From assembly GCA_013416795.1 (NCBI GenBank), contig RQSC01000010.1, positions 235,437 to 299,436 on the forward strand: a stretch of DNA of 64,000 nt, written 5' to 3'. Under the pieces are notes generated by a model, which worked only from the letters and a program-made list of their open reading frames with translations, had not been told where the DNA came from and did not search any database. How positions within the stretch are numbered: the stretch's first letter is position 1; the number at the start of each line of letters is the position of its first letter. A program made the position numbers and the translations under genes. Of this stretch, positions 1 through 64,000 are shown in pieces. This DNA comes from Prasinococcaceae sp. CCMP 1430 (taxonomy: Eukaryota > Plantae > Prasinodermophyta).

Positions 1-770
1 ACATTCGGGTTCACTGTAATTTGTTGATCAACAGAAATTACATCACCAACTTTAACTAGTAATTCAGGACCATTTGGAATTACCTGCGTTTCAATTTCAC
101 CATTTGCAGTCTCAATACTTAACGTACGACCAACTTTTTTCTCAACAGTAATATCTGTAATTTTACCAGCTAATTCTGCTGTAAATAAATTGTTATTACT
201 CTTTGAACCATCTGGATAAATTTGTCCACGTCCACGGTTTCCACCAACATAAACAGGATACTTTAAAAAGTCAACTTGTTTGTTAGTTGCAGGATTTGGG
301 GATAAAATTGGGAAAGAGATTTCTTGGTTACGTTTACCAGGAATTGGACCGATAACAAACATATTTGGTTGATCAGCACTATATGGTGAGAAAAATAATC
401 CTTTTGTTTTCGCCTGTAATTCTGCTGGCATACGATCTGCTGGTGCTAATTCAAATCCTTCTGGAAAAATAACTACAGCTCCAACATTTAGACCACCTGT
501 TTTACCATTACCTAGTACTTGCTTTACAGAAACATCGTAAGGGATTTTTACTACGGTTTCGAAAACTGTGTCAGGAAAAACCTCATGAGGAATTTCAATA
601 TCGGTAACTTTTTTTGCTAAGTGACAGTTAGCACAAACAATACGTCCTGTTGCTTCGCGTGGTGTTGCATAGTTTTGTTGTGCAAAAATTGGGTAAGCTT
701 CACTTGGTAGTGTTGAGCCAAGAAGAAGACCCATTGCTAAAATTTGTACGCGTAAAGATTTTAAAATCAT
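1..770 (-). CDS. petA: Cytochrome f (3' end runs off the window start)
   Basis: Manual translation from ATG at 770: MILKSLRVQ...[29 protein letters not shown] (heme CxxCH motif); not in the ORF track because truncated. Confidence 0.97.
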
Positions 771-881
771 GAAAAATATTAGAAAAACTTTCGTAAAAAA
801 TTGATTGTTTATAAAATCAACTTCATATGTAAAACTATAATTCTATTAAGTAGTATATAATAAGATTTGTATTTTGGAGCA

Positions 882-953
882 AGCGGGTGACGCGATTCGA
901 ACGCGCGACATTTGACTTGGAAGGACAACGCTCTACCACTGAGCTACACCCGC
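882..953 (-). tRNA. trnG: tRNA-Gly(UCC)
   Basis: Cloverleaf GCGGGTG...CACCCGC, anticodon loop CTTCCAA. Confidence 0.93.
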
Positions 954-1072
954 ATATATATATATTTTGTATTAATATATATAATACCGAAAAATAAAAA
1001 AAAAAGCAAGTAAAAGGTTTAATTTTTTATTTTCATTAAACTTATGTTATACTTGAATTACTGAGAAATACA

Positions 1073-1146
1073 GGGCTTGTAGCTCAGTGGACTAGAGCAC
1101 GTGGCTACGAACTACGGTGTCGGGGGTTCGAATCCCTCCTTGCCCG
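1073..1146 (+). tRNA. trnR: tRNA-Arg(ACG)
   Basis: Cloverleaf, anticodon loop CTACGAA, GGTTCGAATCC T-arm. Confidence 0.95.
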
Positions 1147-1370
1147 CAATTATCTATATACAATATATGTATCTATTATTTTAATAAATTTGATTTAATT
1201 AACCTAAAAAGTATAAATTATAAAAAATATTTTAATATTTAATAAAATCTAAATTATTTTTTAAATAAAGCCATAAAAAATTAAAACCATTGTATAATAA
1301 TATTTAGAAACATATATTAAGGTTTTTTCCTTAAGACTTTAATATTGAGAACAAGATAACAATTTAATAA

Positions 1371-2447
<1,077 letters not shown>

Positions 2448-2473
2448 TTCAAGATTCAAGTTTAGCAATCTAT

Positions 2474-2505
2474 TTTAGTGGTTCCCAATATTGGGAACTA
2501 CTAAA
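2474..2505. terminator. Palindromic stem-loop between convergent psbA and trnC
   Basis: tttagtggttcccaat/attgggaactactaaa with one G-T pair. Confidence 0.75.
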
Positions 2506-2551
2506 TTTAAATTAAATAAAATTTCTTTTAACAACTTAAGAATTAAAAAAA

Positions 2552-2622
2552 AGGCGGCACCCAGATTCGAACTGGGGATAAAAGATTTGCAATCTTCTGC
2601 CTTACCACTTGGCGATACCACC
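2552..2622 (-). tRNA. trnC: tRNA-Cys(GCA)
   Basis: Cloverleaf, anticodon loop TTGCAAA. Confidence 0.94.
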
Positions 2623-2733
2623 TTATATATAATTAAGTATAACAATTCTGTTAAATAAAAATCAAGAGAAAACCTTTAAATCATTAAATATTGACAAATT
2701 AAGTAATACATGTTATTATACTAATTATATAGA

Positions 2734-2807
2734 GGGATTGTAGTTCAACTGGTTAGAGCACCGCCCTGTCACGGCGGAAGTTGCGGGTTCAAATCCCGTC
2801 AATCTCG
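2734..2807 (+). tRNA. trnD: tRNA-Asp(GUC)
   Basis: Cloverleaf, anticodon loop CTGTCAC. Confidence 0.95.
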
Positions 2808-2814
2808 TCTCTAA

Positions 2815-2887
2815 ACGCTCTTAGTTCAGTTGGTAGAACATCGGTCTCCAAAACCGAGTGTCGTGGGTTCAAGTCCTACAGAGCGTG
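2815..2887 (+). tRNA. trnW: tRNA-Trp(CCA)
   Basis: Cloverleaf, anticodon loop CTCCAAA. Confidence 0.95.
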
Positions 2888-2951
2888 TTTAAACCTTACT
2901 ATTGACAATGTAAGGTCTATTATGATAACATTGAAACAATAAAGATCTAGA

Positions 2952-3024
2952 GCCCCCATCGTCTAGAGGCCTAGGACACCTCCCTTTCACGGAGGCGACA
3001 CGAGTTCGAATCTCGTTGGGGGTA
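2952..3024 (+). tRNA. trnE: tRNA-Glu(UUC), copy 1
   Basis: Cloverleaf, anticodon loop CTTTCAC. Confidence 0.96.
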
Positions 3025-3146
3025 ATTTATAAAATCATTATTATTTGACTTTTTAAACATTTTAAGCTATACTATATAAAAGCTAATAAGAAAATATAAA
3101 TCCCTAGCATACAAATCTTGTAATTTCGTATGTTCACATAATATAA

Positions 3147-3401
<255 letters not shown>

Positions 3402-3452
3402 ATTTCTATTTGTTAAGATAATTCAAAAATTATCTTAACAAATATAGCTTTA

Positions 3453-3538
3453 GGAAAGGTGGCAGAGTTGGTCGATTGCACTGGTCTTGAAAACCAGCAT
3501 AGTTAATCCTATCGAGGGTTCGAATCCCTCCCTTTCCG
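3453..3538 (+). tRNA. trnS: tRNA-Ser(UGA)
   Basis: Cloverleaf with long variable arm, anticodon loop CTTGAAA. Confidence 0.94.
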
Positions 3539-3582
3539 TATAAAAACAAATAATCTTATTTACTTTATCACTCTTTATTTTT

Positions 3583-6159
3583 ATGAAATTCTATAAAACA
3601 CGATCAAAAACAATAGTAGAATCTATTTTTAAACAGTTTCAAACTCAAAGCAGAAAATTATATTATAAACAACGAACAAATTTACCAATAAAAAAATTTG
3701 CAAAACCAATTAAAAAAACGTTGATGCGTCCAACCAATTATGCATATTTTTTTTTATATTTTTCAATTATTAGTTATCTTAGTTTACAAGGTTTAACAAA
3801 AGCAACATCGTTAATTCCAGGAATTAATCAACCAAGTTTAGTCTATCAATTAAAAGCCTTACGCAAATTACGAAAACAAAAACGAATCTTTCATAAAAAA
3901 AAATGGATTTATGGGGCTCCATTACATAATCAAAATATTTTAATTGAACGAGATAAAACGAAATCTTGGGGATTACCAAAAAATTATAGAAAAAATGTTG
4001 ATACTCTTAAAAACAAATATGTTTTAATACCAACCCAAAACTCAAAGATTGAAAATTTTGTACGTTATTCTTTAACTTCAGGACAACGAACAACTGTTAC
4101 ACAGTTAGTAACTGTTAGAGGAAATGATCGTTTTTTTGGAAAAGAAAATATTTCAATTATTTACCCACCATTACATCCACGTATTTTACGTTTATATTTG
4201 AAAGATAAAACAACAAGTTTACAACAAGATAAACAAATTTTACAAAATATTCATGCTTCGTGGTATGAAAAAGTATTTGAAACAATTTTTTTTAAAGATA
4301 CTTTCGGGCGTTTAAGTTTTTTAATGATCTTAAACTTGTGGACTTTACTATGTTTTTGTATTTTTATTCAACAAATTATTGAAGGATTTTGTTTTACATT
4401 AGTAAATGATGGAGATCAAAAACCCTTAATTGATGATGATCCATTTAGTGATTATATTTTACCCTCTAATTTAATTCTTCCAGAAAATAATACAAAAAAT
4501 TTTTTTAATGGTGTTCCAACTGGAGTGGCAACTAATGAATTAAAACCATTAATTCAAAAATTACAAGCTCAGCCTCGAAATATTTTCGTTAAAGTTTTTC
4601 AACAACGAACTGATAATATCACAGTTGCTAAAGGTATTATTTTTGTTGGAGGATTTGAAAAGGGCGGGTCTCACTTCGCTCAAGCTTTAGCCGGAGAGGC
4701 AAAAATCCCATTTATTCGTATCCCAGCTAGTCAATTTTTACTATCAAATATTCAAGAAGGTTTATTACTAATGCGTATTATTTTTTATTACGCGAAAACA
4801 ATGTCCCCAGCCATGTTACATATCGATGATATTGATATTTTTTGTGGTTTACGAAGTTCTTTGGATCTAACATCAAAAACAAAAAAATCTTCTCTTTTTT
4901 CACTTGACTATACATCTAAATCGGACGACGCTAAAACGTCTAAGAGTTTATCAAAAAGTAATTTTACTAAAGCTTTTCAAGCCTTTAAAAAACAACAGGA
5001 AAAATCCTATAAACATTTTATTTCCTTTTCATTAGAAAATAATTTTCCAGTAGTAGAAACTGAAAAAATAGTAGACTCAAAATTTGACTTTGAACATAAT
5101 TCAAATGACCCGTCACAGACTAAACAAAGTTTAAGTGAAGATGACTTAACTACTCTATTAAACCAACTCTTAATTGAATTAGATGGAGCTATTCCAACAC
5201 AAGCTTCATTAATTACTACAGCAACAGCAGAAAAAATTACAACCCTTGAACCTGCATTAATTCGCCCTGGTCGTTTATCAACACATATTGAATTTGATTA
5301 TTTATATAATTTAGATAGAGAAAAAATTATTAAATCTTTACTATTTAAACATAAAACAAAAACAACCATTCCATGGTATTTATTTGCTAGTCAATTAAAA
5401 GATTTTCAATATATATCAATTAAACAAATTGTTGAAAATGCCATTTATTATTCACAAGTTTTTTCGAAAACCCCAAATTTAATTGAATTAAATAGTCTTC
5501 TTTTTGCGAAACAAAAATTTTTATTAATCCAAGAATTACAATTAAAAGAATTAAAAAATACTACACGTTTTAATTTAAAAAGTAAATTTATTGAAGATGT
5601 AACAACAGAATTTGTACAAAAAAATAAAGAAGTTAATTTAGAAACTTTACCTACATTTATTAATACAGATATGTCTTTGATTCCTTATTTATATCAAAAT
5701 TTTGATGAAAATAAAGTAAATGCACCTCAGACAACATATCAAGTTTTAAATAAATTACATGGTTTATTTTTATTATATATTAGTGAGAATCTATGGAATC
5801 AGCAACAAGTTACAGAAAATACGAATCAATATCAATCAGTGTTATATCTATTGACACGAAATTTAATTCAAGATAATGTAACTATTTCTGATTCAAAAAC
5901 ATTTCATTATTTATCAGCGTTCCTTCAGTTTAATCGATCAACTGAAATAAATCATGTTGATAAATTTACTGACTTAAAAACATTAAATTTAATTGATGTA
6001 TTTGGAAATATGCAGTTTATTTCTCAATGGAAACAAACAAATGAACTGGATCCAAGTGATATTGAAGATTTAGAGTTATTAATTATTGCAATGCGTTATT
6101 TAATGATTGAGTATCATGCATATTTATCATATGGGTTATATAAACAATTAGCTAAATAA
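3583..6159 (+). CDS. ftsH: Divergent FtsH/Ycf2-like AAA protein
   Basis: Two hydrophobic segments, AQALAGEAKIPFI, Walker-B-like LHIDDID, LLNQLLIELDG, second region of homology LEPALIRPGRL. Confidence 0.8.
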   Translation: MKFYKTRSKTIVESIFKQFQTQSRKLYYKQRTNLPIKKFAKPIKKTLMRPTNYAYFFLYFSIISYLSLQGLTKATSLIPGINQPSLVYQLKALRKLRKQKRIFHKKKWIYGAPLHNQNILIERDKTKSWGLPKNYRKNVDTLKNKYVLIPTQNSKIENFVRYSLTSGQRTTVTQLVTVRGNDRFFGKENISIIYPPLHPRILRLYLKDKTTSLQQDKQILQNIHASWYEKVFETIFFKDTFGRLSFLMILNLWTLLCFCIFIQQIIEGFCFTLVNDGDQKPLIDDDPFSDYILPSNLILPENNTKNFFNGVPTGVATNELKPLIQKLQAQPRNIFVKVFQQRTDNITVAKGIIFVGGFEKGGSHFAQALAGEAKIPFIRIPASQFLLSNIQEGLLLMRIIFYYAKTMSPAMLHIDDIDIFCGLRSSLDLTSKTKKSSLFSLDYTSKSDDAKTSKSLSKSNFTKAFQAFKKQQEKSYKHFISFSLENNFPVVETEKIVDSKFDFEHNSNDPSQTKQSLSEDDLTTLLNQLLIELDGAIPTQASLITTATAEKITTLEPALIRPGRLSTHIEFDYLYNLDREKIIKSLLFKHKTKTTIPWYLFASQLKDFQYISIKQIVENAIYYSQVFSKTPNLIELNSLLFAKQKFLLIQELQLKELKNTTRFNLKSKFIEDVTTEFVQKNKEVNLETLPTFINTDMSLIPYLYQNFDENKVNAPQTTYQVLNKLHGLFLLYISENLWNQQQVTENTNQYQSVLYLLTRNLIQDNVTISDSKTFHYLSAFLQFNRSTEINHVDKFTDLKTLNLIDVFGNMQFISQWKQTNELDPSDIEDLELLIIAMRYLMIEYHAYLSYGLYKQLAK

Positions 6160-6178
6160 TCTGGTATATATGTCTTAG

Positions 6179-6234
6179 TTTATTAAAAAAGTTTTTACGA
6201 AATAAAAAGATTTCGTAAAAACTTTTTTAATAAA
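6179..6234. terminator. 25-bp inverted repeat between convergent ftsH and minD
   Basis: tttattaaaaaagtttttacgaaat-6 nt-atttcgtaaaaacttttttaataaa. Confidence 0.85.
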
Positions 6235-6249
6235 TAAAATACCATAATT

Positions 6250-7065
6250 TTATTTGTTCATTAATAAATTTTTGGCAAATTGAAATGGAGATTTATATGG
6301 AGTCTCTAAATTAATTAAAGCTTCATCCATACCTAATAAACGCTGTGCTGCGTTTTCCATAGCTAAACCAGACAGCGTTAAGCGTTTACGACTAACTAAC
6401 GGCTTTCCTCGGTTAGTTGCAACAATAACTTGATTATCTTCTGGAATAACTCCTAATAAAGGAATACCTAATAAATCTTGAACATCATTAATTGCAAGCA
6501 TATTATTACCTTTAATCATATCTGTACGAACACGATTAATAATTAATTTATTATCGAATAAATTATTCGCTTCTAATAAACCAATCACACGGTCAGCATC
6601 ACGAATAGCAGTAATTTCGGGAGTTGTAATTAAAATTGCTTCACTCGCGGGTGAAATAGCATTTAGAAATCCAATATCAATTCCTGCGGGACAATCAATC
6701 AAAATAAAATTATAATCACGTTCTTGTAATGAATCAACAAGCATCGTCATACTTGAACGACTAATATTATAACGTTGACGGGTTTTTGAGATGGCTAACA
6801 ATGATAAATTTGACCATGTTTTATCTTTTACTAAGGCCTGTTCTAAAGTACAATTTTCATTAAAAACATCCATTGCAGTAAAAACAATACGTTTTTCCAA
6901 ACCTAATAATAAATCGAGATTACGTAAACCAATATCCGCATCTAATAAAACTACACGTTGTCCTAGTCGAGCAAGGGACATTCCAATATTTGCAGTTAAA
7001 GTTGTTTTACCTACACCACCTTTTCCAGATGTAACAACAATAACTCGAGTTTTTTGTTCTTTCAT
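6250..7065 (-). CDS. minD: Septum site-determining ATPase MinD
   Basis: VTSGKGGVGKTT, DADIGLRNLDLLLGLE, IDCPAGI, TPEITAIRDADRV. Confidence 0.98.
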   Translation of the reverse strand: MKEQKTRVIVVTSGKGGVGKTTLTANIGMSLARLGQRVVLLDADIGLRNLDLLLGLEKRIVFTAMDVFNENCTLEQALVKDKTWSNLSLLAISKTRQRYNISRSSMTMLVDSLQERDYNFILIDCPAGIDIGFLNAISPASEAILITTPEITAIRDADRVIGLLEANNLFDNKLIINRVRTDMIKGNNMLAINDVQDLLGIPLLGVIPEDNQVIVATNRGKPLVSRKRLTLSGLAMENAAQRLLGMDEALINLETPYKSPFQFAKNLLMNK

Positions 7066-7079
7066 AAACTATATTAAAT

Positions 7080-8246
7080 TTAAATAGAGATAACTTTTTT
7101 TTCTTTTTGGGGTAACACGGGTCGGCTATTTTCATAAAATAACCTTACACTTAAACTAAAGAGACAAATACAAGCTAATTGAGCATTTCCACCATAACTA
7201 ACGAAAGGTAAAGGAATGCCGGTAATTGGTAATAAATTGCATGTTACACCTAAATGTATACATGTTTGAAGAATTAAAAAAAGGAAACAACCAAGTGTAA
7301 TTATTACATCAGGTTTTTTTATTAATTTTATGAAATTTGATAGATAAAAACTAGTATAAACTGATAAAAAAAGAAAAAAAAACATACTACCAAATATTCC
7401 AAAATTTTCTAAAAAAACAGAAAAAATAAAATCCGCATAATAAACAGGTAATGATTCAAAGGTTGTTTGTCCACAACCGATCCCTAAGCCAAAAAACCCA
7501 CCTCGAATAATGGTTTCAAAACTTTGATTAAGTTGTGTTATATTCATATTAGTTGATTCACTACCTAACGTTTGAATAAATGAAATAATCCGATTAAGTT
7601 GATACGGATGCAAAAAGATATTGAATAAAATAAAACTTAAACAAAATCCTATACCTAATATTAAATGTTTATACGAAAGTTGTTGTAAAAAAATAATAAT
7701 AAATAAAATACTGAGATATAATAAGCCTGATGCAAAATCAGGTTGTAAAAAAATCCCTAAAAATGTACCAAGGGTAATTAAACCTAAAAAAACGAATTCT
7801 TTATACTTTAATTCTGTCGTTTTTGTTAAAAGTTGACTTAAACATAAAAGGAAAAATGGTTTTTCAATTTCAACGGGCTGGTATAAAAGTGGTCCTATTT
7901 CAACCCAACGACGGGCACCATTAATAGAAAAATTTGTTAGTAGTGTATAATTAATGGCTAATAAATTTATAGTTGTTCCTATTTTCCCAATTAAAAAAAA
8001 ATATCTTTTTTTCATTTTGAACAATGCTATAATAATTACAAAACTTAAGATCGTCCAACAAAATTGTTTTTTTATAAAAAATAAACTATTTTTATAAATT
8101 ACAGCGGATGGAAAACCAGTTGTACTATAAAGGATAAATAAACCAAAAGTAATCCAAAAAAGATAAATCCAAATTAACCAATACAGTGAAACTGAAGTGG
8201 ATTGAAGGACTAATTGATAATGTAGTAATTGTTTTTGTATTTTCAA
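7080..8246 (-). CDS. ftsW: SEDS-family peptidoglycan glycosyltransferase FtsW (TTG start)
   Basis: Multi-TM; GARRW, QPVEIEK, QPDFAS, YADFIFSVFLENFG, TGIPLPFVSYGG. Confidence 0.92.
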   Translation of the reverse strand: MKIQKQLLHYQLVLQSTSVSLYWLIWIYLFWITFGLFILYSTTGFPSAVIYKNSLFFIKKQFCWTILSFVIIIALFKMKKRYFFLIGKIGTTINLLAINYTLLTNFSINGARRWVEIGPLLYQPVEIEKPFFLLCLSQLLTKTTELKYKEFVFLGLITLGTFLGIFLQPDFASGLLYLSILFIIIFLQQLSYKHLILGIGFCLSFILFNIFLHPYQLNRIISFIQTLGSESTNMNITQLNQSFETIIRGGFFGLGIGCGQTTFESLPVYYADFIFSVFLENFGIFGSMFFFLFLSVYTSFYLSNFIKLIKKPDVIITLGCFLFLILQTCIHLGVTCNLLPITGIPLPFVSYGGNAQLACICLFSLSVRLFYENSRPVLPQKEKKVISI

Positions 8247-8552
8247 GGTTGAGACATTTATATATCTTTAGTAATTTTAAGTTAATGTTTGGTGCTTTCG
8301 GCACTATTATATACCTATATAATATACTTTATTTGGAAATAATTTTGTTAAGGAAAGTTTAGTTTTTTAAAAATTAAAGAAGATTATTCTATTATATGAT
8401 ACTATATGGTATAATATACAAAGAATATAACGAATAGGTTAAAATTCTCCCTCACTGGGATTTCTTTTTACTTAAAATATTTATTAAAATATGACAAGTA
8501 ACATTTTTTGTTAAAGAAAATTAACAAAAAAATTTTTATTCGGAGAAAATTT

Positions 8553-8741
8553 ATGCTTCTAATTTTTCAACTAGCAACATTTGCACTAATTTTTGTTTCT
8601 TTTGGTTTAGTAGTTGGAGTTCCTGTATCATTAGCTTTACCAGACGGTTGGTCATCAGCTAAAGGTACAGTATACTCTGGCCTTGGTTTATGGTTTGCTC
8701 TAGTATTCCTTGTTGGAATTTTAAACTCTTTTGTTATTTAA
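8553..8741 (+). CDS. psbZ: Photosystem II PsbZ
   Basis: [25 protein letters not shown]...GILNSFVI; GGAG SD upstream of ATG 8553. Confidence 0.96.
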
Positions 8742-8764
8742 TTTCTTTAATTTAAATAGCGCGC

Positions 8765-8804
8765 TTAAGAATATGTGATTTGTATACAAATCACATATTC
8801 TTAA
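8765..8804. terminator. Perfect 40-bp palindrome between convergent psbZ and trnV
   Basis: ttaagaatatgtgatttgta/tacaaatcacatattcttaa. Confidence 0.8.
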
Positions 8805-8827
8805 CATTTAATAAATTTCTATAAAAT

Positions 8828-8900
8828 TGGGGATAAACGGGCTCGAACCGCTGACATTCTGCTTGTAAGGCAGACGCTCTACCAACTGAGCTATATCCCC
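8828..8900 (-). tRNA. trnV: tRNA-Val(UAC), intronless
   Basis: Cloverleaf, anticodon loop CTTACAA. Confidence 0.95.
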
Positions 8901-9192
8901 TTCTGTAGTCTAATTGTAACATAAAAATTTTAAAATAACAAATTTTAAAAAATTTTTATACATGATAAACCTTTAAACAAACTCTTTGTTTTTTTTTTAA
9001 TTTTCAGTATACTATCTCTATAAGGGGGAGATAATATAAAAAATAGTTTTCTAAAAATTATTTTAATCTAGATCCTAGATTACTCGCTCTAGATACAGAT
9101 ATTTTACTTAAATGTTGTACCGGTACAACAAGATAATATCTATAAATAACATTATAATATATATAGAATTATAATAGGCAAGGAGAGAATTT

Positions 9193-9942
9193 ATGGTCTT
9201 TGAATTATCGACATATTTTAATGATATGCCTAGTGTGATGGACTTAGCTGCGGTTGAAGTCGGAAAGCACTGGTATTGGTCAGTTGGAGATTTCCAATTA
9301 CATGGTCAAGTTCTAGTTGTATCATGGTTTGTAATTAGTTTAATTACAATCGTTATTGCACTAGGTACTAGTGATTTAAAATTATTACCAGAAAAATATT
9401 TACAAAACTTAGTTGAATATCTTTTTGAATATATTCGAGATATTGCTAAAACACAAATTGGTGAAGAAGAGTATCAAACATGGATTCCATTCATTGGTAC
9501 TTTATTTGTCTTTATTTTTGGTTGTAACTGGACAGGAGCTTTAATTCCATGGGGAATTATTGAGATCCCAAGTGGTGAATTAGCTGCACCAACAAATGAT
9601 ATTAATACAACAGCTGCATTAGCTTTATTAACATCAATTGCATATTTTACAGCTGGTTTACGTAAAAAAGGATTTGGATATTTCCAAAAATATGTAGAAC
9701 CAACACCAATTTTATTACCAATTAACGTTCTGGAAGATTTTACGAAACCATTATCGTTAAGTTTCCGTTTATTTGGTAACATTCTAGCAGATGAACTAGT
9801 TGTTGGGGTATTATTATCATTAGTCCCACTAGTAATTCCAATTCCAATTATGCTACTAGGTTTATTTACAAGTGCAATTCAGGCTCTTGTATTTGCAACA
9901 CTGGCTGGAGCTTATATTGGTGAAGCATTAGAAGGGCATTAA
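9193..9942 (+). CDS. atpI: ATP synthase CF0 subunit IV (a)
   Basis: [26 protein letters not shown]. Confidence 0.98.
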
Positions 9943-10044
9943 ATCTCCAAATTTTTTTTTTAGAGAATTTTATTTAAGAAGATGGAATATTTTATAGTGG
10001 TTATTGATTATAAAATGATAACCGATATTGCAGGATGATTGTAA

Positions 10045-10305
<261 letters not shown>

Positions 10306-10331
10306 TAACTTTTAAAAATTTGTTATTATTT

Positions 10332-10369
10332 TAGTATAAGAATAAAGATTTTTCTTTATTCTTATACTA
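10332..10369 (+). terminator. 17-bp stem-loop between atpH and atpF
   Basis: tagtataagaataaaga-tttt-tctttattcttatacta. Confidence 0.75.
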
Positions 10370-10398
10370 TTACCTTTTATAGCTTTCACAAAACATTT

Positions 10399-10932
10399 AT
10401 GTATTCTGATTTATTAACACTAGCCAACATTGACCTTGGTAATGGTTTTGGGATTAATACAAATATCCTAGAAACAAACATTATTAACCTTAGTGTTGTT
10501 ATTACTATCGTTATTTACGCAGTAGGCGGTGCTTTAACAGGTTTACTTGAAAATCGAAAGCGTCTTATTGTTGAATCTTTTAATAAAGCAGACCTTGAAT
10601 ATCAAAATATTCAAGAATCTTTAACACAAGCTGAAGAATTTTATAAACAAGCTGAAGAAAAAGCTTCGGAAATTAAAATTCAAGGAAAAGAAAAAATTCA
10701 ACAATTAAAAACGTTTTTAATTGATCAAGCAAAAGAAGATAAAGCTCGTTTAGAAGCAACTAAAGAAAGTACACTTAAAGTAGAACAAGAACGAGTATAC
10801 ACTAGTATTCGTGCGAGTATCAGTGCACGTGCTATTCAAGGTGCTTTAACTCAATTAGAAACTACTTTAGATAAAGATACACAACTTCGTGTACTTGATA
10901 AAACAATTCCAAACCTAACTGCTTTAAAATAA
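10399..10932 (+). CDS. atpF: ATP synthase CF0 subunit I (b), intronless
   Basis: GFGINTNILETNIINL; position in atpI-H-F-A cluster. Confidence 0.96.
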   Translation: MYSDLLTLANIDLGNGFGINTNILETNIINLSVVITIVIYAVGGALTGLLENRKRLIVESFNKADLEYQNIQESLTQAEEFYKQAEEKASEIKIQGKEKIQQLKTFLIDQAKEDKARLEATKESTLKVEQERVYTSIRASISARAIQGALTQLETTLDKDTQLRVLDKTIPNLTALK

Positions 10933-11008
10933 AGAGTTATTTTTAACAAACAATTTTTATTGTATAGATGATTTATAAGGAATATTTTCTAAAAGACAAA
11001 ATTTAATT

Positions 11009-12532
11009 ATGGTAGCAATTCGCCCTGATGAGATTAGTAGCATTATTCGTCAACAAATTGAAGATTATGCATCTACAGTAAAAGTTACAAATGTAGGTAC
11101 AGTTCTACAAGTTGGAGATGGTATTGCACGTGTATATGGTTTAAACAAAGTAATGGCTGGTGAGCTATTAGAATTTGAAGATGGTACTGTAGGTATCGCA
11201 CTAAACTTAGAAGCTGACAACGTTGGTGTTGTACTTATGGGTGGTGGTTTCGAAATTCAAGAAGGTAGTTCAGTAAAAGCAACTGGTAAAATTGCCCAAA
11301 TTCCTGTAGGAGAAGGGTTCTTAGGCCGTGTTGTAGATGCACTAGCACGACCTGTTGATGGAAAAGGTGATATTACACCTGATGATAGTCGTTTAATCGA
11401 ATCTCCAGCACCAGGTATTATTTCACGTCGTTCAGTTTATGAACCACTACAGACGGGTCTTGTAGCTATTGACGCAATGATTCCAATCGGTCGTGGTCAA
11501 CGTGAGCTTATTATTGGTGACCGTCAAACTGGTAAAACAGCTGTAGCCATTGATACAATTATTAACCAGAAAGAAACTGGTGTTATTTGTGTATACGTAG
11601 CTATTGGTCAAAAAGCATCTTCTGTTGCTCAAATTGTTACTTCATTAGAAGAAGCTGGTGCATTAGAGAATACAATTATTGTTGCTGAAAACGCTGATTC
11701 TCCAGCGCCATTACAGTACTTAGCTCCTTATACTGGTGCTGCTTTAGCAGAATATTTTATGTACACAAACCGTCATACTCTGGCGATTTATGATGATTTA
11801 TCTAAGCAAGCTGCTGCTTACCGTCAAATGTCTCTTTTATTACGTCGTCCACCAGGTCGTGAAGCGTACCCTGGAGATGTATTCTACTTACACTCACGTT
11901 TACTTGAACGTGCAGCTAAGCTAAGTGATGCATTAGGCGAAGGAAGTATGACAGCATTACCTGTGGTAGAAACACAAGCAGGGGATGTATCGGCGTATAT
12001 TCCAACAAATGTTATTTCTATTACTGATGGTCAGGTATTCTTATCAGGTGATTTATTCAACTCAGGTATCCGTCCAGCAATTAACGTAGGTATTTCAGTT
12101 TCTCGTGTTGGTTCAGCTGCGCAAATTAAAGCTATGAAGCAAGTAGCTGGTAAATTAAAGTTAGAATTAGCACAGTTTGCTGAATTAGAAGCTTTTTCAC
12201 AGTTTGCTTCAGATTTAGATAAAGCAACTCAAAACCAGCTAGCTCGTGGACAACGTCTACGTGAATTACTTAAGCAAGCACAAGGTGCTCCACTTTCAGT
12301 TCCACAACAAGTAGTTACTATCTACACAGGAATTAATGGGTATCTTGATGATGTTGAAGTAGCAGATGTTCGTGAATTCTTATCAGGACTTCGTGAGTAT
12401 GTTGGTACAAGTGCTACAGGAATTATTGATAGCATTAATTCTTCTAAGAAATTTGATGATGATGCAGAAGCTATGTTATTAGAAGCAATTGCAACATATA
12501 AAGAAAGTTTCTTTGCTTCTAAAAAAGGTTAA
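11009..12532 (+). CDS. atpA: ATP synthase CF1 alpha
   Basis: [30 protein letters not shown]. Confidence 0.99.
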
Positions 12533-12643
12533 TTTTCATTAATTAACTCTCTCTTTATTTGTCAAGTAAACAAAACATTTACTTGACAAATATTATTCTT
12601 TTATTGTATACTTAAATAAATAAATAAGTTAATTAATAATTCA

Positions 12644-12716
12644 GCCGAGATAGCTCAGTTGGTAGAGCAGCGGATTGAAAATCCGCGTGTCACCAGTTCG
12701 ACTCTGGTTCTTGGCA
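12644..12716 (+). tRNA. trnF: tRNA-Phe(GAA)
   Basis: Cloverleaf, anticodon loop TTGAAAA. Confidence 0.95.
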
Positions 12717-12955
12717 TAAAATTTATGATATTGTTCTCATTTTGTATATTTTTTGATTATCTTTCTGAATAATCATATAACTATATGAATAAATTATAAA
12801 TTTTTATTTATGCATAAATAAAAATTATTATTATGATAGTGTATACTAATCACTAATATTGAGCTTATGCTCCCGGAATAGATGTATGACTAGATATTCT
12901 AATTTTATAGATTCTAGATAAAAGAGCCTATCTTTACTAAAACTTAAAAAACTTT

Positions 12956-14383
12956 ATGGCACCACAAACAGAAACTAAAACAGGAACAGGGTTCCAAGCC
13001 GGGGTAAAAGATTACCGTCTAACTTACTACACTCCAGAGTACGTTGTTAAGGATACTGATATTCTTGCAGCATTCCGTGTACAGCCTCAGCCAGGTGTAC
13101 CAGCTGAAGAGGTTGCTGCAGCAGTAGCAGCTGAATCATCTACAGGTACTTGGACAACTGTATGGACTGATGGTCTAACTTCTCTTGACCGTTACAAGGG
13201 TCGTTGTTACGATATTGAGCCAGTTGCTGGTGAAGACGATTCTTACATCGTATACGTAGCTTACCCTCTAGATCTATTTGAAGAAGGTTCTGTAACTAAC
13301 CTATTTACTTCAATTGTTGGTAACGTATTTGGTTTTAAGGCTTTACGTTCACTTCGTCTAGAAGATTTACGTATTCCTCCAGCTTACGTTAAGACTTTCA
13401 CTGGTCCTCCTCATGGTATTCAGGTTGAGCGTGATAAGCTAAACAAGTACGGACGTGCTCTACTAGGTTGTACTATTAAGCCTAAGCTAGGTCTTTCTGC
13501 TAAGAACTACGGTCGTGCAGTATACGAATGTCTTCGTGGTGGTCTTGATTTCACTAAGGATGATGAGAACGTAAACTCTCAGCCATTCATGCGTTGGCGT
13601 GATCGTTTCCTTTTCGTAGCAGAGGCTTCTTACAAGGCTCAAGCAGAAACTGGAGAGGTTAAGGGTCATTACCTAAACGCAACTGCTGCTACTTGTGAAG
13701 AAATGCTTAAGCGTGCAGCTTGTGCTAAGGATCTAGGTGTTCCAATTATTATGCATGACTACCTAACTGGTGGTTTCACTGCTAACACTTCTCTAGCTCA
13801 CTACTGTCGTGATAACGGTCTTCTTCTACACATTCACCGTGCGATGCACGCTGTAATTGACCGTCAGCGTAACCACGGTATTCACTTCCGTGTACTTGCT
13901 AAGGCTCTACGTATGTCTGGTGGTGATCACCTTCACTCAGGTACTGTTGTAGGTAAGCTTGAGGGTGAACGTGAAGTAACTCTAGGTTTCGTAGACCTAA
14001 TGCGTGATGACTACATTGAGAAGGACCGTTCTCGTGGTGTATACTTCACTCAGGATTGGGTTTCTATGGGTGGTGTTATGCCAGTAGCTTCTGGTGGTAT
14101 TCACGTATGGCACATGCCAGCTCTAGTTGATATCTTCGGTGACGATGCATGTCTACAGTTCGGTGGTGGTACTCTAGGACACCCTTGGGGTAACGCACCA
14201 GGTGCTGCAGCTAACCGTGTAGCTCTTGAGGCTTGTGTTCAGGCTCGTAACGAAGGACGTTCTCTAGCTCGTGAAGGTGGAGATATTATTCGTGCAGCTT
14301 GTAAGTGGTCTCCTGAACTAGCTTCAGCTTGTGAAGTTTGGAAAGAGATTAAGTTCGAATTCGAAACTATTGATACTCTTTAA
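12956..14383 (+). CDS. rbcL: RuBisCO large subunit (green form IB)
   Basis: [24 protein letters not shown]. Confidence 0.99.
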
Positions 14384-14723
14384 TCTATTTTAATATATTT
14401 TAGATTCCTTTTATGGAATCTAAAATGTATTAAATTTAATAATTCTTATTAATTATTTGTTTAAATTTTGTTTTTTCGATTTTTTATTTAAATTTCTTTG
14501 TAGGAACAATAATGCTTAATAATATTTAATTTAAATAAGTCTTAAAGAGGCTATATGACTTTTTAACCTTCCTTAATTTGGTATTATTTATAACGTAAAG
14601 ATGTAAAACAAAAATCTTTGCAAATGTACAGTAACAAAGAATTCTGATCGTGTACTACAAAATATAAAGTTTTGTAAAAATTTATTTATTGTTTAGTCAA
14701 ACAATAAAATGGGAAAATATATA

Positions 14724-14730
14724 TAAAAAA

Positions 14731-14765
<35 letters not shown>

Positions 14766-14993
14766 TATGCTTAACACATGCAAGTCGTACGAAAACTTTT
14801 TTTGCTTGCAAAGAAAGTTTTAGTGGCGAACGGGTGAGTAACGCGTAAGAATCTGCCCTCAGGAAGGGGATAACAGTGGGAAACTACTGCTAATACCCTA
14901 TAAGCGCATGCGTAAAAGCCTTCGGGCACCTGGGGATGAGCTTGCGTCTGATTAGCTAGTTGGTGAGGTAATGGCTTACCAAGGCGATGATCA

Positions 14994-15048
<55 letters not shown>

Positions 15049-15591
15049 TCTACGGGAGGCAGCAGTGGGGAATTTTCCGCAATGGGCGAAAGCCTGACGG
15101 AGCAATACCGCGTGGAGGATGACGGCCTATGGGTTGTAAACTCCTTTTCTTTGAGAAGAAGTCCTGACGGTATCAAAGGAATAAGCATCGGCTAACTCCG
15201 TGCCAGCAGCCGCGGTAAGACGGAGGATGCAAGTGTTATCCGGAATTATTGGGCGTAAAGCGTTTGTAGGTGGAAAAATAAGTCTATTGTTAAATCCAGG
15301 AGCTTAACTTCTGTCCAGCGATATGAAACTATTTTTCTTGAGGGTGGTAGGGGTAGAAGGAATTCCTAGTGTAGCGGTGAAATGCGTAGATATTAGGAAG
15401 AACACCAAAGGCGAAGGCATTCTACTGGGCCAATCCTGACACTGAGAGACGAAAGCTAGGGGAGCGAATGGGATTAGATACCCCAGTAGTCCTAGCCGTA
15501 AACGATGGATACTAGGGGATACGCGAATCGACTCGTGTATGCTCGCAGTTCACACAGTAAGTATCCCGCCTGGGGAGTACGCTCGCAAGGG

Positions 15592-15648
<57 letters not shown>

Positions 15649-15740
15649 TGATGCAACGCGAAGAACCTTACCAGGACTTGACATACCATAGACATTTTTA
15701 TGAGAGTAATTATTTCCTTCGGGACTATGGATACAGGTGG

Positions 15741-15806
<66 letters not shown>

Positions 15807-16060
15807 TCTTTTGTTACCCCTATCGAGAGATAGGGGGAATCGAAAGAGACTGCCGGTCATAAACCGGAGGAAGGTGAGGATGACGTCAAGTCAGCATGCC
15901 CCTTACGTTCTGGGCCACACACGTGCTACAATGGGCAAGACAATAAGTAGCTAACCTGCGAAGGTACGCAAATCTAAGAAACTTGCCCTCAGTTCGGATT
16001 GGAGGCTGCAACTCGCCTCCATGAAGTCGGAATCGCTAGTAATCGCCGGTCAGCCATACG

Positions 16061-16113
<53 letters not shown>

Positions 16114-16233
16114 TGGCTATGCCCGAAGTCATTACCCCAACCTCGGAGGGGGATGCCTAAGGCAGAGTTAGTAACTAGGGTGAAGTCGTAACAAGGTAGC
16201 CGTACTGGAAGGTGCGGCTGGATCACCTCCTTA
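14724..16233 (+). rRNA. rrs: 16S rRNA (ends approximate)
   Basis: AGAGTTTGATCCTGGCTCAG at 14731, GTGCCAGCAGCCGCGG, anti-SD GATCACCTCCTT ending at 16232. Confidence 0.98.
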
Positions 16234-16330
16234 ACTATCTTATTCTATTAAGCATAGTTGTCGATCACATCAGAAATTCTACTGTAATCTATCTATTCAA
16301 ACAATGAATGGACTATAAAACACCTTTTGT

Positions 16331-16346
16331 GGGCTATTAGCTCAGG

Positions 16347-16389
<43 letters not shown>

Positions 16390-16404
16390 GTCCAGAATAG
16401 CCCA
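16331..16404 (+). tRNA. trnI: tRNA-Ile(GAU), intronless
   Basis: rDNA spacer cloverleaf, anticodon loop CTGATAA. Confidence 0.96.
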
Positions 16405-16407
16405 GGT

Positions 16408-16480
16408 GGGGGTATAGCTTAGTTGGTAGAGCACTGCCTTTGCAAGGCAGATGTCAGCGGTTCAAGTCCGCTTACCTCCA
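16408..16480 (+). tRNA. trnA: tRNA-Ala(UGC), intronless
   Basis: rDNA spacer cloverleaf, anticodon loop TTTGCAA. Confidence 0.96.
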
Positions 16481-16523
16481 GAGAGAGTTTAACTCTCTAT
16501 ATAGCATTATAAAAAAGAAAAAG

Positions 16524-18272
16524 ATCAATAAACAAAGGGCATATGGGGGATACCTAGGTATCAAGAGTCGAAGAAGGGCGTAAAAACCGACGATATGCTT
16601 CATGGAGCTGGCATTAAGCTATGATATGAAGATTCCCGAATAGGATAACCTTTAAAACATTTTTCTGAATGCATAGGAAAAAATGAGAAAACCAAGTGAA
16701 CTGAAACATCTTAGTAGCTTGTGGAAAAGAAAGCAAAAGCGATTCCCGGAGTAGTGGCGAACGAAATGGGAACAGCCCAAAAGTTAACTTATTTGATTAA
16801 CTGGTTGAGGGAGTCCAAAATCTTAAAATTATATATTTACGCGAATTGTTTGAATGACAAACCAAAGAAAGTGATAGTCTTGTAGCTTAAAATTTATAAA
16901 ACTAAAGAGTGACATCCCAAGTAGCATGAAACATGTGGAATTTCGTGTGAATCTGCGAGAACCACCTCGTAAGGCTAAATACTCCTTGATGACCGATAGT
17001 GAACAGTACCGCGAGGGAATGGTGAAAAGAACCCCCATAGGGGAGTGAAAAAGAATATGAAACCGTATGCTTACAAGCAGTAGGAGGACGATTTAACGTT
17101 TGACTGCGTGCCTGTTGAAGAATGAGCCGGCGACTCTTTGCATGTGGCTTGGTTAATGAGTTCCGCTCAGAAGCCTAAGCGAAAGCGAGTGTGAATAGCG
17201 CGTTTGTCATATGTAAAGGACCCGAACCCGGGTGATCTACCCATGGGCAGGATGAATCCCCAGTAAAATGGGGTGGAGGTCCGAACCGACTTATGTTGAA
17301 AAATGAGCGGATGACCTGTGGGTAGGGGTGAAATGCCAATCGAACTCGGAGCTAGCTGGTTCTCCCCGAAATGCGTTGAGGCGCAGCGGTAATTTATGGT
17401 CCACAAAGGGGTAAAGCACTGTTTTAATGCGGGCGGAGAGATCTGTACCAAATTAATGCAAACTCAGAATACTTTGTGTGATTTCAAAGTGCCAGTAAGA
17501 CTGTGGGGGATAAGCTCCATTGTCAAGAGGGAAACAGCCCAGACCACCGGCTAAGGCCCCAAAATGTATGCTAAGTGGTAAAGGAAGTGACAACGCAAAG
17601 ACAATCAGAAGGTTCGCCTAGAAGCAGCTATCCTTTAAAGAGTTCGTAACAGATCACTGATCAAGCGTCGTTGCACCGAAAATGAAAGGGACTAAGTATA
17701 CTGCCGAAGCTGTGGGATCAACTTTTAAACGTTGATCGGTAGGGGAGCGTTCTGTTCTTGATTGAAGCATGATCGAAAGGACATGTGGACAAAACAGAAG
17801 TGAGAATGTCGGCTTGAGTAGCGAAAACATGGGTGAGAATCCCATGCCCTGAGACCCTAAGGTTTCCTCTCGCAAGGCTCGTCCGCGGAGGGTTAGTCAG
17901 GAACTAAGGCGAGGCCGAACGGCGTAGTCGATGACAATTAGGTTAATATTCCTAAACTTTCTAAAAATTAGTTATTTGTGACGGCAATAACAATTCTATC
18001 ATAGCTGCATGGTGTTTATGATATCGTTCACATTGTCCAAGAAAAGCAGAATATCATGTGTTTTTAGAAACCTGTACCAGAAACCGACACAGGTAGGGTG
18101 GTTGAGAAGACCAAGGGGCGCGAGTGAACTCTCTCTAAGGAACTCGGCAAAATGACCCCGTAACTTCGGGAGAAGGGGTGCCTCACCAGCAATGGGGGGC
18201 CACAGTAACAAGACCCAAGCAACTGTTTATCAAAAACACAGGTCTCCGCAAAGTCGTAAGACAACGTATGGG

Positions 18273-18303
<31 letters not shown>

Positions 18304-18333
18304 TTGCGGTGGTTAGTGAAGAACGAAGCCATC

Positions 18334-18428
<95 letters not shown>

Positions 18429-18682
18429 TGATTTGGGTACTGTCTCGGAGAGAGGCTCGGCGAAATAGAATTGTCTGTGAAGATGCGGACTACCCCCACC
18501 AGGACAGAAAGACCCTATGAAGCTTTACTGTAGCTTGAAATTGTTGCCGAGTATATCGTGTGCAGCTTAGGTGGGAGGCGTTGATTATGTATTTCCGGAT
18601 ACATTGGAGCCATTAGTGAGATACCACTCTCGATATACTCAGCATCTCATCATATACTTTTAGCAAGTTATGAGACAGTTTT

Positions 18683-18714
<32 letters not shown>

Positions 18715-18908
18715 CAAAAAGTAACGGAGGCGTACAAAGGTATCCTCAGGCTGTTTAGAAATCAGCTGTGGCGTGCAAAGGCATAAGGATGCTTGACTGC
18801 AAGACCTACAAGTCGAGCAGGGACGAAAGTCGGTCTTAGTGATCCGACGGTTCCGTGTGGAAGGGCCGTCGCTCAACGGATAAAAGTTACTCTAGGGATA
18901 ACAGGCTG

Positions 18909-18968
<60 letters not shown>

Positions 18969-19013
18969 ACCTGGGGCGGAAGTACGTCCCAAGGGTTGGG
19001 CTGTTCGCCCATG

Positions 19014-19061
<48 letters not shown>

Positions 19062-19336
19062 ATATCCGGTGGAGGCGTTAGAGTATTGAGAGGATTCTTC
19101 CTTAGTACGAGAGGACCGGGAAGGACACACAACCGGTATACCAGTTATTGTTGCCAACGGTAAACGCTGGGTAGCTTTGTGTGGAGTGGATAACTGCTGA
19201 AAGCATCTAAGTAGGAAGCCCACCTCAAGATGAGTACTCTCTAAGGTCACGGTAAGAACAACCGTTAGATAGGTATCAGGTGTAAGTGCAGTAATGTATT
19301 CAGCCGAGATATACTAATAGACCGTATGAATTGATC
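16524..19336 (+). rRNA. rrl: 23S rRNA, 4.5S-equivalent region contiguous (ends approximate)
   Basis: Conserved GAACTGAAACATCTTAGTA, GGATAACAGGCTGATC, GCTGAAAGCATCTAAG; flanks 16511-16529 and 19330-19348 are exact 19-bp complements (processing stem). Confidence 0.97.
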
Positions 19337-19356
19337 TTTTTCTTTTTTTCTTATGT

Positions 19357-19473
19357 AATCGTGCTTTGAGCACAAAGGAACCACACTATTCCATCTCGAA
19401 CTAGCCTGTGAAACTTTGTAGCGAGGAACAAGGTATGGGGGACACCCCATGTAAACATTCCTTCAGTGCGATT
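19357..19473 (+). rRNA. rrf: Divergent 5S rRNA
   Basis: Follows 23S; AGGAACCACAC..TCCATCTCGAAC..GTGAAAC core; terminal helix AATCGTGCT/AGTGCGATT; 117 nt. Confidence 0.82.
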
Positions 19474-19665
19474 TTTATGTTTTTTTAATTTAAAGTATTT
19501 AACCAGAAGTATTTTTTTGATAACTTTTCGTTGATAAAATGAAAAATAAAAGTAAAGTAAAAATAAAATTATTCTAAGGTATAATATATAGTAGAGATAA
19601 TAAAAAGAGAAAGTAATTTTAGTTTTGGTTCTTTTTATTATATTTTATTATTGGAGAATTTTATT

Positions 19666-20724
19666 ATGACAATTGCTATCGGTAAAGAACAGCAAAATCG
19701 TGGCTGGTTTGACCAAGTTGATGATTGGTTAAAGCGTGACCGTTTCGTATTCGTAGGATGGTCTGGGCTACTTCTACTTCCATGTGCTTATAATGCACTT
19801 GGTGGTTGGTTAACAGGTATTACTTTTGTAACATCTTGGTATACTCATGGTCTTGCATCTTCATTCCTTGAAGGTTGTAACTTCCTAACTGCAGCGGTTT
19901 CAACGCCTGCTAACGCTATGGGACATTCATTACTACTTATTTGGGGTCCTGAAGCTCAAGGTGATATTACACGTTGGTTCCAGCTTGGAGGTCTTTGGAC
20001 ATTCGTAGCACTACACGGATCATTTGGTCTAATTGGTTTCATGTTACGACAGTTTGAAATTGCTCGTGCTGTAGGACTACGTCCTTACAACGCTATTGCT
20101 TTCTCAGCACCAATTTCAGTATTTGTTTCTGTATTCTTAATTTACCCACTAGGACAATCTGGTTGGTTCTTCGCACCAAGTTTTGGTGTAGCAGGAATTT
20201 TCCGATTCATTCTTTTCTTCCAAGGTTTCCATAACTGGACACTAAACCCATTCCATATGATGGGTGTTGCTGGTGTACTTGGTGCTGCACTTCTATGTGC
20301 AATTCACGGTGCAACTGTAGAGAACACAATTTTTGAAGATGGTGATGGAGCAAACACTTTCCGTGCATTCAACCCAACTCAATCAGAAGAAACATACTCA
20401 ATGGTAACAGCAAACCGTTTTTGGTCACAAATTTTCGGTATTGCATTCTCTAACAAGCGTTGGTTACACTTCTTCATGCTATTTGTACCTGTAACAGGTC
20501 TATGGATGAGTGCTATTGGTGTTGTTGGATTAGCTTTAAACCTTCGTGCTTATGATTTCGTTTCTCAGGAAATCCGTGCTGCGGAAGATCCAGAATTTGA
20601 AACATTCTATACTAAAAACATTCTACTAAACGAAGGTATTCGTGCATGGATGGCTGTTCAAGACCAACCACACGAACAACTTGTATTCCCAGAGGAGGTA
20701 CTGCCACGTGGAAACGCTCTTTAA
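19666..20724 (+). CDS. psbD: Photosystem II D2
   Basis: MTIAIGK...[10 protein letters not shown]; ATG 19666 after GGAG SD. Confidence 0.99.
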
Positions 20725-22093
20725 TGGAAGTCTTGTTATTGGTGGACGTGATCAAGAATCAACAGGATTTGCTTGGTGGTCTGGTAACGCACGTCTAATT
20801 AATCTTTCAGGAAAATTATTAGGTGCACACGTTGCACATGCTGGTCTTATCGTTTTTTGGGCTGGAGCTATGAACCTATTTGAGGTTGCTCACTTTGTAC
20901 CAGAAAAACCTATGTACGAGCAGGGTCTTATTTTATTACCACACCTAGCAGCTCTAGGTTGGGGTGTTGGACCTGGTGGTGAAGTTATTGATACATACCC
21001 ATACTTTGTATCAGGTGTACTTCACTTAATTTCTTCAGCAGTTTTAGGTTTCGGTGGTGTTTACCACTCACTTTTAGGTCCTGAAACACTAGAAGAATCT
21101 TTCCCATTCTTTGGATATGTTTGGAAAGATAAGAACAAGATGACAACAATTTTAGGTATTCACCTTGTTGTTCTTGGAATCGGAGCATTCCTTTTCGTTT
21201 GGAAAGCTATGTACTTCGGTGGAATCTATGATACATGGGCTCCAGGTGGTGGAGATGTTCGAATTGTAACAAACCCAACACTTAACCCAGGTATTATTTT
21301 TGGTTATCTTTTAAAGTCACCATTTGGTGGTGACGGTTGGATTTGTTCTGTAGATAACCTTGAAGACGTTGTTGGAGGTCATATTTGGATTGGTTCAATC
21401 GAAATTCTTGGTGGTTTCTGGCATATCTTTACAAAGCCATGGGCTTGGGCACGTCGTGCATTTGTATGGTCTGGTGAAGCTTACCTTTCATACAGTCTTG
21501 CAGCTGTTTCAACAATGGCATTTATTGCAGTACCAATGGTTTGGTACAACAATACTGTTTATCCTAGTGAATTCTTTGGTCCAACTGCGGCTGAAGCTTC
21601 ACAGTCTCAGACATTCACTTTCCTTGTACGTGACCAGCGTTTAGGTGCTAACGTTGCATCTGCACAAGGTCCAACAGGTCTTGGTAAGTACTTAATGCGT
21701 TCTCCTACTGGTGAAATTATTTTCGGTGGTGAAACAATGCGTTTCTGGGATTTCCGTGGTCCATGGGTAGAACCTTTACGTGGTCCTAACGGTTTAGATC
21801 TAAACAAAATTAAAAATGATATTCAGCCATGGCAAGAACGTCGTGCTGCTGAGTACATGACACATGCACCACTTGGTTCATTAAACTCAGTTGGTGGTGT
21901 AGCAACAGAAATTAACGCTGTAAACTATGTTAACCCACGTTCATGGTTAGCTACGTCTCATTTCTGTCTAGCATTCTTCTTCTTTGTAGCTCACTTATGG
22001 CATGCTGGTCGTGCTCGTGCTGCTGCAGCCGGGTTTGAGAAGGGTATTGATCGTGATACTGAACCAGTATTATCAATGCGTCCACTTGACTAA
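20708..22093 (+). CDS. psbC: Photosystem II CP43 (GTG start overlapping psbD by 17 nt)
   Basis: GGAGG SD then GTG GAA ACG CTC TTT AAT; [11 protein letters not shown]. Confidence 0.98.
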
Positions 22094-22320
22094 TTTTAAT
22101 ATTAGTTAGTGTTAACCTTATAATTTTATTGTTGTTCTGTTTAAAAACAGAACAACAATAATTAGATTTTTTCTATTAATAATTTTTTTTATTTGACTAT
22201 TTATTTTTGTAATTTGAAATTAAATTATTTAGGTTTAATTTATATTATTAACTTATGTCAATAAGTAATCTTAGCTTAGGAACTATCAATAATAATAAAA
22301 TTTATTTTTGTTTTCACGTT

Positions 22321-22391
22321 TTATAATCTATAAAGTATTTAAGTAAAAAGGTTGAAATTGCCTTTTTACTTAAATACTTTATAGATTATAA
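22321..22391. terminator. 31-bp inverted repeat between convergent psbC and psaB
   Basis: ttataatctataaagtatttaagtaaaaagg-9 nt-cctttttacttaaatactttatagattataa. Confidence 0.85.
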
Positions 22392-22433
22392 TAGTAAATT
22401 ATAAACTCCTAACTATTTAACTTGCAGTAAAAT

Positions 22434-24638
22434 TTAACCAAATTTACCACTCGTCGATGCAATTAGGAAAGATGCATATGTAAAGATAAATCCAACTCCG
22501 TAATGAGCTAAACCTACTAAACGTGCTTGTAGAATTGATAATGCTACTGGTTTATCTTGCCAACGAATTAGGTTTGCAATTGGAGTACGTTCGTGTGCCC
22601 AAGCCAGAGTTTCAATAAGCTCTTGCCAGTAACCACGCCATGAAATTAGGAACATGAAACCAACTGCCCAGATTAAGTGTGCAAATAGGAATGTCCATGC
22701 CCATACAGATAAACTGTTCATACCAAAAGCATTATAACCGTTAATTAATTGTGATGAGTTTAACCATAAGTAATCACGGAACCAACCTAATAAATATGTA
22801 GATGATTCATTAAATTGTGCAACATTTCCTTGCCATAACGTTAAATGCTTCCAATGCCAGTAATATGTTGTCCAAGCAATTGTATTTAACATCCAGAAAA
22901 CTGCTAAATAGAATGAATCCCATGCAGAAATATCACATGTTCCACCACGTCCAGGTCCATCACATGGGAAACTGTAACCAAAATCTTTTTTATCTGGCAT
23001 AAGTTTAGAACCACGTGCATCAAGAGCACCTTTTACTAGAATTAGTGTTGTAGTATGTAAACCTAGTGCAATTGCATGGTGAACTAAGAAATCACCAGGT
23101 CCAATTGTTAGGAATAATGAATTTGTTTTACTGTTAATCGCATTAAGCCATTCAGGTAACCAAATTCCTTTACTTGCAATTGCTGCTGGGTTCGTTGGTG
23201 ATGATAAGAAGAATTCAAATCCATAAGCTGTTTTACCATGAGCTGATTGTACAAATTGTGCAAATACTGGCTCAATTAAGATTTGTTTCTCTGGTGTACC
23301 GAAAGCTTGCATTGCATCATTATGACAATATAATCCAAGCGTATGGAAACCTAAGAATAATGAAACCCAACTTAAATGTGAAATAATTGCTTCTTTATGT
23401 TCTAAAACACGGTATAACACGTTACCTTTGTTCTTTTCTGGATCGTAATCACGGATAAAGAAAATAGCACCGTGTGCAAAAGCACCACACATAATAAATC
23501 CAGCAATATACTGGTGATGAGTGTATAATGCAGCTTGTGTTGTGAAATCTTGTGCAATAAATGCGTACGCTGGTAAAGAGTACATATGCTGTGCAACCAT
23601 TGAAGTAATGGTACCTACAGATGCTAGAGCAAGCCCTAACTGCATATGTAATGAGTTATTTAGTGTATCATATAAACCCTTATGTCCTGTACCAAGTTCA
23701 CCATCTGGTGGTGTGTGAGCATCAAGAATTTCCTGAATACTATGACCAATACCAAAGTTTGTACGGTACATATGACCCGCCACAATAAATACTACTGCAA
23801 TAGCTAAATGGTGATGTGCCATATCTGTTAGCCATAAACTTTCAGTCTGTGGGTGGAAACCACCAATAAAGGTTAGGATAGCTGTACCAGCTCCTTCTGA
23901 AGTATTAAAGATATGTCCTGATGTATCCGGGTTTTGTGCATATACACCCCAGTTACCTGAGAAGAATGGTTTTAAACCTTCAGGGTGTGGTAAAGCTGTT
24001 AGGAAGTTACCCCAACGTACATGTTGACCACGAGATTCTGGAATTGCTACGTGTACTAAGTGTCCAGTCCATGCTAATGAACTAACACCAAAAAGTCCAG
24101 ATAAGTGGTGGTTTAAACGAGACTCAGCATTTTTAAACCATGCTACGCCAGGTGTAAAACGTGGTTGTAAGTGTAACCATCCACCAAATAAAAATAGACC
24201 AGCTACAATTAATAAGAAAATTGAACCTAAATATAGGTCCATGTTAGTACGCATACCAATTGTGTACCACCATTGGTAAACACCGGAATAACAAATGTTT
24301 ACCGGTCCTAAAGCCCCACCTCGTGTGTAAGCGTTAATTGCTGATTCTCCAAAGTGTGGATCCCAAATTGCATGAGCAATCGGACGTACATGAAGTGGGT
24401 CAGCAACCCACTGTTCAAAATTACCTTGCCAAGCAACATGGAATAAGTTACCTGACGTCCATAAGAAAATGATTGCAAGTTGACCAAAATGAGAAGCAAA
24501 GATTTTACTATATAAAAGTTCTTCACTCATTCCATCATGGCTCTCAAAGTCGTGAGCTGTTGCTACTCCGAACCATAAACGACGTGTCGTTGGATCTTGT
24601 GCTAGAGCTTGACTGAATCGCGGAAATTTTTTCGCCAT
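22434..24638 (-). CDS. psaB: Photosystem I PsaB
   Basis: [30 protein letters not shown]; ATG 24638 after GGAG. Confidence 0.99.
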
Positions 24639-24694
24639 TGTTTTCTCCAAATAATATTCGATATCGAAATCTAAATTGTTTCACTTTAGGAATT

Positions 24695-26950
24695 CTATCC
24701 AACTGCACAAATACGTGCTAAGAAGAATGCCCAAGTTGTACAAATTCCACCAAGTAAGTAATGTGCAACACCTACTGCACGACCTTGTGTAATACTTAAT
24801 GCACGTGGTTGGATTGCTGGAGCAACACGAAGTTTGTTATGTGCCCATACAATAGATTCAATTAATTCCTGCCAGTATCCACGTCCACTGAATAAGAACA
24901 TTAAACTAAATGCCCAGATGAAGTGTGCAGCTAGGAATGTAAGTGAGTATGCAGAAAGTGCAGAACCATATGCCTGTAATACTTGTGATGATTGAGCCCA
25001 TAAGAAATCACGTAGCCAACCATTAATAGTGTTTGCAGTTAATGCAAAGTTACCACCTGTAATATGTGAAATACCTTGATCTGTTACTGTTCCCCATACG
25101 TCAGATTGCATTTTCCAACTGAAGTGGAAAATATCAACAGAAATACAGTTATACATCCAGAATAGACCTAAGAATACATGATCCCAACCAGATACCTGAC
25201 ATGTACCACCACGTCCAGGACCATCACATGGGAATCGGAAACCAAGATTTGCTTTATCTGGAATTAAACGTGAACTACGAGCAAAAAGTACACCTTTTAA
25301 TAAAATTAACACTGTTACATGAATAGTAAAAGCGTGAATATGGTGAACCATAAAGTCAGCAGTTCCTAATGGAATCGGCATCATTGCTACTTTTCCATTA
25401 ATTGCGATTGTATCACCACCCCAAACAGGGCTTGTGCCTAAAAGTGCATTTGGAGCTGTTAGATCTGGTGCACTCATATGTGTTTGTTGAACCCACTGTG
25501 CAAATACTGGCTGTAATTGTAACGCAGTATCTGAGAACATATCTTGTGGACGTCCTAATGCACTCATTGTATCATTATGGATGTATAAACCAAATGAATG
25601 GAATCCTAGGAAAATACATACCCAGTTTAAATGAGAAATAATAGCATCACGGTGACGAATCACACGGTCTAATACGTTGTTATAGTTATTTAATGGATCA
25701 TAATCACGAACCATAAAGATTGCCCCATGAGCCGCAGCACCACAAATACAGAATCCACCAATCCATGTATGGTGAGTAAATAGTGATAGCTGAGTTCCGT
25801 AATCAACAGCAATATATGGGTAAGCTGGCATTGCATACATGTGGTGTGCAACAATAATACTTAAAGAACCAAATAATGCAAGGTTAATAGCAAGTTGTGC
25901 ATGCCATGATGTTGTTAAAATTTCATATAGCCCTTTATGTCCGTTTCCAGTGAATGGTCCACGGTGAGCTTCAAGAATTTCTTTGAATGAGTGTCCAATA
26001 CCCCAGTTTGTACGGTACATGTGACCAGCAATAATAAATAATACTGCTACTGCTAAATGGTGGTGTGCAATATCTGTTAACCATAATGCACCTGTAACAG
26101 GGTTTAGACCACCTTTAAACGTAAGGAAATCTCCGTATGCAGCCCAGTGCATTGTAAAGAATGGTGTTAATCCTTGAGCAAAACTTGGATATAGTTGTGC
26201 CATTAATTGACGGTCAAGTAGAAATTCGTGAGGTAATGGAATTTCTTTTGGATCAATACCAGCATCTAATAATAAGTTAATTGGTAAGGCTACATGAATC
26301 TGGTGACCTGCCCAAGCTAATGATCCTAATCCTAGTAATCCAGCAAGGTGGTGGTTCATCATAGATTCAACACTTTGGAACCATTCTAGCTTTGGTGCTG
26401 CTTTATGGTAGTGGAACCAACCAGCAAAGAACATTAGCCCTGCTAATACTAATCCGCCAATAGCAGTACTATATAGTTCAAGTTCCGTTGTAATTCCGCT
26501 TGCACGCCATAACTGGAAAAATCCTGACGTAATTTGGATACCTTGGAAACCACCTCCAACATCACCATTTAAAACTTCTTGACCAACAATTGGCCATACA
26601 ACTTGTGCACTTGGTTTGATGTTTGTTGGATCAGTTAACCAAGCTTCATAGTTTGAAAAACGTGCTCCGTGGAAATACATACCACTTAGCCAAATTAAGA
26701 TGATTCCTAACTGACCGAAGTGAGCACTGAAAACTTTACGAGAAATATCTTCTAGATCGGTAGTGTGACTATCGAAATCGTGAGCATCAGCGTGTAAGTT
26801 CCAAACCCACGTAGTTGTAGTTGGACCTTTGGCTAACGTACGAGAAAAGTGTCCTGGTTTAGCCCACTTTTCAAACGATGTACTTACCGTGTTTGTATCA
26901 ACAAGAATTTTAATTTTTTTTGCTTCATGCTTTGGTGGACGAATTGTCAT
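24695..26950 (-). CDS. psaA: Photosystem I PsaA, uninterrupted
   Basis: [28 protein letters not shown]. Confidence 0.99.
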
Positions 26951-27227
26951 CAAGCATCTCCTATATTCTAATAATAATTATTTGCTGTCATAGAATGACA
27001 CCAATTTTAGTTCATATGTTTTATTAATATGAAAATTCTTCTTAGCTGTTTTAAAAGAAATATACTTTCTTTCTGTAAAAAGTATATCATTCTTTAAATA
27101 TATAAGAGGGACCAATAATTCGCATAAATTACATTTTCTATATATTTGGTTTATTTAATAGTTACTCTATGATCATGATATAACCTATACATATATAACG
27201 AATGCTTTAGTTTAAGGAAACAAAATT

Positions 27228-28757
27228 ATGAAATTAGCTTATTGGATGTATATGGGGCCAGCTCATATTGGGACATTACGCATTGTTAGCTCATTTAAAA
27301 ATATGCATGCTTTAATGCATGCCCCATTAGGTGATGATTATTTTAATGTTATGAATTCAATGTTAGAACGTGAACGTGATTTTACACCAGTTACTACTAG
27401 CGTCGTAAATCGCCATGTTCTTGCTCAAGGTTCCCAAGACCGTGTTTTAAATAATATTTGTAGAAAAGATCGTGAAGAAAGTCCAGATTTAATTGTCGTA
27501 ACCCCTACGTGTACCTCAAGTATTTTACAAGAAGATTTAAAAAATTTTATTGAACGTGCATCAATTTCAACTTCATCAAATATCTTATTAGCAGATGTAA
27601 ATCATTATCGTATTAATGAATTTCAAGCAGTTGATAAAACATTACAGCAAATTGTTGAATATTTTTGTAATTCAGAAACTATTTCATCAGTTGAAAAAAC
27701 TGAGGAGCCGTCGGTTAATTTAATTGGATTTGTTGCCCTTGGGTTTCATTCAACACATGACTATCAAGAATTACAACGAATTTTAAAATCTTTAAATATT
27801 AAAATTAATGTTATTTTACCTGAAAAATGTACAGTAGAACAGTTAAAAACATTGCCAAAGGCGTGGTTTAATATTGTTCCTTACCGTGAGGTTGGTTTGA
27901 TGACGGCCAAATATTTAGAAAGAAATTGGAATATGCCTTATGTTTCAACGATCCCATTAGGGCTAGTTGAAACAGGTAAATGGGTAAAAAATATCGAATC
28001 ATTATTAAATACTTCGTCTTTATGTAAATCCAAGGTTAATTTTACTTCTTTTGTTCAAAAACAAACTTTTTTTATCTCACAAGCTGCTTGGTTTTCGCGC
28101 TCAATTGATTGCCAAAATTTAACAGGAAAAAGGGCTGTGGTTTTTGGTGATGCAACTCATGCTTCTACAATAACCAAAGTTCTAGCTCGTGAGATGGGGA
28201 TTTTTGTCGCTTGTTCTGGTACATATTGTATTCATGATAATTTATGGTTTACTGAACAAATTCAAGGTTTCTGTGATGAAATTATTATTACAAATGATCA
28301 TGCACAAATTTGTGAAATGATTGAACGTATTGATCCAACAGCAATTTTTGGTACTCAAATGGAACGTCATGTTGGAAAACGATTAAATATTCCATGTGGG
28401 GTGATTTCATCACCTGTTCATATTCAAAATTTCTCTCTTGGTTATAGACCATTTTTAGGGTATGAAGGAACAAATCAAATTGCAGATATTGTTTATAATT
28501 CTTTCACATTAGGAATGGAAGATCATTTATTAGAGATCTTTGGTGGTCATGATACAAAACTAACTAGTCCGGTTACTTCTGAAACAGATATTAAATGGGA
28601 TTCGGAGGCACAAGAAGAGTTAAACCACATTCCAGGATTTGTTCGTAAAAAAGTTCAAATAAATACTGAGCGTTATGCGAAAACTTTAGGAGTAAATTTA
28701 ATTACACTTGATACTTTTTATTCTGCAAAAGAAAATTTAGAATCTCAAAAATCGTAA
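27228..28757 (+). CDS. chlB: Light-independent protochlorophyllide reductase subunit B
   Basis: [27 protein letters not shown]-terminal PCP_red domain ([17 protein letters not shown]). Confidence 0.98.
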
Positions 28758-28862
28758 TTTTTTATATTATTTTCTTATCAAATTTTATGTAGAAAACTTT
28801 ATTTGAGTCTTTTTTTTTGTTATACTATATTTAGAGAAGTATTAAATTACTTCTCTAAAGAT

Positions 28863-28934
28863 GCCACGGTCGCCTAAGGGATGGGCATCAACCTTCTAAG
28901 TTGTCGTGTGTAGGTTCGAATCCTATCCGTGGTA
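28863..28934 (+). tRNA. trnR: tRNA-Arg(UCU)
   Basis: Cloverleaf, anticodon loop CTTCTAA. Confidence 0.88.
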
Positions 28935-28994
28935 ATGCTTTTTTATATTGGACGTTTTGAATATTTTATGGTATAATAAAAGTATAAATAAAGT

Positions 28995-29070
28995 GGCGGG
29001 CGTCGCCAAGTGGTAAGGCAATGGATTGTGACTCCATTATTCGCGGGTTCGATCCCCGTCGTTCGCCCCA
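28995..29070 (+). tRNA. trnH: tRNA-His(GUG), including encoded G-1 and 3' CCA
   Basis: Anticodon loop TTGTGAC; G at 28995, C73 at 29067, CCA at 29068-29070. Confidence 0.94.
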
Positions 29071-29096
29071 TTTTCGTTGTTTTTTTTTGTATTAAT

Positions 29097-29465
29097 ATGA
29101 AAAGAATTTTTTTTTTCAATTCGTTTTATTATTTACAATTAATATCTATTATTATTTTGATCAGTAGTTTATTTACGTGTAAACTTTATATAAGTAGTCA
29201 AACGCAAATTAAAAAAGCCTATTTACGATTAGAAACGCTTAATCATTATTCACATTTTTTAATGCTTGAAGCTAATTTAGTTGAATTTAAGAATTTAAAT
29301 ATGTCTAAAGCTAGTAATTTATATTCTTTTTATTGGGCTGAGTATAACACGATTCCCTTATTACCCGTATCTGAGAAAACTACTAAACCTTTTAGCAGCT
29401 TAACAAAAGATTTTGACCGAACTCATAATCAATATTCAATGTATGTATGGCCGCTATTTAATTAA
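29097..29465 (+). CDS. 122-aa single-TM ORF, FtsL-like candidate
   Basis: ATG 29097; short N-terminus, one hydrophobic helix, then heptad-like segment QIKKAYLRLETLNHYSHFL; 50 bp upstream of ftsI. Confidence 0.55.
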   Translation: MKRIFFFNSFYYLQLISIIILISSLFTCKLYISSQTQIKKAYLRLETLNHYSHFLMLEANLVEFKNLNMSKASNLYSFYWAEYNTIPLLPVSEKTTKPFSSLTKDFDRTHNQYSMYVWPLFN

Positions 29466-29515
29466 TAAAGTAATTTGTAATGTTAAAGTAAATAAAAAAA
29501 TTTCTACTCATTATT

Positions 29516-31192
29516 ATGAGGACTATTTTTTATAATCGCTTTCAATTTTTATCGTATTTTTTTTTTTCTTGTTATCTAATAATTGTTTTTCGTCTTTTTA
29601 GTCTTACTTTTTTTTCGAAATTAACACAACAAATTTCTCAACCATCTGGGTTACCTAAAAAAGCTTTCTCTCGTCGTATTATCTGTGATACTTATAAAAT
29701 TCCTTTGGCTTTTGATCAATCGACGTATGATATTTATGTATATCCAGCGGCAGCGAATGGACATTTTTTAGAAATTAGTCGTAAATTAGCACCGGTTTTG
29801 GAATGTCAACCATTAGCTTTATATGATTTTTTATCACGTCAATCTAATTATACGCCACTAATTTTTAATCTACATCCCAATAAAGCGCAACGTATTAAAG
29901 CCTATAACGTTCCAGGTATTGATATTTTAGTTAAGTCTTCTCGTATTTACCCTTATAAAGAATTAGTAGCTAATTGTATTGGTTATGTTAATTCAACTAA
30001 TCAAGGTTTATCAGGGATTGAACAAAGTTGTAATTTTATTGTCCAAAATATAAGTTCAGTTTCAAATTATTCGATTATTTCAAATTTAGTTTGGTTACAG
30101 ACCTCTTTGGATATTCGTTTACAACGTCAATTTTCTTCCATTTTAAAGGAAGGCTTAGAATTAGTGTCTGCAAAGCGTGGTCTAGGTGTTGTATTAGATT
30201 GTTATTCTGGTGCGATTAAAGCTTTAAGTATTTTCCCTCAGTTTAACCCATATAAGTACACAGAAACCCCTATGGCTATTTTAAATCCATGGCCAATTTT
30301 AGAATTGTATGAACCCGGTTCTACTTTTAAACCTATTAATTTAGCCATTGCTTTAGAATCAAATGTTATTAATTCGAAAACAGTAATAGTGGATGAAGGG
30401 TGTATTAAAACAAAAAGTTCATATTTTTTTAATGCTACTTCTTCTCAAGAACAATTTATTCGTTCACAACCAAATATTTTAACATTAGAAACCTTAGTGG
30501 CTCGTTCTAGTAATATTGGTTTAATTCATATTATGAGTCGATTAAGTCCTTTAGTGTATTATAAGTGGTTAAAGTATTTAAATATTTCACCTTTGAACTC
30601 GTTTAATATGAATTTACCTTATGAAAATCACGTAAATTTACCATTTCAAAGAGAATTTATTAAAACACCAGAAACAGCTTTATTTTTTGCTTTAGGGCAT
30701 GGTTTTTCATTAACCCCATTTCAGTTACTTCATATTTATACAAGCTTATTTAATCAGGGAAAACCAGTACAACCATTTTTAGTTAAAAAATTTGTATTAG
30801 CTCCTAATACTTTTTTAAAGACTTCTTCAAATTTGGACCAACAAAGTTTCCACGATCAAAATCGGGTATTCTCAGTACGTACCTGTGGGTTTTTATTGCG
30901 TTTATTAGAAGAAGTAATTGAATATGGAACAGCTCAAAAAGGAGCATTTTCAGATTATCGTTTAGCGGGTAAGACTGGAACTTCTGTTTATACTTTACAA
31001 AGCAAACGTCGTTTAACTAGTTTTTTAATTGCTTATCCATCCCCGAGTCCCCAATATATTTGTTTCTTATTACTGGACTTAGATCCACGATCAAATCAAC
31101 AAAGTTCGACGACAGCGGTACCTTTACTTAAAGCACTTTTAGATATTTTAGTTCAAATTTCCTGTCTTTCCCCGGTACTATCTGCTAAATAA
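29516..31192 (+). CDS. ftsI: Class B penicillin-binding protein FtsI (PBP3)
   Basis: N-terminal [17 protein letters not shown] (SxxK), SSNIG (SxN), AGKTGT (KTG). Confidence 0.93.
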
Positions 31193-31353
31193 AAAGAATT
31201 TTATTTGTAATACTAGATAAATTTTGCGTTCTTTGTTATACTATATTCTATAAAACTATACGTTGGAACATCTGTATGATTTATGTATGCTTTTTTATTA
31301 GCAACATAAATAAAAAGACAAAATCAATTTACTTATATTTTTGGAGTTATTCT

Positions 31354-31778
<425 letters not shown>

Positions 31779-31813
31779 ACATATAAAATTTTATTTACAG
31801 GAGTATATAATCT

Positions 31814-31930
31814 ATGTCTGGACCGAATCCAAATAAGCAAGTTGTTGAGCTTAACCGAACTAGTCTTTATTGGGGACTACTTTGTATTTTCGTTTTAGGT
31901 ATTTTATTCTCAAGTTATTTCTTTAACTAA
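31814..31930 (+). CDS. psbL: Photosystem II PsbL
   Basis: [38 protein letters not shown]. Confidence 0.97.
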
Positions 31931-32031
31931 TGAAGTTAAGATATTTAAAAAAGTAAACAGCTTTATAAAAAAATAAGTATACTTATTTTTTCTTTATTAC
32001 AAAATAAAAATAACAAACAGGAGAAGGAAAT

Positions 32032-32160
32032 ATGGCAAATACTGGTACAACGGGACGAATCCCATTATGGCTTGTTGGTACGGCTGCAGGACTAGCAGCA
32101 ATTACACTTGCGGGTGTCTTCTTTTATGGTTCGTACACTGGACTAGGTTCTTCGTTATAA
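32032..32160 (+). CDS. psbJ: Photosystem II PsbJ
   Basis: [17 protein letters not shown]...[13 protein letters not shown]. Confidence 0.97.
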
Positions 32161-32323
32161 ATCTATATTATTTAGGTGTAAACGTTTTTTGACCCTAGAC
32201 TATTCGTGGACAAATACTTAGTGTTTTGACTTATCAAAACACTAAGTATTTTTTTAATTTAATAAATTTTATTAATTTAAGATACATTAAATTACTTTAA
32301 TGTACCTTAAAAAAAAATCATTT

Positions 32324-32980
32324 TTATAGTTTACGTGAATAAAATTCAACAACTAAAAGCTCATTAATATTTAATAACACTGAAGAGCGTGCTGCAAATC
32401 CTAAAACCGTTCCTTTATTGGTTTGATCATCCCAACTAAGGTGCGTTTGAGAGTTATTAATTTTAATAGCTCCGCCATTATTTTCTTTAGCAGTTTGTAA
32501 AAATTTATCAGTTAAAAAACTAATATTTTCACCTGGTTGACATTGGTAACTTGGAATCGTTACTTTTTTACCATTAACACGAATATGCCCGTGATTAATT
32601 AATTGACGTGCGCTTGGAATTGTTGGAGCTAAACCAAAATTAAAGACAATCGTGTCTAAACGCATTTCTAATTGTTGTAATAATGCAAAACCAGTTGCTT
32701 CTTTTGAACGTAAAGCAACTTTTACATATTGCACTAACTGTTTTTCAGTAATCCCATAATTATAACGTAACTTTTGCTTTTCTAATAGACGTTGGCCATA
32801 ATCAGAACGCTTTTTACGAACAAGCATAGCACCATGTTGACCAGGTCCTACTTGTTTTTTGGGTACTTTTGTTGAAAATCCTGGAAGAATTTGTCCATTT
32901 CCAGTTGTAGTTTGTGAACGATTAGCTCGTTCGATAAATTTACGTAAAACTTTTACTCGAGGACCTCGATAACGTGACAT
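32324..32980 (-). CDS. rps4: Ribosomal protein S4
   Basis: [34 protein letters not shown]. Confidence 0.97.
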
Positions 32981-33061
32981 ATAATTAATTGTTTATGTTT
33001 CATACCTAGTAAATCATCTATTTTTAAACTAGTTTAATTATACCATAAATATTTGTATAAT

Positions 33062-34276
33062 TTATTTTACATTTGGTTTATTTGGGTAATATATTTTTGT
33101 TGGAAATGAACTCATATATTTTTCTGGACGAGTCATTGTTTCCTGTAAAAATTGAGCATTTAATAAAGATGTTTTTGTTTTTACTTCAGGAAGAAAATAT
33201 GAGAATTTTAGGAATCCAGCATGAGTTTTAGATTCATAAAACTTTTTAACTGCATAACTACGTCCTTCACTCAAACTTTTATTTTTAGAATCTTGCGAGT
33301 TATCTGTTTGTCCTTGACGGTCATATAAATATAATACACGAACGAAACCATTTAACCACATCGGTTTACTCGCACGTGAGTTTTGATGCCAAATACGGCT
33401 CGAATTTGTACGAACTGGGTTATCAGCATAAATATTATATAATTGACCATTAATTAGTGGATAAATATTTTGTAACTCTTCACGTTTCTTTTCAAATTTG
33501 GACCCAGTTTTTCGATTTTGTTTTACTGTTGTCCATGGGTTTGATTGGCGTTTCTTTAACATATAAAGTTTAACTTTTCTATAAGGCATTAAACGTGATA
33601 AAGATTTTCCAACTTTTCTTTCAGGTTTTGGTTTATATAAATTTTTTGGTGTAAAGAAAAATGTATGACTACTACGCCATGGGTAACGTCCAAAAGTATA
33701 AAGTAATAAACTAATACTTAAGATACGAATTCCAAGTTCAATATTTTTCAGAATACTTGTTGAACTTAACATTGGGAATAATACATTAATAAATTCACTC
33801 CCTAAAAGCAGTATGATATTAAAAGAATAATTAATAATAAAGCCACTACCTGCAATTTGTAAAAATGTTATAATGTTAGCTTCATTTGTATTCGTTAAAA
33901 ATAGAAAACGCGAGCTTTCTAAAAAAACCATTGGATTTGCTAATGTTAAGAATCCAAATAATAATAGATTTTCTATTCCTTTAGTAATAGAAAAAGTATT
34001 TTGTTTTTGTAGGGGTTGTTTTAGAATATATCCACAAACAATAAGACTTAATAAAAATAAAATAGGTAAAGATTGTAACCAAGACTCTAAAAAAGGGACC
34101 CAACCAAGGGAAACACTTAGATATAATAAGATTTGACTACAAGCAATTCCAATATAACAGAAAATTACTTGTGTTGAGCCAATAATAAAACTATAATAAA
34201 GGGCTAATAACCCAATAATCGAGATTGGACTCGTTAAATAAATATTGCTGAAAATAATTTCAATTGGGTTTATCAT
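33062..34276 (-). CDS. ycf1: Probable short Ycf1 (Tic214-like)
   Basis: About six N-terminal TM helices resembling the algal Ycf1 membrane domain (SQILLYLSVSLGWVPFLESWLQSLP), then a basic hydrophilic tail. Confidence 0.55.
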   Translation of the reverse strand: MINPIEIIFSNIYLTSPISIIGLLALYYSFIIGSTQVIFCYIGIACSQILLYLSVSLGWVPFLESWLQSLPILFLLSLIVCGYILKQPLQKQNTFSITKGIENLLLFGFLTLANPMVFLESSRFLFLTNTNEANIITFLQIAGSGFIINYSFNIILLLGSEFINVLFPMLSSTSILKNIELGIRILSISLLLYTFGRYPWRSSHTFFFTPKNLYKPKPERKVGKSLSRLMPYRKVKLYMLKKRQSNPWTTVKQNRKTGSKFEKKREELQNIYPLINGQLYNIYADNPVRTNSSRIWHQNSRASKPMWLNGFVRVLYLYDRQGQTDNSQDSKNKSLSEGRSYAVKKFYESKTHAGFLKFSYFLPEVKTKTSLLNAQFLQETMTRPEKYMSSFPTKIYYPNKPNVK

Positions 34277-34373
34277 ATTTAATGTTTGTAAACTATAGAT
34301 TTAGATTAATAAAAATGGTACCACAGTCTACGAAAAAAATGCAATGTGTTTTATTAGTATAAGAAAAAAGTTA

Positions 34374-34447
34374 AGCCTACTATCGGATTCGAACCGATGA
34401 CCTGCGGTTTACAAGACCGCTGCTACTACCAACTGAGCTAAGCAGGC
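34374..34447 (-). tRNA. trnT: tRNA-Thr(UGU)
   Basis: Anticodon loop CTTGTAA; D-arm carries one extra nucleotide. Confidence 0.88.
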
Positions 34448-34588
34448 ATTTTTATTACTTAAATATATAATACCATAATTTACTCTTTTACGTCTATATA
34501 ATTCTCCTTACTCTTTTGATTTATAATTGACTTTTTACAAGTCATTTGTTATAATTTTAATTATAAAATTATAGTAATAGTATTTTCT

Positions 34589-34927
34589 ATGAGTAGAGTT
34601 AAACGCGGAGCAACTAAACGCAAACGACATAAGAAGATTTTATCCTTAGCTAAAGGTGCTCAAGGATCACGATCTGTTTTATTTCGTACAGCTAATCAAC
34701 AAGTAATGCATTCTTTAAAATATGGTTATACACACCGCGCATTAAAGAAACGCATGTATCGTCAATTATGGATTACACGTATTAATGCAATTGTACGCCA
34801 GAATTCTGGTAAATATAGTACATTTATGCATTCATTACGATCAAAAAATATTGTTTTAAACCGTAAAATGTTATCACAATTAGCGGTTTTTGATAAAAAA
34901 GTTTTTTTATTATTATGTGAAGAATAA
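34589..34927 (+). CDS. rpl20: Ribosomal protein L20
   Basis: MSRVKRG, YRQLWITRINA, LNRKMLSQLA. Confidence 0.97.
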   Translation: MSRVKRGATKRKRHKKILSLAKGAQGSRSVLFRTANQQVMHSLKYGYTHRALKKRMYRQLWITRINAIVRQNSGKYSTFMHSLRSKNIVLNRKMLSQLAVFDKKVFLLLCEE

Positions 34928-35006
34928 TATACTATCTTAAAAGATAGTATATTATTTATCAAATAAATTTTTCTTAATAATGGTTTAGACCTATGAAAAG
35001 AGTTTC

Positions 35007-35354
35007 TTAAAAAATTTGTTTTAAACGAGCTGCTTTTCCTTGGCGTTCACGAAGATAATATAATTTTGCGCGACGTACACGTGCTGATTGAATAATTTTT
35101 AAACCAGCAATACGTGGTGAGAATGGTAAAATTACACGTTCAATTCCTACACCTTGAAATGTTTTGCGCACTGTCATAGTTGTATTATAACCTGCGTTAT
35201 GCTTTGCAATAACAGTCCCTTCAAATTGTTGAATTCGTTCTCGCTCGCCTTCACGAATCTTCGTATCGATTTTAATAGTATCACCAATTTGTACGTTTAA
35301 ACGTTCATTTAGTTTTTCATCGATTGGTGATAACGAAATTTTGTTTAGTAGCAT
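35007..35354 (-). CDS. rpl19: Ribosomal protein L19
   Basis: EGERERIQQFEGTVI, VRRAKLYYLRER. Confidence 0.97.
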   Translation of the reverse strand: MLLNKISLSPIDEKLNERLNVQIGDTIKIDTKIREGERERIQQFEGTVIAKHNAGYNTTMTVRKTFQGVGIERVILPFSPRIAGLKIIQSARVRRAKLYYLRERQGKAARLKQIF

Positions 35355-35416
35355 AATAAAGTTTTTTATATCAATATTTTAGGGATTACGATAACCCCTA
35401 AAATATTAATAATTTT

Positions 35417-36646
35417 TTATTTTGTAATTTTTGAAACTACACCAGCTCCTACTGTTCGACCACCTTCACGGATTGCAAAACGCATTCCATTTTCAATAGC
35501 AATAGGTTGAATTAATTCAACATCCATTTTAATTCGATCACCAGGCATAACCATTTCTGTTGCACTTCCATCATCAGCTGTGAAAGCAGTAATCTTTCCA
35601 GTTACGTCAGTTGTACGTACATAGAATTGTGGTCGGTAACCTGTAAAGAATGGAGTATGACGTCCTCCTTCTTCTTTAGTTAAAATATATACTTGTGATT
35701 CAAACTCAGTATGTGGCGTAATTGAACCTGGTTGAGCAAGAACCATACCACGTTCAATATCTTCTTTTTGAACACCACGAACTAGAACTCCTACGTTATC
35801 TCCAGCAAAAGCTTCATCTAGAGTTTTTTGGAACATTTCTAGACCTGTTACAGTTGTTTCACGAGTTTCGCGTAGACCTACTAGTTCTACTGTGTCACCA
35901 ACTTTAACAATACCACGTTCAATACGTCCAGTTGCTACAGTACCACGTCCAGTAATTGAGAATACATCTTCAATTGCCATTAGAAAAGACTTATCTGTCT
36001 CACGCTCTGGTGTTGGTACATATTCGTCTACTGAATCCATTAGTGCATAAATTTTATCTACCCACTTACTTTCACCAGCTTTAATTTCAGGGTTTTCAGT
36101 AACGGCTTGTAGTGCTAATAATGCTGATCCAGATGTTAAAGGAATATCATCACCTGGGAAATCATATTCGCTTAATGTTTCACGAATTTCTAATTCTACT
36201 AATTCTAGTAGTTCCTCATCATCAACTTGATCTTCTTTGTTTAAAAAGACTACAATGTTTGGAACTCCAACTTGCTTTGCTAATAGAATATGCTCTTTTG
36301 TTTGTGGCATTGGACCATCTGCACCAGATACAACTAGAATTGCTCCATCCATCTGCGCAGCACCTGTAATCATGTTTTTAACATAATCTGCGTGTCCTGG
36401 ACAATCTACATGAGCATAGTGACGTGTCTCAGTTTCGTATTCTACGTGAGCTGTATTAATAGTAATTCCACGTGCCTTTTCTTCTGGAGCACCATCAATT
36501 TCATCATAACGTTTAGCAGCTGCATTTCCGCGTGCTGCTAAAGCCATTGTAATAGCTGCTGTTAATGTTGTTTTTCCGTGGTCAACGTGACCAATTGTTC
36601 CAATATTTACGTGTGGTTTCGTACGTTCAAATTTTTCGCGTGCCAT
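35417..36646 (-). CDS. tufA: Elongation factor Tu
   Basis: [24 protein letters not shown]. Confidence 0.99.
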
Positions 36647-36776
36647 AAGCTAAATATTTTAAGATTTTTGCAACCAATAATAATTGCAAAGTAAAAGATA
36701 ATTAAAGTAGAATTGTAATCAAAAATTTCTGTTTCTATTAATATAAAATATAATGAAACAAATTATACGAATGTAG

Positions 36777-37247
36777 TTAACTCTTAAAATGTGCAAAAGC
36801 TTTATTTGCTTCAGCCATTCGGTGAACTTCTTCTTTCTTCTTAATAGCTGAGCCTAAAGATTGAGAAGCATCAATAATTTCTTGTGCTAGTTTTTCTGAA
36901 AAACTAAAAGCATTACGGCTTTGTGCTCCTTGTAATAACCATTTAACAGCAAGAGTTGTACCACGTGAACGTTTAATTTCTTGTGGAATTTGATAAATTG
37001 ATCCCCCAATACGTCTAGATTTTACCTCCACAATTGGTGTCACATGACGTAGAGCTTTTTCTAATACTTGTAAAGGATCTTCTTGAGTGCGTGTTTCAAT
37101 AATTTGTAAAGTTGAGTAAACAATTCTCTGAGCTAATGAACGTTTACCATCCATTAAAACTCGTGAGATTAACATTGAAACAACAGTGCTTCGGTAAACC
37201 GCATCAGGTTTAATCGATTTAGAAATATTTTTTTTGCGTCGAGACAT
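36777..37247 (-). CDS. rps7: Ribosomal protein S7
   Basis: EVKSRRIGGSIYQIP, HRMAEANKAFAH. Confidence 0.97.
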   Translation of the reverse strand: MSRRKKNISKSIKPDAVYRSTVVSMLISRVLMDGKRSLAQRIVYSTLQIIETRTQEDPLQVLEKALRHVTPIVEVKSRRIGGSIYQIPQEIKRSRGTTLAVKWLLQGAQSRNAFSFSEKLAQEIIDASQSLGSAIKKKEEVHRMAEANKAFAHFKS

Positions 37248-37289
37248 AGATTAGAAAAGTTATAAAAATTTACTTAATATTGTTGAATA

Positions 37290-37658
37290 TTAAGGTTTTT
37301 TAGCCCCATATTTCGAACGGCGTTGTGTTCTATTTTTTACACCCGCTGTATCTAAGGCGCCACGTACAACATGATAGCGAACACCTGGTAAATCCTTAAC
37401 TCGCCCTCCACGCACAAGAACAACAGAGTGTTCTTGAATATTATGTCCGATTCCTGGGATATAAGCTGTTACTTCAAAACCAGAAGTTAGACGGACACGA
37501 GCAACTTTACGCAAAGCAGAGTTTGGTTTTTTCGGTGTTGTTGTATAAACACGTGTACATACGCCGCGACGTTGTGGGCAATTTACAAGTGCTGGTGATT
37601 TTGTTTTCTTTTCAATAGAAAAACGATTTTTACGAACTAATTGTTGAAATGTTGGCAT
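37290..37658 (-). CDS. rps12: Ribosomal protein S12, uninterrupted
   Basis: [22 protein letters not shown]. Confidence 0.99.
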
Positions 37659-37733
37659 AGAATAATAATGTATAAAGAAAAGAAAAATTCTATGTAAGCG
37701 AAAATGTATTACTAAATTTACTTTTTCTTTGGT

Positions 37734-37919
37734 TTATAGAGTATTTAAGTATTTTAATAAACGCTTGCGCTTTGCTAAGATTTGATACAGTCCACGTTCT
37801 GCAGAAAAATCTTTTGGATTTTTTTGAAGATGTGATGTTAATTCTTTAACCCGAACTGTAAAACTTTGTACTTCTTCTAATAAAAGAGTTTTTGTACGTT
37901 CTTTATTTTTAGTTGGCAT
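37734..37919 (-). CDS. rps15: Ribosomal protein S15 (N-terminally shortened)
   Basis: LTSHLQKNPKDFSAERGLYQILAKRKRLLKYL. Confidence 0.85.
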   Translation of the reverse strand: MPTKNKERTKTLLLEEVQSFTVRVKELTSHLQKNPKDFSAERGLYQILAKRKRLLKYLNTL

Positions 37920-37942
37920 ATTCGATAAACGTTTAAAAGTGT

Positions 37943-38275
37943 TTACGCTTCTGTTGAAGCCATACCAATTGACTCAATATAAATACGAGTTTGTAATTGG
38001 CGATGTCCTTGAATTTTGCGTGTTTTCTTCTTGGGACGCATTTTATAGACGCGTACCTTTTTCTTTTGAAAGTGATATAAAACTTTTGCACGCACATAAC
38101 TACCTGGAATCCAAGGTTTTCCAAAAATAGTTTCTGTTTGATATGAAAGAAGAAGTACACGTTGAAAAAATAGTTGAGCTTCAGGTTTTGATTGGGGCAC
38201 ATAGTCAATGTCATAGAATCGACCAACTTCAATTCTTAATTGATGTCCCCCAGCTTCGATAATTGCATATGTCAT
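37943..38275 (-). CDS. rpl21: Ribosomal protein L21
   Basis: MTYAIIEAGGHQLRIE, KKKTRKIQGHRQLQT. Confidence 0.93.
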   Translation of the reverse strand: MTYAIIEAGGHQLRIEVGRFYDIDYVPQSKPEAQLFFQRVLLLSYQTETIFGKPWIPGSYVRAKVLYHFQKKKVRVYKMRPKKKTRKIQGHRQLQTRIYIESIGMASTEA

Positions 38276-38296
38276 AATACAAAAAAGGGATATAAA

Positions 38297-38716
38297 TTAA
38301 CGCTTTGAAAATTGTGGAGCTTTTCTAGCTTTCTTTAAGCCATATTTTTTTCGCTCAACACGACGTGAATCTCGCGTTAAAAGACCTTCACTACGTAATA
38401 AAGGTTGATACTTAGGGCTTAATTGTGTAAGAGCACGTGCTAATCCTAATTGGATAGCATCCGTTTGTCCTGTTAGTCCTCCGCCATTTACAACAGCATT
38501 AATAGAGAACGTATTTTCAACCCCAAGTAGATCTAATGGTGCACAAACTTTAGCTAATAAAGTTGGGTTTGCGCATAAATAATGCGATGCAGGTTGCCCA
38601 TTAATAAAAAAACTTGTTTTTTCAGTTGTTTCAGAGAGCCCAACTCTGGCTACTGATGTTTTTCGTCGGCCAATACCTGTATAGGCTGATAATTTTACAG
38701 AGGCTTCATTTGTCAT
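38297..38716 (-). CDS. rps9: Ribosomal protein S9
   Basis: GIGRRKTSVARV, ERKKYGLKKARKAPQFSKR. Confidence 0.98.
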   Translation of the reverse strand: MTNEASVKLSAYTGIGRRKTSVARVGLSETTEKTSFFINGQPASHYLCANPTLLAKVCAPLDLLGVENTFSINAVVNGGGLTGQTDAIQLGLARALTQLSPKYQPLLRSEGLLTRDSRRVERKKYGLKKARKAPQFSKR

Positions 38717-38727
38717 AGTTTAATAAA

Positions 38728-39645
38728 TTACTTTTTAAGAAAAAAAGGTTTCAATAAATCTAATGATACATCATATTCTTTAGAAAACATTTCCCAATTG
38801 TGAAAATTTTCTAAATTCTTATCATTTTTTAATTGCTTACATTTTAATCCTTTATACATATCAATAGGAAGAAATAAATTTTCAATTCTATGATTGTGTA
38901 AATTTAATTGTTTAGAATAGAATGATTCAGTACTTAATTCTAAAGTCTTTGGATATAAATCTTCAAATTCACAAAAAATATTTTGTACAGCTGTTTGAAG
39001 AGCTAAATAGGGTTGAATACTACCATCTGTCCAAATCTCTAGTTCAATCCATTCTTTTAATCGTTCTTCACAAATTGTATAATTTACTTTTTTAATGGGA
39101 CTAAAATCATTTTGTAAAAATAATGAAGAAGAAGATGTAACCGATTTTTTCAACATTGGAAGGGATGAGCCTTTATCTGTTTTCAAAATAAAATCCATCT
39201 TAAACTCGAATCCAGTATTAAGGTGTGCAATAATTTGATCTGGAAAACTTGCAATAATAGGGTATGGCAAATTTAAATCTTTAGCTGTAATAATTGCGGG
39301 GCCTTTCTTAGAAATTGTTCCACGTTTATAGTTTCCACAATATCCTTGAAAAGTAAGTTGTTTTAGGTTTAAGAGAATATCAATCACCGATTCTTGTACT
39401 CCAGGAAGAGTTGAGAATTCGTGTGTAGGAGTTTGGAAAATTACTTGCACGATACCAGTACCTGGTATTTCATGGAGTAATGTTCGACGTAATAAATTTG
39501 CGAATGTTAATGATTTTGTTCCTTTAAATGGTCCAATACGAAAACATCCATAAATTCCTTGTTTTGAATCCACACGCTCTTGTTGATGATGGATAGTAAA
39601 TTTATTTGAAACAGAAATTAGATTTTTAGCACTAGAAAGTGACAT
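38728..39645 (-). CDS. rpoA: RNA polymerase alpha subunit (divergent)
   Basis: TFANLLRRTLL, HEFSTLPGVQESVIDILLNLK, LEIWTDGSI. Confidence 0.93.
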   Translation of the reverse strand: MSLSSAKNLISVSNKFTIHHQQERVDSKQGIYGCFRIGPFKGTKSLTFANLLRRTLLHEIPGTGIVQVIFQTPTHEFSTLPGVQESVIDILLNLKQLTFQGYCGNYKRGTISKKGPAIITAKDLNLPYPIIASFPDQIIAHLNTGFEFKMDFILKTDKGSSLPMLKKSVTSSSSLFLQNDFSPIKKVNYTICEERLKEWIELEIWTDGSIQPYLALQTAVQNIFCEFEDLYPKTLELSTESFYSKQLNLHNHRIENLFLPIDMYKGLKCKQLKNDKNLENFHNWEMFSKEYDVSLDLLKPFFLKK

Positions 39646-39731
39646 AAAGAATCAAAAAGTTTGAAGAATGTTAAGAAGAATAATACGGTATAACTCTTAA
39701 TATTGTTTTTTTTATTGTCTTCAAAAAACCG

Positions 39732-40127
39732 TTAAATGCGACGTTTTTTCTTTGGTCGACATCCATTGTGTGGAACTGGCGTAACATCGCGAATTAAAGT
39801 TAGACGTACACCTGCGGTATGAACTGCACGTAAAGCTGTTTCACGGCCAGACCCAGGTCCACATAAAATAACTTCAGCAGTTTGTAATCCACGATCAATA
39901 CAGGGTTGTAATGCGACTCTTACTGCTGTTTGAGCAGCGAATGGTGTGCTTTTCTTTGCACCACGAAAGCCACAAGCCCCAGCTGATGACCATGAATATA
40001 CATTTCCTGTCCAATCAGTAATTGTGACTAATGTATTATTAAAGGTTGCATTAATATACACAATACCATTAGTAATTTTTTTCTTTCGTTTTAGAGTTGT
40101 TAAATTTTTTCGTTTTGTTTTTTGCAT
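39732..40127 (-). CDS. rps11: Ribosomal protein S11
   Basis: [24 protein letters not shown]. Confidence 0.98.
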
Positions 40128-40147
40128 AAATTGTTAGCAAGAATAAT

Positions 40148-40261
40148 TTAACCTTGACGTTGCTTATGTTTTTTAACTTTACAAATAATTAATACGCGCC
40201 CACGTCGACGAATACAGCGACAATGTTCGCACATTTTTTTAACAGATGAGCGTACTTTCAT
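40148..40261 (-). CDS. rpl36: Ribosomal protein L36
   Basis: Manual translation: [37 protein letters not shown]. Confidence 0.97.
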
Positions 40262-40287
40262 AGATAATTTCCTCAATAATTAAAGTG

Positions 40288-40692
40288 TTACCAAACAGTA
40301 CAAAGTACTTCACCACCAACCCCTAAAAGTCGAGCTTCTTTATTCGTTAAGAGACCTTTTGAAGTTGAAAGAATACAAATACTCATATTTTGACGTGGTG
40401 ATGGGATATTTTTAGCGTTTACATAAACACGACACCCAGGTCTACTTACGACTTTCATAACATGAGGTTTTGCTTTTGTTGTTTGATTTTGAGCGGGTAA
40501 AGAAACACGTAAAAAACGTTGCGATGCTTTTTGAGTCTTTTGTGATAACTCTTCTACACCGTCTAAAAACCCTTCATTTGATAAAATCATGACAAGTTGT
40601 TTTGCCATGTTTGTTTTTGGGATTAAAACATATCGTGCTTTACGTAATTGAGCATTACGAATACGCGTTAATGTATCAGCAATAGTGTGCAT
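40288..40692 (-). CDS. rps8: Ribosomal protein S8
   Basis: TIADTLTRIRNA, VSRPGCRVY, GVGGEVLC. Confidence 0.96.
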   Translation of the reverse strand: MHTIADTLTRIRNAQLRKARYVLIPKTNMAKQLVMILSNEGFLDGVEELSQKTQKASQRFLRVSLPAQNQTTKAKPHVMKVVSRPGCRVYVNAKNIPSPRQNMSICILSTSKGLLTNKEARLLGVGGEVLCTVW

Positions 40693-40735
40693 AATTAATT
40701 AAAAAATATTGGGACCTAAAAGTTGATGCAAATTG

Positions 40736-41290
40736 CTATTTTCCAGTTTGAGCAAAAGGAATGCCAATAGTTTCTAATAAAACCTCTGCATCACGGTCAG
40801 TTTTTGCAGTTGTTACAATTGAAATATTCATTCCATCTAAACGAGCAATTTTATCAAAATCAATTTCAGGAAACAGTAATTGATCAGTAAGGCCTAAAGT
40901 ATAGTTTCCTTTTCCATCGAAACCTGATCGTTTAATTCCACGAAAATCACGAATTCGTGGAAGAGCTAAATGAACTAATCGATCAAGAAATGCATACATA
41001 CGTTCACCACGTAAAGTTACCATGCAGCCAATCGTCATTTCTTCACGGATTTTAAATCCCGCAATAGACTTTTTTGCTAGCGTTGGTACACTGTGTTGAC
41101 CTGTAACAGTTGCAAGTTCTTGTCGTGACGCGGCAAATAAAGAAGATACTTGAGCAGATTCTCCTAAGCCACGGTTAATAACAATCTTTTTAATCTTCGG
41201 GATTTGATGCGGGTTACTAATTTCTAAACGTTTAGCAACGTTCGCATAGATTGTTTCTGAATATAGAGACTTATATGTTTGTGACTTCAT
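40736..41290 (-). CDS. rpl5: Ribosomal protein L5
   Basis: IPKIKKIVINRG, LPRIRDFRG. Confidence 0.97.
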   Translation of the reverse strand: MKSQTYKSLYSETIYANVAKRLEISNPHQIPKIKKIVINRGLGESAQVSSLFAASRQELATVTGQHSVPTLAKKSIAGFKIREEMTIGCMVTLRGERMYAFLDRLVHLALPRIRDFRGIKRSGFDGKGNYTLGLTDQLLFPEIDFDKIARLDGMNISIVTTAKTDRDAEVLLETIGIPFAQTGK

Positions 41291-41299
41291 TATATAAAT

Positions 41300-41668
41300 T
41301 TATAAAACTTCTGGGGCTAAAGAAACAATTTTTGTAAAATTTTGTTCTCGTAACTCACGGGCAACAGGTCCAAAAACACGTGTTCCACATGGGTTCCCAT
41401 CTTTATTAATAATAACGGCGGCGTTATCGTCAAATCGAAGTAGCATGCCACTATCGCGTCGTACTGCTTTACGGGTACGAACAACAACGGCTCGAACAAT
41501 GTCCGATCTTTTAATTGGCATATTCGGTGTGGCTTCTTTTACAACACCAATAATCGTATCTCCAATTTTTGCATATTTACGTCGACTTCCAATCAGAACG
41601 CGGATACACATAATTTTTCGAGCACCACTATTATCAGCCACATTAAGGTATGATTGAGCTTGAATCAT
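41300..41668 (-). CDS. rpl14: Ribosomal protein L14
   Basis: [20 protein letters not shown]. Confidence 0.98.
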
Positions 41669-41718
41669 AAAAGTATTCCTTGATTAAATATTTTCGTTTT
41701 TGTTAGGTAATAAATTCG

Positions 41719-42141
41719 TTATTTGGCTTTATCCATTTGTCTAACAATAAAACGTGTTTTTACTGGCATTTTATAAGCGGCAAGTCTCATTGCTTTTTTT
41801 GCAGTTGCTTCTGACACTCCAGCCATCTCATAAAGAATGCGTCCAGGCTTAATAACAGCAACCCAATAATCTGGAGTTCCTTTACCTGATCCCATTCGTG
41901 ATTCAGCCGCTCGCACAGTAATTGATTTATCTGGGAAAGGACGAATCCATAATTTACCACCTCGACGAGCATAACGTGTCATGGCACGTCGTCCTGCTTC
42001 AATTTGACGAGCTGTTACCCAACCACGCTCTGTACTTTGCAATGCATAAGTACCAAAAGCACAGTAGTTACCAGAATTAGCAGATCCTTTTAAACGCCCT
42101 CGGTGATATTTTCGAAATTTTGTACGTTTTGGTTGTAACAT
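41719..42141 (-). CDS. rpl16: Ribosomal protein L16, intronless
   Basis: [23 protein letters not shown]. Confidence 0.98.
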
Positions 42142-42171
42142 TTTAATTTTTCGTTTGTAATAGATTTTTGT

Positions 42172-42843
42172 TTAAGGTTGATAAACCCAAACTTTTACAC
42201 CTAAAATACCGTAAATTGTTTTTGCTGTACATAAAGCATAATCAATTTTGGCACGTAATGTATGAAGTGGTACACGACCTTTACGAACCCACTCACTTCG
42301 CGCAATTTCTGCCCCATTTAAACGACCAGAAACTTGGATTTTAATTCCACGAACGCCAGCAAATTCAGCTTTACGAATAACTTCTCGTACAGCACGACGG
42401 AATGGTACACGTGTTTCTAATTGTTGAACAACTAATGATGCTAAGACTTGTGCATGAACATCTGGGTTTTCTACAGCTTGAATTTGAAATTTAATTGCTT
42501 GATCAATATATCCAGCTTCTTGGTGTAATTCAGTTTGAAGACGCGAATCATGTTGTGTTAATAATTTCTTTAACTCAGCACGTGCGACTTTTAAAGTATC
42601 TTTTGGCTGACGTAGAAGAATGTCTAAACGTGTTACTGATAAATGTAAAATTAGACGTTTCTTTTGTCGATGAATCTGAACAGAAATAATTCCAAGTTCA
42701 GAAAACTTTTTATTTAAATAATCTCTAATTAAAATATCTTGGTAAATTAGACCTGCATATTCACGTTTTGGTACGAACCAATGCGCGGTATGCTCTTGGG
42801 TTACCCCTAGTCGAAATCCCAAAGGATGAATCTTTTGACCCAT
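42172..42843 (-). CDS. rps3: Ribosomal protein S3
   Basis: MGQKIHPLGFRLG, SGRLNGAEIAR. Confidence 0.97.
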   Translation of the reverse strand: MGQKIHPLGFRLGVTQEHTAHWFVPKREYAGLIYQDILIRDYLNKKFSELGIISVQIHRQKKRLILHLSVTRLDILLRQPKDTLKVARAELKKLLTQHDSRLQTELHQEAGYIDQAIKFQIQAVENPDVHAQVLASLVVQQLETRVPFRRAVREVIRKAEFAGVRGIKIQVSGRLNGAEIARSEWVRKGRVPLHTLRAKIDYALCTAKTIYGILGVKVWVYQP

Positions 42844-42865
42844 AATGTACTCTCCTAATTTTTTT

Positions 42866-43222
42866 TTATTCTTCTGAACTTACACCAATCGTAATATGGC
42901 ATGAAGGTTTCTGAATAGGAGCTCCTCGACCTTGAGCACGTGGACGGAAGCGTTTTAATTTTGGTCCTTCATCTACATATGCTAATTCAATTGTTAAATT
43001 TGCTTTTTTCCATTGTTTTTGTTCAGCGGCATTAGCAGCTGCTGATGATAAGATGCGCAGAATTGGTTCACACGCACGGTATGGTAAAAAACGTAAAATC
43101 ATAATTGCTTCTTCATAAGAACGACCACGGATTGTATCAATCACGCGTCGAGCTTTTAAAGCAGACATTTGAATTGCATATCCATGTGATAAGATAAGAT
43201 TCGTTGTATTTTTTGTATTCAT
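42866..43222 (-). CDS. rpl22: Ribosomal protein L22
   Basis: SALKARRVIDTIRG, VDEGPKLKRFRPRAQGR. Confidence 0.96.
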   Translation of the reverse strand: MNTKNTTNLILSHGYAIQMSALKARRVIDTIRGRSYEEAIMILRFLPYRACEPILRILSSAAANAAEQKQWKKANLTIELAYVDEGPKLKRFRPRAQGRGAPIQKPSCHITIGVSSEE

Positions 43223-43268
43223 AGCAAAGAGGTGTTCCTGGTAGACAGTAACAGAATAATACTATATA

Positions 43269-43547
43269 TTAGCGACGCGCTTTTTTATCTTGTTTAACAT
43301 GTCCACGAAAAGTTCGTGTAACAGCAAATTCGCCTAATTTATGGCCAACCATATTTTCACTAATAAAAACTGGAATATGCTCTCGCCCATTATGAACAGC
43401 AATGGTATAACCAATCATAGCAGGAATAATTGTTGAACTACGTGACCAGGTTTTAATAACTTGATTTTTTAGTGAAGCGTCTTTTTTTGCTAAAATTTTA
43501 AGTAAATGACGAGCAATAAAAGGCCCTTTTTTAATAGATCTTGGCAT
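43269..43547 (-). CDS. rps19: Ribosomal protein S19
   Basis: [20 protein letters not shown]. Confidence 0.98.
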
Positions 43548-43581
43548 TGTATATTAATTCGTTTATTATTATAAAAATAAA

Positions 43582-44412
43582 TTAATTTGCACGACGTACA
43601 ATAAATTTATTACTATAGCGGTATTTTGATCGCGTCGGTCGACCTAAAGCTGGTTTACCCCATGGGTCTACAGGTTGTGAACGCCCAATAGGAGCGCGCC
43701 CTTCACCACCACCATGTGGGTGATCGCACGGGTTCATTACACTTCCACGAACATATGGACGACGACCACGCCAACGCTTACGACCGGCTTTTCCATCTCG
43801 GATGTTTGCGTACTCTTCATTTCCAACACGGCCTAAGGTTGCCCAACAAGTTTGAAGGACGAAACGTACTTCACCAGATGGTAGTCGAATACTTGCATAT
43901 TTGCCTTCTTTAGCAACTACTTGCGCTGATGTTCCTGCAGCTCGTACTAATTTAGCTCCTTGTGTCGGCGCTAATTCAATATTATGAATTTCTGAACCTA
44001 CTGGAATTGCTGTTAAAGGTAATGCGTTTCCTGTTTTTAAAGGTGCTATCGGACTTGATTCAATTACTTGACCTAATTCTAACCCTTGTGGAGCTAAAAT
44101 ATAGTGTTGTTGTTCGCTGGTTTCAATTTTTGCAAGAAATGCGTTACGGTTTGGATCATATTCTAATCCCATAACTTTTCCTGGATTATTTTGAGCGAAA
44201 CGTTTCCATAAAACAAAACGGTAACGTCGTTTATGCCCACCACCGCGATGTCGAGCTGTAATTCGTCCTTGGTTATTGCGACCTTTTGAACGTTGGAAGC
44301 CCTTAATATTAGCACTTTTTTTAGTTTGTGCTGTATTTGGGAATCTAACTAATTTGTTTGTGGCACAAAAACGTGTTCCCGGTGTTAAGGATTTATAAAT
44401 TCGAATTGCCAT
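43582..44412 (-). CDS. rpl2: Ribosomal protein L2, intronless
   Basis: [22 protein letters not shown]. Confidence 0.98.
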
Positions 44413-44452
44413 AATTTTATTTGTAATATTTTCTTAGTAAACTAATATTTTA

Positions 44453-44749
44453 TTAGTTTTGTAGTAAGCTATCAAATAAATTAATAGTTTCCCCAGCATT
44501 AAGGGTAATAATAGCTCGTTTTGCGCGGTTACGTTTTGTATCACGCATTCCACGAGTTCCTCGTTTTTCAGGAATAACTGACATTGAAATGTGTGTAACT
44601 TTTACATTCCAAATCGATTCAACGAGCTCTTTAATAATCGGTTTCGTTGCTTTCTTACTTACTAAAAGTGAGTATCGTCCAAATTGTTCTACCTCATTAA
44701 TAGCTTTTTCAGTAGTAACTGGACCATAAATATATTGAGAAAAAGACAT
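44453..44749 (-). CDS. rpl23: Ribosomal protein L23
   Basis: PVTTEKA, KRAIITL; first gene of the r-protein cluster. Confidence 0.88.
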   Translation of the reverse strand: MSFSQYIYGPVTTEKAINEVEQFGRYSLLVSKKATKPIIKELVESIWNVKVTHISMSVIPEKRGTRGMRDTKRNRAKRAIITLNAGETINLFDSLLQN

Positions 44750-44938
44750 AATATAAACTCTTTTTTAGTGATAATTTAAGTTAAAAAAAGGATTTTTCTT
44801 CAACTTTATGTTTATCATTTTTATTTATTTTAACAAAAATAAGTCAAGTGCTATATTATTTTTTTACTAATTTTTCTTTTTATTAAAATACTAAGTAAAA
44901 CATAATAATAGTCAATTTTCGCTCTGTTTTTCTAAAAT

Positions 44939-45023
44939 TGGGGATAGAGGGACTTGAACCCTCACGACAATAATTGTCAACGGATTTTAAGTCCGTAGCG
45001 TCTACCAATTCCGCCATATCCCC
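44939..45023 (-). tRNA. trnL: tRNA-Leu(UAA), no group I intron
   Basis: Continuous anticodon loop CTTAAAA, long variable arm. Confidence 0.95.
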
Positions 45024-45185
45024 TTGGATGATATTTGTATTATATCATATTATATAAAAAATTAGCTAGTCTTTTTAACCTCATTTTATTTTACTATGTA
45101 AAAAATTTAAATATAGTATAATATGTATACATAAAGTAATATAAGTGAGACTGATAAAAACTATTTAAATATTTTATAAAAAATT

Positions 45186-46244
45186 ATGACAGTTAACGAT
45201 ACAACAACACAGCGACCGGTTTTTCCTTTTACCGCAATTGTCGGGCAAGAAGAAATGAAATTAGCTCTTCTTTTAAATGTAATCGACCCTAAGATTGGGG
45301 GAGTAATGATTATGGGAGATCGTGGAACAGGTAAGTCAACGACTGTTCGTGCATTAATTGATTTATTACCTGAAATTCAAGTTGTTAAGAATGACCCTTT
45401 TAACTCAGATCCCAAGAATCCAGAATTAATGAGTGATGAAGTACGTTCACAAGTCATGGAAGGTAAAGAATTACCAACTGATACCGTTAAAGTTTCAATG
45501 GTTGATTTACCACTGGGTGCTACTGAAGACCGTGTTTGTGGAACAATTGATATTGAAAAAGCTTTAACAGATGGTGTTAAAGCATTTGAACCTGGACTTT
45601 TAGCAAAAGCAAATCGTGGTATTTTATATGTAGATGAAGTTAACCTTTTAGATGATCACCTTGTTGACGTACTACTAGATTCAGCAGCATCAGGTTGGAA
45701 TACTGTTGAACGTGAAGGAATTTCAATTTGTCATCCAGCTCGTTTTATTTTAATTGGTTCTGGTAACCCAGAAGAAGGGGAACTACGTCCACAATTATTA
45801 GATCGATTTGGTATGCATGCACAAATTGGAACGGTGAAAGAACCAGATTTACGAGTAAAAATTGTAGAAGAACGTGCTCAATTTGATACAAACCCAGGAG
45901 AATTCCGTGGCTTATATGAAGGATCACAAACTGAATTACGTAATCGTGTAATTGATGCTCAAAATGTACTGAAAGATGTAACACTTTCAGAAGAATATCG
46001 TACTAAGATTTCGCAAGTTTGTTCTGAATTAGATGTTGATGGGTTACGTGGTGATATTGTTACTAACCGTGCAGCTCGTGCTTTAGCTGCATTTGATGGA
46101 GCAACTGAAGTAACAACAAAACACATTGCAGCCATTGTTACATTATGTCTTCGCCACCGTTTACGTAAAGATCCGTTAGAATCTATTGATTCAGGAACGA
46201 AAGTTCAAGAAGTTTTTGATGCTGTTTTTAATATGGCTGAATAG
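45186..46244 (+). CDS. chlI: Mg-chelatase subunit I
   Basis: [19 protein letters not shown]. Confidence 0.98.
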
Positions 46245-46337
46245 TCGATTAGGTAGAGACTTTAATTTACTAACTTAGTAAATTAAAGTCGATACCTATT
46301 CTTTTAAAACGTACTAATAAATTTTTTGTTTTTCACA

Positions 46338-46409
46338 CTCCCCAGGTAGGATTTGAACCTACGACCATTCGGTTAACAGCCGAATGCTCTACCACTGAGC
46401 TACTGAGGA
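46338..46409 (-). tRNA. trnN: tRNA-Asn(GUU)
   Basis: Cloverleaf, anticodon loop CTGTTAA. Confidence 0.95.
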
Positions 46410-46579
46410 TTTTATTTACTTATTCTTATTATACCATAGGTTTAAGTTTCTTTTTTACTTGAGTTAATGCATATATTGAAAGAGAAAAACAATTATATGG
46501 TATAATGTTGTATAGTATACGATTTATCTTATTTAGTACACAAATTTGTGTTGATATACTCTTTTTTGTTTAAATTATT

Positions 46580-46687
46580 ATGATTTCATCTATTCCATCA
46601 ATTTTTGTTCCAGTTGTAGGACTAATTTTTCCTGCAATTGCAATGTTATCTTTCTTTATTTATGCTGAGAAAGACAGCCTTGATTAA
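46580..46687 (+). CDS. psaI: Photosystem I PsaI
   Basis: [32 protein letters not shown]. Confidence 0.93.
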
Positions 46688-46765
46688 ATAAAACTTTTAT
46701 TTTTTATTCTTAAAAACGAGGACTAAGAAACCTCATTTTTTAGTGATCAAATTTCTTAATTTATT

Positions 46766-46885
46766 ATGAAAAACTTTGCAACATACTTATCAACTGCCCC
46801 TGTGTTAGCAGCTCTTTGGTTTGGTTTATTAGCCGGTATGCTAATTGAAAGCCAACGTTTTTTCCCAGATATTTTAACATTTTAA
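46766..46885 (+). CDS. psaJ: Photosystem I PsaJ
   Basis: [19 protein letters not shown]...RFFPD. Confidence 0.95.
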
Positions 46886-47027
46886 ACCAATATTGTTTGT
46901 GATAGTTACTAATAAATTTTATTATTGATTTATTAGTGACTATTAGTTTTTTGTTCGCTTTATTAGGTTCAGATATGTTATAATTATCTTACTACTATCT
47001 AAAATTTATAACACACTTTATTATTTT

Positions 47028-47231
47028 ATGACAGATTCTACTTCAAAAAATGATGCACAAATTGTTTTTGATTATAAAAATTTAAAAACATTAAAAAAAT
47101 TTATTACTGAACAAGGTAAAATTCAACCTCGTCGTTTAACAAAATTAACAGCCAAACAACAACGCGCTTTAACACGCGCAGTAAAACAGGCGCGTATTTT
47201 AGCTTTACTTCCTTTTATGGGACAAAATTAA
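47028..47231 (+). CDS. rps18: Ribosomal protein S18
   Basis: [34 protein letters not shown]. Confidence 0.96.
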
Positions 47232-47410
47232 TGTATTTATTAATATTTTAATTTTAACTAACTAATAAACAAATTTTATCCTCTTTTTAACCTTGCTTAA
47301 AACCTTATTTTTATGGTATTATAGATAAATATTTAAAATTTTTTTTTAAAGAAATTATTACTTTTATCTATAGATCGATTTATTTTTTAACATTTTACAG
47401 ATTATTCGTT

Positions 47411-48127
47411 ATGGTACAACAAGAACAAAATATGCTTTTTGATATGGTATATGCAGGTGTTCATTTAGGTCATCGTGCAAATGCTTGGAATCCAAAAATG
47501 CAACAATATATTTATAAGAAAGAGCGTAATATCCATATTATTGATATTGTTCAAACAATGGTTCTTTTAAAGAAAGCATGTCAATTTACTTTTAAACAAG
47601 CTGCTCAAGGAAATTCCATTTTAATCGTTGGAACAAAAACGCATTTAGTGGAAAGTATTATGTTTGAAGCTACACGTTGTCAAGCTCTATATGTTGTTAA
47701 CCGTTGGTTAGGTGGATTATTAACGAATCAACAAACAATTCGTAGTCGTATTTCTAAATTAGCAGCATTAGAAAAAGATCAAGGTAATACAACTCTAACG
47801 AAGAAAGAATTAATTAAACAACGACGTGAATTAGAAAAATTACGTAGAAATTTTGATGGTTTACGTAACTTAGATAAAATGCCAAGTTGTGCAATTATTA
47901 TTGATCCTGTTAAAGAAAAAAATGCGTTAGCTGAATGTAAACGCCTTAATATTCCTGTTATTGCTTTTATTGATACAAATGGAGATCCAAGTGGAATTGA
48001 TTATCCAATCCCAACAAATGATGATTCTGTTGTTTCAGTACAATATCTTCTTCGCATTCTTGTTGAATCAGTATGTGATGGTATTCGTGTTCGTTTAGCA
48101 AATCAATTACAAGGGCAACGAGGTTAA
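47411..48127 (+). CDS. rps2: Ribosomal protein S2
   Basis: GVHLGH, WNPKM, RWLGGLLTN, IPTNDDS. Confidence 0.97.
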   Translation: MVQQEQNMLFDMVYAGVHLGHRANAWNPKMQQYIYKKERNIHIIDIVQTMVLLKKACQFTFKQAAQGNSILIVGTKTHLVESIMFEATRCQALYVVNRWLGGLLTNQQTIRSRISKLAALEKDQGNTTLTKKELIKQRRELEKLRRNFDGLRNLDKMPSCAIIIDPVKEKNALAECKRLNIPVIAFIDTNGDPSGIDYPIPTNDDSVVSVQYLLRILVESVCDGIRVRLANQLQGQRG

Positions 48128-48196
48128 ACTCGATATTTATAACACCAACTTTAATTGGTGTTATAAACCTCATGAAGGTAAAGTAAGTGTCTTTTC

Positions 48197-48272
48197 ACCT
48201 TTGTGGCGAAACCGGTAAACGCAGTATATTCAAAATATACATTTTTTAAGGGTTCGAGTCCCTTCAGAGGTA
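48197..48272 (+). tRNA. trnL: tRNA-Leu(CAA), atypical short variable region
   Basis: Acceptor ACCTTTG/CAGAGGT+A, anticodon arm GTATA-TTCAAAA-TATAC, GGTTCGAGTCC. Confidence 0.75.
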
Positions 48273-48342
48273 AATAATATTCGGTCTTTCTTAAAGAAGT
48301 TATTCTATAAAAATCATATTTAACAACGTTATTAGCGTATAT

Positions 48343-49281
48343 ATGATCAATTACCCTTTTACTATTCGAAACTTAAAAATTTTGCAAGCTGTTGCTGAAT
48401 ATGGAAATTTTACAGAAGCGGCCCAAAATCTCTATGTTTCGCAACCAGCAATTAGTTCACAAATTCGTGAGTTAGAACGTTTGTTGCAAATGAAATTAAT
48501 TGAAAGAAACAAAACAGGCTCACGATTCACCGAAGCCGGATATATTCTTTTATATTATGCAAATCAAATTTTAGCTTTATGTGAAGAAGCATGTCGTGCT
48601 ATTGATGACTTACAAACCTACCCTCATGGTTCCTTCACCATTGGTGGAAGTCAAACAATTGGTATTAACATATTACCAACTTTACTAACATCATTTCAGT
48701 CTTATTATCCCGAAACGCACATCAATGTTCATATTGATGCGACTTGGCATATTTGTTGGAATTTAACTGGAGGAGACCTTGATATTGCAATTGTTGGTGG
48801 TGTTATTCCAAAAAAATTGGAAAATAAAGTACAAACGATTCCATTTGGATTAGAAGAGATTGTATTAATTACTTCAAAAAAAAACAAATATGCATATTCA
48901 CCTATTGTTGAAAAACAAATGTTATATGATGTTCGATTTATTTGTTTAGAAAAACAATCTTCTATTCAAAGGCATGTAGTCCAAAAATTAGAAATGGCCG
49001 GTATTTTCTTTTCTGATTTAATTATTGATTTAGAAGTCAATTCTGTTGAATCTTTAAAAAATTTCTTATTAAAAAGTGATAAAGTTGCTTTTTTATCAAT
49101 TTCATCCGTTCTAACTGAATTACGTTCAGGCGAATTATATTGGATTCCAATTAAATCTTTACGTATTCAACGTCCAATTTGGATTGTTACAAATCCATAT
49201 CGATATCGATTACGTATTATTGAATTATTCTTACGTATGTGTCTAGCACATTTTTCTAGTCCAACAATTCAAATTTTTTAG
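48343..49281 (+). CDS. rbcR: LysR-type transcriptional regulator RbcR/Ycf30
   Basis: MINYPFTIRNL, HTH FTEAAQNLYVSQPAISSQIRELE, IGGSQTIG, substrate-binding domain. Confidence 0.9.
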   Translation: MINYPFTIRNLKILQAVAEYGNFTEAAQNLYVSQPAISSQIRELERLLQMKLIERNKTGSRFTEAGYILLYYANQILALCEEACRAIDDLQTYPHGSFTIGGSQTIGINILPTLLTSFQSYYPETHINVHIDATWHICWNLTGGDLDIAIVGGVIPKKLENKVQTIPFGLEEIVLITSKKNKYAYSPIVEKQMLYDVRFICLEKQSSIQRHVVQKLEMAGIFFSDLIIDLEVNSVESLKNFLLKSDKVAFLSISSVLTELRSGELYWIPIKSLRIQRPIWIVTNPYRYRLRIIELFLRMCLAHFSSPTIQIF

Positions 49282-49353
49282 TATTTCTAACAAACAAGTT
49301 TCTAACATTCTTAAATTAGATGAGAATGTTTTTGTTAGTAAAATATTCTTACT

Positions 49354-50628
49354 GTGGTTGTTTTTATGATTTTTTCTTATAAAACTTTACAAATACTTTC
49401 CAAACTTTCTTCTTTAGATTTAACTTATGAAACATCTTTAACATATTTAAATCGACAAGATTATTTACAAGAACATGAATTTTCGACACGACATTTTAAA
49501 TATGTATTGAAACGCAAACTTTATTTAAAAAATTTAAATAAGGCTTTATATTCGATATGGTATGGTCTTCTACTCTTAAAAAGTTCTACCCTACCTCTAA
49601 AAAAACTAGATAAAAAAACACAATTAAATTCTAGCTATACTCACGATGAAGAATTAAAAAATTTATTAATTAATTTACATATTGAAGCCTGTTTAGTAGA
49701 AACTTTAAGAAATGGGGGAACAATAGAATTAATTTATGGAATTGAACGTGAATTAAGATTTTTAGGTATTGAATTTAATGAATTTTTTAATGCTATTCAG
49801 TTAAAAAAATGGGTTGTAAAACCAATCGTTAGTTCATTCTCTAATCCTATTGTTTCGTCATTATCGAATAATTCAAAAAGACAAACCTTAATTAAGAATT
49901 TTTTATCGACAGGTTATTTTATTAAACGGGACACATTACAAGTAATTCAAAAATTAGAAAGTGAATTAAGAGATGAACACCTAAATATCAGTGTAAATAT
50001 TCCTGAAAATTTAGCAACAAATTTAATTGTTTCATTCCCTTTTTACGCTAATATTAGTTATTTAAAAGAAAATCCTTTTTTTATAATAAAGGATAAACTT
50101 AATTTTGAAGAAATATTTTCAATTTTATTGTTAACTCAAGAAAATTTTTCTAAATCAGATGCCGACTATTGTCTTCAAGAATTAAAACAAAAAAATTGGG
50201 GAGATTTTTTGATTATCACTATTGACTATATTAAACTTCGTTATCCAGCTCTTTTAGTTGAATTTTTATACCGTCTAACACGTAAGCCAACAGTTTTTCC
50301 AATAATTCCCCAGACTAATAAAAAAGTAAATTGTCCACTTGGGGTATGGAGTTCCATTACTAGTTATCAAAAACTACGTAAAGATTATGTCAGTGCATAT
50401 CAATCATTAACAACTATTGAAGAAAAAATTGAACTTGAAAAAGCTTTTGAGACAATTGCAAATCATTTACAATATAATATTCGTCAAAGTATGTTGTCAT
50501 TTTTTGATCAAAAATATAATAGTTCACTAATGCAAAGGTCTGATAAATGTGTTATTGTGGATACTGAATTAGAAAGCTTCTTTTTACGAAAAACATTAAA
50601 AAATTATCTTTTAAATATGGTATACTAG
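49354..50628 (+). CDS. Unassigned 424-aa ORF (first ATG 49366); weak RNase E/G-like motifs
   Basis: Long uninterrupted frame in an AT-rich genome, co-oriented between rbcR and rps14; homology call is by eye only. Confidence 0.7.
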   Translation: MVVFMIFSYKTLQILSKLSSLDLTYETSLTYLNRQDYLQEHEFSTRHFKYVLKRKLYLKNLNKALYSIWYGLLLLKSSTLPLKKLDKKTQLNSSYTHDEELKNLLINLHIEACLVETLRNGGTIELIYGIERELRFLGIEFNEFFNAIQLKKWVVKPIVSSFSNPIVSSLSNNSKRQTLIKNFLSTGYFIKRDTLQVIQKLESELRDEHLNISVNIPENLATNLIVSFPFYANISYLKENPFFIIKDKLNFEEIFSILLLTQENFSKSDADYCLQELKQKNWGDFLIITIDYIKLRYPALLVEFLYRLTRKPTVFPIIPQTNKKVNCPLGVWSSITSYQKLRKDYVSAYQSLTTIEEKIELEKAFETIANHLQYNIRQSMLSFFDQKYNSSLMQRSDKCVIVDTELESFFLRKTLKNYLLNMVY

Positions 50629-50673
50629 TAAAAATTCTAAATTTAAAAACCTTTAAAGTAGGAGAAATATTTT

Positions 50674-50976
50674 ATGGCACGTAAAGGTACAGTTTATCGT
50701 GATAAGAAACGACGAGTATTAGTTCAAAAATATGCAACAAAACGAGCAAAACTTTTAAATGAATTTAAAAGTGCCTCTACAATTGGTGAAAAATTAAAAA
50801 TTCACGCAAAGATTCAAAAACTGCCGCGAAACTCAAGTCGCACACGTTTACATAATCGTTGTTTTATTACAGGACGACCAAAAGGATATTTCCGTTTCTT
50901 TGGTTTATCAAGACATCAAATTCGTGAATTGGGTTATGTAGGAGTATTACCGGGCGTAACTACTGCAAGTTGGTAA
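50674..50976 (+). CDS. rps14: Ribosomal protein S14
   Basis: [22 protein letters not shown]. Confidence 0.97.
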
Positions 50977-51006
50977 ATTATTATTTAATCAAGAATCTTT
51001 TTATTT

Positions 51007-51017
51007 TATGGTATACT
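51007..51017 (+). promoter_or_regulatory. Representative extended -10 promoter element TATGGTATACT (upstream of trnfM)
   Basis: TG-n-TATACT 11 nt before the tRNA; the same motif recurs upstream of many units (see findings). Confidence 0.7.
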
Positions 51018-51028
51018 TTATATATGGT

Positions 51029-51102
51029 CGCGGGGTAGAGCAGTCTGGTAGCTCATCGGGCTCATAACCCGAGGGTCAGTGGTTCAAATCCGCTCCCCGC
51101 TA
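51029..51102 (+). tRNA. trnfM: Initiator tRNA-fMet(CAU)
   Basis: C1 mismatch, three G-C pairs in the anticodon stem, loop CTCATAA. Confidence 0.93.
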
Positions 51103-51132
51103 TCTATATATAAATAACTTTTAATTAAAAAT

Positions 51133-51366
51133 ATGGTTAAAATTAGACTTAAAAAATTAGGACGTAAAAAAGCACCATTTTACAGAATTATTGTAATTGA
51201 CAGTCGTAAACGACGTAGTGGTCATGGTTTAGTTGAACTTGGATGGTATGATCCAATTAAAAAACAATCACAAATTGATCGTCAAAAGACTTTATTTTAC
51301 ATTAAAAATGGGGCTCAACCGACAGCCACTGTTTCTGCTTTATTACAAAAAGCAGCATTATTGTAG
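51133..51366 (+). CDS. rps16: Ribosomal protein S16, intronless
   Basis: MVKIRLKKLGRKKAPFYRIIVIDSR, GAQPTATV. Confidence 0.96.
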   Translation: MVKIRLKKLGRKKAPFYRIIVIDSRKRRSGHGLVELGWYDPIKKQSQIDRQKTLFYIKNGAQPTATVSALLQKAALL

Positions 51367-51415
51367 ATTTAAAAATATTAATATTTAAAAAGAGCATAAT
51401 AGTTCTTTTTAAATC

Positions 51416-51487
51416 GGGTTGGTAGCTCAGGGGTAGAGCACTCGGCTTTTAACCGACTGGTCGTGGGTTCAAATCCCACCCAACCCA
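51416..51487 (+). tRNA. trnK: tRNA-Lys(UUU), intronless
   Basis: Anticodon loop CTTTTAA. Confidence 0.93.
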
Positions 51488-51512
51488 AAATTTAAATGCT
51501 TTTTCGTACTTT

Positions 51513-51597
51513 GCATGCATGGCCGAGTGGTCGAAGGCAGGGGCCTCATAAGCCTCCTCCCGAAAGGGCACCGCGGGTTCAAATCCTGCTGTATGCA
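51513..51597 (+). tRNA. trnI: tRNA-Ile(CAU), lysidine type, long variable arm
   Basis: GCATGCA acceptor, CAU anticodon, CCCGAAAGGG variable arm; fMet and elongator Met tRNAs are present separately. Confidence 0.8.
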
Positions 51598-51664
51598 AAC
51601 CTTTCAAGACTCTAAATTAATAATATTGCATTTATAACTATTATTAGGTTATAATATAATTAAA

Positions 51665-51736
51665 TGGGGTATCGCCAAGTGGTAAGGCAACTGGTTTTGG
51701 TCCTGTCATTCGGAGGTTCGAATCCTTCTACCCCAG
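51665..51736 (+). tRNA. trnQ: tRNA-Gln(UUG)
   Basis: TGGGGTA acceptor, loop TTTTGGT. Confidence 0.93.
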
Positions 51737-51822
51737 TTATTAAATAAAATTATTTTTATAAAAATCGCTTTTATTTTTAATTGTTTAATAATTTATTAAA
51801 CAATTAAAAATAAAAATACTTC

Positions 51823-52305
51823 TTAGAATAAACCAAGTGTAATAGCTTTATCAATTGGCATTGCTGCTCCTACACCCATCCATAATGCAAAGATTGTTCC
51901 AAATAGGAAAACAACCATAGCAATCGGACGACGGAATGGGTTTTGGAATTTGTTTACGTTCTCAATAAACGGAACAGTAATTAATCCAGCTGGAACTGCA
52001 GCCATAGAAAGTACTCCAAGTAATTTATTAGGAATAGTTCGAAGTAAGTTAAATGTTGGGAAGAAATACCATTCTGGTAAAATCTCTAGTGGTGTTGCAA
52101 ATGGATTTGCAGGCTCACCTACTACAACTGGATCTAAAGTTGCTAGTCCAATAAGACAAGCAAATGTTCCAAAAATAACTACTGGGAAAATATATAATAA
52201 ATCATTTGGCCATGCAGGCTCACCATAATAGTTATGCCCCATACCTTTAGCTAATTTAGCTCGTAAAATTGGATCTGTTAAGTCTGGTTTTTTTGTTACG
52301 CTCAT
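51823..52305 (-). CDS. petD: Cytochrome b6f subunit IV
   Basis: [18 protein letters not shown]. Confidence 0.99.
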
Positions 52306-52364
52306 AGTAAATTTATAATATTAAAAAATATTTATATTTGTATATCTGACAATTAAATTAAAAA

Positions 52365-53012
52365 TTATAGTGGACCAGAAATACCTTGCTTACGAATCAT
52401 TAAGAAGTGTGCTAGCATGAATACCGCTGTTAGCAGTGGTAAAACAAACGTGTGTGCACTATAGAAACGCGTTAATGTTGCTTGACCAACACCAACACCT
52501 CCACGAAGTACTTCAACTAGTAACGGACCTACAACAGGAATAGCTTCAGGTACACCTGTTACAATCTTACAAGCCCAGTAGCCAACCTGATCCCATGGTA
52601 ATGAGTATCCAGTTACACCAAATGATACTGTACAAACAGCCATAATAACACCAGTTACCCAAGTTAACTCACGTGGCTTCTTAAATCCACCTGTAAGGTA
52701 AACACGTGTCACATGTAGAATCATTGATAAAACCATCATACTTGCAGACCAACGGTGGATTGAACGAATTAACCAACCAAAGTTTACATCACTCATTAGG
52801 TAACTTACAGAATCAAATGCTTCTGTTACTGTTGGACGGTAATAAAATGTCATTGCAAATCCTGTTGCAACTTGTACTAGGAAACATGTAAATGTAATAC
52901 CACCTAAGCAGTAAAAAATATTTACATGTGGAGGAACATATTTACTTGAAACGTCATCAGCAATTGCTTGGATTTCTAGACGTTCTTCAAACCAATCATA
53001 AACTTTACTCAT
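52365..53012 (-). CDS. petB: Cytochrome b6
   Basis: [26 protein letters not shown]. Confidence 0.99.
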
Positions 53013-53114
53013 AAAATACTAAAAGTTTTTACAGTTTATCGCCAGTTAACATAATATAAAAATTTATATTGTAAGCTCAATAATATTTTATTGAGGGAAG
53101 TTAAAAAATTTCTA

Positions 53115-53176
53115 TTTTAATTTTGGTATGTTTTTAATGAAAAAGATTTTTCATTAAAAACATACCAAAATTAAAA
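53115..53176. terminator. 30-bp inverted repeat between psbH and petB
   Basis: ttttaattttggtatgtttttaatgaaaaa-ga-tttttcattaaaaacataccaaaattaaaa. Confidence 0.8.
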
Positions 53177-53179
53177 TTC

Positions 53180-53383
53180 TTATTGCCAGTTTACGGCTAA
53201 TCCATCAAGTAACACTGATGAATTAAAGATTTCTAATAAAATTACATTAAAAACTAAAAAAAGACCACCAGCTACAGCCATTGGAATAGTTGTTCCCCAT
53301 CCAGGGGCAACTTTACCATACTCTGAGTTTAGTGGCTTTAAAAGGTTTCCTAAAACTGTTTGCTTTCCTTTTGTTGCTGCCAT
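53180..53383 (-). CDS. psbH: Photosystem II PsbH
   Basis: [19 protein letters not shown]. Confidence 0.97.
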
Positions 53384-53520
53384 AGGTATGTATATATGTA
53401 TTTATTCGTATGATTTAATGCTAAAAAAATATGTGCTATAATTCTCTTTAAATAGATATGTTCTTTACATAAATAGAACAATAACTTTTCAAGTAAATCC
53501 CAATAAATTAGGAGTGAATT

Positions 53521-53652
53521 ATGGAAACAGCTATGCTATTTGGTATTTTTTTCGGTACATTACTTGTTGGCATGACAGGGTATTCATTATACACTGCTTT
53601 TGGCCAACCATCAAAAACACTTCGTGATCCATTTGAAGACCATGAAGATTAA
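53521..53652 (+). CDS. psbN: PsbN (Pbf1)
   Basis: METAML...[24 protein letters not shown]; antisense within the psbB cluster. Confidence 0.97.
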
Positions 53653-53692
53653 AAAGTATAACAGCAGACTTAATATCTGCTGTTATAAAAAA

Positions 53693-53788
53693 CTATTTTA
53701 CAATACGTGGAGGCTCACGGAAAAAGATTGCAAAGAAAATAATTCCTAAAGTTCCAACTAATAAAAAAGTATAAACAAGTGCTTCCAT
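53693..53788 (-). CDS. psbT: Photosystem II PsbT
   Basis: [31 protein letters not shown]. Confidence 0.97.
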
Positions 53789-53894
53789 TTATATATCCTC
53801 GTAAATTAATAATGTTTACAAAATCTTTTTATTTAATATTTTACAAAATGCAAAATTCTTTAATAAAATTCTTTAGTAAATAAACATAATGTTT

Positions 53895-55421
53895 TTAAAC
53901 AGTCTGCTTCTTAGTTGATACATCACCAAGTTTTTGGAATGCACCAAATTCAACTTGAGCATCAAGATCTGGGTCAATACCAGCAAATACGTCACGGAAA
54001 ATTGTACGTGCACCATGCCAAATATGACCAAAGAAGAATAATAATGCAAAGTTTAAATGACCAAATGCAAACCATCCACGCGGACTACTACGGAATACAC
54101 CATCTGATTGTAATGTTACACGATCAAATTCGAAAATTTCACCTAACTGTGCACGACGTGCATATTTTTTAACAGTTGCTGGATCAGTAAATGATACACC
54201 ATCTAATTCACCACCATAGAATGTTACTGTTACACCTACCTGTTCGATTGCATACTTTGATTCTGCACGACGGAATGGAATATCTGCACGTACAATACCA
54301 TCTTTATCTGTTAATAAAACAGGGAAAGTTTCAAAGAATGTTGGCATACGACGAACAAATAGTTCATTTCCATTTTTGTCTGTGAAGACTGCATGACCAA
54401 GCCATCCAGCTGCAATACCATCACCGTTTACCATTGGTCCTGCACGGAATAAACCACCCTTAGCTGGGTTGTTTCCAATGTAGTCATAAAAAGCTAACTT
54501 TTCTGGAATTTTTGCCCAAGCTTCTGATAAAGATAATCCATTTGCGATATCTGACTGAACACGCTTTTGAATTTCTTGCTCAAAGAAACCTTGATCCCAC
54601 TGGTAACGAGTTGGACCATATAATTCAATTGGAGTTGCAGCACATCCGTACCACATTGTTCCAGCTACTACGAAGGCTGCCCAGAATACAGCAGCAATAC
54701 TACTTGATAGTACAGTTTCTACGTTACCCATACGTAATACTTTGTATAAACGTTGTGGTGGACGAACTGTTAGGTGGAATAAACCAGCAATAATACCAAC
54801 GATACCTGCAGCGATATGGTGTGCAGGAATACCACGTGGGTTAAATGGATCAAAACCTTCAGCACCCCATGTAGGTGCTACTGGCTGAACACTACCTGTA
54901 ATTCCATATGGATCAGAAACCCAAATTCCAGGTCCATAAAGTCCTGTTACGTGAAAAGCTCCAAATCCGAAACAAAGTAAACCTGATAAGAATAAGTGGA
55001 TACCAAAAATCTTTGGTAAGTCCAGAGCTGGATCACCTGTTCGTGGATCACGGAAAAGTTCTAGATCCCAGTAAACCCAATGCCATAACGCAGCTAGGAA
55101 TAAAAGACCTGATAAAACGATGTGAGCTGCTGCTACACCTTCATAACTCCAAAATCCTGGATTAGTAATACTTTCACCACTAATTGACCATCCACCCCAT
55201 GAATTTTCAATTCCTAAACGTGTCATGAATGGTAAAACAAACATTCCTTGACGCCACATTGGGTTTAGTACTGGATCTGACGGATCAAAAACAGATAATT
55301 CATAAAGAGCCATTGACCCTGCCCAACCAGCAACTAATGCAGTATGCATTAAGTGAACAGCAATTAAGCGGCCCGGGTCATTTAAAACAACAGTGTGTAC
55401 TCGAAACCATGGAAGTCCCAT
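53895..55421 (-). CDS. psbB: Photosystem II CP47
   Basis: [19 protein letters not shown]. Confidence 0.99.
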
Positions 55422-55598
55422 AATTAATTTTTATTTTTAAATATCGATTTTTGCTTTCTTCCTTATTAATAAACTAAAATTCTTATTTATTAAATTTAAC
55501 TTTAAGAATTATATATCTAAACATATTATACCTTATAATTTTTTTCTTATTAAATAGAATTAACAAGGTGCGATATGGTATACTAGAGAATAATAATA

Positions 55599-55670
55599 GG
55601 CTCAATAGCTCAGTGGTAGAGCAGGAGACTCATAAGCTCTTGGTCGCAGGTTCAAATCCCGCTTGAGCCA
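55599..55670 (+). tRNA. trnM: Elongator tRNA-Met(CAU)
   Basis: GGCTCAA/TTGAGCC acceptor, loop CTCATAA. Confidence 0.88.
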
Positions 55671-55733
55671 AATTAACATATTTGGTAATGAAAATATATA
55701 GGTTTATAAAATAATTTAATTAGTATTACTTTT

Positions 55734-55806
55734 TACCCCCAACGAGATTCGAACTCGTGTCGCCTCCGTGAAAGGGAGGTGTCCTAGGCCTCTAGACGAT
55801 GGGGGC
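55734..55806 (-). tRNA. trnE: tRNA-Glu(UUC), copy 2
   Basis: Exact reverse complement of 2952-3024. Confidence 0.96.
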
Positions 55807-55998
55807 TTATTGGTAGTTCTATTCAAATTATACCATAGGTTTTAATTTTGTCAAGTATCTCATAGCGTGCAAATTATAAATTTTAGCCAAGAATCATAGA
55901 AAAAAAGAATTTATATGGTATACTATTTTTTAATATTTGATCCGAATTATTAATATATCACTTATTTATAAATCTTTTTGATTTAGAGGAGAATTGTT

Positions 55999-56133
55999 AT
56001 GCTAGCTTTAACTCTTGCAAAATTACCTGAAGCGTACGCGATTTTTGATCCATTAGTAGACGTACTGCCAGTTATTCCAGTTTTATTTTTAGCTTTAGCT
56101 TTTGTTTGGCAAGCTGCGGTAAGTTTCCGTTAA
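55999..56133 (+). CDS. psbK: Photosystem II PsbK
   Basis: [22 protein letters not shown]...WQAAVSFR. Confidence 0.97.
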
Positions 56134-56253
56134 TTTTTAAACTAGTGCTAAATATTTTTAGCACTAGTTCATAGACAGATTGAATCATACATTTGCAATA
56201 AAATATTTTTTTTTGATATAATAACAGTACTTAAGTAATTTTATTATCTTAAA

Positions 56254-56335
56254 GCGGACGTGGCGGAATTGGTAGACGCGCCAGATTTAGGTTCTGGTAG
56301 GATTTCCTGTGAGAGTTCGAGTCTCTCCGTCCGCA
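56254..56335 (+). tRNA. trnL: tRNA-Leu(UAG)
   Basis: Anticodon loop TTTAGGT, long variable arm. Confidence 0.94.
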
Positions 56336-56440
56336 AATAATTATTTTCAATTGACTAGAAACCCAACTTTAAAAAAAATGCGGTATACTAATAATTAGAG
56401 ATTTTTTCTAAATTATCCTTTTATTTATATCTATATATTT

Positions 56441-56956
56441 ATGCCACGTTCACAACGAAACGACAATTTTATTGATAAGACCTTTACGATTATTGCAGAT
56501 TTATTATTAACAATTTCTCCAATTGCTACTCGTTCAAAAAAAGCTTTTAGTTATTATCGTAATGGAATGTCTGCCCAAGCTGAAGGGGAATATGCTGAAG
56601 CTTTACAAAATTATTATGAAGCAATGCGTTTAGAATTAGACCCATATGACCGTAGTTATATTTTATATAATATTGGTTTAATTCATGCGGCTAATGGAAA
56701 ACATGCCCGTGCGTTAGAATATTATTATCAAGCCTTAGAACGAAACCCACTAATGCCACAAGCATTGAATAATATTGCGGTTATTTATCATTATCAAGGG
56801 GAACAAGCTTTAGAACAAGGAGATACGCAATTATCAAAAAATTTTTTCTCAAAAGCACGAGAATATTGGAAACAAGCAATTCGTTTATCCCCATTAAGTT
56901 ATAATGAAGCTTATAATTGGGTATCATTAACTGAAAATGAAAATATGCTTGATTAA
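56441..56956 (+). CDS. ycf3: PSI assembly TPR protein Ycf3, resident intronless copy
   Basis: [31 protein letters not shown]. Confidence 0.98.
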
Positions 56957-57003
56957 TTACTTTAGTATATTTAAGTAAAATTTTACCTAATTACTCTAAA
57001 TCT

Positions 57004-57417
57004 ATGATTAATGTTATCTTATATCCAACAATTTTTATTGGGATTTTTTTGATTGGTTGGGCTATTACTTTATATACTTTACAGTTTGTCCAACCAACTT
57101 TGGCTAAAGAATCTGATATTATTTTATCAACCATTACAAGTCTTTGTGGAGGTATTTTATTTTTTCAAGGATGGCGTTTAGACCCATTATTGTTTACTTG
57201 TTATATTTTATTAGTAGTGACGATTGTCTTACTTTCATTAGAATTATTACAACTTCGAAATACTCAAACATCTTCTCCTCCAAGCTTTTCTGAAGAAGAA
57301 AATAGTTTTCCTAATAGCGATAACACTACACCATCTTCATTAAAAGAAAAAACAAAAAAGTATAGTTCATTTTTAAACCAGAAACTATTAAAACCACGTA
57401 TTAGTGAAACCAATTAA
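57004..57417 (+). CDS. ycf66: Ycf66
   Basis: MINV..., CGGILFFQGWRLDPLL. Confidence 0.88.
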   Translation: MINVILYPTIFIGIFLIGWAITLYTLQFVQPTLAKESDIILSTITSLCGGILFFQGWRLDPLLFTCYILLVVTIVLLSLELLQLRNTQTSSPPSFSEEENSFPNSDNTTPSSLKEKTKKYSSFLNQKLLKPRISETN

Positions 57418-57445
57418 TACGTGGAATTTTCAATTAGAAAACGTT

Positions 57446-57519
57446 TCGGGATACAAGGATTCGAACCTTGGACCTTCGCAACCCAAATGCGACGCGCTAC
57501 CAAACTGCGCTACATCCCG
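57446..57519 (-). tRNA. trnP: tRNA-Pro(UGG)
   Basis: CGGGATG acceptor, loop TTTGGGT. Confidence 0.94.
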
Positions 57520-57643
57520 ACATATTTAAAATAAAGTATACCATACAAAATAATATTTCTTATTAAATGAAAGAGTATTTAACATAATATTCTTATTTAT
57601 TTTATAAAAGTTAAAAATTTTATCAAAACTTCAAACATTAAAC

Positions 57644-57654
57644 TATGGTATAAT
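57644..57654 (+). promoter_or_regulatory. Extended -10 element TATGGTATAAT upstream of atpB
   Basis: TG-n-TATAAT, co-oriented with atpB. Confidence 0.7.
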
Positions 57655-57763
57655 AATTCATATAAAGGTGTATTAAATTTTAATAAATTTTTAATTATTT
57701 AAAAAATTAATCAAAATCACATATTTCGCCTTAGTACCATAATTTATTCCTTATTCATACTAA

Positions 57764-59236
<1,473 letters not shown>

Positions 59237-59292
59237 TTATTCTTCAAGCAAGTAATAAAAATATTACTAGTTTCTTACATCTTTAAATTATT

Positions 59293-59691
59293 ATGACACT
59301 ACAAGTAAAAGTTATTGCTCCCGATAGAGTTGTTTGGGAAACAACAGCAGATGAAATTATTCTGCCAACAAACACAGGACAAATGGGTGTATTAACAGAT
59401 CATACATCATTACTAACAGCCTTAGAAATTGGGGTAATGCAAGTTCGAGTAAATTCACAATGGGTTCCTCTTGTTGTAATGGCTGGATTTGCACTTATCC
59501 AAAATAATATTTTAACCGTTATTATTAACGAAGCCGAAAAAGCTGAAACTATTAACTTAAGCGAAGCGGAAACACAATTAGCGGAAGCAGAAGCAGCTTT
59601 AGCAAAAAGTGAGTCACGCAAAGACCAAGTTGAGAAAACATTTTTAGTTAAACGTGCACGCGCACGTCTAACAGCAGCCCAAAAAGCATAA
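59293..59691 (+). CDS. atpE: ATP synthase CF1 epsilon
   Basis: LPTNTGQMGVLTDH; follows atpB. Confidence 0.96.
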   Translation: MTLQVKVIAPDRVVWETTADEIILPTNTGQMGVLTDHTSLLTALEIGVMQVRVNSQWVPLVVMAGFALIQNNILTVIINEAEKAETINLSEAETQLAEAEAALAKSESRKDQVEKTFLVKRARARLTAAQKA

Positions 59692-59698
59692 AATGTTT

Positions 59699-59746
59699 TT
59701 TTCTTTTAAATAATTTGAGAAATTTCTCAAATTATTTAAAAGAAAA
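59699..59746. terminator. Perfect 48-bp palindrome after atpE
   Basis: ttttcttttaaataatttgagaaa/tttctcaaattatttaaaagaaaa. Confidence 0.8.
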
Positions 59747-59873
59747 GTTTTTAATTATATATGCTAGTCAGATACAAATATATTAGGTATAATATATTTT
59801 TAGTATTTGAAGATATATAAAATATATTCTAGATAGTAACTAAGTATTGTTACTAAATTATGGGGTAAAATCA

Positions 59874-59990
59874 ATGCTTGCATTAAAAATTACAGTATAT
59901 ACTGTTGTTATTTCATTTATTTCACTCTTTATTTTTGGGTTCTTATCTGGTGATCCAGCTCGAAACCCAAACCGAAACGATGTTGGTTAA
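59874..59990 (+). CDS. psbI: Photosystem II PsbI
   Basis: [12 protein letters not shown]...[12 protein letters not shown]. Confidence 0.96.
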
Positions 59991-60116
59991 TTAACTTTTC
60001 GTGGGTGTAATATACGTTAAATTTTAGATAACTCAACCATTATTTTTCATTCTTACCTTGTAGCTATATAAAACTTAAAATTTTTAAGGTTTTATGGTAT
60101 ACTACGAAGTGAAAAT

Positions 60117-60203
60117 GGAAAGATGGCTGAGTGGTCGAAAGCGGCGGATTGCTAATCCGTTGTATGTTTTTGCATACCGGGGGTTCGAATCCCCCTCTTT
60201 CCG
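60117..60203 (+). tRNA. trnS: tRNA-Ser(GCU)
   Basis: Anticodon loop TTGCTAA, long variable arm. Confidence 0.94.
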
Positions 60204-60269
60204 TTGTCATTAGCTAATTTTTTTCTTATATTTTTAGAGTTTAATATATTTTTTCGAACAATAAAACTT

Positions 60270-60359
60270 ATGGATTTAATTGGTATTTCATGGGCCTTTC
60301 TTATGGTTATGTTTACATTTTCGCTATCATTAGTAGTATGGGGACGTAGCAGTGCTTGA
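60270..60359 (+). CDS. petN: Cytochrome b6f subunit PetN, last two residues aberrant
   Basis: [29 protein letters not shown]; the usual ending is WGRSGL*. Confidence 0.9.
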
Positions 60360-60421
60360 CTGCCAGTTTAGAAGTACATAAATGGAAACAAAGATAAGGA
60401 TGGATGTACTAAACACTAATT

Positions 60422-60545
60422 ATGCCTAGATCGCAAAGAAACGACAATTTTATTGATAAAACATTCACTATTGTGGCAGACCTTTTGCTACAAGTGATTC
60501 CCACCACCCAGCGAGAAAAAGAAGCCTTTACCTATTACAGAGATG
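60422..60545 (+). CDS. ycf3: Second ycf3 (streptophyte-type), exon 1
   Basis: 124 nt: [41 protein letters not shown]+G. Confidence 0.95.
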
Positions 60546-61217
60546 GTGTGGCTTGTTTTTCCAATTAGCCTTTGGGCTAAGCTTAAATCAAGCTAAAGCA
60601 GTAGATATATAGCCAACTCACGCTGAGTAAAGGTAAGCCCTTTTTGATGGTGATTCCTTTTGCCGTGCTCTTTCGGTTAAAACAGTGGTCCAGGTGGTTC
60701 TCGTTTGCATGACTGCCTGACGCGATCATAAAAGCTTAGTATATTCAAGGTTACTTGTTAACCCTTAGCCCTTTAAATAAACTAAAAACCAATAGCAGGA
60801 AAAGTTACAAGAAAACAAAATTCAACAGGCCTTAAGCCCTTAGTTAATCCAAAAACCTAGGATAGCCTAAGCGCTCTAGGTACAGAGTTTTATGGCTAGG
60901 ATGGTGGGCTTCCATCTCGCCCACCTTACATGAGCCCAGAGAGCCATTCGGGGAAATGCTTGTGTCTTATTCCTGATAAACACATAGTGTGAGAACAAGT
61001 ATAGGGCAAGTTGAATTCTTTTCAGAATTTCGCTTACTCCTCAGGATCGCTAAGTATGTACACCTCAAACCTTAGCTCCCTGCTGCTTAGGATAATTTGA
61101 TTTGCACTAAGCAAACCATAGATTTCATTAGGCTGGCTGGGAGGAGCCTTATGAGGCGAAAACCGCACGTATGGTTTTGTAACGGCGCCTACATTTTCAT
61201 GATCCGGCGACCGCAAC
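60546..61217 (+). other. Group II intron (ycf3 position 124), 672 nt, no ORF
   Basis: 5' GTGTG; domain V GAGCCTTATGAGGCGAAAACCGCACGTATGGTTT near 61144; A at -8; 3' AAC. Confidence 0.9.
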
Positions 61218-61447
61218 GAATGTCAGCTCAATCAGAAGGAGAATATGCCGAAGCTTTACAAAACTATTATGAAGCCATGCGCTTAGAGATAGATCCCTAT
61301 GATCGGAGCTATATTTTGTATAATATAGCGCTAATTCATACCAGCAATGGAGAACATGCTAAAGCCTTAGAATATTATTTCCAAGCTTTAGAGCGAAATC
61401 CATCTTTACCTCAAGCCTTCAACAATATGGCCGTGATCTGTCATTAT
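61218..61447 (+). CDS. ycf3: Second ycf3, exon 2
   Basis: 230 nt: (G)[31 protein letters not shown]...NNMAVICHY. Confidence 0.96.
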
Positions 61448-62191
61448 GTACGCCCCCCCACTTTTTGCAGGTTTGACCTTATGGTTTTCCGTCTGCTAAC
61501 GGAGAAAGATCCCCTCCTCAAGGGTCCAGCGATTTTTTTTAGCTGGAGGTGAAATGTTTTTTACCGCTACACAACACAATATTTTTGTGTAGGGCTGATC
61601 TATATCTCCATGGACAAGCAAAGTAAAGCAAAGCAAGGTGAAAGAATGACATTAGCGTCGTTAAGATTGCGAACTGGCTTTTGTTGCCTTCGACTTTGGC
61701 CCTAGCTAGATCTGCAATGCTCAACCTTAGTGTAATAGTTAGGTTGGCAACCTTATCAGCAGCGATGTAGAATTCCGTCCTCCAGAGATGGCTTTGATAG
61801 AAAAAAGAGGTGAAAAGCCAGGACGATAAATAAATACGTCATTTACTCAAGCCCAAACTGCATACAGAAAGGGGGGTTTTTTTTTCTAAGCCTGAAGATA
61901 AAAAAAGGACGCTCAAAACAGCTGTATACTTACTAATCTTAGCTGGTTATAGCCAAGCATGAGCGGTCGGCTTTTATAACAAGTATGTATGTGGTATATT
62001 TGAAAAATCCAGAAAAATCTCATGACCTCGTCCTAGAAAATTCAATGTGAGAAAACGTCCTATTTTTTACTATAATTCACAGATACATGCTTTCCATTTT
62101 CTATTCTAGCGAAGTGCCGACTGAGCCGTATGATGTGGAAACTGTCAAGTACGGTTCTTAGGGGAGGAGGCAAGAGTCTACCTATCCCATC
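61448..62191 (+). other. Group II intron (ycf3 position 354), 744 nt, no ORF
   Basis: 5' GTACG; domain V GAGCCGTATGATGTGGAAACTGTCAAGTACGGTTC at 62123-62157; domain VI ...CCTATCCCATC with A at -8. Confidence 0.88.
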
Positions 62192-62347
62192 CGAGGAGAG
62201 CAAGCTATTGAGCAAGGAGATTCTGAAAGTTCTGAAGCCTGGTTTGATCAAGCTGCCACCTATTGGAAACAAGCCATTGCATTGGCCCCTAATAACTATA
62301 TAGAAGCCCAGAATTGGCTCAAAGTCACAGGGCGAATTTCAGAGTAA
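62192..62347 (+). CDS. ycf3: Second ycf3, exon 3
   Basis: [51 protein letters not shown]; spliced frame is 169 aa and intact. Confidence 0.95.
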
Positions 62348-62487
62348 ATGGCTTTTAAGCTCAATGCATTATCCGAAAAAAAGGAAAGACTAAAGTAAAA
62401 AGTTACGCTTTAATGATTACATAGCGTTTTGGTATGTATTGAGATACTAAATCGCGAACTCTACTTATAAATTACTTTTTTGTACCT

Positions 62488-62510
62488 TGGCCCTCTGAGT
62501 CAGAGGGCCA
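62488..62510. terminator. GC-rich hairpin downstream of the second ycf3
   Basis: tggccctctg-agt-cagagggcca followed by TTTTT. Confidence 0.6.
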
Positions 62511-63945
62511 TTTTTGTTTTTGTAAAGTCCATTTTTCCAAATTACAGCGAAACAAAGTACCTCAGTAATGGTCATGTGAAAAACATCCGGTCCCTTTTTC
62601 CATCTAATATCTGTTAAAAAACACAGAATTTTTGTCAACACAGGCAAGTTTATATGTGTATGTGTATTAGAAAAGGCCAAAACTGATATCTACAGTGTCA
62701 ATTTTGTGTGAAAAGCTAATCTTATGAAGCCATCAAGATTTGAAAATGGGAATTGAAGATTCCTCTGGCCGACTAGATTGCCGAAGAAAGTGTTCCAAGA
62801 AGTCTGAGAACAAAGCAAGACTATTAGTACACTTAGTACTCAGAATATTTGAGGAACTTGTCAAGCCAAAACCGAGTCTGACCTGGAGATAAAAAAATGG
62901 TGATGTTAGTATTCAGAAACAGATCAAATGAAGTATCTTGGCTGGAATTTTTTTTCAAGTAGCGCAAGCTTTGGTCATAAAGTTTTTTAGATGCAGGTTG
63001 GCTCTCTACTTGACTAGTCAACAAGAAGGCCTCATAAATAGTACAAGGCATCGGAATGCTCTCGCCAAACGTTCGGCATCAAAAACTTTTACTAATACTG
63101 AGTTTGCGCCATCTTATCTGAATAGTCTCTTTTGGAATCATGTTTTGGTACGTCAGAGTTTAGAGTAGGTGCTTTCCAATGTGTATTAATCAGTCGAAAA
63201 GTGCTTCATTTCGGTCCTCTTTTTGCAGTCAGTTCCAAACCAGTGGGCACAGCTTGGTATATTTACCTTTTACAGGCCAAACTGTTTAAAGCCAAAGCCA
63301 TGGCTCCGTCTAATATTTGAAACAATATAGATGAACATATTCAAAAATAAGGAAATCCATGAAGTGTTGGTCTTTGATCTGAGTCTAGACGCCAAAAATT
63401 AGCATCAAGTATTACTACTTCCAAACCATTACTAATCCCGCCAGCATCTTTGATGCTATATAAAGAAGTGGGACCAACAGGAATTTCAGTGGCAAAAACA
63501 TTGTGCGAAACATTCTTTCCAATTATTGACTTTAAGAAAAAGACTGATCTGGTTTTAATATATTGGCAAACTGCTTAGGCTTTTCAAACTCCAGTATTAG
63601 ATGGTCGAAGGTTTTTCTAAACAAATTTATTTATTTCTTGTTCGTCTAACCTATTGATGGTTCCTTTTCTTTGATGCTACGCTACAATTGGCATTGGAAG
63701 CGAGTATTTTGGCCAAAGCGAAACATTATGCCAAAAGGGCCAGGAATTAGATTTGATTTTTTTCCATATCGATGATATTATACTCAGGAATACAGTGGTG
63801 CAATCACACTTACGGACAACTTAGTAAACCAAGAAGTTGCCTATTTCTTTTAAAAAAATAGCCCAGATAGCCAAACAGATAGACAGACAGACAAATAGAG
63901 AAAAAACCAAGCGAACACTATGTGTTTTTGACCTAAGATTTGAAG

Positions 63946-64000
63946 ATATAGCTAGACCTTAGAATCTCTTTTACTTGTCACTTCTAAGGTCTAGCTATAT
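63946..64000. repeat. 19-bp inverted repeat reaching the window end
   Basis: atatagctagaccttagaa-17 nt-ttctaaggtctagctatat. Confidence 0.8.

Follow-up and report, generated by a model that had tools for sequence, protein, structure and literature searches.

The window, by which we mean the whole stretch of 64,000 nucleotides analysed here, consists of a long head (positions 1-60,349) and a short tail that meet inside the petN gene (Table 1). The head is a plastome of the Prasinoderma coloniale type. The cpDNA published for P. coloniale has a length of 77,750 bp, lacks introns and carries a duplicated trnE(uuc) (Lemieux, Otis and Turmel 2014, PMC4194372). The head has in common with it a GC content of 34%, the lack of introns and of an IR, a single rrn operon, the duplicated trnE(uuc) and the genes ftsI, ftsW, minD, ycf66 and rps16. 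In its two trnE(uuc) copies, ycf66, rps16, ftsI, ftsW and zero introns, and in an apparent size of approximately 77.7 kb, the head agrees with Prasinococcales and P. coloniale plastomes. In metagenome contigs the native gene order 3' of petN is ycf12-psaM-clpP-ycf4-accD-rpoB-rpoC1-rpoC2-chlL-chlN-petG-petA, followed by window position 1. The contigs and the window together give a native circle of 77,410 bp (60,349 + 17,061). Wild plastomes match the head at 99.5-100% identity, and the head has not decayed. Its ycf3 has a GC content of 32% (16% at third codon positions, GC3), and the product shares 98-99% identity with Ycf3 proteins from the marine environment.

Table 1. Features at the junction and in the tail, in window coordinates
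Feature	Position	Strand	Remarks
Native ycf3, intronless, 171 aa	56441..56956	+	ORF; used as comparator
petN	60270..60359	+	Native to 60,349; last two codons and stop supplied by tail
Breakpoint, Prasinoderma-type plastome versus unrelated plastid DNA	60349..60350		Match to all six metagenome contigs ends at 60,349
5' flank of ycf3-2, 72 nt	60350..60421	+	No rps4 or trnS upstream
ycf3-2 exon 1, 124 nt	60422..60545	+	Gene model, intron-site comparison
ycf3-2 intron 1, group II, 672 nt, 5' end GTGTG	60546..61217	+	Domains V/VI at 61,141-61,217
ycf3-2 exon 2, 230 nt	61218..61447	+	Bryophyte Ycf3, 99% identical (aa); Physcomitrella, 86.6% (nt)
ycf3-2 intron 2, group II, 744 nt, 5' end GTACG	61448..62191	+	Domains V/VI at 62,121-62,190
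ycf3-2 exon 3, 156 nt including TAA stop	62192..62347	+	Gene model, intron-site comparison
Stretch without recognisable gene, 1.65 kb, GC 36%	62348..64000		tRNA, Pfam and tblastn searches
10-bp GC-rich palindrome followed by T-run, 140 nt past the ycf3-2 stop	62489..62509	+	Read from the sequence

An abrupt switch near 60,350 had been proposed in the initial annotation, and comparison with six marine metagenome contigs from Tara/ENA (L001-L004, L009 and L010) places it to the base. These contigs match window positions 49,293-60,349 at 99.5-100% identity and all six diverge exactly after 60,349, a point within the two final codons of petN. In the alignment the native sequence reads ...GGACGTAG|TGGCCTGTAA, which gives a PetN C-terminus of GRSGL*. 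The window reads ...GGACGTAG|CAGTGCTTGA, and the join, through which the conserved C-terminus is lost, gives its PetN the ending GRSSA*. The native PetN of L001 is identical to that of P. coloniale (YP_009057520.1), whereas the window PetN differs from it. The chimeric PetN has no exact match in a public assembly index or in a collection of 15 billion proteins. The join itself is contiguous and contains no Ns.

Past the 72-nt flank the tail carries a second ycf3 gene (ycf3-2), which consists of three exons totalling 510 nt and encodes an intact Ycf3 of 169 amino acids. The two group II introns that had been described past this point are borne out by their domains V and VI, both of which are recognised by Rfam; no other group II domain V/VI was found by Rfam in the 64-kb window. 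Intron 1 scores 44.7 bits with RF04357 and 37.6 bits with RF00029, and its end motifs are common to other copies of ycf3 intron 1. Intron 2 scores 50.9 bits with RF00029, exceeding the gathering score, although its 5' end deviates from the GUGYG consensus at position 3. Domains V and VI of intron 2 are 63-67% identical to those of other ycf3 intron 2 copies as opposed to 49-56% to those of intron 1 copies. The introns are inserted after CDS positions 124 and 354, the sites used in Physcomitrella (L019) and in environmental streptophyte loci (L006, L016). In streptophyte-type comparison loci rps4 lies upstream of ycf3. BLAST matches between these loci and the tail begin only 2-5 nt 5' of the ycf3-2 ATG (tail positions 68-73).

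The remainder of the tail was thought to be without a recognisable gene for about 1.6 kb, and three kinds of search of 62,348-64,000 agree. Zero tRNAs were found, the ORFs in this stretch have no significant Pfam match (best E 0.13), and tblastn with 2,702 plastid ORFs yielded no gene remnants, the best match being only E 7e-4 over 27 residues. The palindrome and T-run downstream of ycf3-2 look, from the sequence, like a 3' stem-loop. A perfect 19-bp hairpin is present at the very end of the tail (63,946-64,000).

The composition of the tail also sets it apart. The overall GC content is 39%. GC3 is 34% in ycf3-2 versus 16% in the native ycf3, in keeping with the reported shift towards C/G-ending codons, and non-coding GC is 35-43% in the tail versus 16-25% in the native spacers. 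The tetranucleotide distance from tail to head is larger than that of any of 98 equally long segments of the head (z=3.3). The motif TATGGTATAMT, allowing at most one mismatch, has 23 matches versus 4.8 expected. Its last copy lies at 60,093 and there are zero copies in the tail, as the initial annotation had indicated.

The tail Ycf3 is 72.6% identical to the native copy. In a tree whose taxon set left out glaucophyte, red-algal and cyanobacterial outgroups, it falls into a 98/95-supported clade with Nitella and Chaetosphaeridium (Charophyceae and Coleochaetophyceae), embryophytes and five environmental Ycf3 proteins. A sister relationship to the native copy is rejected by the AU test (p=4.4e-10). 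In its two group II introns, cis-spliced and located at 124 and 354 (exons of 124, 230 and 156 nt), and in its protein affinity the gene agrees with a streptophyte-type ycf3, its product grouping with streptophytes rather than with the resident copy. The rps4-(trnS)-ycf3 neighbourhood is not seen; the join leaves just 72 nt 5' of the gene, and the 1.65 kb 3' of it is gene-free. Judged from Ycf3 phylogeny, intron sites and composition, the tail is genuine plastid DNA of a different, streptophyte-type green lineage. The same three lines of evidence support the earlier proposal that two plastomes are joined here. Glaucophyte plastid DNA is an unlikely source. Glaucophytes are set apart by description, the glaucophyte plastome paper mentioning no group II introns and only approximately 15% non-coding DNA.

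No close relative of the tail was retrieved. The best match of its Ycf3 is a moss protein (92% amino acid identity) and its exons are at most 87% identical at the nucleotide level. At these values no known organism is identical to the tail, which therefore cannot simply be put down to contamination from a known species. Neither the environmental streptophyte-type contigs (L005-L008, L012-L018) nor Physcomitrella (L019) is its source, since only the exons align, at 75-87%. Ten ORFs of the tail were looked up as exact proteins in the same assembly index and protein collection as the chimeric PetN, with no match. Two degenerate protein-level DNA patterns had 0 matches among JGI metagenome contigs, a weak negative because the scan missed L006 and L007, two loci derived from JGI that the second pattern fits in a local comparison. 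One such pattern had 0 matches among GTDB genomes. Among 5.8 billion clustered proteins no Ycf3 exceeds 92% identity to that of the tail. A tail from a green lineage whose plastome is absent from the databases searched would be a lesser novelty than a physically real join, but a likelier one.

We infer, rather than observe in reads, that the junction is very probably an artefactual join at which the end of a plastome abuts unrelated plastid DNA. A circular P. coloniale-type plastome would have been linearised at one point, giving a copy, apparently of unit length, that ends at 60,349. This copy would then have been placed against an unrelated sequence, either by an assembly or scaffolding misjoin or because contigs or records were concatenated without a gap. 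The tail would be a co-sequenced contaminant or a separate contig from outside the Prasinoderma plastome. Since the plastid block is apparently one unit-length circle, 60,349/60,350 resembles a contig or record boundary and not an insertion. None of the six environmental contigs has the junction, nor does the published P. coloniale plastome, and this upholds the earlier preference for a chimeric assembly or a concatenated record. The absence of Ns at the join is an observation that counts against an artefact.

That the join is physically real, with streptophyte-type plastid DNA, including an intact ycf3, covalently linked to the plastome of the strain in the organism or one of its compartments, is very improbable; it would amount to plastid DNA passing from one lineage to another. 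A different reading is nuclear integration, in which a whole plastome was inserted into a chromosome as a NUPT and the tail is flanking nuclear DNA. We consider this very unlikely. The P. coloniale nuclear genome has a GC content of 69.6% versus 39% in the tail, and on these grounds the tail was rejected as nuclear DNA. Moreover, the group II introns of the tail are of the plastid type, its intact gene is a plastid gene from a different lineage, an insert of exactly unit length would be a coincidence, and the head is as undecayed as its 99.5-100% identity to wild plastomes indicates.

Also very unlikely is plastid-to-plastid horizontal transfer, in which the strain's plastome would have received a genuine insert of foreign, streptophyte-type plastid DNA. 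The contiguity of the sequence across the join, the intact second ycf3 with recognisable catalytic intron domains, and the lack of a match between the tail and any sequenced organism are what such a transfer would have in its favour. Yet the resident plastome stops at 60,349 and is not resumed by 64,000, so that the foreign DNA is not flanked by it on both sides. The genes natively 3' of petN sit instead before window position 1, the plastid block appears to equal one unit circle, and the junction occurs in no independent sample among the six Tara/ENA contigs and the published plastome. The join also truncates petN, and a second ycf3 would be redundant. The initial annotation had regarded genuine transfer as highly unusual, and the native petN-ycf12 continuation in the metagenome contigs points the same way. 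Finally, both organelle genomes, plastid and mitochondrial, are included in the published P. coloniale assembly, and the tail might be the start of the mitochondrial genome of the same alga, next in record order. This is effectively refuted by GC content, introns and gene content. The P. coloniale mtDNA has 54.2% GC and no group II introns, and its paper makes no mention of ycf3, whereas the tail, at 39% GC, has a ycf3 interrupted by two group II introns.

A genuine junction would amount to a rare case of plastid-to-plastid transfer between green lineages that are only distantly related. The practical value of the artefactual reading is in quality control, as the scaffold would mix a complete Prasinoderma-type plastome with plastid DNA of another alga. 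Findings that span the join, such as 'two ycf3 genes in one plastome', should be treated as artefacts until reads show otherwise. The tail provides a small sample of a streptophyte-type plastome.

Several known systems bear comparison with the locus. The published P. coloniale plastome has neither a second ycf3 nor introns, and its PetN ends GRSGL where that of the window ends GRSSA*. In the ycf3 of charophytes and land plants two cis-spliced group II introns occupy sites 124 and 354, as in the tail, and the domains V/VI of the tail introns are nearer to those of the orthologous intron than to those of the other intron. The tail introns can be aligned with streptophyte-type introns solely at their ends, and their GC content is 41-43% as compared with 21-39%, the introns of L005 (45%) excepted. 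Other differences from the charophyte and land-plant genes are the lack of rps4/trnS upstream, the lack of psaA or any other gene within 1.65 kb downstream, and the GTACG start of intron 2. The two intron positions had been described as typical of streptophytes and not of prasinophytes. The sites do match those of Physcomitrella, but site 124 is not exclusive to streptophytes, as the ycf3 of Picocystis salinarum has a trans-spliced intron there (PMC4194372). The likeness is that a green alga outside the streptophytes has a group II intron at this site of ycf3. In contrast, both tail introns are cis-spliced, the whole tail gene and not an intron alone is streptophyte-like, and residence of the tail ycf3 in a prasinophyte plastome is doubtful. 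The locus also resembles assembly misjoins and gapless concatenations of organelle contigs, in which a unit-length circular genome is cut at an arbitrary intragenic point and abuts unrelated sequence; here, too, the probable cut lies within a gene and the junction is missing from independent data.

The DNA past position 60,349 does not continue the genome that precedes it. Six independent Tara/ENA marine metagenome contigs (L001-L004, L009 and L010) match the window with 99.5-100% identity, and each alignment stops at 60,349. The abrupt switch near 60,350 that had been read from the sequence is thus borne out, as the six contigs diverge exactly after this base. A three-way alignment places the break within petN. 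The native gene reads ...GGACGTAG|TGGCCTGTAA (PetN ...WGRSGL*) and the window reads ...GGACGTAG|CAGTGCTTGA (PetN ...WGRSSA*), with no similarity left between the two past the break in this alignment. In the wild contigs petN is followed by ycf12, psaM, clpP, ycf4, accD, rpoB, rpoC1, rpoC2, chlL, chlN, petG and petA. Because this arc meets window position 1 after 17,061 nt (L009 20,461 = window 1), the native circle of the Tara population comes to 77,410 bp, compared with 77,750 bp for the published culture genome of P. coloniale (A+T 65.9%).

Features of the window on both sides of the junction
Feature	Position	Length	Details
trnE(uuc), first copy	2952-3024 (+)		100% identity over 75 nt to second copy
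rrn operon	14.7-19.5 kb		single
trnE(uuc), second copy	55734-55806 (-)		100% identity over 75 nt to first copy
native ycf3	56,441-56,956		intronless ORF
ycf3-2 exon 1	60,422-60,545	124 nt	
ycf3-2 intron 1		672 nt	5' GTGTG, 3' ...CGCAAC
ycf3-2 exon 2	61,218-61,447	230 nt	
ycf3-2 intron 2		744 nt	5' GTACG (61448-61452), 3' ...CCCATC
ycf3-2 exon 3	62,192-62,347	156 nt	
GC-rich palindrome and T-run	62,489-62,509		after the ycf3-2 stop codon
hairpin	end of window	19 bp	perfect

The tail (60,350-64,000) carries a second, intron-bearing ycf3 (ycf3-2) whose spliced exons form an uninterrupted open frame of 169 codons. The two group II introns noticed earlier are confirmed: both have clear domain V/VI structures at the 3' end, and Rfam group II intron domains are confined to the tail of the window (intron 1, RF04357 at 44.7 bits and RF00029 at 37.6 bits; intron 2, RF00029 at 50.9 bits). 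The last 90 nt of intron 2 share 63-67% identity with ycf3 intron 2 copies versus 49-56% with intron 1 copies. The orthologue signal at the end of intron 1 is weaker (64% at most), and outside their ends neither intron can be aligned to other ycf3 introns. The GTACG start of intron 2 departs from the group II consensus GTGYG, which is present in all other ycf3 introns compared, and could alter splicing if the gene is expressed. The 1.65 kb after ycf3-2 was described as lacking a recognisable gene, and searches there returned no tRNA and no significant Pfam match, and comparison with 2,702 plastid ORFs revealed no meaningful similarity.

Exon 2 of ycf3-2 encodes a protein 99% identical to liverwort and moss Ycf3. 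Over the full spliced protein, identity is 92% to Physcomitrella, 91% to an environmental lineage (P0011) and 88% to Chaetosphaeridium, whereas the native copy, which lies 3.5 kb upstream, reaches just 72.6%. A maximum-likelihood tree built from 50 Ycf3 sequences places ycf3-2 in a clade (98/95 support) that also includes Nitella, Chaetosphaeridium, embryophytes and some of the environmental sequences, and to which a klebsormidiophyte is sister. The native Ycf3 lies in a separate clade of marine environmental sequences (100/99), and an AU test rejects the grouping of the two window copies (p=4.4e-10). The introns of ycf3-2 sit at sites 124 and 354, and tblastn with the spliced protein shows identical insertion sites in Physcomitrella cpDNA (L019) and in the environmental contigs L006, L016 and L005. 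Their earlier use as a streptophyte marker holds only in part, as Picocystis has a trans-spliced ycf3 intron at site 124 and intron position alone is therefore not exclusive to streptophytes. Since glaucophytes, red algae and cyanobacteria are not represented in the tree, we call the tail ycf3 streptophyte-type on the strength of the clade together with the intron sites.

Other sources for the tail fit poorly. Mitochondrial DNA of P. coloniale is ruled out by its GC content (54.2%), its lack of group II introns and a genome paper that does not mention ycf3, and nuclear DNA by a GC content of 69.6%. Glaucophyte plastomes seem unlike the tail, being described without group II introns and with ~15% non-coding DNA. 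Exact look-ups of the tail ORFs in public data gave no match. Degenerate DNA patterns gave none in GTDB genomes and none in JGI metagenomes; the metagenome negative is weak, as the scan also overlooked JGI contigs on which a local comparison does find the pattern. The source is therefore taken to be a green alga of streptophyte type. Its nearest available relative may be L005 (ENA ERZ25039523 contig_70997, 74 kb), although the tree does not settle this; L005 is an environmental plastome whose ycf3 has intron 1 only. L005 and the tail have in common unusual Ycf3 residues and a high-GC intron 1 (45% in L005), within which 52 nt match at 83%. Two other environmental streptophyte-type plastome contigs carry fragmented phage-integrase-like ORFs near psbI/psbK (L014 1-1066 and L015 1-735), which may be foreign insertions.

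Composition also shifts sharply at the junction. Native spacers nearby have 16-25% GC; the tail has 35% in its 5' flank, 43% and 41% in the introns and 36% downstream. The tetranucleotide profile, proposed in the initial annotation as a check, sets the tail farther from the head than all 98 equal-size head windows (z=3.3). The TATGGTATAMT motif reported from the head is a true element, strongly over-represented (23 matches versus 4.8 expected) between 8405 and 60103, with the final copy at 60,093. It usually lies just 5' of tRNA or protein genes and resembles an extended -10 element, as in promoters for the plastid-encoded polymerase.

The initial annotation was accurate in what it observed, and the reading it preferred, an artefact that joins two plastomes, is supported. 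We consider it very probable that the junction is not real biology but marks either a misjoin or the boundary of a contig or record, where a complete Prasinoderma-type plastome meets plastid DNA of another alga. A circular plastome contig would have been opened at some arbitrary base before other sequences were attached to it. A true transfer of foreign plastid DNA into the plastome is a slim prospect. Near-100% identity of the tail to another plastome, named earlier as grounds against transfer, was not seen; its exons have 75-87% nucleotide identity to Physcomitrella and environmental streptophyte-type plastomes, and no close DNA match was retrieved. However, a foreign insertion should have plastome on both flanks, the junction is missing from the six wild contigs and the published P. 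coloniale genome, the cut strips petN of its conserved C-terminus, and the chimeric PetN has no match in a collection of 15 billion proteins. A whole-plastome NUPT as the origin of the plastid block would need an insert of exactly one unit length, a coincidence.

The head (1-60,349) is a compact AT-rich green-algal plastome with 34.3% GC (33.2% without the rrn operon) and 26 tRNA genes, two of them trnE(uuc). An IsrR (antisense to isiA) Rfam match of 186 bits at 21122-21308 (-) lies within an ORF of 483 aa, probably psbC, and most likely reflects isiA/psbC homology and no true antisense RNA gene. Between ycf3 and ycf66, L002 (7557-7658) shows an indel or duplication of ~100-155 nt relative to window 56950-57004 and the other contigs, which is length variation at the population level. 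In marine metagenome contigs with an identical AtpE, this gene is surrounded by ycf66, rps16, clpP, accD, rpoB/C1/C2 and chlL/N. L001 encodes a native PetN that matches P. coloniale YP_009057520.1 at every residue, and the genome type agrees with published descriptions; the head is therefore a P. coloniale-type plastome. Prasinococcales plastomes are small, IR-less and intronless and carry ycf66, rps16, ftsI and ftsW (Lemieux et al. 2014, PMC4194372), and the head is the same kind of genome, down to the duplicated trnE(uuc) already known from Prasinoderma (PMC4194372).
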